Shown: positions 1 to 64,000 of the stretch, in pieces
Layout of the letters: each line of letters starts with the position of its first letter
How positions within the stretch are numbered: the stretch's first letter is position 1
Source of the DNA: Octopus vulgaris
Taxonomy: Eukaryota
Length of the DNA: 64,000 bases
Direction: 5' to 3'
NCBI GenBank assembly: GCA_951406725.2
Contig: OX597819.1
Coordinates: 92,442,001-92,506,000, forward strand
The notes under the pieces: model-generated
Told to the model about the DNA's origin: nothing
Database searches by the model: none
The model's input: only the letters and a program-made list of their open reading frames with translations
Made by a program: the position numbers and the translations under genes

Positions 1-54
1 ATATATTTTAAGCGTTGTTGTCACTAACGATCTCAAGATATAACTTATATTTTG
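1..54 (+). repeat. Terminal fragment of a dispersed repeat, same end as 29979-30024, running into (TA)n
   Basis: AGCGTTGTTGTCACT..CTCAAGATATAACTT(T)ATATTTTG is shared with 29979-30024. Confidence 0.6.
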
Positions 55-78
55 TATATATATATATATATATATATA

Positions 79-190
79 TTGGCCTGCTCGCTTAGCCAGC
101 GGGGTGGCGTCATTTGAAGGCTAAAACAATGCAAACACATTGTGACCAGCGATGTGTAACAACATCTGATGGTCTGGTCGGTCACGTGAT

Positions 191-198
<8 letters not shown>
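79..198 (+). mobile_element. Probable 3' portion of a SINE inside (TA)n
   Basis: GC-richer 120-bp island between TA tracts ending in a short tandem tail GTCACGTGATCACGTGAT. Family assignment is from recall only. Confidence 0.5.
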
Positions 199-230
<32 letters not shown>

Positions 231-232
<2 letters not shown>

Positions 233-879
233 ATCTTTTCTTTTTGAACGGCAGTTTGTAACATAATTTCTAGGTAACTAAAAAGTTTTAAACTTCGTAT
301 ACTGGTAGAATGTGTTTATAAAACATCATTTTCTCTTGGTTTTATTGAGAAAATTCTATAGCTTGTAAGATATTTCGTCTGAAAATCCGAGCATTTCGGC
401 AATTTTAACCAATCGATTACCTCCATTGAACTAAAATCACTTGCTGCGTCTAAAATTGAGACAACATCTTGTAACTAATCCTAAACCTACCCCTAACACT
501 AACCCTAAATTATATTTTTCTTAATTCTTAAATTAATTTAATTGTTACGCGTAACAATTAAATTTACACGCGTAACAAATAAATTAATTTAACAATTAAG
601 AAAAAAATAATCTAGGGTGAGAGTTAGAGTTAGGGGAGGTTTAGGGTTAAGTTAGAGGATGTTGTCTCAGTTTTAGACGCAGCAAATGATTTTAGCTCAA
701 AAGTGAGCATAGGATTGGTTAAAATTCGAAAAATTAAACTACGTTAACAAACAAATTACAATTTTCTCAAGAAAGCCAAGAGAAAAAAAATGTTTTATTT
801 TGACTCATTCTACCAGTATACGAAGCTTTAAAGTGTTTAGTTAACTAGAAATTGTCTGCCGTTCGAAAGGAAAAGATCC
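231..879. mobile_element. Foldback (near fully palindromic) MITE
   Basis: Ends are GGATCTTTTC..GAACGGCAG / CTGCCGTTCG..GAAAAGATCC. The arms stay complementary almost to the centre (GCTGCGTCTAAAA.TGAGACAACATC vs GATGTTGTCTCA.TTTTAGACGCAGC). It has CTAACCCT/TTAGGG-like sub-repeats and is flanked by ATATATAT on both sides. Confidence 0.85.
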
Positions 880-890
880 ATATATATATC

Positions 891-1371
891 GTGTACATTC
901 AAACAGAAGAGAGGCGACCTTTAACAGGCGGCCTTACACGCTAGAAGAAGCAATCAAAATGACCAAAACCACATTTAAGAGCAATTTCGAAGGGAATGAA
1001 AAATAAAAGCTTTTACCTTGTTTTTCTTTTACAGCCATACTTAGGTTTCAAACTCTAATTAGCTAATAAAATAATTTGCTAGTTAGAGTTCTCATCATAT
1101 TTGCTAATTAGAATTTGAAACCTAGGTATGGTTCTAAAAAAAAAGGTAAAAGTTTTTAATTTTCATTCCCTTCGAAATTGCTCTTGAAGTTGGTTTTGTT
1201 CGTTTTGACTGCTTCTTCTAGCGTGTAAGGCTGCCTGTTAAAGGCCGCTTCTCTTGTGTTTAAATGTACACTAATTTTTGATGGATAATATCTTGTCTAT
1301 TGACTTTTTATATATGTTAGGCCACTGGTAGTGAAATATCTAAAAAAAACTCGTTACCCTATATGTTTTAC
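891..1371. repeat. Long inverted repeat (891-1271, arms about 170 bp) with a unique 3' extension, Penelope-type inverted terminus suspected
   Basis: GTGTACATT..CCTTACACGCTAGAAGAAGCA.. is mirrored by ..TGCTTCTTCTAGCGTGTAAGG..AATGTACAC. TA tracts lie on both sides. Confidence 0.7.
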
Positions 1372-1405
1372 GTATATAGATATATTTACATATATTAAAG
1401 AAAAT

Positions 1406-1619
1406 AAATTTCGAATGCATTATAGCTGTGAAGACAGCAGAAAGATTGGGTATTTATCCTGGTAAAACTGAAAAAGAGTTGCCAGCAGGTGAGAGCACTC
1501 AGCCGATATCTAAGAAATTTCATTCCCTGTAGCTGATTGCTGGCAACTGTACTGCATCTTATAAGGGTAAATACACAATCTTTCTGCTGTCTTCACAGCT
1601 ATACTCCGTTCGAAATTTA
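1406..1619. repeat. Inverted repeat / hairpin element
   Basis: TATAGCTGTGAAGACAGCAGAAAGATTG vs CAATCTTTCTGCTGTCTTCACAGCTATA, plus an inner pair AGTTGCCAGCA / TGCTGGCAACT. Confidence 0.75.
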
Positions 1620-2213
1620 CCTTTTTGTCTCTAAAATATCAGACACAAATTCCATGCTTCCAAAGTTTGCTTTATATATATCTCTTATACGAAATCCGTT
1701 CTGTCTCTGTGTATGTGTGTGTGTCTTCTCAGATCTCAAGCATCCTCCATCCGATAGCACTCAAATTTGATATGCAGGGCGTGTATAAGCCTTGAAAAGA
1801 TTACAAAAATCGATTCCAGGTGAGAATGTGATCGATAAAGCTGTTTTTGTCCTGCTTTTCTTCTGTCAACCTGTACATAACTGCACCTTCCATTTTTTGT
1901 TGTTTTTGTACAGCTTAAAGGCACATTTCTTTCCTGCCAAGCTTACTGTTTAAACCATGTTTGTATTCTCCCAGTCAACAGCCTTATCATTACTGGTACT
2001 TTAAACTCTTCGGTTGCATATTTGTATGAATAAAATCGTTTTTCTTTGGAATAGAAAAAAAGTCTATTTTTATTTCTTCTTTTGCTGGTGTCACAAATTT
2101 AGGTTAAATCAGTGTTTCTCAAAGGGGAGGCCTATGGGACGGTCGGACAAGTTGTTTTGAGTAAATTTGGCTTAAATGTTTGACAACTCAGCACTGTCCG
2201 TTTTGCTCGTATA

Positions 2214-2329
<116 letters not shown>

Positions 2330-2395
2330 ATCAAATTTAATCAAATTCACGATGACAAACATATTTAAAGTCCCCAAAACCTAGGTACTGGATTA

Positions 2396-2818
2396 GGATC
2401 CTTTCGGTTTGAACGGCAGTTTTTCTAGCGGTGTCATATGAAATTGTCACCCATAATTATGACCCTGGTATCGATCTATTGCATTTCAATCTGTTTTAGG
2501 GTTAAAGTTTGGGTTAGGGGTGGGGGGAAGGGTATATTTTTTTCTTCACAAATGTAAATAAACCGAATCTGTTTCTTAAACGAGCGACATATTCATACGG
2601 CACAGAATGTTGTTTACCTCAATGGACGTCATTGATTGGTTAAAATTGCAGAAATTGAAGAAAAAAAACAAGAAATATCTTACAAACTATAGAATTTTCT
2701 CAATAAAGCCAAGAGAAAAAAGATGTGTTATAAACACATTCTACCAGTATACTAAGTTAAAACTTTTTTAGTTACCTAGAAATTATGTTAAAAACTGCCG
2801 TTCAAACCGAAAAGATCT
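2396..2818. mobile_element. MITE with about 29-bp TIRs and 8-bp TSD, related to 231-879
   Basis: TIR GGATCCTTTCGGTTTGAACGGCAGTTTTT / AAAAACTGCCGTTCAAACCGAAAAGATCT. TSD CTGGATTA at 2388-2395 and 2819-2826. The right arm matches the arms of 231-879. Confidence 0.9.
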
Positions 2819-3458
2819 CTGGATTATCAGATTCTGGGTTGTCCATTTATATAATGTTCTTCGTAGGGGTAAAACATTTTTTTTTTTTGTTTGCTGCCCT
2901 CACACGACTTTGCCAGTATATACACATCGAAGCTTTTTTATATCGTCGTAAATGTATCGACTGCTATTTCCAGTAAACATTGGTGCTTTGTTGTACCACT
3001 ACTCTAATTCGCGAATCTGTTGGTTATAATAATAAAATTATACGAAGTTAATATAGAACCAGTGAGCACAATTTTATTGGCCAAATACCCGTCAAAGATG
3101 CAATATTTATATATTTATCCTTGATGAATATGCATAACTAATAATATATATTATACATTTTGAATATTTAGAGTAATATATAACGGGAAACATGTATTTT
3201 TCTTACAATTTCGCAAATATATATTTTAGTATATATGGCAGTTGTATATATTTTAGTTGTACCATTTATATATACATACTTAAGTTGTACCATTCCAACC
3301 GGGGATTGGAATAAGAACGGGGAAGGTTGTGATGTAGTAAAAGAAAGACAAGAAGAGCAGCATTTTACTATTTGCACCGCTATAGACCTTATGAACTATC
3401 AACAAATGAGTGTTTCTTTTCTTAGAAACTTTTTATAAAGAAATTATTATATATTATA

Positions 3459-3497
3459 GGCGCAGGAGTGGCTGTGTTGTAAGTAGCTTGCATACCA
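3459..3497 (+). mobile_element. 5' head of a tRNA-derived CORE-type SINE (family A), split by a 2.4-kb insertion
   Basis: GGCGCAGGAGTGGCTGTGT.GTAAGTAGCTTGC matches the start of the intact copy at 60746. Confidence 0.85.
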
Positions 3498-5911
3498 TTC
3501 ACGGATGCGCGTTGGCGAGTTACTTGCTACAGTGAACAAGGGAAGACATGGACCTGTTTAGCTCCGTTTTAGAGAAAAAGGCGTCGTGAAGGGAAGAGAT
3601 TTTTTTTTTTATGAGCTGGGTAGAAGTGTTGTCTTATTTTATTACAGTATATTCAGTCCTGCTCTGAGGGCATTTTCGCTTACTCTTGGCGGTGAATTTG
3701 TTGCTTGTTTCGCAAGCAAAGTGTGAGAGCTGTAAAGGAGCCGGAGTACCATTGTGGCCTGACTTTTTTTTTCTGCCTGGAACTATATATATATTTATTT
3801 ACTCTTTCTGAACTATTGTTTTTCCTTTCTCTTTCTTTTAATATTATTTTCATTTCTTCCGCCTTCATTGAAGACGTATAGCTGTTTAGCTCCGTCCTAG
3901 AGAAAAAGGTCGACGTCAGGATGAGCGATTTTGTTTTCACTGAGCTGGTTAGAATTGTTGTTTTATTTTTATTACAGTATATTCTGCCCTGCTCTGGGGC
4001 ATTTTCGCTTACTCTTGGCGGTGAATTTGTTGCTTGTTTTGCAAGCAAAGTGTGTGTGGCTTGTTGCCGGTGAGCTTGTTTGAACAGCACGAGAAGCAAG
4101 CCGGAATTTTTTGACGTAAATTGTTGTTTTTCTACAGTGGAGAAAAATTGAAGAAGAATTATTGTTGTTTTCAAAACAACTAAGAGATTTCGAAAACTAT
4201 GGATTTGAAGAAAAGATGAAATTTCTTTTTTTTTTTTTGCTTAGTTACGAGCAAAGAACTGGATTTTATCATCAAATTGAGAGCTGCAAAGGAGCCGGGA
4301 TCGAATAGGGCCGGAGTACCATTGTGGCCTGAATTTTTTTTCTGCCTGGAACTATATATTTTTATTTACTCTTTGCGAACTATTGTTTTTCCTTTTTCTT
4401 TCTTTTATGAACTATTTTTGGTAGGAACTATCATTTTCATTTCTTCCGCCCTTATTGAATAGTTTTCTCTATTTTTCCTGTGTTTATAAATTTTGTTTGT
4501 TGTTTATTTTATGTGGATATTTTAATATGAAGGAAAATAAGGCCACCCCTTTGGAGAGGAAGAAGGTGGTACTACGCACCTATTCTAGGTCGCATGACGC
4601 CATCGACAAGCGTATCATTGATAAAGAACTGTCAGAATGTTTGCCAGCAAAAAAGTACTTTGTGTCCAGGGGTGTCAGGTATGCAACGGTGTGGTTGCTA
4701 TTTGACACCCCTGAGATAGCTTGCACTGCGGCAAGTCAACCCCTAGAAGGAGATGAGATTTTGTTCCTTCCCACATATTGTGGGAAGAATATAACGAGGA
4801 CTTGGGTATGTGGGCTGCCGCCCGGTATTCAGTCTGAATGGACAGAACAGACCATTCGTAGAGGTCTGAGCGGTAGCGGAACCAAGCTCCTCAGTGTCAG
4901 GGTGGAGGCCGCGACCGATTGGGCAGCGTCAAAAGCAGTTCTGAGCCTTTGGACCCAGTCGGCCGGAGACCTAGTATTCCCTGAATATTTGGTTATGGCC
5001 GGGGCCAGGTATCCGGTGATTCTTACGGGTCGCCCCCCTCCCCCAAGTATCACCTGTGCCTGGAACCACGCCACATCAAAACGAACTGCCTCCACCCCAT
5101 TGAAGGGGGAGGCGGAGGAAGTAGTGGAGGCGGTTGCCTCCTCGAAAAGGAAAAGAAAGGCGAGTAACAATGTTGTTCACCAAAAGACATACAGGTTGCG
5201 GGAGAAGAGGCAGACCTCACGGATAAGCCGATAGAAGCCCTGAGTATCGCAAGCCCAAAGAAGAGAAATAGAAGAAGAAAAAGAAAAATGGGAGACGGTC
5301 GGCATAGGTTGATGTGCCGCCGACAGATCCCAATGATCTGCCGGTGGGATGTGTGCCACCGGCAGAAAAGACTCCGTCGGTGGAAATTGTGCCACTGACA
5401 GAGCAGTCTGAAGCCCCCCCCCCGTGAGGAAGAGGTGGAACCCGTCATTTTCTATCACAAGGGAGGGGCTCTCGAGGGATTTTTGAACGGGCTTCTCGAC
5501 CGACAACGTTACGACTCGGTCTGCATTGACTGTCCACGCTGGCTTCCGCAGGTGGCTGCAGAGGTCATAACACATAAAGAACATTTTGAGGTCATAGTGA
5601 CCTTTGCAAAAAAAGAATTTGCTTTTCTCTTTCCGGGCACCGACCTGCCGCTGCAGGCTTCCCAGCAGGCGGCAGGAAACCTATGCAGGGGCTCGGATGA
5701 GAAAGAGGAAGATTAAGAAAAATTTTGTAATTTTTGTGATTTTTAGAGTAAAATTGAATAAAAGAACAGTGATTTCGAGGGTTAATCGGTCGGCTGGCGC
5801 CAGTGCCCTTCTCATTTTTCTTCATCATTATCATCCTCATCTCATTAATATCTTTGTCCCGCCCGCACCTACTTATCTGTGCACGGCTTTCATGGGCAAT
5901 TTAATTAATAA
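3498..5911 (+). mobile_element. ORF1-only (HAL1-like) non-autonomous non-LTR retroelement, Tx1/L1-like
   Basis: Flanked by a 17-22 bp duplication AAGTAGCTTGC(A/T)TACCA (3481-3497 / 5912-5928). It ends in TTAATTAATAAA, has an about 1-kb repetitive 5' region and one frameshifted ORF. No RT or endonuclease motifs. Confidence 0.75.
4527..5716 (+). pseudogene. Frameshifted gag-like ORF1 (RRM-like region, CCHC zinc knuckle, basic/acidic tail)
   Basis: ATG at 4527 opens MKENKATP..TWVCGLPPGI..FPEYLVMAGARYPVILTGRPP. After a shift in the C-run near 5040 the frame reads (Y)HLC-LEPR-H-IKTN-C at 5048-5089, a CX2CX4HX4C knuckle with the first C mutated. Further shifts link it to ORF 5435-5716. Confidence 0.75.
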
Positions 5912-6048
5912 AAGTAGCTTGCTTACCAACCACATGGTTCCGGGTTCATTCCCACTGCGTGGCGCCTTGAGCAAGTGCCATTATAGCCTCGGGCCAACCA
6001 AAGCCTTGTGAATGGATTTGGTAGACGGAAACTAAAAGAAGCCCGTCG

Positions 6049-6096
<48 letters not shown>

Positions 6097-6270
6097 TGCA
6101 TGTATATTTGTTTGTGTGTCTGTGTTTGTTCCCCCAACATCGCTTGACAAGAGATAGTGATGTGTTTACGTCCCTGTAGCTTAGCGGTTTGGCAAAAGAG
6201 ACCGATAGACAAAGTACAAGGCTTACAAAGAATAAGTCCCGGGGACGATTTGCTCGACTAAAGGTGGTGC
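5912..6270 (+). mobile_element. SINE family A, remainder of the split copy
   Basis: B-box-like GGTTCATTCCC, CORE-like GTGGCGCCTTGAGCAAG, internal TA/TG tract, collinear with 60746-61150. Confidence 0.9.
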
Positions 6271-6680
6271 ATACACTGGGCCAAAATCTATTTATTGTTC
6301 TCGTGTCGTCAGCATACTATGGATGGTGTAGACGCCAGACAGAAAACAAGTGAAGAGCGGTTTTTTGACTTTCTTCTGCCTTAGAGAGGCTATTTCTTTT
6401 CATAAGTTCCTCATTCATCTGTATGTATGCAGATTTCTTTGCCACTTATTCCTGGCGAGTCTTTAATGGAACCGTTTTGCATTTTCTTCGTTGTTTTTTT
6501 TTTTTTGTTTTATTGCTGTGTTAACCATAGCTACGGGTTTGTTTGGTCATAAGAATACCTTGTATTGATTTTAAGCTTTTACCTATACCAATGTTATATT
6601 TCTGTAGCGTTAACTCTTCTTTACTCCAGTTTTGTGGTTTCCTTTTTGATTTCCTTAAAGCTTGGATGCATCTCACTCTC

Positions 6681-6747
<67 letters not shown>

Positions 6748-8213
6748 TGTATATGTCAATTCTTTATAAAAACTGTCTTAGTTTTGATATTGCAGTATAA
6801 GATGATCTGAGGTTCTCCTTTCTTCGATCTCAAATATAATATTTGCTAAATATATTGTTTCTTTGGTAATATTGATATTCGCGTTTGCTTTTATATTGTT
6901 GTTCCTAAATTATCGTAACCAAAATCAAAGAATGTACGATACAGGATACCCTAATTCGTCAATTCTATGTACAAAATTTTATTTTAAATACAGATACATT
7001 TCCACGTATGTCTCCACTTTAAATTCCTCAGGCTTTGATCTTTTGCTTTATCATATCTGAGATACCGCACGGATGTGCCTCTACAGAGGCTGGGGGAGCA
7101 GATCGGTTGCTATGTTCTACTTAGTACTTGCGTCTGTAACTACACTGCATTCGTTCACAATGGTAACCAACACCTAAACTTCAAGGTCCAACATTGATGG
7201 CGTGAATGGCAGTGACGCAGCCTTCGCGCATTTGAGTTCAAGTGGATCGCACTTCAAAAAATTTAATTCTGAGAACAATGAAATAAAACATTAAGGGTAA
7301 ATGAATAAGATTATTATTGAGGAATCAAGCATGTGATTCGATACTGTTGACATGGATGGCCATTCACTCATACCTCATTCGAAGTGGCTGTCAATGCGTT
7401 TGGTCTTTGAATCAATCTAACCACCGAAAACACTCCAAGAAAACGGTTGATCTTGGTAAAAAAAAGGAGCAGGCACTGATTGAAGTTCACGATAGACCTA
7501 ATTCTGATTAAAGTTCACGTTTGCCCTAGAACACTCAGACCCATCAAGCATTTTTCGGTTTCTCTTGGGTACAGACACCAAGTTTTCCTTTAACAAGTTG
7601 GTGGCGTTGCCTTTATTAAAAGTTTCGTTTCATCTAATTCTCTTACCCATCTGTATATCCAAGATAATATTTCAAACGTGTAAATTTTTGCACCAAGAGA
7701 TCGTATTTAAATTTAGTCGGATTTTTGTACAATCTAGGTAGATTCCAGTGGTATAAATAATTATGGACAATCGTTAATCGTTTGCATATGCTGATAATCA
7801 CATGCTGGTGAAGGCAACAGGAATATGAATATTACCTCCAGGCGTTTGAATCCATGTCCACAGAGAGAATATATAGAATGTTCAAATATGTTTCATTTTT
7901 TTCTGTGGTTTATTTTCCGCGTGATATTGTGTCTAAACTCTTTGTGTGTGATGTTTTGCATACATACATACATACATACATACATACATACATACATACA
8001 TACATACATACATACGTACATAGATACTTGTACTTGTATGCATGTGTGAGTGTATGCGTGCATACGGATGTATACATAGCACTGTGTGTTTACATCAATA
8101 TCAATTGCTGCTGTATATATTTACTGTTAAATTGGCATATTTCAAATGTTCGGAATTGAAAAGGTTGACAGGAATTTACATACATATATGCCTGCATACT
8201 TACAGGCTTGTAA

Positions 8214-8265
<52 letters not shown>

Positions 8266-8455
8266 CATATACATATGGTAAATGAAAGACGGAATATGGA
8301 AGATACCAGAATTTTTATTAATCATTACAATATATGTATGTGTGTATGTATTTATCTAACTACCTATATATATATATCTCTCTCTCTCTATATATATATT
8401 TATAAATATACATGCTTAGTTTTACATATTTATATATATTTATATATGTATGCAT

Positions 8456-8495
<40 letters not shown>

Positions 8496-8660
8496 TATTA
8501 CATTTATTAGGGAATAAAATTTCCGGCATTACAGGGGTTCAAATTATTCTCAATGAGGAAATATATGTTATTTAGAGATAGTAGTCCCCTTCATCACACC
8601 ATATAAAAAAGAATTTTAATATGATACTTACTATCTCTAAATAACACACACACACATACG

Positions 8661-8698
<38 letters not shown>

Positions 8699-9204
8699 CA
8701 TACATACATACACACTTGCGCACACGCGAATAGAAAGAGGGCTGTAATTATGGAAAAACTTTGAAAGCGACCAGAAAATTCGTGTGTATATCTGTATACA
8801 TGGCACAGAAAGACAGGGAGGTAGAAAGTGAGCGTGTACGTATACATGTGTGTGTTCGTGGTGTTTGTGCAGAAGAGAAAGACGGAGTAAAATTAAGATA
8901 TTCAAGAACAAGAAAACTAGAAAAATAAGTAGGGATATTAGGTAAGAGAGAGAAAAGGAGGGGGAAAAGCGAGAAAATAGAGAGAGAACGAGAGAGCAAG
9001 TTTGTCGAATTGTTAGAGATATTGTTGCGAGTGGGGTGTTACGAATGGATGCAACATAAAGGTCAAAGCGATGCAATGGAAGAAGTAAAGAAAGGATATA
9101 TCAGGCGGGCATATTTCTGAAATAATCTGAATAAGCGAGAAATGTATCAGAGACGGGAGGCAAGTGAGAGGGAATAAATGGAAAAGTGATAGAGGGAGAG
9201 GAAG

Positions 9205-9248
<44 letters not shown>

Positions 9249-10124
9249 AGAGAGAGTGAGAGAGAGTGAGGGGGAATTAGGGGTAAGTGTGATAGATAGA
9301 TAGATAGATAGATAGGGTGAAAGGGAGATGAAAATATTTGCTGTTGGAATTTAAATCTTCGTGGAAGAGGTGGGTGAATAAGGAAAAGTGTAGACCGGTG
9401 ATAAACTGAAAGCTTTTGAGCGTCTGGGAAGCGGTATATATGACGGTATATATAACTCCATGAATGTATGCACGTATTAGCTATACATACGACATATATA
9501 CCTATAAACATATGTGTGTGTATATATATCTACACACGCATACACGTACATACATGTATACACACAGATACACATATATTAACCTGTATACATACATCAA
9601 TACTTGCAGACACATATATTAATATTACAGACTACAATTCTTTCTGCGCTGTAATCACACATTTGTTTAATCCCCATACATATATTTAATCTTAACACGG
9701 TCTACCCGTTGAGTTTGCTCTCTCAGCGAATAAATACCTCCCTTAGAAGAACTAAGATAAAACTGCTTAGATTCATGTTCGTCTATGTACTATAAATGTA
9801 TGTATTTGTGTATTTGTGTTTATATATATATGTGTGTGTGTCTCCGTCTGTCTACGCACAACTGGAGTACAAATAAGTGTTTACTTTAGTAAGTACGTAT
9901 TTGTCTTTTATATACTGTTGGAACACGACAGCGCCAAAATCGACCTGACATTCCTGGTACTTTAGTATTTAAGTACCTGGTTCTCTTGAATCCTGCAAAT
10001 TATGCATGTATATATATTTATATATATATATACATGTGTGTATATATGTATATATATATGTATATACATATATGTATATATATGTATGTATATATATGTA
10101 TATGTATGTATATATATATATATA

Positions 10125-10170
<46 letters not shown>

Positions 10171-10273
10171 TATATGTATATATAAAAAAGGGCGAATTCA
10201 CAAAAAAAGACGAAGTTAAGTGATATAGACAACAAACTGATGAATCAGTTTAACGTTCGGGAAGTGAGAAAGT

Positions 10274-10310
10274 CTTTAACGTTTCGAGTTTTACGCTCTT
10301 CTACAGAAAG
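10274..10310 (-). ncRNA. Minimal type-I hammerhead ribozyme, A6U core variant
   Basis: The minus strand reads CUUU-CUGUAGA-A-GAG(cguaaaa)CUC-GAAA-CG-UU-AAAG, with palindromic stem III ACGU. Confidence 0.7.
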
Positions 10311-10984
10311 GAACACAGAAATAAACAAGGAGAGAAAATAAAGAATGTGTAGTGGCTAGCGATTTATCATGGCGAATGCTGGACAGAGGGGTCACACAGG
10401 AGAGCTAGGAAGAAGGGAGATAATAAAGTAGAGGTGATCCCAAAACGAAGGTACGCGTTCGTGTGTATAAGAGAGCATGAATATGCGTGTGGAAGAGGGC
10501 TGGTGATCTTGATGTGTGCGTGTGTGGATGTGTAGGTGTGTGGATGATTGTGTGGAGCTGGGAAGTGGTCAGTACTAGTGTGTGCGTGGTGGTGTGATGT
10601 TATGTGGTGTTGTGTGTATATGGTGGTGTATGGTGTGGTGATCGGATATGAGGGAGGCGAGAGTGGGGAAAGCAAGGGTAGGGTGTGGGTTAGGCTAAGG
10701 TTGGGTTAGAGGTGGGGTATGTGGGTTAGGCTGAGGATGGGGCAAAGGTTGGGTATGTGGGAGTGGGTGTAAAGGATGGGGTGTGGTGGGGATAGATAGG
10801 GAAGGTGCGGCTGGATTTTATTTGGGTGGGGTTAAAAGGAGGTATGAAGATGAACGGAGAGGGAAAGGGAGAAAATGGGTAAGAGTGAAGAGAGAAGGAG
10901 AGTAGGAGTCGGAGCAAGAGAGGAAAGGTGGGTGGGAGGAAGTAGGTGTGAGAGGAAGAGAGGAAGGTGGAGGAGGGTTACATG

Positions 10985-12600
10985 AAGAGGGGAAGGGAGT
11001 TGAGCCCATGTGGTGCAAAGGAGCGAAGAGAGAAGATTAATCCCTGTTCACGGCGAAAACGGGAGTCCGGATGGCCCCTAGACAAAGACATTCAGAACAA
11101 AGACAGGTGTTGCAAAGAAGGATCGGTAGAGCGGAAATGGCACAAGACCGAGGTGTCATTGCCGAGTCGGATGTCTCGGAGGCGTCCCGATGTATAGAGA
11201 AGAGTAGAGAGAGTAGGAGATGCAGTAGATGACATTGGTAGAAGTGCAGGTGAAGGAGTCGGGGATATGATAGGGTGGATGATGGGTGCCAGTGTGGCAG
11301 TGTGGCAGCGTGGGTGGGAGCAGGTGAACGAGCCGGGTTGTGAGGTTGGGTTAGGGAAGAAGCTGTGGGCCAAGAGGTATCATAGGTAGTGGGATCCTTT
11401 GAAGAAGGAAAGGGGTCGGTTAGGGAAGATGTACGAAGTGGAGTGGTCGGACTGGAGATGCCGAAGGCTCGGAGTATGGTGTGCTTGAAAGGTAGGGTGG
11501 TGTGGTGGTAGGTGAAAAGAAACGGGAGACGTGAGACGGCAGGCCGGGTGTTGGGGAAGAGAGCAGGTGTACGGTCCACGGAACGTGCTCTGGCAAGGGC
11601 GGTGTGGATAGTAATGAGGGAATATCCACGTAGGATGAAGTGGCGAGCAGTGAGTTGAGACTGAGTCGCAAAGTCATGGTCGTCACTGCAGAGCCTCTTT
11701 AGACGGAGGAATTGGGAATAGGGGATAGAAAGCTTGGTGTGCTTAGGGTTGGAGGAGGAGAAATTGGGGTATGAGTGTGAGTCTGAGTGCTTTTAGTGGA
11801 TGAAGGTGGTGAGACTGGAGTGATGAATGCCGGCTGAAATGTCATGAAAAGAGATAGAGGTGTCAGAGATATTGCAGGAGAAGTGGAGGGCAGAAGGGAA
11901 AGATTTGATAAAAGAGCAGAAGAGTCCAGTTGTTCGCGGGAGAGTCAGGTCGCACCGATGCATTCGTCAATATAACGGCCGTATAGTTCGAGAGTGGGAC
12001 TAGTAAAACTTGAGAATATTTGGGCCTCAAGGTAGCCAATGAAGAGGTTCGCATAGTTGGAGCCCTTTCTGGTTCCCATAGACACTCCCGGAAATCTGCT
12101 GGTAAAAATCACCAGCGAACGAGAACAGTTGAGTGAAAGGACAAGTTCGGCCAGACGAACGAGTGTGGATGCGACTGATTGGTCGTTGGGTCGTAGGTTA
12201 AGGAATTACCGTGTAAAGGATCTGGATGTCGAGAGTGAAGAAAAGGTTAGAAGGACCAGGAGGGAAGAAGAAAGAGTTGAACAAATGAAGCAGATGGTTG
12301 GTGTCATGAATGTGAGAGGGAAGCGAAACCACGAGCGGGCCAAGGATACTGTCAATATATCTGGAGATGAGTTCGGTGGGGCAGTTGCAGGTTGAGATAT
12401 CGAAGGGCCGAGAGTTCGGCTGGGGAGATGTTGAGATGACGGGGACGCCTGGAAAAGTTAAACCGGTCCACAGCACGTTGGTAGGCGCCCGCAAGAAGAT
12501 CGACTGCTTGGAATTGGCCAGGAGCTGGCATCCACTGGGATGGTCGGCGACCCAGGTCAGTGAAGCAGTCTTCCTCATTAGATGCAGGTGGAGTGAGGGA
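10985..12600 (-). pseudogene. Penelope reverse transcriptase + GIY-YIG endonuclease (frameshifted)
   Basis: CNCPTELISRYIDSILGPLV..LPSHIHDTNH..FTLDIQILYTVIP (12198-12400); GVSMGT..NYANLFIGYLE (about 12025-12090); LYGRYIDEC (about 11960-11990); FTCTSTNVIYCI..LYIG (about 11180-11255); C-terminal LIFSLRSFAPHGLN (about 11000-11040). Confidence 0.92.
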
Positions 12601-12802
12601 GATGAAGCGCAGACCCCCTACTGAATAGGGGGCGTTCTGCCTCAGAAGGGGGAAGATCTGGAGGAATGGTAACAACGGACTGAAGCAGAGAAGGGGTCGA
12701 TGAGATAGAAATAGTAGATGGGATAGAAGTAGGATGAGTAGTGGGTATGGTGGAAGGCTGGGAAGGAGGGAGGGAATGGGGAGTATATGTGTTCAGGGTT
12801 TA

Positions 12803-12966
12803 GGCGGAGGAATGGCTGTGTGGTAGGTAGCTTGCTTACCAACCAAATATTTTCGGGTTCAATCCCACTGCGTGGTACCTTGGGTAAGTGTCTTCTACTA
12901 TAGCCTCGGGCCGACAAAAACCTAGTGAGTGGATTAGGAAACTGAAAGAAGCCCGCCGTATATATG

Positions 12967-13021
<55 letters not shown>

Positions 13022-13238
13022 GTGTGTGTGTATATTTGTGTGTCTGGTTTGTCCCCCAGCATCTCATGATGCTGGTGTGTTTACGTCCCCGTAACTTAGC
13101 GTTTCGGCAAAGGGACCCCGATAGAATAAGTACTAGGCTTACAAAGAATAAATCCTGAGGTCAATTTCTTCGACTAAAGGCGGTGTTCCAGCATGGCTGC
13201 AGTGAAATGGCTGAAACAAGTAAAAGAGTAAAAAAGTA
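12803..13238 (+). mobile_element. SINE family A, full length
   Basis: A-box-like TGGCTGTGTGG, B-box GGTTCAATCCC, GTGGTACCTTGGGTAAG, internal TA tract, AAAAGAGT tail. Confidence 0.92.
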
Positions 13239-13435
13239 TATCTTAAAGATGTGTCAAAGGATTTCCTTGTCTTATTATTATTTGGATTAAAGTTTACTTT
13301 TCGCCAACCCCATACAACGGTTTTACTCTCTGGAACCGGACATTGTTGATCGCCCAGAACTCGGGTGTAGTGCTTCTCTCTCCGGAAATACTTTGCCTTC
13401 TTACCCTACGATATTACCTTACCTAAGATATATAT

Positions 13436-13605
13436 GAGCTGGCAGAATGGTTTTGCACGCCGAGCAAAATGTTTGGAGGTATTTCGTCTCTTTTTATGTT
13501 ATGAGTTTATATTTCGCCGAGGTCGACTTTGCGTTTCATCTGTTCAAGGTTGATGAAACTAGTACCAGGCGATTAGTGGAGTAAATGTCATCGACTTAAC
13601 TACTC
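13436..13605 (+). mobile_element. SINE family B (Deu/Nin-domain-like), decayed
   Basis: GCCGAGGTCGACTTTGCGTTTCATC..AGTACCAG core shared with 56529-56697. Confidence 0.7.
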
Positions 13606-14609
13606 CTGAGTAAGAGTAGAAAAGCTATGCACCTTTGTTAAGACGTGTCGCTCAAACCAGTTTATCAAAGTAGGCTTATCAAACTTATATGATCTGAGCG
13701 GAAAACATGCTGAAGCTTTCGTCTTGCAGTGGACTGGAGATAGGCATTCCATATTCAAATCTATGTATATTTGGAGGAGAGAGAAGGTATACGTTTTAAT
13801 TGGTCAGTAAGCGATGAGTAGTTCGGAGAAATAATTGAAGAATAATATTAAATAACGAACCAGTTTGCAGGGCATATTGAAGACTTTTACCATGACACCA
13901 TGGTGATTGTGCATGCGCAAAGACTTACATACAAGCGAGGAGAAACAAGACATTTTAAGAAAGGAAGTGGAAAATATGATTAGAAAAGAGAACAAGGACA
14001 CCAAAAGACTTACTGAATATCTATGAAAGATACAGAAAGTAAGGTGGATAACGTCAGAGAGAGAGAGAGAGGGAGAGAGAGAGAGAGGTGGGAGGAAAAA
14101 GGTGCAAGTAAATGTCGAGATAGGGGTCGCAGAAGAATTGTAAAACGATGTGGTAAGAATATTTATAGAATAGAAATGTGAACAGGTTGATGAATGAGTG
14201 GTGAGAAAGACTGATGGAATGACGAGTGATTAACGGTTAATAGAAAACAATAAAACAAGTATACATCGTATGATGTAATTGATTGGGGATGTTAACGCTT
14301 TATCAATCATGACTTCACATTCATTTATATAGTACAGATGAATCAACGGTGATGAATGGACCAGAATAAGTGTCATTTGATTAACATCAACAACGAAGTT
14401 TTGGCGAATTGACAACAAATGTTATAAGAAATATGACATCAATTAGGGTATCATCTCAAAAGTTGAATTATTATATTACGAACAGGTGTACGTCGGGTAT
14501 TATTATACTTTGGTATTCAACATAATACGCTATCAATAACGCATGCTACAAGCACATTATTCCTCAGAGTTTCTATGTGATTGTTTTTCGTAAGTTCTGC
14601 ACATCTGCG

Positions 14610-14610
<1 letters not shown>

Positions 14611-14695
<85 letters not shown>

Positions 14696-14731
14696 GTCTG
14701 TCTATATGTCTGTCTGTCTGTCTGTCTGTCT
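14611..14731. repeat. (TATC)n/(TGTC)n microsatellite, similar arrays at about 35516, 36053, 38427, 47314, 53241
   Basis: Directly visible. Source of the LSIY ORFs. Confidence 0.95.
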
Positions 14732-14965
14732 GTGTTCGTATATACATACACGCATATGTACGTATGTGTGTGCGTGCGCGCGCATATGTGTGCGTGTGTG
14801 TGCGTTTGGCTGTGACTGTATATATGTTTATCTGAGGCCTGTACCGAGAGAGAGAGAGATTAAAAAGGATAAAGGTGTTTAGAAGTGAGTGCAGCAGGAC
14901 AATTATTGCCAAGTTTTGAGCCATTACCTTTCGTAGGTAGAAAGAATAGGAATCATAGTGGAGTA

Positions 14966-15180
14966 CAGTAATTCCTCGACTATCGCGTGTTACGTTCCAA
15001 CCCCAACCCCGCGATAGGTGAAAATCCGCGAAGTAGAAACAGTACTGTGCTGTATATTTTTTTTTACTATTTTTATAATTTGCATATATTTATTTTATTA
15101 CAGATGCAAATCAAGACCACGACGTAAGCTTTAAATAATAGATCACAATAGGTGAACCGCGATATGGCGAGGGGTGACTT
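14966..15180. mobile_element. pogo/Tigger-like MITE
   Basis: TA|CAGTAATTCCTCGACTATCGCG at the left, imperfect complement CGCGATATGGCGAGGGGTGACT at the right. Confidence 0.65.
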
Positions 15181-17781
15181 TTCCCAAAGACAACGTTCCA
15201 CTTCATGAGACGGCACACTCAAGAATACCTACGGATTGTCGTATCTCATTCAAGCGTGTAACCATGTCATCAATGGGCTTAAACGAACGATCTTCCTCCT
15301 ACTCCCTGGCACACTTCTAATACACTGTTTTCTGCTTTATACTGTAGCGTTCATCTGACCTTAATTCTTCTTATGTGGTTTCTCTATATGTGCATATCAT
15401 TCTTGGCGTTTTTTAATGAAAACTTCGGAAGTTCTTAACATTTTGAAACTTATGAGATCTCTAACCCGAGGAAAACTCATTATTTTTATTTATTGCTTCC
15501 TACTACGACAAACCCTTGAGTTGCGGTGTCTTCCCAAATTTTTGCAGCATTATAGAAGTCTTACAAAGTTCATGACTGCCGCCAATTTTCTCTCACTAAT
15601 CTGTAAAAGCGATGTGCTGAGTGTAAGATGGGAAGAAGATTTATCATAAATTCACTTTAACCGCGGGAATGGCTTCGACATAAATACAGAAAGCGAACAT
15701 GTTTAGATTGTGTTTTTAGGCGAGAAAGTAATTAAAATGCACGGCACAACGCTGCAGGCTTAGAAAGTTATAAACATGCGAAATAGAACATTCCATCAAA
15801 TGGCAAATTGAATTTGATTCCAAATGACATGTAAGGATAAAGTAATAGCCGAATTTGTCGTATAAACCTTGTAGAGCGAACATTTTCCATGCGATTTAGG
15901 TATTGATGCCATCTCTAAATAAATATAATATAGAATCAATTTTGCTAAATCAGATATTATTATTGTCTCCAAAACAGAATTCATTCGAGAACTTTAGCTG
16001 TAATAAAATAAATTAGGTCGATTTTCTACCGGATACACTTTTCAATTGTCGACACTAAGATATGTTATAAAAATCACTACTTTTCTGGTATTAGTTACCA
16101 TTATCAAGAGCGATGGAGTAGCACAATCTTTAAGCCTCGTACTACTTCACAGTATTTTTATAACTGACCTACTACATTCTGGATTGAAATCCAACTGAGG
16201 TTCAATTTGCTGTTTAGCATTCCGAGTTCAATACTAATCGGCGGAATACTCATGTCGGTTTATCGATTTTCAATCATCCTGCAAAATTTGTTAATCGATG
16301 TTAGAATCCAATTTAATTATCACTAACCGCACTCATTTTTGGACACGGATTTTTGCATCGTTAACTTTATATGTAAGCCTATTTCATCTCGTTATTTAAT
16401 AATTTTCAGCAATACTAGGGTGAGATATAATGAATATTTTTTGAGTGTGTAACCAGCGAATTCTCAAGCAGCAATATATAGCATACCATCAATGAAAGAC
16501 TTCCTTTTAGTCTTCCATCTTATAAGAACAGGCAAATTGTTAGGTATACGTATGTATATATAAATTTGCATAGTTTCTAGCCAGTCGTTGAAACGAAGTA
16601 GAATGTGCAGATAAGATGACATTCTTGTTAATAATTCATTTTAGTTCTCACTTAGTTCACTCTTTGGACGTACATAACACTAAAACTGAAATAATAGGTG
16701 GCTCATTACTCTCCGTTAAGTTCTATTCGTACTGTAAGAAATAGAAATTAAATTGGAATAAGATATTTTGTAATGAGATTTTTTAAATTTTTATAAGCTG
16801 CCACTAAAGGTATAATGTGTAGTGATGGGACTCACATAGCAGATTGAAGACTTAAACTGAAAAATACTGGAGTTGTTTAATATATTATACATGTTAAAAA
16901 TAAATAACATCAGACTCGATCTGCTTTTTTTTTTCTCTAATGAAATATTTTTCTTTTTGTCAGAATGTAATTGAAAATTGTGGTGTTCAGGTTTTTAAAG
17001 TGGAGTATTTATTACAACTAAACTTATCACTTGAAACAATGGAAAAGTTGATAAAATATAAATTTGTACATCTCTATAACGTTTTTGTGTAATATCTTTC
17101 CGTTTCCCCTTCAACTCTTGAACTGAAGCAAGTTTCAGTTTAGTGTGATATAAAGTGTGTATACACTTACGCTCGCACACGCACAGACAGACAGCCACAC
17201 ACACACACAAACACACACACACAGACCGACAGATAGACACACCGACAGATAGACACACACACACACTTATGCCCGCATACACACAAACACACACACACAC
17301 ACACACACACGCATGCACAAACATACATGCATAAATTTACGCATACACACATTGATATAACACTATACCACAACTAAGTCTGTCCATACACTTTTCAGTT
17401 ACCATTGAGACAAAAATGCTTACACCATTGAAGCAACAATGTGAATTAATACGTAAATATGCAAAATGACGAATTATAAAAACGTTAAAATGCGAGAAGG
17501 CAGAGGAAATTATTGTGCTACTGACTGGGTAAGAAATCTGCGCACGTCTTCTCTACGGAGCGATCATCAAACTCTGAAATGATCCCTCAGGAAACCCGCT
17601 GTCACAATTTTTTTGTACGCTGATAGAAGGGAAGAAATGTGGTTACATATAAAAGCGTTATGTTCGGTTGTTAGAATGTTAGGCTTACGATTAGCCGTGA
17701 GGTGAGTTCTTGAGTAAGGCCCTTCATTCTAGGTTGCTATAATCTATTCAGAATATATTAAGTGCCAGCCAACTGCTATTA

Positions 17782-19027
17782 CAGTAGCGGCCATAATATA
17801 AAGGTCAGTAAGAACAAGTGTATTGAAATATTTATTATAGAAGCGTAACAAATCGTTGAGACTAGATATTTTACACATATTTAGATATATCTAATATCTA
17901 TCTTTTGTGAAAATGTCAAATGAATGGTATGAATATTACGTAAGTTACGAGGAAGTAAACTAATAATCTTCTTAACTGCAACGCCCAAGACTAACAATGA
18001 AAAAGGGTTCAAGAACAGAATCAAGAAACACTTATTTTTAATATTTTGTGAACACCCCTTTACTATCAATAACTTCCTGACATCTGTTACTACAGGACTA
18101 AATTGATTTGTTGCAAAATGATGGAGTAACATTGTTCCATTCGTTTTCGATAATTCCCAGAGTTCATCTTGGTTCGTTGGATTTCTCCTTCGCGGTCTAT
18201 CTCCAATAATCTTTCAAACGTTTACTATAGGGTTGAGGTGGCTAGTCCTTGAGATCAATCCCTTCATCACTCAAAAAGTCTTTGACTCTCTTCGCTGTGT
18301 GACAGGGAGCGTTGTCCTGCACGAAAATTGAACTGACGAGGATCGGAGATGTGGCAGGGCTTGCTGTCTAAGAATCTGCTTGTAGATTTCAGCATTGACA
18401 GTCCCTTGTAGGTGAATAAGTGGACCAGCAACAGAGATCATTCACCATACCTTTACACTGCCTCCTCAATATTTTACTTTCTTCTTCACACATGCACGCA
18501 CGAGATAACCTTTCGCCACTTCCTCGTTGGACGTACATTCCACCATCGTAACCAATCACATTAAACTTCGATTCATCGCTAAAATGAACCTGCGACCACT
18601 GTTCTTCTGTCCAAACGAAATATTCTTTTGCGAAGCGAAGACGGGTTCTTTGATTTTTCTTGGAGGTCAGAGGTTTATTATCATCACAGGACACCGGTCG
18701 TTTCTCACAAGCCGCAATGTTGAAAGTTGAATGTTTTAAATAATGCAAGATCATAAGAAGTAACTATTAGCCCATTAACAGTCCATTAGTAGCCCAGTTT
18801 TTCTTAGTGACCCTTAACTTTTGGCCGCTGCAATCAGGAAGATTGTATGTTTATTTCGTCATACCATACGAAATATTTATTCCATTGACTTGAAAGTTTC
18901 ACGATAGATAGATATTAGATATATTTAAAGATGTGTAAAATATCAAGTCTCAAGGCATAGTGAATCTTTTATAATAACTATTTCAATACACTTGTTCTCA
19001 CAGACATTTATATTATGGTCGCTACTG
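17782..19027 (-). mobile_element. Tc1-family DNA transposon with about 210-bp TIRs, internally deleted
   Basis: TA|CAGTAGCGGCCATAATATAAA.. and ..TTTATATTATGGTCGCTACTG|TA. Complementarity continues about 200 bp inward. Confidence 0.92.
18050..18720 (-). pseudogene. Tc1-type transposase remnant
   Basis: KPLTSKKNQRTRLRFAKEY..W..EQWSQVHFSDESKFN (ORF 18389-18754), then FVQDNAPCHTAKRVKDFL and LNPI.NV in shifted frames. Confidence 0.88.
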
Positions 19028-19308
19028 TAAAGCCAGTTGTCTCAACATCACTGTTGCCATGAATTGAGAGAGTATTTGCATCTGTCGGCGAATACTTTGG
19101 CATCCATATCAATTAAGAAAAGCGTGGTAAAAATTAGTCATATTATACCAACGTATGAATGACGGCTAAGCGCAAAGAAACACCCACACACACACGCGCG
19201 CAAGATCACACACACGCACACACCCACACACACATACACACAGTGACACACGGTTTTGTTTTTTGGAAATGAAAGGATCTGCAATTCATGTTGTATATTT
19301 CAGATTGG

Positions 19309-19365
<57 letters not shown>

Positions 19366-19386
19366 GTATGATAAACATTTTTTTTC

Positions 19387-20121
19387 GAAGAAGCAAAAAC
19401 TAAGTAATGAGCACAACTAAGTACCTCAAATACATACAAAATAGAAACTCTCCAGCCCATTAGAGACACTTGCGATTTGAACTGAGGTTCGCACAGAGTG
19501 AGGGAGTCCGGAAGTGAACACTATTAAATTTATATTTAATGTAGGATAAATTTTTTTTTTTCGAAAAAATTTTATCATTGGCCAGTATATAAAAAAATAC
19601 CTTTAAAGGTTAAATTTATAAACAACTTAGAAATGAGGGCAAACGAAAAATTTTCTAATGCCAAATATGCCGAAAATTAGACACATTGTCCATAACCATT
19701 ATAATTTTTCACAGTACGCACGCTACTCCAAAAAAGGTCGACAGAAATTTCTAAAAAATTCCATTATTACCATATCAGACCGATTTCAGGGTTAGCTCGT
19801 AAGAGCCCTCTCTTCGTCAGTGATAATTGTGGCAGAGAAACAAATGAGATACTTACTCATACCCATGGAAGAAGCAAAAACTAAGTCATGAGCACAATTA
19901 CCCTACATACATCCAAAATAGAAACTCTCCAGCCCATTAGAGACACGTGCGATTTGAACTTAGGTTCTCACAGAGTGAGGGAGTCCGGGAGTAAACATTA
20001 TTAAATTTATATTTAATGTAGGATAAATTTTTTTTTTTCGAAACAAATTTTATCAGTGGCCAGCATATTAAAAAAATACATTTAAAGTTTAAATTTTTTC
20101 GTTTGTCCTCATTTATAAGTT
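19387..20121 (-). mobile_element. Non-coding Penelope-type element: about 230-bp direct repeats around a hammerhead plus a short terminal inversion
   Basis: 19387-19617 repeats at 19868-20095. About 19625-19655 is inverted at about 20091-20121. Flanked by (TA)n on both sides. Confidence 0.8.
19773..19825 (-). ncRNA. Type-I hammerhead ribozyme, slightly decayed
   Basis: Minus strand UAUCA-CUGACGA-agagAGGGcucuuacgagcuaaCCCU-GAAA-UCGG-UC-UGAUA. Stem III AUCGGU is one change from the palindrome ACCGGU. Confidence 0.8.
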
Positions 20122-20140
20122 ATATATATATATATATATA

Positions 20141-20413
20141 TGATGATACTCCGGTATCGTTTTTGCATCTAGTTCAGTAGATTGCATTTATATCGGCCAT
20201 GCTGACGAAGACTACAGGTATCCTTACGGATAATAATAGTCGAAACTGATTCAGTACATGGATAAGTATTGTTTTTCGTATATTTTCACTTGTTTATTGC
20301 TTGGGTTGGTGTTGAGTTTGATCTGAGAACATAATCTTTTGTGGAGAATGGCGATTTGACGTCTATATCTAGCATGTTGACTGTCCACTTTTTCGTGTTC
20401 AGTCCTTAATTGG
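20141..20413 (+). mobile_element. Short hammerhead-bearing pLTR-like element inside (TA)n
   Basis: About 270-bp non-coding island between TA tracts that contains an intact hammerhead. Confidence 0.7.
20197..20261 (+). ncRNA. Type-I hammerhead ribozyme with intact core, predicted cleavage after GUA at 20256
   Basis: CCAUG-CUGACGA-A-GACUA(cagg UAUCC uuac GGAUA auaa)UAGUC-GAAA-CUGA(u)UCAG-UA-CAUGG. All three stems are complementary. Confidence 0.9.
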
Positions 20414-20438
20414 TATATATATATATATATATGTGTGT

Positions 20439-20601
20439 GTGCAGGATTGGCTCCGTGGTAAGTAACTTGATTATCAACCACATGGTTCCGGATTCAATCC
20501 CACTGCGTGGCACCTTTGGCAAGTGTCTTCTACTGTAGCCTCGGGTCGACCAAAGCCTTGTGAGTGGATTTAGGGGACGGAAACTGAAAGAAGTCCGCCG
20601 T
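20439..20601 (+). mobile_element. SINE family A, 5' half (followed by an unrelated SINE-like tail at 20608-20708)
   Basis: GGATTCAATCCCACTGCGTGGCACCTTTGGCAAG..GAAACTGAAAGAAG. Confidence 0.88.
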
Positions 20602-21792
20602 ATATATAGTGACTGCTGGTCATCCATAAAACAACCTTGCCCGGACTTGTGCCTCAGAGGGTAACTTTCGAGGTGCAATTCCACGACCAAAGGGGCTCGT
20701 TATCCTTTATATATATATATATATATATCTAAAATTTTACAGTGGATAGAAATTATGGAATTCTCGGAATTTATTTTATAGCTCCATAAGTGCACATTTC
20801 TAATTACATTTTGGACAATTAACCATGCGTATTTAAACTCCAGTCTGCCTTACTGAGTTTCCGATTTCAAATGACAAAATTACAATAATTTATGAATAGA
20901 TGAAAGGCTCAAAAGTTGAAGTAAATTTACATTTATATTCATTTCGGTAGTAATAAGGAAAATGCATACACGCCTCTCTCCTCCTTCTACCTCACTTTTC
21001 AATTCTCAAACATACACAGATACACCCACGCATGCGCTCAGTCACATAGAAACGATAAGTGATGCTCAAAGAAATTAAATGACGTTCGACCGTTACCCAG
21101 ATATGTCAAGTAAATCTTTTACATAAAACTAAGATACTATCCGGAGTTTTGCATCTAGTTATTTGTTTCTAGTTTGTGATATCATAATATAATATGTTTA
21201 GGTCGATATTAACATTGGTTTTCATTGAAAAGGTTGTCACGACTCTATTTTCTTTTGGTCGTGGGGGTAAACAATAACTAGTGAATAGCAACCAGCATCC
21301 GGCTTAAGTCTCATAGAATTTATTTATTGTCTTGTTTGGTAGTCTCTGGCAGGCCTTTATAGATAGGACTATTGCTATTATTACATGGTGGAGAATCAAT
21401 TTAAAATTACTTAATCTGACTAGCCCTACTCGTTCGCTTATGTTTTGGTATATTCTTAACAATAAACTGTCAGGTTCGTTTTTTTAAAGTTTTCTTTAAA
21501 AGGATAGCAATCAAAAAATCTTTGTATCCGCAGATAAACACCGACACTCATATGTATACGTCTATAAGTATCATTGTGTAATGCAGTGCATGCGCGCGTC
21601 TTTGTGAGTGTGTATGTGTGTGTGCGCATGCTTGCATGTGTGTGTCTGTGTGAGTGTGTGTGTGCGCATGCTTGCATGTGTGTGTCTGTGTGAGTGTGTG
21701 TGTGCGCATGCATGTATTTGTTTACTCTGGAGGAGGCTATGTGTGATAGATAGATAGATAGATAGAAAGATAGATAGCCAGATATGTAAGTA

Positions 21793-21835
<43 letters not shown>

Positions 21836-23744
21836 ATACTGATATACACAGGTATATCAATGTATGTGTATATAAATATATATTTATATGTATGTATACG
21901 TGTGTGTGTGCTTGTGTATTCATATATTAATATGAATCGACGTATGTATGTAAATACGTATCTATGATTACAATTCTTGTATACATTTCTCTAACAGAAA
22001 GAAGTAAATCAGTTACAGATCCACCGACGCAAATAATAAAACCACAAATGATATTCTCAATGAGAGCGAAATTTGTAACAGTGACGGACGTTCACGCTAA
22101 AAGCAACAATAATATTGAATACTCTTATTTGCTGCAACAGCTGCTGTTCTACGTGAATATATTTCTCTTTGATTAGTAGCTGACACCAACTTGTAGCTCA
22201 GTAAACCAGTAAATCACTGAAGCTATGAAGCAATGGAATAGAGAAATGGTGCAGCACTATCCTGCTTTCAAATAAAACAGTAAACACGGTTAGTAATCAG
22301 TGTGACAGTTAGAAATTATACGTAGAGACTTTTAGAACCTACTAGAAAGTGCAGCAACTCGTTCATAAATCACAAACAAGCTTCTTTTTTTAAAGTACGA
22401 GAGGTCTTATTAATTAATCTGTTGTTATAAAAACCTTGTTTGAAGGAAAATATAACTAGATGATCATGGTGAGAACGATTTAGTCGTAGGTCATTGATGA
22501 AAACGAGGCTACACATCAAGAATTAAAACACTGTGGCAGCAAAGCGTTCCAGCAGACATTATCCCAAATGGCGTATATTTTAAACTGTTGGGTGTAATGC
22601 ATGCAGCATGTTCAGAATCTTACAAGAATTTAATCACAAGGACGAATGATACTTTTCCTTTCCATATATTTTTTCATGATTCTGTTGAAGTTCATTGTCA
22701 CAAGAGCATCATTATATTCTATATAATTTGCATGCAGAATGAAGTGTTAAATCTTCGATTCTAACATTTTTGGTGTATTCAAAGCTATTAGTGTATAGTT
22801 GTTTTAAGTCACACATATAACAAATAAGATATAAGCGCCATCATGACATATACTAACATATACAAAAAAGAGATTTTAATATTTTGAATCTTCCAAAATA
22901 TTTGGAATCCGAGAATCAACAGATTATTAATTGAATGAATATTTTATTTTAAATGAAAGTCGCATAATAAGCGTATTCTATTTCTTAAATATTTTATTTA
23001 AGATGCTTTCAGTGCGTATTCACTTGAGAATGCGTAAAGTAAAATCACATGAAGCAATTCTCAGTGAGCAAAGAATGCATTCGAGGTGATATTTAATTAC
23101 TTAAATTTTGATAAGCATTCTAATCAATTGTTTAATTAATTCAATGAACCTGCTTATTTTATACAGCCTATATGTGCATATACATTTTCAAAATTTTAAA
23201 AATATTCAAAATATATCGTTAAATTTTACTGTTCTCGGTAGTAACAACTTTTTTTTTTCAATATATATTTCACAACTAAATATTAGAATATGTTTACGTA
23301 TTTTGATATTTATCTGTGAATAATATTTTTAATTATTGATTTAAATACACTTGGACTTGAAAATTGAATATTTTTCATTATTTAGTTTTAAGCAATAAAT
23401 TACAAGGAACTGGTGTAATTTTAATTGAAATACTTTCCACTAAGTGAGTAAACAACTTTAAAACAATGTTCTGCTTCATAGAGAAATTCAACTCGTAACC
23501 AATTTCTTTAAACGATTCTGGAAGTAAGAAACGAAGTACGAGTTTTATTTTTGCTCAGGAAATAATGGATTATGGAATTTGTAAGTCTTTTCTACGATAA
23601 AAAGTAATGACAGACTTAAAAAGTACCATTTTCATTCTTTCTGTATCAAGTAAATTTGGTGTTAACAATATGTAAAAGACAGTGTACACAATTTCGTAGA
23701 AATAACACAGACACATCATTCCGCCATATCGCACGCACAAAAAG

Positions 23745-23785
<41 letters not shown>

Positions 23786-26226
23786 AGAGAAAAATATAAG
23801 AAGGAGAATGAAGAGCTGAAATGAATCAGATTTTTTAATGGAAGTAGTGAAATACGTTAAAATATATATATCTTACATATCTCCAGCTTGTCTACACTGG
23901 CAATTATATCAATTACTTCGTTTGACTCGACGTATTTTAATGAAAAGTATCGTCACTGAGAGCAATTAAGACAAAATATAGAAATTTATTTTCACTTTTT
24001 GTATTTCAATTAGATCAAAAATATTATGTAATATATGTTTCTCATATGAATATACTTTGTACTGAGTTGTAATATAAACATTTCTTTTCTTTTTCTATTA
24101 TATTTTCATGAATTATAACTGTAAGTTAATTAATACATTTTGTTATACATTTAAATGCAATCAATGTTATACTTAATACAATACTGTATCCACTTGAAGA
24201 CATCTTTCGTAGACTAGCGATTTCAAGTATAGCGATCATAAATATTTTTATGGTTCTATTATTTTACTTTCATTGTTCAAAAGTGATGACATCAGTAAGG
24301 AAAATGAAATAAAAAGGAATAATTTCACAACATCAATTATGGCTTGGCATTAATAGATGACAAAAGATAAATGAATTTATTGTTTCACTTGTCTTAGAGC
24401 ATTGACTTCATAAACTTCTTTTTAAATTTTCATTTCCACAATTTAGAGATACATACGTCTTCCAAACCACCCATATACTTTGAGAATATTGGAAAACTTG
24501 TGAAAGACTGAAAAAAGGCTCATAATGAAATAAGAAAGCTGTATTTTCGCAACGTTCAGTATTAAAGCTTCACTTTGAATTGCCATGATAGATTACTCGA
24601 AACCAAAAGTCGGGTGCCATTAGTGAATGGGTTAAAACTGTAGCGGGGGAGAAATATTAAGTAAATCATGTCAGGTGAGAAAGAAACTATGCAGTTAGTT
24701 CTGTGTCTTTGTCTGCACCAATTTGGAAAGAATAAATTTCTGCCAGCAGAAAGTGTGAGGGAACCAATAGTTTCTTCACTCAAAGATCATGCAAATTTTG
24801 TGATGAAATTGCCGAGACTACATATGTCAGCAGTAATTCAATACTATTGACGCCTGCTACGTAAAGAGCTTTTGAAGCAAAAAAGGGAAAGCAATTTGAT
24901 TTGTTCTCCACTTGAGCTGAGATTTTAGAAAAATGATGGCTGTGACACACTTGATTCATATTTTATACCCCGAAGATTGGAGGTGTACAATGTTCCTGTA
25001 CTTATTAGTGGAGTTCCATACACAGTATAATACCGTCACTAGTTTTGTGGCTTTGAGAAAAACAAATTCAACTGTAAAAGTGAAATTATTCTTTGCCTGA
25101 TCTATAGTAAATCATTGATTGTGAAGCTGTAGCAGGAGGCCGTCATAAATGATATGACGCAAAACACGCGATAGTTTTGTGACTTACTCATATGAGAATG
25201 AGGATAATAATGCTGAAATGTCATATTTTACCATTCTGACGTGAGATGGTTTTTATGAAGGAATATTCTCAGTAGAGTTTCAGCTTTCACATCCTATAAA
25301 AACTTTTTTTATTGTAGATCCCAAAATGTCCTTTAAAATTATTTCTTTAGAGGGCATAATATTCATATTAAGCTGACATCTTTAAGTATAGAATGAGCAA
25401 CTGAAAAGGAATAAAGAAATGCAATATGGCAAGATAAAGCATTTCTGCACTTGGATTAAAATTTCTGTACTAGAACCAGAAAGTGCATGAAAACAAGATA
25501 ACTGCCTTTCTAAAAATGATTCTGAGGAAACGAGCAGTAGACATATTAATCAACAGGGTATTTTATCAAACTCAGCGGTTGTCTAATTACTTTTCCAAAC
25601 TTTATTCACACAGTATCAGTTGAATTGCGAATCTCTTTAACTGTAAAGGGATTACAGATATGCGTGAAGCGTCTGAAGGATTGGCAAAGAAACTTTATGA
25701 ACTTCACTCCAACTGTGAAGAATGATCGGAATTTTAGTGCAAGGCAGATTTTTTTGACATCATTTTTGTTGTCAAAATGGGCAAAAGTATTCCTAAGGTA
25801 TATCTGGAAGTTACAAAAAGGAAACTGCTGCATTTCGGAACAACCTATTTTAATGTAAAATAAATTTTAAACAATTTTGAACTTGAGAAAAAAGGACTGA
25901 AAGTAGATGTGCCTAACAACAACATCAAAGTAGTAGTGGTATAAACAAGCTCTAATTCTGATTAATGATTTTTTTCAAAACTGAAATATAATTTTTCAAA
26001 GACCTAGAAGTGGAGTTTTATTTGGCGTAAAATTCTTCAGTTATAAATCGTTTTTATTTTTATTGTTAATTTTTGTTTAGTTGTTATCAAGTTAGCACTG
26101 ATGTTCATTAAAATTTGTTCATACTTTTGATATTGTTAAATTAGCATGCTAATCTCTTAATTACTCCAAGATAATGTATGTGAACATTGGTGCATAGTGC
26201 TATTTGTGGACTATTTTATAATTCTA

Positions 26227-27508
26227 CTAGCAGAGATACCCGGCGTTGCCCGTGTTACATACAATTGAAGAATTAGACTTTTCTGTTATATTTTCTCTAA
26301 TGAACTGGAATATCTATGTTTCGAAGTTCATCAAAATTGCAGATGTGAGTTATTTCCCTCTATACACACCCTAAAAAAATTGTAATCGTGCCACATATAT
26401 CCCTTACTACTGATTTTTATGCGCATATTCCAAAATTCCAGTCTCACTGAACCTGTTAAAAAGATTTTGCTCCTAAAAAATGAAGGTCATAGAGCTCTAA
26501 AATGTGAGAGTTAAGGCCCCTGTTGGGGGTGGGCATCTTAATGTCAACCAGAGAAGTTGAATTGTTGAGAATCTTTTTTACTTGGGTCTTATATCTATTG
26601 TTTGAATAAGAAATATACGTTCACTGGGTTTGTAACAGAGAGCAAAGCTACAGGAAACCAAAAGACGAATGATCACAATAAGCAGTCAGTAACCCTACCT
26701 TAGTCGTTACCACTCCCAATGTAGGATTCCTCACCTTCCAGGTGACAGGCACAGCCGTAAGATGCATTACGAATCTATAGCAATTGGAAGGGCGTGACCC
26801 AACTGAAATAAACATTAACAACTGTGTGACGTGAGGGCTAAGGAGAAATGAAAGTTGGAGTTTGCAAATGACCACTATACTGATATGTAACTGGACAGAA
26901 TAAATTTACAATCTATAAATGCCTTTGAATAACCCGTCACTCATCTGGGAAGGCCTTGAAATCAATGTTACCATCTGGGGACTGCGTGACCGAGTGATAA
27001 TATAAAGACTGAAAGGAGGTCTGCAATCAAATAACTTTACTCAACACTTTGCAACTGAATCAGTGGAGGCAAAGAAGCCTCTCATTTACTTGACAATTTA
27101 TGCAGCACATTGCAGAAATCACAATGTAAGTGTATGCCAAAGCAAATTCTTACCATTGAATTACAAATAATGCTCAACTTTTATGCTCGGGTAACCCTAC
27201 AACTTCCAACAGCACAACTGTATTCGTTTTTGCTTAGATAAAATGATAAAATTGTGGGAGTTAAGTCCCCATGTTGGGGTCTTTATAACTTGTAAGAAGA
27301 TGAAATTTTATAAATATTATTTAATTTGTGTCTAATATCTATGGTTAAAATTTCCTCAGCAGCAAATATATATGAATTGTCATGGGGGTTATGGCCCTTA
27401 TGCATAGAATATAATTTCCAAATTTCATAGAGATCCATTCAGTACTTTTGACCTAGTTTTGGATAAAAAAAGAAATGACTAAAATTTGGGAGTTAAGGCT
27501 CCCATTAG

Positions 27509-27581
<73 letters not shown>

Positions 27582-27606
27582 TTGTGTGTGTGTGTAGATA
27601 TATAGA
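26227..27606 (-). mobile_element. Non-autonomous Helitron
   Basis: Minus-strand 3' end is a GGGCAACGCCGGG hairpin region followed by CTAG (26227-26230), as at 30395. Internal GAGTTAAG.C.CC sub-repeats occur three times. The 5' TC end is approximate. Confidence 0.7.
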
Positions 27607-27894
27607 TATATACACACACATACAAAGATAAATTGATAGATACAAATGATTGGGCAAAAAAAAAATGAGACACATCCTAGTGCTTTTTTTATGTTGATAA
27701 GCCTGGTACTTATTGTATTAGTTTGTTCTTGTGAAACCAGTAAGTTAAGTGGATGTAAATAAATGAACAGCAGTTGTGAAGCAATGATAAGGACAAAACA
27801 CAGAGACAAAGACGCACACATACACTTGTATATATACATACATATACATACGATTGATTTGTTTCAGTTCTTGTCTACGAAATCCATATATATA

Positions 27895-29295
27895 TTGTTG
27901 CTGGCATCCTTTTTGTCTCGGGAGACAATGGAGTTGCGCATAAAATAATCTAGTCCGGCTTTTACATTTCATGTCCTAATACATCTCCTGCTGTGGCTGT
28001 GTAGTTCTATCCTGGACAAACACTTCCTCCGGCAGGTGCCGCAAATGTAGCGAAGACTTTACCTGGCTGGTTGTAATGTCATACTTTCTTGTTGACGTCT
28101 TTTCTTGTCTTTCCATTTCTCCTCTCTATGTCACTCTTTGTGTTCCCTCTTTTACGGTACGTCGCCAATCTCCACGGTTGCTGGCAACTGCTTCCCAGTT
28201 GGTAATATTGATGTTGCAAACATCCTTGTATCGTAAGAACGGTCTTCTCACAGACCTAGTGCCCCTAGCAAGCTCTCCGAAGAGTATGTCCTTGGGAATT
28301 CTGACATCTTCCATACGGCTAACATGTCCAAGCCATCTCATACGCCTTTGTGTGAGGTGTGCAAACATGCTTGGTATTCCTGCTTGCTTGAGGACATCTT
28401 TGTTGTGGATATGATTCTGCTATTTGATGCGAAGGATTTTCTGGAGGCAGCGCAGGTGAAAATATTTAGGCGACGTATGGCGTCGTATGGCGCATGTATG
28501 GCGTCCAAGTCTCACTTCCATACAGTAGAGTGCTAAGTACACATGCCTGGTAAATCTTCATTTTTGGGTTTTGGTCAGCTTATTGTTGTTCCATGCCCGT
28601 TTGGATAGTTGGGCCATCACAGCAGCTGCCTTGCCAATGCGTCTATTGAGCTCAGCATCAAGGGATAGGTTGTAGGTGACGGTAGAGCTAAGATAGGTAA
28701 ACTTCTCCATCTCTTGTAGTCTATGGTCTCCAGTATGTATGTTTGGGATGTCCGATGTAGCCTGACCCATGATGTTGGTCTTCTTGAGGCTGATAACTAA
28801 GCCAAAGTCGCTACATGCTTGCTCAAAACAGTTGATGAACCTTTGTAGGGCTTCTTCTGTATGTGATACCAGAGCGACATCATTAGCAAATAGCACCTCC
28901 TTGACCAGGACGCTTCTGATTTTGGTCTTGACACGCAGACGCGAGAGATTGAACAGTTTCCCGTCACTTCTACTGTGCAGAAACAGTCCATCATCTGATG
29001 TCTGAAAGGCATGTGACTGCAGTAGCGAGAAGATGCCAAATAATGTAGGAACAAAGGCACAACCTTGCTTTACCCCGTTTTTTATTTGGAAGGCGGTTGA
29101 TTTTGAACCATTGTGCTGTATGGTGCCTTGCACATCATCATGGAAATATTTGATCATCCTCAGCAGCTTTGGTGGACATCCGTTTTTTGGAGCAGGATGA
29201 AGAGGCCTTTTCTACTTACCAAGTCAAAGGCCTTTGTCAGGTCAATGAAGACCATATATAATGGCATCTTCTGCTCAATGGACTTTTCAAATACC
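27895..29295 (-). mobile_element. RTE-clade LINE, 5'-truncated
   Basis: RT motifs, a C-terminal C2H2 finger (CGTCRRKCLSRIELHSHSRRC) and an RTE-type short 3' tail TCCATTGTCTCCCGAGAC..GGATGCC. Confidence 0.93.
27980..29290 (-). pseudogene. RTE reverse transcriptase, disrupted
   Basis: FIDLTKAFDLV, GVKQGC..PTLF, DGKLFNLSRL, LFANDVAL (FADD decayed), FGLVISLKKT, RMRWLGHVSRM..RIPKDILFGEL. Confidence 0.93.
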
Positions 29296-29536
29296 TAACT
29301 AAATTCTGCGATTTAGCCAAAACAGCTCCATTGTTTAGTACAAGTCAATTGACATTTACATTTGACCTTGCTTAATTGCTCCTACCTCTCACTCCTTTCA
29401 CTTCTTTTCCCCTTTTTCCCTTCTGCTAATACTTATTTCACCCTACATTTATATACTCCACTCATGCTGTGCTCTCTATACATTCTTACTCAATCATTCA
29501 TGCATCACCATGAAACCTTTAATTTAATCAAGATAT

Positions 29537-29630
29537 GCTTGACCTGAAGAGTAGCCGGCGGTACACATCTCGCTTGGATTTTTACCACTCCTGAGATTAC
29601 GCCCGCTATGAAACATACGTAGTACTGAGC
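29537..29630 (+). ncRNA. Type-I hammerhead-like motif with long stem II
   Basis: GCUUGAC-CUGAAGA-GUAGCCGGCGGUA..UACGCCCGCUAU-GAAA-CAUACG-UA-GUACUGAGC. The core is intact, stem III is near-palindromic (ACAUACGU) and stem I is imperfect. Confidence 0.65.
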
Positions 29631-29680
29631 TTACCTACTACAGTCCGTAAGTCTTGTATATATATATATATATATATATC

Positions 29681-30026
29681 TGAGGGGAGGCAATGCGAGC
29701 AACAACCACAGGAACATCAGAAAATCCACAGAATGACCAAACACATACAAATCTTCATAGACTCATTTATATGTATAAAGCCCGACATTTAAAAATTTAT
29801 AAATTTAGTAATATATGAATATATCATATAAAAATATAAATTTTGCATATAACATCTTGAATTTACGCTTAAAACATTTAGTATAAATTTGTTACAATAA
29901 GAGAAATAAATATAATGATAATAAATAAAAAAATAAGTATATACAGCTCATTAGAGCACTTCTATTTCCAGTCCGTTGTATATCTTGAGCGTTGTTGTCA
30001 CTCAAGATATAACTTTATATTTTGTA
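29681..30026. repeat. AT-rich dispersed repeat ending in an 11-bp-arm hairpin
   Basis: TATATCTTGAG-CGTTGTTGTCA-CTCAAGATATA at 29979-30011. The same end occurs at 1-54. Confidence 0.55.
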
Positions 30027-30027
30027 A

Positions 30028-30395
30028 TCTCTCTCTATATAAACGGCAGTTTGTCTGTGCGTGTTTCTGTGTGTCTGTTTGCTTGTACCCTCACTCTGAC
30101 CACGGCTTTCAACCGATTCTGATGAAACTTGACACACACATAGCCCAATGTCATAATTCAAAACTAACGCAGCGAAAATTTTGAAAAGTTCCCCCAGTTC
30201 TGAAAAAAATCGATAAATTCGACATGGGGTCGAGAATCAGGAACACAAACTGTATAGGGGACGCAACTCCACCTTTTTTAACTATCAAAAAAAAATTTAC
30301 CATCATTTTTTTCCATTTTTTTGGCTATAACTCTCTAAAAATGCTTTATAGTTATTTCCCTTACAAACCTGAGCAACGCCGGGCGATACTGCTAG
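30028..30395 (+). mobile_element. Complete non-autonomous Helitron (368 bp)
   Basis: 5' TC, 3' CTAG, subterminal hairpin CCTGAGCAACGCCGGG, inserted between A (30027) and T (30396), no TSD. Confidence 0.9.
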
Positions 30396-30423
30396 TATAT
30401 ATACATATATATATATATGTATA

Positions 30424-30484
<61 letters not shown>

Positions 30485-30766
30485 CAATATATGCAATATC
30501 TTTAGAAACATATTCACGCGACGCGCGCATATAATATAAGGACATGGAGAAAGTAAATTTTAAATTCTGGGATATGTATACAGAATATATGAAGCATAGC
30601 AGTGGCAAGTCGTCATCAATACAGGGTGTAGATAAAGAATATTGTTAAACCAATTAATCAATTACTCGTGTAGTTAATCAATTAATTACATAATTGCTGA
30701 TTAAACCGAAATGCAACGTAACCTGTGCGTGTTGCTTATAGACAGCATGACTGCAAGAACAATAGC

Positions 30767-30785
30767 ATATATAGATATGTATATA

Positions 30786-30858
<73 letters not shown>

Positions 30859-30878
30859 GTATATGTATATATGTATGT

Positions 30879-30909
<31 letters not shown>

Positions 30910-31025
30910 TATGTATATATACGTATATATATATGTATATATATGTATATATGTATATATGTATATATATGTATATATGTATATATGTATATATATGTAT
31001 ATATGTATATATATATGTATATATG

Positions 31026-31082
<57 letters not shown>

Positions 31083-31116
31083 ATATATGTATATATGTAT
31101 ATATATATGTATATAT

Positions 31117-31168
<52 letters not shown>
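30767..31168. repeat. Long compound (TA)n/(TATG) microsatellite
   Basis: Directly visible. Confidence 0.95.
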
Positions 31169-31171
<3 letters not shown>

Positions 31172-32218
31172 AGAGAGAGTGAACAATGAAAAGCAGAAAG
31201 AGAAATAGAGATTTCGCTGAGACTTCAATCTTTTGATTAGTTTAACGCGCGTATATTGTTTAATTAATTTGTATTGAATTAGTCATTGTTTGAATCACTT
31301 CGGTTAATTAATGAAAGTACGATAAGATAGAATTTCTCATCATTCTAACTAAGTTCTTGTGTTGAAGAGGGTCAGTTCAGAGTTTATGCAGTATTAGTTG
31401 GATTTGCTTTTGGCTGCAGTAATACAGGAGAGTTTCTCAACTTACGACTAAAGAAGAGGAGTAAAAGATTGTTGCAAAGGTGATTGCAAGGGTAGACAAT
31501 ACCACAGTGTACCTAACAAAATAATTATCAACAATGAAGTTAATTAGATTAAGCTATGATCGAATTATCTAATTTCTACATTATTTGTATAGATTAATTA
31601 AGATTTAAGAACAGGTTGACATTTGTAATGAAGAGTAAATATAGGATGCATAATGAATGTTTCGATGAGGTTTAGTGCACAGTTTTTAGGGTCATAATAG
31701 ATATCATGTACAGTATAAATATATGTGTATGTGTGTGTGAACGCGCGCGTGTGTGCATGTGTATGCATGTATGTGTGTGTTTGTAGGTCACCATTATATA
31801 TTTTTCTTATGTATTTCATAGTTATAATATCCGTTTTGTTTCACATACAAATTACGTTTTCGTTTTCTCTAGCAGAGTTACAATTCCTTCTTAACTCGGT
31901 TGATACCGTTTCAAGGACTAATATGCCATTTGTTATAGAATCGGTAAAGATATTCAATACGATACTCTCTGTTTATTCTGTTCGTATGTTCGTTCTTTTG
32001 TTATAGTCATTTAATTGTTACTGCCCTCGTAAATTCTTTGGTTGTTCAATTTTCAATTTTAGGAATTTCATTCTTTAATTGCCGGGTTTGTTCGAGCTCT
32101 CATAAAGAAATATTTGCAGTGAAGACTCAAGATTGTTTAGGTTGGGGTTTTCTGCAGTCTGCTAGGTAATGCTAAACACACACACGCACATACACATACA
32201 CACATGCACGAGCATGTA

Positions 32219-32298
<80 letters not shown>

Positions 32299-32700
32299 CA
32301 ATAAATCAATCTGTCAGTCTCTATCTCTCACTCTGTATATATATATATATATATATATATAAGTTTACGAGTGCGCAACACCGCATTGGTTGGTATAATT
32401 TTTTTTTCTAAATTAACCCTAACCCTATCTTCCTAAATGGAAGCGAACATCTTTCCCCATGTGATCGACTTGAAATTTGCTAAGTCACTAGTGTATTTTC
32501 CCTCCTTTCTTATCATGAGACCAATGGTAGCCTTAATTCACAAAAATATAAGCATTTACATACACACACAAACATATATATGTGTGTATGTGCGTGTATA
32601 TGTGTCTGCTAGCGCGCGCATTTGTGTGTTCATGTTTGCATATATAGCCACTAAAGAGACGCTTTAGGCCTCTCTCACTCTATATATGCATGTATGTATG

Positions 32701-32753
<53 letters not shown>

Positions 32754-32770
32754 CACACACACATATTTAA

Positions 32771-32822
<52 letters not shown>

Positions 32823-32843
32823 ATGACACACACACATATTTAA

Positions 32844-32914
<71 letters not shown>

Positions 32915-33065
32915 ATACACTGCACGTCCATAGATTTTGTTTCTGAGCGAATAACGCGCTAAATTTGCCTTTTAACTGTCCGTTTACATTTATTCTGACA
33001 CATAGAAGGCTCTCTCCTTCTTTATCTCTCCTCTTTCCCCCTCTCTCTCTATATATATATATATG

Positions 33066-33118
<53 letters not shown>

Positions 33119-33184
33119 GCGCGCAAATACACACACACATGTATGTATGTATGTATGTATGTATGTATGTATGTATGTATGTAT

Positions 33185-33460
33185 GACTATAAGCGACGTA
33201 ATGCAAACAGGGAGACTGGAATATTCTCTCACCCACGAAGGAAGAAAAAAGAACCCCAGAATCATGGAACAGAGACACAATATTTCAACCCCAGTGTTAT
33301 GGGATCGGCTGAAAGAAAAATATTTGATAAACACAGAGCATATAGACCCTAAAACTATAAATTTATCTAAAAGAAACCTCAACAGAATTGAAATTCATCT
33401 TTTATATATGGATGGTTTTAAGGATGAATGGAATAAATGCGATTGATAGAAGGATGCACC
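33185..33460 (+). pseudogene. Possible N-terminal fragment of a Penelope-like ORF within a (TATG)n tract
   Basis: [17 protein letters not shown] resembles the NLS..L...E..LL motif upstream of Penelope RTs. No other support. Confidence 0.4.
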
Positions 33461-33464
33461 ACAC

Positions 33465-33990
33465 ATGTATGTATGTATGTATGTATGTATGTATGTATGT
33501 ATGTATGTATGTATGTATGTGCATGTGTGTCTGTATGTATGCATGTATGTATGTGTGTATGTATGTATGTGTGTATGTATGTATGTGTGTATGTATGTAT
33601 GTGTGTGTATGTATGTTTGTATATGTATGTGTGTATGTGTGTGTATGTGTGTGTATGTTTGTATTGTGTATGTATGTGTATAAGTATGTATGCGTGTGTA
33701 TGTATGTGTGTATGTATGTGTGTGTATGTATGCATGTGTTTATGTGTGTGTATGTGTGTGTGTATGTATGTATGTATGTATGTATGTGTGTATGTATGTA
33801 TGTATGTGTGTATGCATGTATGTATGTGTATGTATGTATGTGCGTGTGTATGTATGTATGTATGTATGTGCGTGTGTATGTATGTATGTGCGTGTGTATG
33901 TATGTATGTGCGTGTGTATGTATGTATGTATGTGTGTATGTATGTATGTGCGTGTGTGTCTGTATGTATATGTATGTATGTGTGTGTTTG
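33465..33990. repeat. (TATG)n/(TG)n compound microsatellite
   Basis: Directly visible. Source of the 200-aa CMYV/HTYI ORFs. Confidence 0.95.
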
Positions 33991-35514
33991 TACGTTGTGT
34001 GTAATGATATTTGCACGTCCACATGTATGTATATGCTTATATAATTATGTCTGTATGTTTGCGCCTGTATTTCGCATGGAAGCGATCTAAGGCGCAGTGA
34101 AAAATATCTAAATCGCATACATTTTATGGTATCATCTCCTGTCCTTGACCCCAGGACTTAAACTCGTAGTAACTCTCACAGGTAACAAGCAAACATCATA
34201 AACACAAACAATGAAAGCAAAATGATAAAAATACAGAGGAAGAGAAAGTAAATATAAAGAAATTAAAGTGCAGATCTTCTTGCTGCATCATATGAAGGTC
34301 AGACTATTGATACAGATGGCTTGGATAATATGATGTAATTGCGAAAAAAAAAAAAATATTTCGACTTTTTGTAGCTTGACATTTAAACAAAAACACGCAG
34401 GCAAACAAACCTAATTGCACACACTTGGTTCTTAAATAATTTGCATCAGTCCCTCGTTAAATTAAAGAATAATAAGGAATCGCATTTTTGCCGGGATAAC
34501 ACATACGGTAGATGGACGGGTAAAAGTAGTATAATTCTTGCTCTTCATGTTTTGAATACAAAGGCTGTTGTTGGCAACATCTGTTTTACTTCCTATGGCT
34601 AAGGAAAGATAAGTACATGGAATGTACTATTATGCATTTTATCGATGCAACCCACGTTCTTTTTCCTCTTCACTTAAAAAAACATCATACAAGCCGAAGA
34701 TAAATTTTATTCAATCATTTGCCTATTGTTAACATTTCCTTATTTATCTTTACTGCTTTCGGTTATTGAACAAAGAACTCAACAGACTTGCTTATATTTT
34801 CTTGTTCTACTGTCTAACGATTTTGTCATTCCATTATTCTCTACTTACAAAAATAAATATTATTATTGCCATAATATTAATGCCAGAATATTTTGGGGTA
34901 GATGCAACAGTTTATATTGATTCCATAACTTCATTTGTTTAAGCATTATCAGTTTGCAACGATGGATCTCAAAGTTGACCCACAGCAAGATTTGAACTCA
35001 TGACTTAAAACCCAAAACTTGAATCTCACCATAATATTCTTTTTTCTCACAGCTACCGATTGTAACATCACACTATAATTTCGGATAACAACCACAATAA
35101 AATTGAAACAATCGCATATTATTGTTTGTAGTGTGAAAATATATAGTTGACTCTCGTGATCTGAGAATAGAATTTTGACATTGTTCAAAGTATATTCTGC
35201 TAGCGAAATAAAATATACATGGGATGATAATTTGAGAAAGAAGAGGATGGACAATATATACCTGGCTTCATGATAAGTAGTGTGCATCGAAATTATCTAG
35301 AGTGTATATCCCTGTAGTTACTTTGATCACTATGTGTCACCGTGTGTCTTTGAAAGAAACTCTATCGAACCTGCTATACTTAAATAGATTCCCCACAAAA
35401 TAGAATTACATGCAAAAATGAAGGGTTACATATTTTATGAATGATCATTACGAAACGAATGCATCTTTTCAACTTCTAGTATTACCTTAAGATGGAGTAC
35501 CTACGTGCACATTG

Positions 35515-35593
<79 letters not shown>

Positions 35594-36051
35594 CCCTCTC
35601 TCTCTCTCTATATATATATATATATCTAGATAGATAGATAAATCGATATAGATACACATACATATATGAGTAATAAAAAGAAAGTTCTTATATATATATA
35701 TATATGTATGTATGTATATATGTATGTATATATGTATGTAAGTATACGTGTTTGTATGTATGTATGTATATTTATGTATGTATGTATACGTGTTAGTATA
35801 TATATACGTGTCTGTGCATCAGCCTCAGCCACAGAATGTGTCATTAGAAAGAAAGTAATATATAAACTTAAAATACCGGAACAAATATTTTCAGCACAAT
35901 CTATGTTCTGAAGAGAGAAACGAAAGGCAGTAACTACGATGAAATATCAGCAGTTTTTTTTTATTATTTGTTATCTAAATGAAGTAGCAGTAACATTTAT
36001 TAGAAACCAAAGGTATTCCTTTGCCATTAATCGTCAAATTTGGCAGGTACT

Positions 36052-36149
<98 letters not shown>

Positions 36150-36250
36150 GTCTGTCTGTCTGTCTGTCTATGTGTCTGTCTGTCTGTCTATCTATGTGTC
36201 TGTTTGCCTGTCTGTTCGTCTATCTATGTGTCTGTCTGTCTGTCTGTCCT

Positions 36251-36284
<34 letters not shown>

Positions 36285-36459
36285 CTTTATTTCATTCGTC
36301 TTTGGTTTCTTTTTTACTTCCATTCTTGCTCTTTGTCTCTCTCTATATATACACTTGTGTATGACTGTGTGCATTTGTAAGCATGTGCACACTAAAATAT
36401 ATTTAGATATCTACATTTTTGTCTATTTAACTCTATAAAAATAAACCATATCTATAAAA

Positions 36460-36800
36460 ATTCTTTTTATGATGACTGCAGCAAGAGAGTTCAATCCTTT
36501 TAGTAAGAGATACAACCAGCTGATGTAATGAACACTACTTCTTATTCAAAGAAAGATTGAAGTCAAACGTTCCGAAGAAGATATAGGCAGGTCAGTAATG
36601 TCAGACATTTTATTGAACAAATTATTTCCATTTCTCGAAACCTGCAGATCAACCAGGAGAGGATGGTGGATGTTTTCTTGTAACTGTGAATTGGTGCTGA
36701 ACAAGTGTATATCCTATTAAACCTTTGCTTGAAGTCATAAGCTTTGAGTTGAATCCCATAGTTAGTCAAATTAACAGAAGCTGGAGGAGATAATCAACTG
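36460..36800 (-). pseudogene. Highly decayed Penelope GIY-YIG C-terminal fragment
   Basis: DFKQRFN...STILSWLI, then LTKRIEL..C.HHKK.F, resembling the FK.R...T.LS..I / LNKR.EL...CRH..KF pattern of Penelope endonucleases. Confidence 0.5.
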
Positions 36801-37120
36801 ATATGCCATAGTATTGTAACTGGAGGTTTTTTTAATGTTGTAGTAGATGGTGGTGATCACGGGTCAAAAGGTGTACGTTTTTGTATAACGTAGCTTTCGG
36901 CATTGAAAGATATATTGCGTAGACAAGTGTAATTAACTTCAGTATTATGCACGTTTTAACGCTTGTGGAGTTCCTGTGTGTTAGGGCCGTGCTGTCTAAT
37001 CATGGATAAATTTCTCTAGACTATATTAGGTAAGACGTCTAGGGTGAAAGAATAATTGGACCAAGGTACAAGGCGTTCGGGGATAAATTTGACAGTTTGC
37101 CTAAAAGGAAAAGAATGCAC

Positions 37121-37800
37121 AACAGCCCATCCAAAGTTAAAAGTATTTTAAAAAAATCAAGAAATAGCATTTAAATTATGATTCCGTTTGCTCAGATAAG
37201 CGGCTTCAGCTTCCACCACAACCTCGAAACGGCTCCAGAAAATGGTTCATGCGTTCCTTACTTTTTCCCTGGGAACGTATTCAAAAACCTGCTGAATCGT
37301 GACCACTAGGTCACACTTAGTACTGTTGTAGAGCGGTTGGTGTCTTTCACAAATGCGTCCAACACATAGGAATCCATGAGATTACAATCGTAAGTGGGAA
37401 AGTAGAAATTGGGGCTGGTGAACTCTTAGAAATTCTCTGACAATTACAAATTTTTTTCCGGAGATATGGCAAGGAGCCGAAAAGTGCTTCACACATATGG
37501 CCTTCCAACAGCAACCCACTTCAGACATGCATTGACCACAGACTCCAGCAGCTTCGGATAACCATCTGAATTGAGCCAAAGACCCAGTTCAAAAGTGTGG
37601 GGATGAATCCGGCGAGCGGGTGCAGTCAGAAAGGCCATTCCTGGCCATTATGAAAGTCGTTGCAAATCACCATGATACGGGTAATCTTTTCCGATATTGA
37701 GATACGTTCCCGTCCTCCATGTTTGCTAACCTTTTCTGAAACTACCTCTTTAATCTTTATGCTCTCTAAGGCTGTTGACTGTTCATCAATACATCAAACT
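37121..37800 (-). mobile_element. maT/DD37D-like Tc1-mariner transposase remnant
   Basis: SAPCH, DCNLMDSYV..AFVKDTN, SRFEVVVEAEAAYL on the minus strand. Confidence 0.65.
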
Positions 37801-37859
37801 ACTCTCGAAAGAACGAGATATAAAATAAATTATCGATTTAATCCGCAATCACTTATATA

Positions 37860-37910
<51 letters not shown>

Positions 37911-37942
37911 TTATGTATGTATGTATTTTTTCTTCATGTTCT

Positions 37943-38332
37943 TACTTTTATTATTTTGCTTGTTTCAGTAAGTTAACTGCGGCCATGCTGGAGCAATGCC
38001 TTTAGTCGAAGAAATCGACCCCAGAACTTATTCTTTATAAGCCTAGTACTTATTCTATCGGGGTCCCTTTGCCGAACCGCTAAGTTACGGGGACCTAAAC
38101 ATCGGTTGTTAAACGATGGTGTGGGGACAAACACACACACGCAGATGCATACATGCATACATACTCACAAACACACACGCACACACACGTATAGACATGC
38201 TTCTTTCATTTCCCATCTACCAAATCCACTCCAAAGGCTATAATAAAAGACACCCTCCCAATGTGCCACGCAGTGGGATTGAACCCAGAACCACGTGGTT
38301 GAGAAGCAAGCTTCTTACGACACCGCCACGCC
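37943..38332 (-). mobile_element. SINE family A, with internal deletions
   Basis: Reverse complement of 60746-61150 (GCCACGCAGTGGGATTGAACCC; CGGCCATGCTGGAGCA). Confidence 0.9.
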
Positions 38333-38425
38333 TATATATATATATATAAATACATACACACACACTCATATATACATATAGATAGATAGATAGGCATTCA
38401 CTCTCACACACGTGTAAGTGTAAGC

Positions 38426-38513
<88 letters not shown>

Positions 38514-39123
38514 ATAATACACACATAATAATAATAAACAAAATATGTATGTACGAACTTCCGGTCAAGTGATCTGTTATCTAGAGTAAATTTACTGTGA
38601 AGAATTGTCTAACTTGCCGTTTTGTACTTGTACTACGTTTAGGAGAGGGAAAATGTTTTATTGATTCATTTAATGAACAAATTATTTTCATCTCCCGAAA
38701 TCTTCGAGGGGGAAGTAACATATTAAAGGCTATAATTATCTCGCTCTTCCCTTTAAACATATCTCAAGGAGGAATTCTTGAATATCATATTTGGTTTTCG
38801 TATACACCCATGTGTTTACTCTGTTTTACTTTATTTCTTACCTCGTATAATTTCATTGTATTTACACGAAACGTTTTATTGGCGGTCAGGCAGACATATA
38901 TCATATTTTTATTAGATCCATATAATGTTTTAGAGACATTCCTTCGTGGGGCGCTGAAGTATAAATCTGCTCCCCGCAATTTGTCTGCATTTCCCTTTCG
39001 TTATGACAGTAATTTCTTTCCCTTAATATTTAAGGTGTTTTGTGTATGCGATAAATTTATATAAAAAGTGACCTATAGGAAAAAATTCATAGCGTTCAGG
39101 ACAAACATTTTTCGTTTCTTCTA

Positions 39124-39156
<33 letters not shown>

Positions 39157-39241
39157 CTTCTTCTTCTTCTTCTTCTTCTTCTTCTTCTTCTTCTTCTTCT
39201 TCTTCTTCTTCTTCTTTTTACTGCTGTTGTTGTTGTTGTTT
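39124..39241. repeat. Compound trinucleotide repeat (GTT)n(CTT)n(GTT)n
   Basis: Directly visible. Confidence 0.95.
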
Positions 39242-39678
39242 TCAATAATATTAATACGCTAACTTATTGTTTCTGTACGTACCTGTTGTGTGCGTCACAC
39301 TAACTTCAAAGAAGTGGCAAAGCGAGAGAGAGGAGAACAGAGAGGAAGTAAGAGAGAGAGTGAGAGAGAGAGAGAGAGAGAGAGAAAGTGAGAAGGAAAT
39401 GGAGTGTGAGAGAAAGAGAGAGAATGAGAAATAGGGAAAGAGTCAGTGATTGGTGACGGGGTTCGTTTTGTGTTTTTAAATGTTTATCACATCGCAAGGG
39501 AAGTAGATACATAGATACATATACACATTGTTAAATCAAAAGCAGGAGAGAAGTGGGACACAGAAGCAGTGAAAGAGAAAGACAGAAAATGAGCGAGACA
39601 GTGGATACATAAATCCAAAGAAAAGTTCATACATCAAATATTGGATGTCAATTTCACTTTTCCTTACCACACGAGGAT

Positions 39679-39793
39679 AAAATTAACTCACTAATGGCCA
39701 AGTATTCGACAGACATGAATATCCCTAACGTAGTTCTCAAAGAGATTCAGCCTCACACGGAATATCACAAGGCTGGCCCCTTTGAATTACAGC
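39679..39793 (-). mobile_element. Fragment of SINE family C
   Basis: Reverse-complement similarity to about 46087-46200 (CCCTAACGTAGTTCTC; ACAAGGCTGGCCCCTTTGAA). Confidence 0.65.
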
Positions 39794-40129
39794 TGGAACT
39801 CGAGACAAATTTATGAATGTATTTTTGTGTGTGTGTAGTTTGCAATAATTAGTTTCACGTGGTGGAAATAAACGCAATTACCAAACTTGCATACATATAT
39901 CCATTTATTACTTCGTCCTTTTGCATTTCAATTTGTACATTAAGGTTCTTGGAATATGTACGACGTATTTTAAGGTTAAATTGTAATTCCGTTAACGTTT
40001 GTGTAACTGAGATATTTTGGTTGGATTATATAGTCGTTAGTGTTACATTACTTGCTATATTCTGTAACTGTCACAATATACTTCTCTAGGTCTGAATCTT
40101 TTGTGGGGAGGGAGCCAGTTGATTAATGA

Positions 40130-40720
40130 TATCCTCCACTGAAACAGTTCTCTGTTCATTTAGAGTTTGGGCAAAGAATATATTTCACTACAGAAACTGC
40201 TGCTCAGCAATCCTTAGCTACATGAGAAACTGCATTAACACGATTTACAGAAAGATTCTTTCGCTAAAACCCTGTTGTACTATCAATTACCGTCATATTA
40301 TATATGGAACAACAAACAATGGAATTGCAGAAAAAGTGGCACTGAGATTGATGGTTATCCTGATATTCAATTTGACAATGTTATGGGAAGTGTTTATACT
40401 GTGCATCCAACTCAGCAGGAATGTTTTTACTTATGGTTGCTTTTCCATGAAATTGGTGATCCCACATCTTTTATCAACCTTCGAACTGTTGATGGTTATG
40501 TTTGTGATTCGAACATTTAAGCAGCTTTTAGATTAAATTCGTCACAGGATGATAGTCATTAGATGGAAGCTATTTCAGAGATTTCTCTGTCTTGCACAGG
40601 AGGCAATTTAAGAACACTGTTTGCCATTCTCATTAAATACTGTGTGCCAACATCAATATGGCTAAGATACAGAAATTAACTTGCGGGAAGATTACCAATA
40701 CCAGATTCAGTTACAATGTC
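40130..40720 (+). pseudogene. Helitron RepHel fragment
   Basis: GQRIYF..., FAKTLLYYQLPSYYIWN..W..RK.G..MGSVYTVHPTQQECFYLWLLFHEIGDPTSFINLRTVDG, LRTLFAILIKYC. This is the conserved segment between the Rep and Pif1 helicase domains. Confidence 0.9.
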
Positions 40721-40786
40721 CTGGCACAAAAAGTGAATGCAATGACGAACTCTACTATACAATATAGTTGTTCACGTGTGGGATGC

Positions 40787-40817
<31 letters not shown>

Positions 40818-41892
40818 TGTGTGTGCATGTGTGTGTGTTTGTGCGTGATTATCAAACTAATTTATTTGTATATTTATATAAGATAGATGTGAGACATAAA
40901 TCACTTATGAAGAACTAAAATTAAATATAACAATATACATGTTCTACTTTTACATATTGAATCCTATTTCTCATGTGTACCACCAAACTTCTCTTTGTGT
41001 GTATATAATTTTATGGTGACCAATATAAAAATGTAGTGAATCAACTAATTGCGTACATGTCTGTACACTCTAATTTAAATCCATTAGAAACTAAACTGTA
41101 TCAGTGCGTTTCTTAACAGCATGGAATCCCCCCTTGTGTCACATCACAGATTCATAATGAAGAGCAGCTCCTCATTTATTCTTTGCAGGAAATTAGGTGC
41201 TCCACGTTGATACAATGGCTTTCTAATACAATTGTTTTAGCGAAGTTTGGAATAAATACACCACATAACTATTACAAGTTTTATACTACTCTACTTTCTA
41301 TGTTTTAAATACCAGACATGAAAATTCTACAAATAAAAAAATTTTGAAACTTGCAATTGCTTATTACTTTTTGCCTTGCTTAATTTTAAAGTTATGTACG
41401 GTAACTGTATTAATGTTCCTGATTAAAAAAAATATGAATCAAACATAGGAGATCATGATTCCACAAAAAATTAGGGCTATATTTGGGGGTTGGGTTTGGG
41501 ATGTAATATTAGGGTTAGTATTGTAATTTAGATTTTAGGGATAACATTAGAATTAGGATTTTAGTTAAGTTTTAAGGTAAGAGCAGACGAGTAGCATTTA
41601 ACGTTAGGGTTTCGTGTTAGCACATAGGATTAAAATTTTGAGTTTGGGCAAGGGTTAATTTATGCAGAAATTGAAAAGGAATTCAAAAGATTTGAATTTG
41701 TGTCCAAAATTTGCAGAATTGAACTTGCATATTTTTGGAATATGGCTTAAAAAATAAAAGTTATAAGTTCTACAAGGTGTTCTTCGTCCAAAATTTTTTT
41801 TTTTTTTGAAAATATTTACTACAATTTAAATAAAGAGCTTTGTGATGTTACTACAGCACTCACACACACATACACACACATACACACACATA

Positions 41893-41946
<54 letters not shown>

Positions 41947-42125
41947 GAGGAAACTCATCAGGCTCTGTTTGATTTCGCTGAGTGGGAATCAGAATTAATT
42001 GCTGGGTTTAATGTTGAGTATGGGGCAGAAGGATTTGCATTGTTGTTTATGGCTGAGTATGGAAATATTTTATTTGTGTGCGGTGTTGTTTTTTGGAGGC
42101 GGATTTTTGAATATTTCTATAGGAT
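41947..42125 (+). pseudogene. ND1: NUMT: mitochondrial NADH dehydrogenase subunit 1 fragment
   Basis: [42 protein letters not shown] matches the ND1 signature ET.R.PFD.AEGESELV.GFNVEY...FALLF.AEY. Sits between (CA)n and (TA)n. Confidence 0.92.
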
Positions 42126-42154
42126 TATCTATATACCCTTTGTACATTATGTTC

Positions 42155-42193
<39 letters not shown>

Positions 42194-42314
42194 TATATAT
42201 ATATATTATATATATCTATAAAATTATACACACTCACATATATATCATTGTATCTATCTATATATAATATATTGTAAATTGATATATAATAGTGTCACAC
42301 ACGCGCACACACAC

Positions 42315-42355
<41 letters not shown>

Positions 42356-42361
<6 letters not shown>

Positions 42362-43432
42362 CATTCGATAAATAATGCGGCTTTTTCAATTGCATGAACT
42401 AAAAGTCAGAGGATGACGGGGTAACTACTCGCATCAACTTGCTATAAAAGCAGGTAGTAATTTTACCTTGTACTTATTCTTAAGTTTTTAAGTTATTTTC
42501 TCAAAGCTATAATGGACATGGCAAAGGAGTATTATTCGGCATATTTTACTTTATGAGTTCCATAAAGGCAACAACGCAACGGAAAGTGCGAGGAATATTA
42601 ATGCAGTATATGGTGATCGGACAATAAACATAAGCCAGTGTCAACGGTGGTTACAGAAATTTCGAGCCGGAAACTGAATCCTAGAAAACGAGCTTCTCCT
42701 GAAACATCTGTAGAGTTCGACGAGGACGCCCTGCAAATCCTGGTGGAAAATATCTCATAGTAACTGTTGAGGAACTAGCCAAGAAGCTTGGATTTAGTAA
42801 TTCGTTGACACCTGCGTACCATCGGAAAAGTCAGCAAATTGGGTCAATGAATTCCTCACAAACTTTCCAAGTCTGACCACACGTATAGAGTAAATGCATG
42901 CTCTTCTTTGCTCTGTCCCACGAATGAACCATTTTGGACCTAATAGTGATTGGTGACGAGATATGGGTTCTCTATAAAAATGCCAAGCGCCGATGACAGT
43001 GGGTAGCGAAAGGAGAAAGCCCGGCACACCATGCTAAAGGTATTCACCTACGTAAGGTGTTGTTATATGTTTGGTGGGATATGAAAGGTTGAGTCGACGT
43101 TGAACTTTTAAAAGTTTGGTGCAGTTTCAATGGGAAACAATGCCACCATATTTGCCGGACATTGCCCCATCTGATTATCATTTATTCCGCAGTTTTCAAA
43201 ATATTTTGGACGGAAAAAACATGAAGTCTGTAGACGAGAGCAGAACAGTAGTGGAGGAGTATCTTTCGTCACTGACAAGTGAATTTTGGAAGAGGGGCCT
43301 TGCACGTCTACCATATAGATGGAAGAGCATTGTAGGAAATGAAGGAGATTATATTTAGATTAAAAAAGAATATTGTTAATATTAATTTTGAAAAATATAA
43401 GCAGCATAAAGAAAGCTTATTAGATGACTCAA
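42356..43432 (+). mobile_element. mariner (DD34D) transposon, internally deleted
   Basis: TA|TAGGGTCATTCGATAA.. / ..TTATTAGATGACTCAA|TA. IRHILLYEFHKGNNATESARNINAVYG..QRW..KFRAG, IVIGDE.W, PYLPDIAPSDYHLFRS..LPYRWKSIVGNEGDYI* (stop 43358). Confidence 0.93.
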
Positions 43433-44091
43433 TATATGTATATATGTGTGATTGTGCCTGTGTCTATATATACTTAATACTTTCTGGGAAATACATATCA
43501 ATAAAGATGCTAAGAAACATATAATGAATTTCTTTTGAAGCAATAATCATTATGAAATATAATTATCGCTGAGGAAAACCTATTAGGAAATAACATGCCA
43601 TATACATTAAGGTAAATATATGATTATATGATATCTATCCTCCCCGGTCATCAGTACATAATTCTAGCACCTGAATTGGTGAAATAATTGGCGCGTTTCT
43701 TTCATTACGCACAAATGAAAACCTTAACTGAAATTATTGTGTATATAAATAACTACTTGAATATTGAAACTGACGGAAAGCAAGACGCTGAGAAGTGCGT
43801 TACAACCCTTCAGCTTCAAGAAATATTTTAAATGTAAAGTATGATAACCAAAATTAATTTAATATTTATCATAGATTCAAATTGAATGTTCTAGGATAAC
43901 AGGAATACATATGGCGTTATAGGTAGAAAAACAAACTGTTTCCTATTAAATGCATTTTAACAAGGAATTCGAAATATTCATGCTTAAAGAAATAAGGTAA
44001 TTTAATATGATGACGGGTAAAATACAAGGACACTCAGAAATATACTACGGTATATATAAATGTATATGTATATATGTATACGTGTAAGAAA

Positions 44092-44245
44092 CGTGCGTAG
44101 CTTTGCAGTTAAGAAGCTTACTTCCGTACCATATAGCTTTGAGATGTGTCCCACTGCGCATCAACTTGGGCAAGTGTTTGTCATTATAGTCGTCTCAGGC
44201 CCATCGAATGGCGAATGGATTTGGTAGGCGGAAAGTAAAACACAT
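44092..44245 (+). mobile_element. SINE family A, decayed 5' half
   Basis: GTCCCACTGCGCATCAACTTGGGCAAGTGT..GGATTTGGTAGGCGGAAA. Confidence 0.7.
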
Positions 44246-44292
<47 letters not shown>

Positions 44293-44301
<9 letters not shown>

Positions 44302-44680
44302 TCTCAGAATGAGATTGAAACAGTAATCGCTCGTACTGTTTCAATCTCATTCTGAGATTTAATTATGCTTACTGTTCGTTTTTCGACATCTGTGGCAGAC
44401 GCCATTAGAAAAACTTATATCTGTTTGCAAAGGAGCCTTCACTTCCATCGCTACCTGGTGGTTGCCGCCCGTTGACGAGGGACAAACATCCCGAAACTAG
44501 TTCGAGCGTATCACTCAGGCTTGCGAGGAAGGGATGGCCTCCCTTTGCAAGTACTCCAAAGACACAGATATTGTGTTTAGAGCCAGCTAGAGACGAAGAT
44601 CTCTTGGGGCTATAAAGCTACAGCAACAACCCCCTCCCCAATGTGGTTAGCCATGATAAGATGGCTTCTATACTTTACAT
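44293..44680 (+). mobile_element. Short hammerhead-bearing element starting with a perfect 33-bp hairpin
   Basis: Arms 44293-44325 and 44334-44366 with an 8-nt loop. Hammerhead at 44466. (TA)n flanks. Confidence 0.75.
44466..44508 (+). ncRNA. Minimal type-I hammerhead (C3U)
   Basis: CGCCCG-UUGACGA-GGGA(caaaca)UCCC-GAAA-CUAG-UU-CGAGCG, with palindromic stem III ACUAGU. Confidence 0.8.
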
Positions 44681-44695
44681 TATATATATATATAT

Positions 44696-45772
44696 TTAAA
44701 GAAAAGAAGGTAAATTCACACACTTTACATAGTTTTTAATATATTTTTAATTATATTTTTATTATTTGTCAACTAGTTTTGCTTTCGTTAATCAGGACAC
44801 TGGAATTATTGTAATTTCGTATTTTCTTAAGAAGATTGTAGTCCATGTTGTGTGTGGAGAAGTTTATGAATGAATGATTTAACAAATAAAAAATGTAAGG
44901 GGATGTAATTGGTGATCGTTATTATTGGGGACAAGGGGAACAAACCAACACACCACATTTCTAAATACTACTATATATATCAACTCATAACCATAGAAAC
45001 AGCGAAGCATACAACACTATTGTACAAAATCTACCTATGCTCACTAGAGATCCAAAAATGAACATTTTGAAAACACATAAATTCATCAAATGCAAAAAGC
45101 AACGCAAATCGCTAAAAAGTGTTTTAAAAAAGCGAAGCTTTACACAACAAACACGAAGCAACAGTTAAAAAATGTGGACGCCTAAACCGTAGAACATGCT
45201 TCAACCTACTATAAGGCTCGGAATTCCTATTCAAACAAGGAGAGATTCACAATTAAAACCAACTTCGCTTGTGCTTCCGAGAATCTAATTTATACCATAA
45301 CTTGCTCAGAATGTGGATATAACTATATAGGACAGTCAAGTATGACACTGATTCAGAACCACATTACATAAGGAACAAATCCGTTCTCGCAATACAGATA
45401 CATTCTTTTGAGTGAACACATAGAGAAGTAATATCCAACCAAACTTCAGTTTTTCCCATCTACTTGTGCAAAGAAACAATTTCTATACAAAAAAATAAAT
45501 AAATAAATAAAATGTGTTCATCGAAAAATACAGAATACGTCTAAATATGAACATATAACCAGCTTTGATCTCAGTATATATTTTAATTCATGTCCGCACA
45601 CCCATTACTCTACATATTTCTCCTCACCACTTTAGCTTTTGAGTTTAGCCTTCTCCCCGAAAGATGAGCAGTTACCTGCCCTGTTCCCAGTAATAACGAT
45701 CACCAATTATCTCCCCTTAAATTTCTCTACTTGTTGAACCATTCATTCATAAACTACTCCACAAACAACATA
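44696..45772 (+). mobile_element. 5'-truncated Penelope element: inverted 5' pLTR + GIY-YIG remnant + 3' pLTR
   Basis: KTNFACASENLIYTITCSECGYNYIGQSSMTL at 45255-45350. About 44850-44938 is the reverse complement of about 45678-45770. Confidence 0.88.
44767..44799 (-). ncRNA. Degenerate hammerhead in the inverted pLTR (probably inactive)
   Basis: Minus strand UGUC-CUGAUUA-acgaaagc-AAAA-CUAG-UU-GACA. G8 and G12 are mutated, while stem I and the ACUAGU palindrome are kept. Confidence 0.55.
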
Positions 45773-45809
45773 TATATATCGATAGATAGATAGATAGATA
45801 GATAGATAG

Positions 45810-45862
<53 letters not shown>

Positions 45863-45943
45863 CATACATATATTGGATAGACAAACATAGACAGATAGAA
45901 AATAGCTAGATATGTGTGTGTATATATATATATATATTGAATA

Positions 45944-46270
45944 GAGGGCGCGTGGCTTAGTGGTTAGGGCATTCGGCTCATGATCGTAAGGTTGTGAGTT
46001 CGATTCCCGGCGACGCGTTGTGTCCTTGAGCAAGACACTTTATTTCACGTTGCTCCAGTCCACTCAGCTGGCAAAAATGAGTTGTACTTGTATTTCAAAG
46101 GGTCAGCCTTGTCACTCTCTGTGTCACGCTGATTATCCCCGAGAACTACGTTAAGGGTACACGTGTCTGTGGAATGCTCAGCCATTTGAACGTTAATTTC
46201 ACGAGCAAGCTGTTCCGTTGATCGTATCAGCTGGGACCCTCGTCGTCGTAACCGGCGGAGTCTTTTTTTA
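45944..46270 (+). mobile_element. tRNA-derived SINE family C, full length with 12-bp TSD
   Basis: A box TGGCTTAGTGG, B box GTTCGATTCC, TGTGTCCTTGAGCAAGACACTT. TSD ATATATTGAATA at 45932-45943 and 46271-46282. Confidence 0.92.
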
Positions 46271-47312
46271 ATATATTGAATATGTATGTGTGTGAGTATA
46301 CCTATGTATTTATGTGTACAGGGTTGACCAAATGTCTCTTGACAGTAAATCAAGCTATTTAATTCCAAGATTAATTTACGTTTAAGAACTGAATGAATTT
46401 AATAAAAGCAGCTAAATATGAAACATTATTTTTTTTTCAAACTGAGGTCCTTCTTGAGCGACACATTTTTTCCATTCGTGTCAATATGCAATTACAGATA
46501 CTATTTATGGAATTTTGATTTACTGTCGTGTGACTTTTGGCCAATGCTGTATACCAATGTGGGTGTGTCTTTGTGTTTGTGTTGTGTTCAAAACCGTGTT
46601 TGTTTGTTGACGACCTGTAATTCAACAGATAGAATAACTATCAGACTTTAAAATATGTACTGAGATCGATCTGTTCGATTAAATACAGCAAGCCTAGCTG
46701 CACTTCTAAGTCTGAAATAAATAAAAGCAGATAAAAAAAAAGCTAAAAGAAGATAACTTTGGTGAACATAAGGCCGAGATTCTAGAAGCTGCAACAGTAG
46801 AATGACTAGTTTGAAGTCGTCAAGAGCGGATAGTAAAAATGGGAAGCCTTTTGAGAATTTACTGCATCTTTATGATTTGTTTGTTAAATCATACTTGTCA
46901 AATGACTTACTGAACTAGTAAATCTTAAGTATAAAGGAAACAGCAACAGTTTCATAGAAACTAGTTCGGTTCTGGCTCGTATGCTGTTTCAAAAGCCATA
47001 TCTCCTATATTGACCTGAATATGCCTTAGGTGATGCAGATCGATACGATGCTTTTAAGATGATGTATACAATTTGAACAGGAATCCGCTCTAGGTATTCT
47101 AGAATTACTTCAATGAACATGACTAAAGAAAGATATCTTATTTAACTCCGATTTACATACATGTATGTTTGCATTGATACATACATATACGCATACATAG
47201 ATGCATAGGAATATACATATTTACATACATATCGGGACATTATATACGTTGAATCACAGAATCAAGTAAACAATTTAATCACACATCAGCTTGTGTGTAC
47301 AAATATCTACAG

Positions 47313-47428
<116 letters not shown>

Positions 47429-47830
47429 ATCTATCGATCCATCATCTACCTATCTATGTATCTATTTATCTATCTAACTATCTATCTACATTTTTATATA
47501 CATACACACATGTATAAATATAAATAAGCGTGCACATACATATGTTTATGTATATCAATATCTTTATGTATGTATATATTACTGAGTTACACGCTCTGTA
47601 TCTACTTTCTTTGGCGATTTTAACGAGGCTGAATATTTATTTCGCAAAACAAGAATGTCTGAAAGTGAGTCATGTATTTGTTGAAATAAAGCAAATTGGT
47701 ATTTTATACTCTGTATACTATCAATGTTTATAACGCCAGTGCACCAGTTGTCGAAGGTTACAAATTATTTTCTTAACGCTAATTTGGTTTCCAGTAACAT
47801 ATACGAGTATCTTGCTAATTTTACAAAATA

Positions 47831-48739
47831 CGAAGTGGCATCGAAAAGTTGTCGGACTAGTTCTGTAGCGCGCCAACAGATGGCAGCATACAGTTGCGTA
47901 CGCTTAGGGAAGTAGCAACCACCTTCATGAGGCAGTGTGCCGTGTAACTTCACTGTGCTTACTTCGCAAGTTGTGAAATTTGTGTTTTCATGATCACGTG
48001 TATGCTATAGTCTGCATTTTTGTCATAAACAGGAAGTTGAAATAAAGAGTTAAGATGAAATTTTGCGTTCAACTTGAGAAGTCTGCTACGCAAACATTGA
48101 GCATTCTTTGGCAATCTTACGGCGACGAGGCTATGGGTCGTATGCAATGTCTCGAGTGGCACAAGCCCTTCAAAAATGGAAGAACTTCCCTCAAAGACGA
48201 TGAGCGACTTTGAAGACCACGAGCTTCACCCTCGTAAATGTAGAGAAAATTCACCAGCATGTGCATAACAACCGTCGCAGGATAATCAACGTTTGAAGCG
48301 TATGAAGGAGGACATTCGGCAAAAGTGCCCGGATGTGTGAAACGCAAAGAATTGGATTATTCACGGCGACACTGCATTCTGTCACCGAGCTCTCTTCACT
48401 CGTGTGTTTCTCGTCAAAAACAACCTGGCTTCGCTTCTGCACTCACATTATTCGCCAGCTTTAGCCCTTACAGATTTCCATCTCTTTCCCACCAAAAAAA
48501 TGCAGGTCAAAAGACGCCGTTTTAACAACCGTTGTCGCGCTCAAAAGCGAATCGCAGAAGATCCTCGAACTGCTTACGGAAAACGACTTCCAGACCGGAT
48601 TCCAAAAGTGGCAGGAACGCTGGGACTGGTGTACTGCTGTTCAAGGTGACTATTTCGAAGGAGTTCATGTTAAACCATATTTGAATAGGTTTTTTTTTAT
48701 CAAACATAACTAGCCCGGGAACATTTTAATAGCATCACA
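47831..48739 (+). mobile_element. mariner transposon, deleted and decayed
   Basis: TA|CGAAGTGGCATCGAAAAGTTGTCGGACTAG with an imperfect right TIR. YGDEAMGRMQCLEWHKPFKNGRTSLKDDER; HYSPALALTDFHLFP.KK. Confidence 0.85.
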
Positions 48740-48981
48740 AAAATAGATTTGTGCCAAGAATTTTTCTTCTTTTAACAAATTATACCATTGTAATCCAAGT
48801 TTTATAGGCCATTATGGATGGATTCCATATTTTATGATTCACTCCATTTTTGTATTGGAACTAATTTCATACATACCCCCAGGCACACACATACGCACAG
48901 ACACTCACACACACACACACATATATATATACCTACATATCAACTCAATATCAACTCGTGTGTTCCTTTTCAACCTTCTAC

Positions 48982-49022
<41 letters not shown>

Positions 49023-49473
49023 AGTCAGTTTTTATATTAATACAATTACTCTATTTTACGTATGGGATAAACACACTGAGGGTTACAACAGAAGTTCTAT
49101 TCCCCACTACAAATAGATTGCTGGCTTATAATGCTCTATTCTCGTCTCATATACATTTTACAGTATAACTTCATGTGTCAACGATTGAGTTTCAACGTGG
49201 TCGTTGTATTTGCTAAAGACAGCTGCCAAAGTTTCCTAAACTCAAATTCTCTTAAGAAAAAACTGGGAACAGAACAGATATACGATTTGTGAAAGAGAAA
49301 CATACCAGTACGAACAACACCAACCTGGCACTAAATAGCAACATTATCTGCTAAATACCGATCAAATTAATATATCAGGGACAGCACATATATTCTGGAA
49401 GCAGCACATCCAGTTCTTTGTTTGTGGGTGAACGAAAATTAATAGGTAAATAGGTGCATTAAGAACATTTCTC

Positions 49474-49538
<65 letters not shown>

Positions 49539-51545
49539 TGCATATGTATATGTTTGTGTACACCTTTTTCTGTGAATGCTTGCGCGATTTTGAGTATTCA
49601 TAAGGTGTCGAATATGACTATACGAATACGTAATTGGCAAAAATAGTAAAGATAAATGAAAAGATTTCATCTGCTTCATAACAAATGAAAGTTAAACTTT
49701 CAATAAAAAAATGTTATTAAAATAACACAAAACTAGAAAAAAATATATATCGATCAACAAGAACCTCTTTGTTTTGTCACGCGTTCTCCAATATTATTAT
49801 GTTTCAATAAATTTATTGTTGTTCTTCAGTTGTATTATTCTTGGAATTTCTTTTTCTTTCTTTGTCTTTTTGTTTTCTAGTTTTGTAATTCATATTATGC
49901 AAAAATATTGTAACACTTCGTTGCAGAAACCCTTGTATTAAGAGTTTAATTGTGATCTTGCATGTCCCAATGAAACTGTACTCTGTAGCCTTACAATAGT
50001 AATTCAATCAACTAGAAGTTAAGTGAAGTTCATCTCTTCAGATTGTGTGACTTTTAAGCAGCTCTTTCTTCTTTAAATATTTCGTGACACATTTTTGATC
50101 GGGAACATTATGATATCTAAAGAGGACATATAATCATGGAAACAGTCTATTTTTTCAAGTAGCATGATACTAACACTACTATGATGCAAACAACTCTATG
50201 CAAAAAAAAAAGGTATTGATCATATAAAATAACAACATTATATTCTAGCCTACATGTTACTTCCATTACGGATTTCTCTTTGCAACAACGTATACTCTTC
50301 TCGATCCACCGGACACAGCTCCCTTCTCCAGTAGTGCTATTGAATGTATACAAAAATACGTGCAAGCAAATCTGTAATCACTCACAAATTTTTAAAACTA
50401 GTTTTCTCAAGGTTACTCACAGTCATTCCAATAGACTAAGAGAAAGGAAACTTTAAGCAAATTCTACTACCAGAAAGGTACTGTGCTCGTGGTGTTTTTT
50501 ACTCTTTGCACCAGACCAATATAAGTATGTAGGACGTGTGAGTGAGGCTGGATTTCCACAACCCATGCACGCTATAATAATAAATCCCTTACTACCTTCT
50601 GGGGCAGTGCGTTTAAAGATGAAAAGCTAAGTTAGTGAAGACACGCAGAAAATCTGGAGTTAGTGACCCTAAGTGGGTATTGATTTATCTTTATTTCGTG
50701 GTGTGCCCATTATGGTACGTGTTCTTGGTAAGTCTACTAAGGGCTAAGAACTCGCTTCTGGGAACAGCCTAGCTCCTGTAGAGGTGGTTACGTTACTATC
50801 CGAGCAATATCGTCGACCAGCGTACATGACCAAGAAGACTTACGTTCAAAACTTCAAATCATAGCTCTACAATTTATTCTTGGATTAGGTTTTCCAATGA
50901 AATTTTCTGTTTTTTTCTTTTCTAATGTCTGGGCATTATTTGAAGGTGATTTTATTCCTATGCCTGGATATTCGACAGACCACGTAAACGGACAATTGCT
51001 GACTCAAAGTGGTGCAATGATTTACTTGTTGATCGTATTGTTGGGTGCTGGTGGTGATGGGAAGTGGCTCAGGAATCGAACTATGACGACTGAGATGGCT
51101 AATTCCCATTGTCGTGTTAGGTGGTTCTGTTGTGGATAGCATTAAATGAAATCAGTGTTAGTAAGAATAACGATATCAGTTAGGTAGTGCAGCTGATGGT
51201 AATAGTGATGGCGGTGGCGGAGATTGAGGATGAGGCAGAAACTTACTATTCCAATATCAAAGCAGAGTAACGTTAGCTAATTTGATGTTACAGAGGTGGA
51301 TAGAGATGAATGGACTCTATCAGTGGGAAATTATAGAGTTATAATAGTGATGATGGCACTAATGCGACTGTCTTATGGTCCGTGATGACGACGACGATAA
51401 TGATGATGATGAGGATGACGGTGATGATGATTGCCCTAGTGGGGATGTGATTGATGGTGATTACTAAATATACTAAAAGAAGAAAAATTGCTTGCGTTGG
51501 TATCGACGGTGGTGACAAAGGTAAAGAAAACACTGTGTATGTGTG

Positions 51546-51578
<33 letters not shown>

Positions 51579-51662
51579 ATGCGTGTGATTATGTATGTCT
51601 GCGTGCGTACATTTATATGTATATATATATGTATATTTGTATGTATATGTAAGTAGTATGTT

Positions 51663-51835
<173 letters not shown>

Positions 51836-53240
51836 GTATATGTATGTATGTATACGTATATATACAAATGTATGTACATGAATAGTTAAAGGATCAATAA
51901 AGCTTGCCTTTCAATGTGAAAAGGACTCATAAATCGATAGCTGGCCTATCAAGGAAGTGGCCATGAATAAGATATTGAGAACGTCTGATTCACTGAAAAG
52001 CTATAGAGAATATTGCCTTCGCTTTTGCTGCTCAGACAAACAACCGCCATGTTAGTCATTACTTCTATTGTTTTGAATGTTTGGGCAGAAGAAATCATCA
52101 ATAGGACCATCTAAAATAAGTGACGTACACCAGGTACAATCATGCACGTATACAACAGAACTCACAAACACACACAGAGACACAATCACACAAACACACA
52201 CCCGTACACCCCCCCCCACATATATATATATATTTCCGCGCACATATTTCCATACGCATATCGAAATAATGAAATTCTTACTTATTGTATATTCCATATG
52301 ATATATATATATATTCAATGTATATACATACATACATACATACATATGTATACACATATATATATATACATAAATATAAATACATACAAACATGCATATT
52401 TCGTATGTATACATATATATATATATATTATATATGTATGTGCTTATGTGTATGTGTATTTATATATGTTCAAGTATGTATGTGCATATATATAAACCTG
52501 TGTGTGCACAGTTGTGTGTTTGTGTGCGCCTGTGTGTGTATGTGAATGTGTAGTGTGCCAATCTATAGCAATGAAAAGCCAAATTACAGAAGTAAAAAAG
52601 GAAAACGCATACTTGAAAACAGAACGTATATTCAGTCGTACACGGAAACAGGGACATACACATCATACATACATACATACATACGCAGGTGCGTGCACAT
52701 GAACATAACACATCCATATAGTTCTTGGATGCATTTGCATGTGTGTATATTCTTGGTGTATAAAAGCGTGGAATAGGCCGGTACATTATGACAAAGAGAC
52801 AAACGCCTTCATGGAAATTAACTACGCATACATACACGCATGCACACATTTAGGTATGTGTGCATGTGTAAGCATATATCTAAGTGTGCCCGCAGAAACA
52901 CGACACGAAAATATTTAGTTGTCGAAAATACACATAGAAATGCATAAATATATACGCTTAGACACTGTCCTAGACTGACGTCCTAACGTACACAATTACA
53001 CACACGCATATTCCATTTATCATAATAATATTGATAAAGGAAAATATCACTATTAGAGTGTGCTAATATGTACATAGAGACAAACCTAAACACACTCAAA
53101 ATCACGCGTATTCATCATTTACACTTACAACATATCTACGGCCAGTACAAATGATTAGAAACATATGTATTATATTACACACAATGGGAGTAGTCCCTAA
53201 AAACTCTTTCATACAAATTTACATATACAATCAGCCTTTA

Positions 53241-53317
<77 letters not shown>

Positions 53318-53449
53318 GTCTGTCTGTCTATCTGTCTGTCTGTCTGTCTGTATGTATGTATGTCTGTCTGACTGTCTGTCTGTCTGTCTCTCTCTCTCTC
53401 TATATATATATATATACTTTATTGAAAAGCAGCTGAAATATAACAACAG

Positions 53450-53487
53450 CTGTTACTCGGAGTTTCACGTTCCCGTTCGTCGGATAG
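53450..53487 (-). ncRNA. Type-I hammerhead, U4C variant (left arm)
   Basis: CUAU-CCGACGA-ACG(ggaa)CGU-GAAA-CUC(c)GAG-UA-ACAG. Confidence 0.7.
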
Positions 53488-53604
53488 TTTTGTTAAAATA
53501 GAACCGAGATGGCAATTCTATCAAGACTAGTATAAACGTTACACCTTTATACTAGTTTATACTAGTTTTGATAGAATTGTCATATCGATTCTATTTTAAC
53601 AAAA

Positions 53605-53642
53605 CTGTCCGACGAACGGGAACGTGAAACTCTGAGTAACAA
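53605..53642 (+). ncRNA. Type-I hammerhead, U4C variant (right arm)
   Basis: CUGU-CCGACGA-ACG(ggaa)CGU-GAAA-CUC(u)GAG-UA-ACAA. Confidence 0.72.
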
Positions 53643-53764
53643 CTTTTGTTAAATTTCTGCTGCTTTTAAATAAAGCATATTACTCTACCTCTGGTATTTG
53701 AGTAGTCTTTTTTCCACTTTTTTTCACATTAACGTGTTTACTCCGGTATATATATATATACTAT

Positions 53765-54153
53765 AAAGCGTTTGAAAAGGGGAATGACAATGATCTTTTT
53801 GTGTGCATAGTTTGTGACCGACCAGGCCTATCTTCTGCAGGGATTAAATCTCATTTGCGAAACCATGGAAAGCGAACCTCCACCAACTATTCTGCCTATA
53901 TGTCTGTGCACACATTTGAATGCAGTGTATGCCAGAAGGTTTGCAAATCTAACAGAGGCCTCAAAAACATTTTAAGATCCACAAACATCAGAATTCCTCT
54001 GCAGCTCTTGGTGGTCCAAATCGGATGTGCAATCTATGTGGGTGCCTTTTCAGAACATTGTCTGATTTAAAAAGTCACATCAGATGCCATGATGTTTCTA
54101 AGATGCAGGTACAGGAGGTGATCAAACTCTGCATAAGGAGTAGACAACCACCA
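53765..54153 (+). mobile_element. 3' end of an RTE-like LINE encoding three C2H2 zinc fingers
   Basis: CIVCDRPGLSSAGIKSHLRNH; CSVCQKVCKSNRGLK.HFKIH (frameshift); CNLCGCLFRTLSDLKSHIRCH. A short tail follows (GGTGATCAAACTC..GAGTAGACAACCACC). Confidence 0.65.
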
Positions 54154-54483
54154 AACACTTTATCGACCACATATACTTAATATACAAACACTGTGTTTTT
54201 TGCCAGCACTGTGCAATATCTCAGCTTTTATGTTTTTTCATAGATCGACCTCCCGGTTTTTAAATGATTCTCGAACTATGAACTGAGCGTGTAAGATTGC
54301 ATGGAGATACATGGCATCATATATTTAGATCTGCCAATTTAAGTACCGTAAGTCATGAAACTACTAGTAGTTTCATGTAATTGTGTATTTTAAATGTAAT
54401 TTTTGTCATTGTGCATTTTAAATGATAGTTATTTTACAATGGATGGAGTACTTTTTTTTATCTAACGTATAATGGAATTGCAA

Positions 54484-54576
<93 letters not shown>

Positions 54577-55200
54577 ATTGTGTATAAATAATACATATAT
54601 ATATATATATATATATAATATAATTTAAATAAGCAGAAAATGCTTAATTTAAATTTGATTCCTGATAAACTCTCGTATATCTTTGTTACTTCCTGTATCC
54701 TGTGAGCACATGATTTCATATGTATGCCCAGGATAAATTTCATTGAAGAAACAACTCCCCCAAAGTCTGAAGTGCATATGTCATGAGAACACATCATCTC
54801 AAGGGAAATGGTGTTTCCTGATGGTGAAATACAATAGTGTTCAGTACATTCTCCTTCAAATCTGTTAGAACATTTTTGAACAGATTTGGACGATATGCTT
54901 ATTGATTTTAGAAAGGAATATGCAATCATTGTTGAGAGACCAATATTTTCACATGCGTTCTAATGTTTGCTTATAAAAGTCACTAGACTGTAAACAAATG
55001 CATCAGTCATGGTATTTTCAATAAAACCGAGCATTTCCCCTATTCCTGGTACCATACTAGTTTAGTAAAATGCTAGTATCTGGCAGACTTCATAACGTGT
55101 TTGGCTACAGATTGAAGAGTCGATCATGCCTAATCCATAACCGGTGTTGCACCAATCGAGATTCATGTCATATAATTTCCGCTGCAACTGGCTCTAATTG

Positions 55201-55496
55201 TGGAGGCACATGGCCTAGTGGTTAGAGCAGCGGACTCGCGGTCGAGGGATCGTGGGTTCGAACCTCAGACCGGGCGATGTGTGTGTTTATGGGTGAAGCA
55301 CCTAAGCTCCACGCGGCTCCGGCAGAAAGTAATGGCGAACTTCTGTTGACTCTTTCGCCACAACTTTCTCTCACTCTTTCCTCCTGCATATTGCAGCTCA
55401 CCTGCGACGGACCGGCGTCCCGTCCAGGTGGGGAACCTATACCCCAAGGAAACCGGGAAACCGGCCCTTATGAGCCAGGCATAGCTCGAGAAGGAA
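55201..55496 (+). mobile_element. tRNA-derived SINE family D (V-domain-like core), full length with 16-bp TSD
   Basis: A box TGGCCTAGTGG, B box GGTTCGAACC, CTGCGACGGACCGGCGTCCCGTCCAGG. Perfect TSD CAACTGGCTCTAATTG at 55185-55200 and 55497-55512. Confidence 0.92.
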
Positions 55497-56473
55497 CAAC
55501 TGGCTCTAATTGCAAACTTTGAGAAACACCTGCTCTGCATGGAAACATTTACTATCAGTCAAATACTGTATTATACTAAGGAATGTTGATATTCATTCCG
55601 AAGTTACTAATTGTTTGACTTAGTTATGAAGATTAGCCGAACTACAAATTTATGTCTATTGAAGTATAGCTTTTCAGTGAGTTGATCATATATTGAAATA
55701 TGCATTAGTATACGTAAAAGTTCTTCAAATTTCTTTCTCCCCTTCCAAATTTGACTTGCATTTCCACTGAAGATTCTGAAAGTAGCTACTAACCATTTTG
55801 GGTTATATATTATTTCCTTCTTTCACTTGTCTCTCATCTAATCATAGGTTATTGATTAAAAGATTTAAATAGACATTAAAACATTCATAAATATTTAATA
55901 TTTCTCATTCAAGTTATTTTGTATAGCACAGGACAATTTAATTTATTTCTTCACATATCAGTTGAATGTGATGTGTTAAAATAGATTGCCACAGAACAGG
56001 AATAAGTGAAGAAATCTACGTAAAATTAGTCTAAAATTGAATTCGTGTGAAAAGAACCGCAATCATCACTTCTTATTTACATCAACGATCCTAACATTGA
56101 CTTCTTTACAATTGTAAGGTGTAGGTGGATGTATCAGTAGAAAGTGTTTTCCAAGGAACACCATTTTCAATGGAATATGTCTATCACCCGTAGTTATGCT
56201 TATCAAGTGAAAAAAAGATTTAGACAGCGCAGTACTCATGACTTTCTGAAACACTTTTTTACGCTCAGAATTATCGCGTCGATTGCAAGGTGTAAGAACG
56301 AACCACCCTTCAAAGATTTTAAGCTTAAACAATTTATCTACGCTACACTTGACAAACCTATGCAATCTTTCCTCCTAATAGCTCTTTTACTGTTCATATT
56401 TTCTCTTTTTTCACTGTATGTGCGCGCGCGTTATCGGTTTTCCGTGAATTTTTCACGGTTCCAGTTGTTGTTA

Positions 56474-56528
<55 letters not shown>

Positions 56529-56697
56529 GGCGGCAAGCTATCAGAGTTGATAGCACGCCGGGTGAAATACTTTGCAGCATTTCGACCGTCTTCACGTTCT
56601 GAGTTCATATTCCAGCGAGGTCGACCTTGCCTATCATTCTTTCAGGGTCAATAAATTAAGTACTAGCAATTCGGTCTTTGTGCATATAGTAGGAAGG

Positions 56698-56741
<44 letters not shown>
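56529..56741 (+). mobile_element. SINE family B with (ATT)n tail
   Basis: GGCGGCAAGCT..GAGGTCGACCTTGCCTATCATTCTTTCAGGGTCAATAAATTAAGTAC, with (ATT)n on both sides. Confidence 0.8.
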
Positions 56742-56743
<2 letters not shown>

Positions 56744-57175
56744 TAAAACTCACAGCTTATATTGCTGCGTATGATGGAAGGTGACACTTGCTTTACTGGT
56801 CATGCTTCAAGAACCCTGCGAAGAATTCTTGCAGTTCCAAGCAATGCTGATTTTTGTAGGTGCTCTACCTTCACACTTGCGCCGATTTTTTTCAGTCTTG
56901 TTGGTAGTTGAGTACTGATACTTCCAAGTGCTCCAATTACTCTTGGTTACACGTCTACTCTTTTATTTGACCACTACCTTCGTGTTTTCCACTTTAAATT
57001 GTCATAGTTGTTTGTTTTCTCTTCTTTCACATTGATCCTGTTGTCACCGGGGTATGCTTTGCCGATTATCATACCTGTTCTATATCTTTTATTCACCACA
57101 TCAATGCCCATTTTCCGATGAAGTGATCGCAGTGGATTATTGCGTTCCTACAAGATTTTGCAATTCTCAATTTTG
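56742..57175 (-). mobile_element. 3' fragment of an R4/Dong-like RLE non-LTR retrotransposon
   Basis: AYPGDNRINVKEEK..NYDNLKW...IGALGSIS...HLQKSALLGTARILRRVLEA*, then a short 3' UTR running into (TAA)n. Confidence 0.82.
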
Positions 57176-57194
57176 GTGACCCCTTCTGGGGTTT

Positions 57195-57343
57195 GCTGAT
57201 ACCAAGACAGACAAAATGCTTAACGGCATTTCGTTTGTCACATTCGGCAAAATTTAGTACCAGTGAATCACTGGTGTCGATGTTATCGACTAGTTCCCTC
57301 CCCACAAATTTCAGGCCTTGCGCTTATAGCAGAAAAGATTATT

Positions 57344-57345
<2 letters not shown>
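57195..57345 (+). mobile_element. SINE family B, deleted copy
   Basis: AAATGCTTAACGGCATTTCG..AGTACCAGTGAATCACTGGTGTCGAT..ATAGCAGAAAAG then (ATT/CAT)n. Confidence 0.65.
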
Positions 57346-57384
<39 letters not shown>

Positions 57385-57816
57385 TACTACTATTATTTTA
57401 GATATCGGTTTTGTATTGAATATCTTTCATTTATTTATTCGTGTTCTATTTATAAAGTTTTGAAACAGTAATCACGCATATGTTTTCGAATTTCTGTTCA
57501 CTAAGCCATCTAACAAGAATTACCAGAAATAATTCACTACCAGATGATACTTACAATGATACTTTAAGCATTATATAATCAAGTTTGTGTATCATAAACG
57601 AAATTTGTGTGATTGTGTTTGAAACATATACATATGCAGCCAAGTGCTCAGCAAAAGTCATACGTGCAAATACGTATGTATGTATGCATATTTTTCATCT
57701 GTGTATGTATCTATATGTCTATATAAGCATCTTATATATATATGTATGTTAAATAAAACGAGACAACAAGGCCAAAGCTGTGTAAAGTTTTCAGGACATT
57801 TATAAATAGAAAGTTA

Positions 57817-57864
57817 GTCTTACAGCTGTTTCTGGGGTATTAGGGATATCCCTTCATCAAAGAC
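57817..57864 (-). ncRNA. Type-I hammerhead (C3U)
   Basis: Minus strand GUCU-UUGAUGA-AGGGAUAUcccuaAUACCCCA-GAAA-CAGCUG-UA-AGAC, with palindromic stem III ACAGCUGU. Confidence 0.72.
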
Positions 57865-57995
57865 GATGTGAGATGGTTAAATAGAGGGAAATATTCTTCT
57901 TTCCACCTTGTTTCGCATTTATGTGCTTACTCCGGTACATATGCATAAACACAGACATACATATATATATAATATAATATAATACACACACATAT

Positions 57996-58047
<52 letters not shown>

Positions 58048-58051
58048 AGAT

Positions 58052-58438
58052 AGTAGAAAAGTAAAAAGAAAAAACTACAGAAGGCTTAAAGGTTAAAAAA
58101 TATATATATTTGCGTCAATATGTCTGAAGAATATTAAATTTTTTTTTTTCCTTACGATGACATAGTTTAGAAGAAAGACCGGTTTTGCGTTTAGCTTTTC
58201 AAATTTCTTGCGACGTTATGAAATTTGAAATCATAACGTCGTAAGAAATTTGAAAAGCTAAACGCGAAACCGGTCTTTCTTCTAAACTATGTCATCGTAA
58301 GGAAAAAAAAATTTAATATTCTTCAGACATATTGACGCAAATATATATATTTTTTAACTTGTAAGCCTTCTGTAGTTTTTTCACTTTTTACTATTTTCTA
58401 TATATTCAACCACGTGCTTTCACAAACCAACTTTCTTA
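58052..58438. mobile_element. Near-perfect foldback (arms about 170 bp, 9-nt loop at 58222-58230) with degenerate hammerhead motifs in both arms
   Basis: 58052-58221 is complementary to 58231-58400. AAGAAA-uUUGAAAA-GC(uaaac)GC-GAAA-CCGG-UC-UUUCUU at 58243-58281, mirrored at 58171-58209. Confidence 0.85.
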
Positions 58439-58584
58439 TATATATATATAAATGTGATGACCTATAACCACGGACTCTGCTACAGAGTCCTTTACTAATC
58501 TAAGCAGCATTGTTAGCCTAGTGCACTAACAGAGAGCTTACGAACCATTTCGCTCGGATTAATAATCCTTCAGAAAAATCACTG

Positions 58585-58621
<37 letters not shown>

Positions 58622-58957
58622 CATACACGCACATAAATTAACAACGTATGCTGAATAGATACATATGAGTAGATATATATGTTGAGTACATACATACCCC
58701 ACATGAAATATCTAAATTCGTCTCATGTGAAGTTTAAGTATAAATTTTTCTCGAATAGATAATACGATGGGTACATGCGAATATTTACATTCTATATGGT
58801 ACCCATTCAGGACACCAATGTGTTACTGCTAATATGCATTCTTCAGCATGTGCAGAAGTTATATTCCTGCGTAGACCTTCGCAGGAATATCGTTCAATGC
58901 GCGCACGCGCACACACACAAACACACATACATACAGACACGCACACACAGATATATA

Positions 58958-59590
58958 CGAGGGTGAATCACTCTGTACACGCAGTTATTTTCCTTTGGGC
59001 CAGAAAATTGATTGCATGAATACCGCTAGACGTGATCTGCTATTCAGTACATGTTAGGTCTGAATTTCAAACATCAATTAAATAATCAGTGTGATTACGT
59101 TTACAAGAGGTGTTTCGATGGCCGAAATGTATTAAAAGGCTTTTATTATAGTTTGGCGAAATCATTCTGCCGCTACTGACTGTCTTCGAATAGAGTGAAA
59201 AATTTTTTAATTGTCCTACAAGTCCTACGAGAACGGAAATTGACGCTCACCTATGTTCTCTGAAGATTTCTCAGCGCTAGACAAATCTATGACGTGGATT
59301 GTTTGAACAAATAGGCGGACATGGATAATTTAAACATAATACGCAAATTTCTTATTGTTCTGGCTACGAAATCATCCACGTGAGACTTGGTTTTATTAAG
59401 TTCATGCTAGGTCACATAAAATGTTGTATAACCGCATTAGCAAAACCGTTTTGAAGTCTGATAACGACATCTTTTGGGCCCTATTGTTACAATAGCAATA
59501 TATTCTGGAGGAAATCGTCAGTGGCACTATAAAATGGTTTCACTTTTCTCAGTGCTTTGCAGATAATTTACGGCTCTCTGTCACATGCAC
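58958..59590 (+). mobile_element. Old mariner-like remnant
   Basis: TA|CGAGGGTGAATCA start and faint transposase-like words (IIH..LGF.K). The right TIR is unclear. Confidence 0.4.
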
Positions 59591-60074
59591 GCATATACGG
59601 AGTGAAATATTATAAATATGTTTAACTTAACTATAACCAATCTCATTAGAAATACATGGTTTCTTTTGACACAGTTCTGCAATTTCCTTCAGATATTTCT
59701 TAAACGAATGCATATTCATAAACTCATACACACACACACAGACTCATGTATAGGTATGTGCATGCGTATGTATATTATACACACACAGCTGAAGTGAAGA
59801 CAGCATGTTCTTTGTCTATCTCCTTACCTTCTTGGAGGTCTTAGATAAAATTATACTAATGTGTCCATCTGTTTTAATTTAATTTAATTCTATGTTTTAT
59901 GTAGCTGAGGATTGCTCTACATTTAAATTGATGTAATGATTGCATTGTTCAATTAAATGGAGATGATTGAAACGATCGTACTGCATTATCTCTAGATATC
60001 CTTCTTGCTTATTTTGATTTTAATCACCTTATTTTAATCACCTATATATATATAATTATATATTTTTATTGATT

Positions 60075-60519
60075 TACTACTTTCCTTGTTTCAGTCATTG
60101 GATTGCGGGAATGCTGGTGCACAGCCTTGAAGGGTCTTGAAGGAAGAAATCGACCCCAGAATATTGTAAATCCTAGTACTTATTCTATCGGTCTCTTTTG
60201 CCGAACCACTAAGTTACGGTAAAATAAACGCACCAACAATTGTTGTAAAGTGGTATGGGGTTGGCAAATACAGGCACAAGAGGCACACATAGATATAAAC
60301 ATACATATACACATATATACATACGCACACACACTCACACACATAAACACACACACACACACATATATATATGTATACGGTGGGCTTCTTTGAGTTTCCT
60401 TCTACCAAATCCACTCACAATTCTTTTGTCAGCTCGTGGCTGTATTAGCAAACACTTGCCCAAGATGCCATGTAGTGGGACTGAACTCGAAACCTTGTGG
60501 TTGGAGAGCAAGCTTCTTA
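60075..60519 (-). mobile_element. SINE family A
   Basis: Reverse complement of 60746-61150. Confidence 0.88.
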
Positions 60520-60662
60520 TATATGTACATGCCTGCGTACATGTGTGTAGTTGGGCTTGTACATTATACATACATGCTCACTATATATCTGTGTGCGTCA
60601 TGCAGACACACACATGCACACATACAAATTTATGCACACGCACACAGACACGCCACCGCCCG

Positions 60663-60735
<73 letters not shown>

Positions 60736-60745
60736 TATACACACA

Positions 60746-61150
60746 GGCGCAGGAGTGGTTGTGTGGTAAGTAGCTTGTTTACCAACCACATAGTTCTGGG
60801 TTCAGTCCCCCTGCGTGGCACCTTGGGCAAGTGTCTTCTACTATAGCCTCGGGACGACCAAAGACTTGTGAGTGGATTTGGTGGACGGAAATTGAAAGAA
60901 GCCCGTCGTATATATGTATATATATATGTATGCGTGTGTGTGTTTGTGTGTCTGTGTTTGTCCCCCTAGCATTGCTTGACAACCGATGCTGGTGCGTTCA
61001 TGTCCCCGTTACTTAGCGGTTCGGCAAAAGATATCGATAGAATAAGTACTGGGCTTACAAAAGAATAAGTCCCGGGGTCGAGTTGCTCGATTAAAGGCGG
61101 TGCTCCAGCATGGCCGCAGTCAAAAATGACTGAAACAAGTAAAAGAGTAA
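60746..61150 (+). mobile_element. SINE family A, full length (reference copy)
   Basis: GGCGCAGGAGTGGTTGTGTGG A-box region, GGTTCAGTCCC B box, CORE-like GTGGCACCTTGGGCAAG, internal microsatellite, AAAAGAGT tail. Confidence 0.93.
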
Positions 61151-62645
61151 AATGAATATATACTCGAAAAGTGGGCAATGTCTTTTAGAGAATGAGATAA
61201 AATGCCCTACGCTATTTAACTGGGCTAAAACCACACCGGGGTCGACTTTGCGTTACATATTTTCTTAGATGATTCTACTGAGATCAATATCCTCTCTTCA
61301 CCATTATCTCTGTTTCTCACTGTGTATGTCTGTTTTTCAGTAAATTCCACTATTTCTTACTCTTTCAACAAATTCCGACGTAAAATGCAAAAGGAAATAG
61401 AAATAGAATTATATAACGAAAACTTCTGTCGTTGGGATTTATGAACTGTCGAGAGAACGAGCAATAATTATTTTGGGAAATAGTGGATTTCGAGGCAAAT
61501 CATATAAATTTATAAATAATAGCTTGTAAAAAGCGATCTACATTTCTGTCCCAGAGAAAATTTTCCATCCGTTATTTACCTCTTATTATATATAGCTTTG
61601 CGTGATGTACTTGGAGAGTCAATACTTTTCAAAAAACAAAAGAAAAAAAAATCAACTAAAAAGTATTTTATTTTTAGTTGATTTTTACCCTCAACACTAT
61701 CTGCACGAAAACAGTTCACACTTTTCTCTCTCTCTTTCTGTTTATATATATATATGTTTATATTTTTGCACACAGATATATTTATATATATCTATGCATA
61801 CATACTTATATGTATATATACATATATTGCACATGCATACATATATGCATTGGGAATATATACATACATATATATGTGTGTGTATGTGTAGAAAGTACAT
61901 TTTAGAATGTGTTGTTTCGCTTTGAGACGTTAGGACCTTGGGCATTGATTCACGAGAGATTTGTTTGCAGCTTCTTACAAACCAAAAGACCGTTTAGAGG
62001 TTCATAACGGTTTATATAACATTTTTGTTATACTTTGCTTTGTAGCCTTTCTCGTAAAAGAAAATAATAATATATAATACACTTTGAGGAGTAAAAATAG
62101 CAGAAAAAAACAAACTGAACACGAAATTTTCCAGAAGCTTAAAATGAAAATTAAATACAATTAAAAATAATGAAAAAGTAAAAGGAAAATAGGAATGATA
62201 TAAATGTTTTTGAAGTTAGGATATTTACTGATGGATTAACAGCTTCTGTCGTCATCAATCAGGATAAATTTTGTTCTGAAGAAATAAATGCCATAATTAA
62301 GTCATGTAGTAGTGTAAAGAGCGAATTTTCCACTGTATTTATCAAAGTGACACACACGAATCGATCCGTAAATCTACTTCAGTCTGACGTAAAAGAAATC
62401 ATTTCCGATTTTCTTATGACCTATTTTTAAATGTGTCAGCAACAAAAAGGAAAATCAAAAAAGGAAAAAAAAAAATCAAAATGAAAGACAAACTTTAGTC
62501 AGAATGTTCCTGAATGTTATACGAGATGTTGAGAGCAAGTGTTACTGAAAGCTCTGAAGGAAGGAAGCTCTAATTCCTGATTGTAAATGTTCGACAGACT
62601 TTGATTTAGATGATGATGATGATGATAATAATAATAATAATAATG

Positions 62646-62685
<40 letters not shown>

Positions 62686-62687
<2 letters not shown>

Positions 62688-62884
62688 GCTTCAAAATTTG
62701 GTAAAAGGCCAGAAGCTTCAAGGAAGGAGACAAGACGAGTACTCAAATGTTACTTATTTTTTTGATCCTGAAAAGATGAAAGGTAAAGTCAACCTCGTCC
62801 GAATTTGAACTTAGAACGTAAATGCAGCAGGACGAAATACAACTAAGAATTAGCGTGATAACGCTACTTCTAGCTCGTTACCTT
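62686..62884 (-). mobile_element. SINE family B, decayed, with (TAA)n tail
   Basis: GATGAAAGGTAAAGTCAACCTCG..GAATTTGAACTTAGAACGT is the reverse complement of the family core. Confidence 0.7.
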
Positions 62885-63688
62885 AACAACAACAACAACA
62901 ACGACGATTATGATCTTGATGTTGAAGATGGCATCTCCCGTCGAAGAAGACGTATGGGCTTTCGGTTTTTGCAGAACGATCTGCACAAATGGTTTATTCG
63001 TAGTGGTCAAATGTATGTGCTCAATCCCTCAATCAAATCGTCATTTCCTGCACACGCCCACCACGCGCCAAATGTCGAAATGTTCGCAGAACAATGTGAA
63101 ATGATGTGTGTTACTGAAGAACATCATGTACCAACCAGTCCGCTAACCGAACTCACTATCTAGCGATCATGATTACAACATCCTAATCACTAGGTCACGC
63201 ACCTTCACATGAATAATAATAATTATGAAGAGTTTCGAACGCAAAATAAACAAATTATTATTAAAATTAAATATGATATTGGAGTAGCAACATGAAACAC
63301 TTTCAGAGGTTCTCACTTACATGGGGAATCCATTAGGTTCCTTCAAAGAACACCTACACAACCTCATTACACGTTGTTCCTGAGATTTCCCAAATCACTC
63401 ATAAGCATTTCGTAGAAACCACTTCCTTCGAATGATCCACATCTCAACAATAGATTTTAACATATTCATAAATCTTACACTTATTTTCTATCAAAACTCA
63501 TTCTCTAAAATTACTCTCGTCTCCACAGCGTTCGCCCGAGCTAAGGTTACTTCTTTATATTGGATATGTTATCATCATCCAATTTATATAACACTTGGAG
63601 CAGTAATTAGAACAATTGGATTATTGTTGTACAGTTATATTTTGTCGGGCACCAGGAAAAACTGAAGCCTGTCTGTTTTTAAGAAATA

Positions 63689-64000
63689 TGCGGTGGTATC
63701 AAAAGCTTCTCGGACGAGTGATGTTTAATAAAAAAAAAATAACATATTTAAATAAGTTTTAACATCGTCGCCTTCGAAATAGTTACCTTGCGGAACAATA
63801 CATCAGTCCCAGCGTTCCTACCACTTTAGGAATCCGGTAAGCGACTCGACGACCTTCTGCAATTCACTTTGGATTTCGACTAAGGTGTTAACGCAGCGAC
63901 TTTTAAACTGCATTTTCATCTTAGGAAAGAGATAAAATTATCCAACGGCTAAATCTGGCGAATAGGGTAGGTGTTGAAGCAATACCATATTGTTTCTCGC
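63689..64000 (-). mobile_element. 3' end of a mariner transposon (runs off the window)
   Basis: Minus strand HLPYSPDLA..FYLFPKMKMQFK. TIR TA|TGCGGTGGTATCAAAAG resembles 47831. Confidence 0.85.

Follow-up and report, generated by a model that had tools for sequence, protein, structure and literature searches.

An ORF1-only retrotransposon family that targets a SINE in Octopus vulgaris, traced from a decayed copy

Non-autonomous LINEs that retain an ORF1 are described in several clades, namely HAL1 (L1 clade), HeT-A (Jockey) and Ag-Sponge (CR1), and HAL1 is reported in the same sources to have arisen several times in mammals (PMC5786205, PMC5753468). Tx1-clade elements that target other transposons are listed in PMC4494074 and comprise Xenopus Tx1L in Tx1D, the crocodilian Tx1-Mar with its SINEU passengers, and Tx1-8_Crp, Tx1-4_AMi and Tx1-9_AMi. 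The Type I ORF1 of Khazina and Weichenrieder, with one or more RRMs just upstream of a CCHC knuckle, is described as consistent with the Tx1 elements of non-mammalian animals (PMC4120745, PMC5203782). The accessible text of the octopus repeat annotation names L1-Tx1 families and gives neither structure nor target for them (PMC13282606). In the accessible text of the literature searched, no SINE-targeting LINE with ORF1-only passengers was found, and none such in cephalopods; Repbase, Dfam and the Zenodo library lay outside this search, so the sequences may be deposited there.

Here, an insert at 3498-5911 of a 64-kb stretch of O. vulgaris DNA (the window) is described. It is a decayed, dead member of an ORF1-only, SINE-targeting retrotransposon family. 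We consider it very probable that it is a full-length copy of a non-autonomous, non-LTR family with one base of a SINE head as its insertion site, whose copying there likely falls to the endonuclease and reverse transcriptase encoded by a LINE of L1/Tx1 type with the same target. Like HAL1, HeT-A and Ag-Sponge as their sources describe them, the octopus family encodes ORF1p alone, keeps a LINE 3′ end and would depend on an autonomous LINE. Unlike these three, again as described, it has no poly(A), a strict single-base target within a SINE, a mollusc host and an ORF1 about 30% identical to that of its partner. It also lies outside HAL1 in the strict sense, whose ORF1 derives from the mammalian L1 ORF1p (Transposase_22). 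The preliminary description had taken ORF1-only HAL1 elements to be known mainly from mammals; HeT-A and Ag-Sponge are ORF1-only LINEs of non-mammalian hosts, insects included (PMC5786205). With the octopus family, the range of ORF1-only non-autonomous LINEs comes to include a mollusc host and the L1/Tx1 lineage with its Type I ORF1.

The bounds first given for the insert were retained (Table 1), and its target repeat, first given as 17-22 bp, was revised to about 15-17 bp across copies; in the window copy the 17-bp direct repeat has one mismatch and a 22-bp version has three. Sister copy L002 opens with the identical 5′ sequence and has the same layout. Two duplications are found inside the 5′ UTR, 3542-3725 versus 3870-4054 (86%) and 3740-3840 versus 4310-4407 (92%). 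The extent of the ORF, from the ATG at 4527 to the stop at 5716, the short remainder at its 3′ side and the lack of a reverse transcriptase agree with the preliminary description. The single frameshifted ORF reported there does not, as the frame changes five times (near 5040, 5088, 5171, 5290 and 5420), meets a TAG stop at 5305-5307 and has lost 42, 9 and about 58 nt relative to the sister copies. The CCHC knuckle of the preliminary description is here a remnant reading Y-x2-C-x4-H-x4-C, in which the first residue is Tyr and not the Cys seen in 5/5 aligned sisters. An AATAAA is indeed present, at 5907-5912, with its last A being the first base of the downstream repeat, and a poly(A) tail is absent. 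Six sister copies are 87-90% identical to the window copy, which would correspond very roughly to 15-19 million years at the rate that PMC13282606 quotes, 0.0036 substitutions per site per million years. The 64-kb window showed no further remnants of ORF1 or ORF2. At 8800-12000 the window is markedly G-rich (GC skew up to 0.78), probably because of simple repeats.

Table 1. Coordinates of the window copy and of the SINE parts flanking it
Feature	Positions	Strand	Evidence
Left part of host SINE head	3458..3480	+	Matches an uninterrupted SINE copy (positions 1-40) at 95%
Left target repeat (TSD); distal half may partly travel with the element	3481..3497	+	Repeat comparison
5′ UTR, about 1.03 kb	3498..4526	+	L002 shares the 5′ end and the layout
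ORF1 remnant of about 396 codons with 5 frameshifts, 1 stop and 3 deletions	4527..5716	+	Sister alignment
Predicted RRM 1 (bounds approximate); this copy lacks the N-terminal 14 codons	4527..4790	+	L106 model residues 14-104
Predicted RRM 2, approximate bounds	4791..5030	+	L106 model residues 105-185
CCHC knuckle remnant, first Cys to Tyr, out of frame with the RRMs	5048..5089	+	Sister alignment
3′ UTR, 195 nt, no poly(A)	5717..5911	+	
Mutated remnant of anti-target motif (complementary to target site)	5865..5874	+	
3′ hairpin, 4-bp stem, 5-nt loop, common to autonomous LINE; one pair broken here	5885..5897	+	
Right target repeat (TSD), start of SINE right part	5912..5928	+	
Right part of host SINE (microsatellite, body; end approximate)	5912..6270	+	87% to positions 24-156 of uninterrupted copy; same continuation in other loci

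The flanks of the insert are the two halves of one SINE head, a feature missed in the preliminary description. The uninterrupted head gave 59,851 exact 32-nt matches in the genome, that is, at least 59,851 empty sites. Motifs resembling the A and B boxes of a tRNA-derived SINE head were seen by eye, the A-box-like one at 3469-3479 in the left part and the B-box-like one at 5943-5953 in the right part. The insertion parts the two motifs and would silence that SINE copy. ARAGORN found no tRNA in the window, and Rfam, run on L101, gave no tRNA match, only sub-threshold matches to simple repeats. Six more copies or fragments of the SINE head occur in the window, at 12802-12950, 20441-20592, 38201-38333, 44110-44240, 60386-60519 and 60745-60900. 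The matches that start near the target base (44110; 60519, minus strand) have no element tail upstream.

A DNA search of the genome gave 51 matches from the 40 scored of 1,848 candidates, and 30 loci were fetched. A protein search scored the top 150 of its 8,777 candidates, all at least 59% identical, and about 110 of these 150 were fetched. In the fetched loci 131 distinct ORF1 units were counted, after exclusion of a unit (L109, p3786) that belongs to another family. In 114 of the 131 units the element ended at the target 338-1405 nt (median 882) past the knuckle, and in 0/131 did an ORF2 start follow the knuckle within 1.5 kb. The remaining 17 units were not placed by the script; three were settled by eye, two had too little sequence and the rest were truncated or rearranged. 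Eighteen units have intact ORFs of 395-427 residues, and a C-terminal domain and a block of 3′ UTR are common to all ORF1-only subfamilies. The proposal of a protein-coding, non-autonomous ORF1-only family, made before any search, is borne out by these counts; a deletion in a single copy would have required other copies with an ORF2 after the knuckle, and among the 131 units no ORF2 start was seen within 1.5 kb of it. Reverse transcriptase fragments adjoining L006, L018, L027, L028, L163 and L180 were considered as the family's ORF2 and rejected, being outside the element; two ORF2 fragments close by belong to separate elements lying past the SINE. The young subfamilies are covered by contigs from four runs that are merely presumed to be RNA, and this was not counted as evidence of expression.

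Nearly all family copies are located at the same base of the SINE head. The target followed 16/16 exact tails in the window subfamily, AAG followed 649/702 exact tails in the wider group, and exact tail-plus-target junctions numbered 755 versus 0 for the control. Copies with their own target repeats and a common ORF1-to-3′ UTR junction had been suggested as a check, and besides the 114 units ending at the target, 74 copies had both flanks for comparison. Their two flanking repeats agree at 74-99% at positions 1-15 and at about 20-45% from position 16 on, and the T/A variant of the SINE is the same on both sides in 73/74. Among eight young copies the median identity was 99.1% for the element, 93.2% for the SINE part and 52-57% for the outer flanks. 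A fixed 3′ end, 5′ truncation, TSDs and independent flanks are thus all present as signs of retrotransposition.

Both SINE parts flank most copies (76/131 units), as would also be expected if the mobile unit were a composite in which a SINE had captured an ORF1 and the flanks travelled with it. Some subfamilies (L023/L024/L026; L134/L150) moreover have derived letters in the left repeat only, so the RNA may bring along the distal half of that repeat. A composite unit is nevertheless very improbable. Identity is much lower between the flanking SINE parts than between the elements (93% versus 99%), private variants are found on both sides of the insert in L105 and L176, and unrelated elements sit at the same junction. 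Above all, 5′-truncated copies (L009, L029, L188, L221, L223 and L226) still adjoin the SINE left part and repeat, by which a composite is largely refuted. The truncated copies, the greater divergence of the flanks and the matching T/A variant argue for separate insertions.

Pfam on three pieces of the window ORF gave no useful match and no RRM, and on intact relatives it gave no RRM, no Transposase_22 and a zf-CCHC below the cut-off. The RRM-like region of the preliminary description was thus not seen by Pfam in the window copy, but appears in the fold predicted for an intact relative. The structure model of the L106 ORF1, built from a 9-sequence alignment with pLDDT mostly 70-84 over residues 21-200, has two RRM folds ahead of the knuckle, at residues 14-104 and 105-185. 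Foldseek matched the model to the tandem RRMs of hnRNP A1 (E 1.7e-5), and by VIA residues 14-104 matched the La RRM (Z 9.1, rmsd 2.8, 84 aligned) and residues 105-184 the RRM1 of U2AF65 (Z 8.1, rmsd 2.2, 71 aligned). The family ORF1 is accordingly predicted to be of Type I, with two RRMs directly before the CCHC, in the sense of PMC4120745. This predicted arrangement is unlike the coiled coil-RRM-CTD order of the mammalian L1 ORF1, and differs from Type I as described in its sources by a single knuckle, the lack of a leader and an extra C-terminal domain. The RRMs start about 14 residues from the N-terminus, the leader of 50-90 residues found in autonomous ORF1s being absent, and the C-terminal domain measures about 90 residues.

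The nearest relatives of the family ORF1 are octopus LINE ORF1s. An intact relative matched LINE ORF1s of the same genome at E 1e-21 to 1e-30, a host-gene match was not found, a search for homologous proteins brought up one relative, and the named relatives (6 of ten looked up) were all from Octopus species. One of these, P0001 of Octopus sinensis, is annotated as an uncharacterised gene with three isoforms, and P0002 as 'EPM2A-interacting 1-like'; both are probably mis-annotated retroelement ORF1s. Taken at face value, the P0001 annotation would favour a processed pseudogene or a domesticated host gene. This is very improbable, given that at least 131 units lie dispersed at one and the same target site, that the ORF is homologous to LINE ORF1s and that the tail is of LINE type without poly(A), and for the window copy it is refuted.

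Purifying selection on ORF1, which a dN/dS comparison had been suggested to reveal, was evident. Over codons 1-205 the median dN/dS was 0.18 (range 0.10-0.51; 8 intact ORFs, giving 27 pairs whose dS exceeds 0.1), the pairs being non-independent and dS saturating at values up to 2.4. In the same 8 ORFs dN/dS was 0.40 in the linker and 0.45 in the C-terminus. In the phylogenetic tree the 11 family rows came together as one clade (support 100/100) whose stem is long, at 1.96 changes per site; their identity to autonomous ORF1s is 26-32%. The tree omits L115, L075, P0001, P0004 and P0006, which have no full knuckle or core, and the partial L065, and it neither places the family among the autonomous ORF1s nor resolves the roots.

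The reverse transcriptase fragment next to L006 led to full-length LINEs. In 10 of 20 fetched RT regions a LINE of 5.0-5.4 kb is enclosed by the same two SINE halves, and in one further region only the right half is seen. This LINE has an ORF1 of up to 466 residues with a CCHC and an ORF2 of 1,133 residues with Exo_endo_phos, RVT_1 and zf-RVT domains, whose best PDB match is the human L1 ORF2p (E 1e-66; R2 E 1e-19). Its insertion is sequence-specific, at the same SINE base as the ORF1-only copies. It shows the features of the Tx1 clade, with two ORFs, an APE, an RT and a C-terminal zinc motif in ORF2, and membership of the L1 group. We infer from its Type I ORF1 and its target specificity that it is a Tx1 element; the ORF2 search matches included no named Tx1. 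As in the Tx1-clade elements of PMC4494074, an APE-type LINE has a sequence-specific target in a mobile element, passengers at the same target and tandem insertions one TSD apart. Unlike those elements, for which that source gives DNA or LTR transposons, snRNA genes and microsatellites as targets, the octopus LINE targets a SINE head, and the octopus passengers, unlike theirs, are protein-coding.

An autonomous LINE with the same 3′ end had been called for, and a candidate partner with the 3′ hairpin tail in common was thus found. The young 5.4-kb L1/Tx1-type LINE is the likely driver lineage of the ORF1-only family. Older autonomous lineages occupy the same site (L257, L258, L261, L262). The hairpin loop letters of one of them (L258, L261, L262) are identical to those of the window subfamily, which makes this lineage the likelier driver of that subfamily.

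All SINE-targeting autonomous copies with a visible ORF1 carry the other ORF1 type, 22-36% identical to that of the ORF1-only family. This argues against repeated internal deletions of an unsampled or extinct full-length LINE with the same ORF1, in which the selection would have acted. Rare or decayed copies of such a parent, joining this ORF1 type to an ORF2, may lie outside the 150 of 8,777 candidates that were scored, of which about 110 were fetched, and the long stem branch would accord with such a parent. Derivation by repeated deletion is still quite unlikely, as all subfamilies share the 3′ UTR block and the C-terminal domain, young subfamilies with near-identical intact ORFs have no ORF2, and a dN/dS of 0.10-0.23 persists among close ORF1-only lineages (L102 versus L111, L112 and L120). 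A protein-coding family propagating without an ORF2 of its own is therefore preferred.

At L109 (1-1487 and 3457-4966), L108 and L277-L296, a second family of ORF1-only elements was detected. It measures about 1.5 kb, has a leader at the N-terminus and the same hairpin tail and SINE target, and ends at the target in 14/20 loci, in six of which another element follows. Its ORF1 lies outside the clade of the first family and is 39-44% identical to autonomous ORF1s; ORF2 was thus probably lost at least twice. In this respect the octopus resembles mammals, where repeated origins of HAL1 are described, in that ORF1-only families number at least two, separate from each other. Stacks in which up to four units follow head to tail, involving both ORF1-only families and the autonomous LINE, occupy one SINE with single repeats between the units (L106, L107, L108, L109, L110 and L174), and the stacks of L108, L109 and L110 are mixed ORF1-only and autonomous. 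The unbiased sample gave weak support for an excess of stacking, with 3 clear stacks in 60 junctions versus about 1.2% expected (p about 0.04). Passengers on a LINE and the LINE inside a SINE make up a three-level nesting.

At the 3′ end of the partner LINEs and of the ORF1-only families alike stands a 4-bp hairpin, with a short A-rich stretch after it. The stem pairs in 92% of cells in 16 aligned tails; one change on both sides of the stem in the window subfamily is a single event inherited by 3 rows. A LINE found in (TC)n microsatellites, L055, has a similar hairpin and GAAATA end, so the common target, and not the tail alone, names the partner.

An anti-target motif, AGCT(A/T)CT, complementary to the target, was present in 97/167 junction tails versus 1.3% of shuffles, 42-47 nt from the element end in the ORF1-only family and 79 nt in the LINE. 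Its variable letter matched a T-type target in 77/78 cases and an A-type target in 10/19 (Fisher p 7e-8, inflated by kinship). In folds of read-through RNA the motif paired with the downstream repeat in 5/7 examples, L106 and the mutated window copy being the exceptions. A 7-10 nt tail motif of this kind would pair with the displaced target strand or with read-through RNA, aid the opening or priming of the target and switch its letter with the SINE variant, in a long-lived community of protein-coding passengers, with a deeply diverged ORF1 lineage of their own, competing for one ORF2p and one SINE site; we hold this extended scenario to be doubtful. The motif is not required for targeting, because in one older subfamily the T-type motif persists at A-type targets, in the youngest large subfamily the motif contains an additional base, and the second ORF1-only family lacks it yet inserts at the same site.

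The common target and 3′ hairpin point to mobilisation of the ORF1-only family in trans by the autonomous LINE. In the copying scheme, which is modelled on established target-primed reverse transcription, the ORF1-only RNA would make its own ORF1p, a presumed chaperone, which would package the same RNA. The partner ORF2p would bind the 3′ hairpin of this RNA, nick the bottom strand between GGT and AAG and reverse-transcribe the RNA, leaving a repeat of about 15 bp. The SINE left part and the new repeat would together rebuild the landing site, by which stacks of units would become possible. Two questions are made directly testable by the young intact copies of driver and passenger and by a 30-nt target that exists tens of thousands of times: why a passenger retains an ORF1p of its own, and how an endonuclease of APE type, perhaps with the help of RNA, turns site-specific.

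Further LINE arrangements were noticed among the fetched loci. At L205/L206 (G000:C1:111116888-111116971), two very short 5′-truncated tails of the autonomous LINE adjoin in opposite orientation in SINE heads. A related full-length LINE, whose ORF2 measures 1,138 codons from stop to stop and whose hairpin and GAAATA end are similar, lies inside (TC)n microsatellites in L054, L055 and L062, as does Kibi in the account of PMC4494074. Another related full-length LINE forms a tandem array in L060 (1-9501), with a period of about 5.3 kb and a junction sequence of its own.
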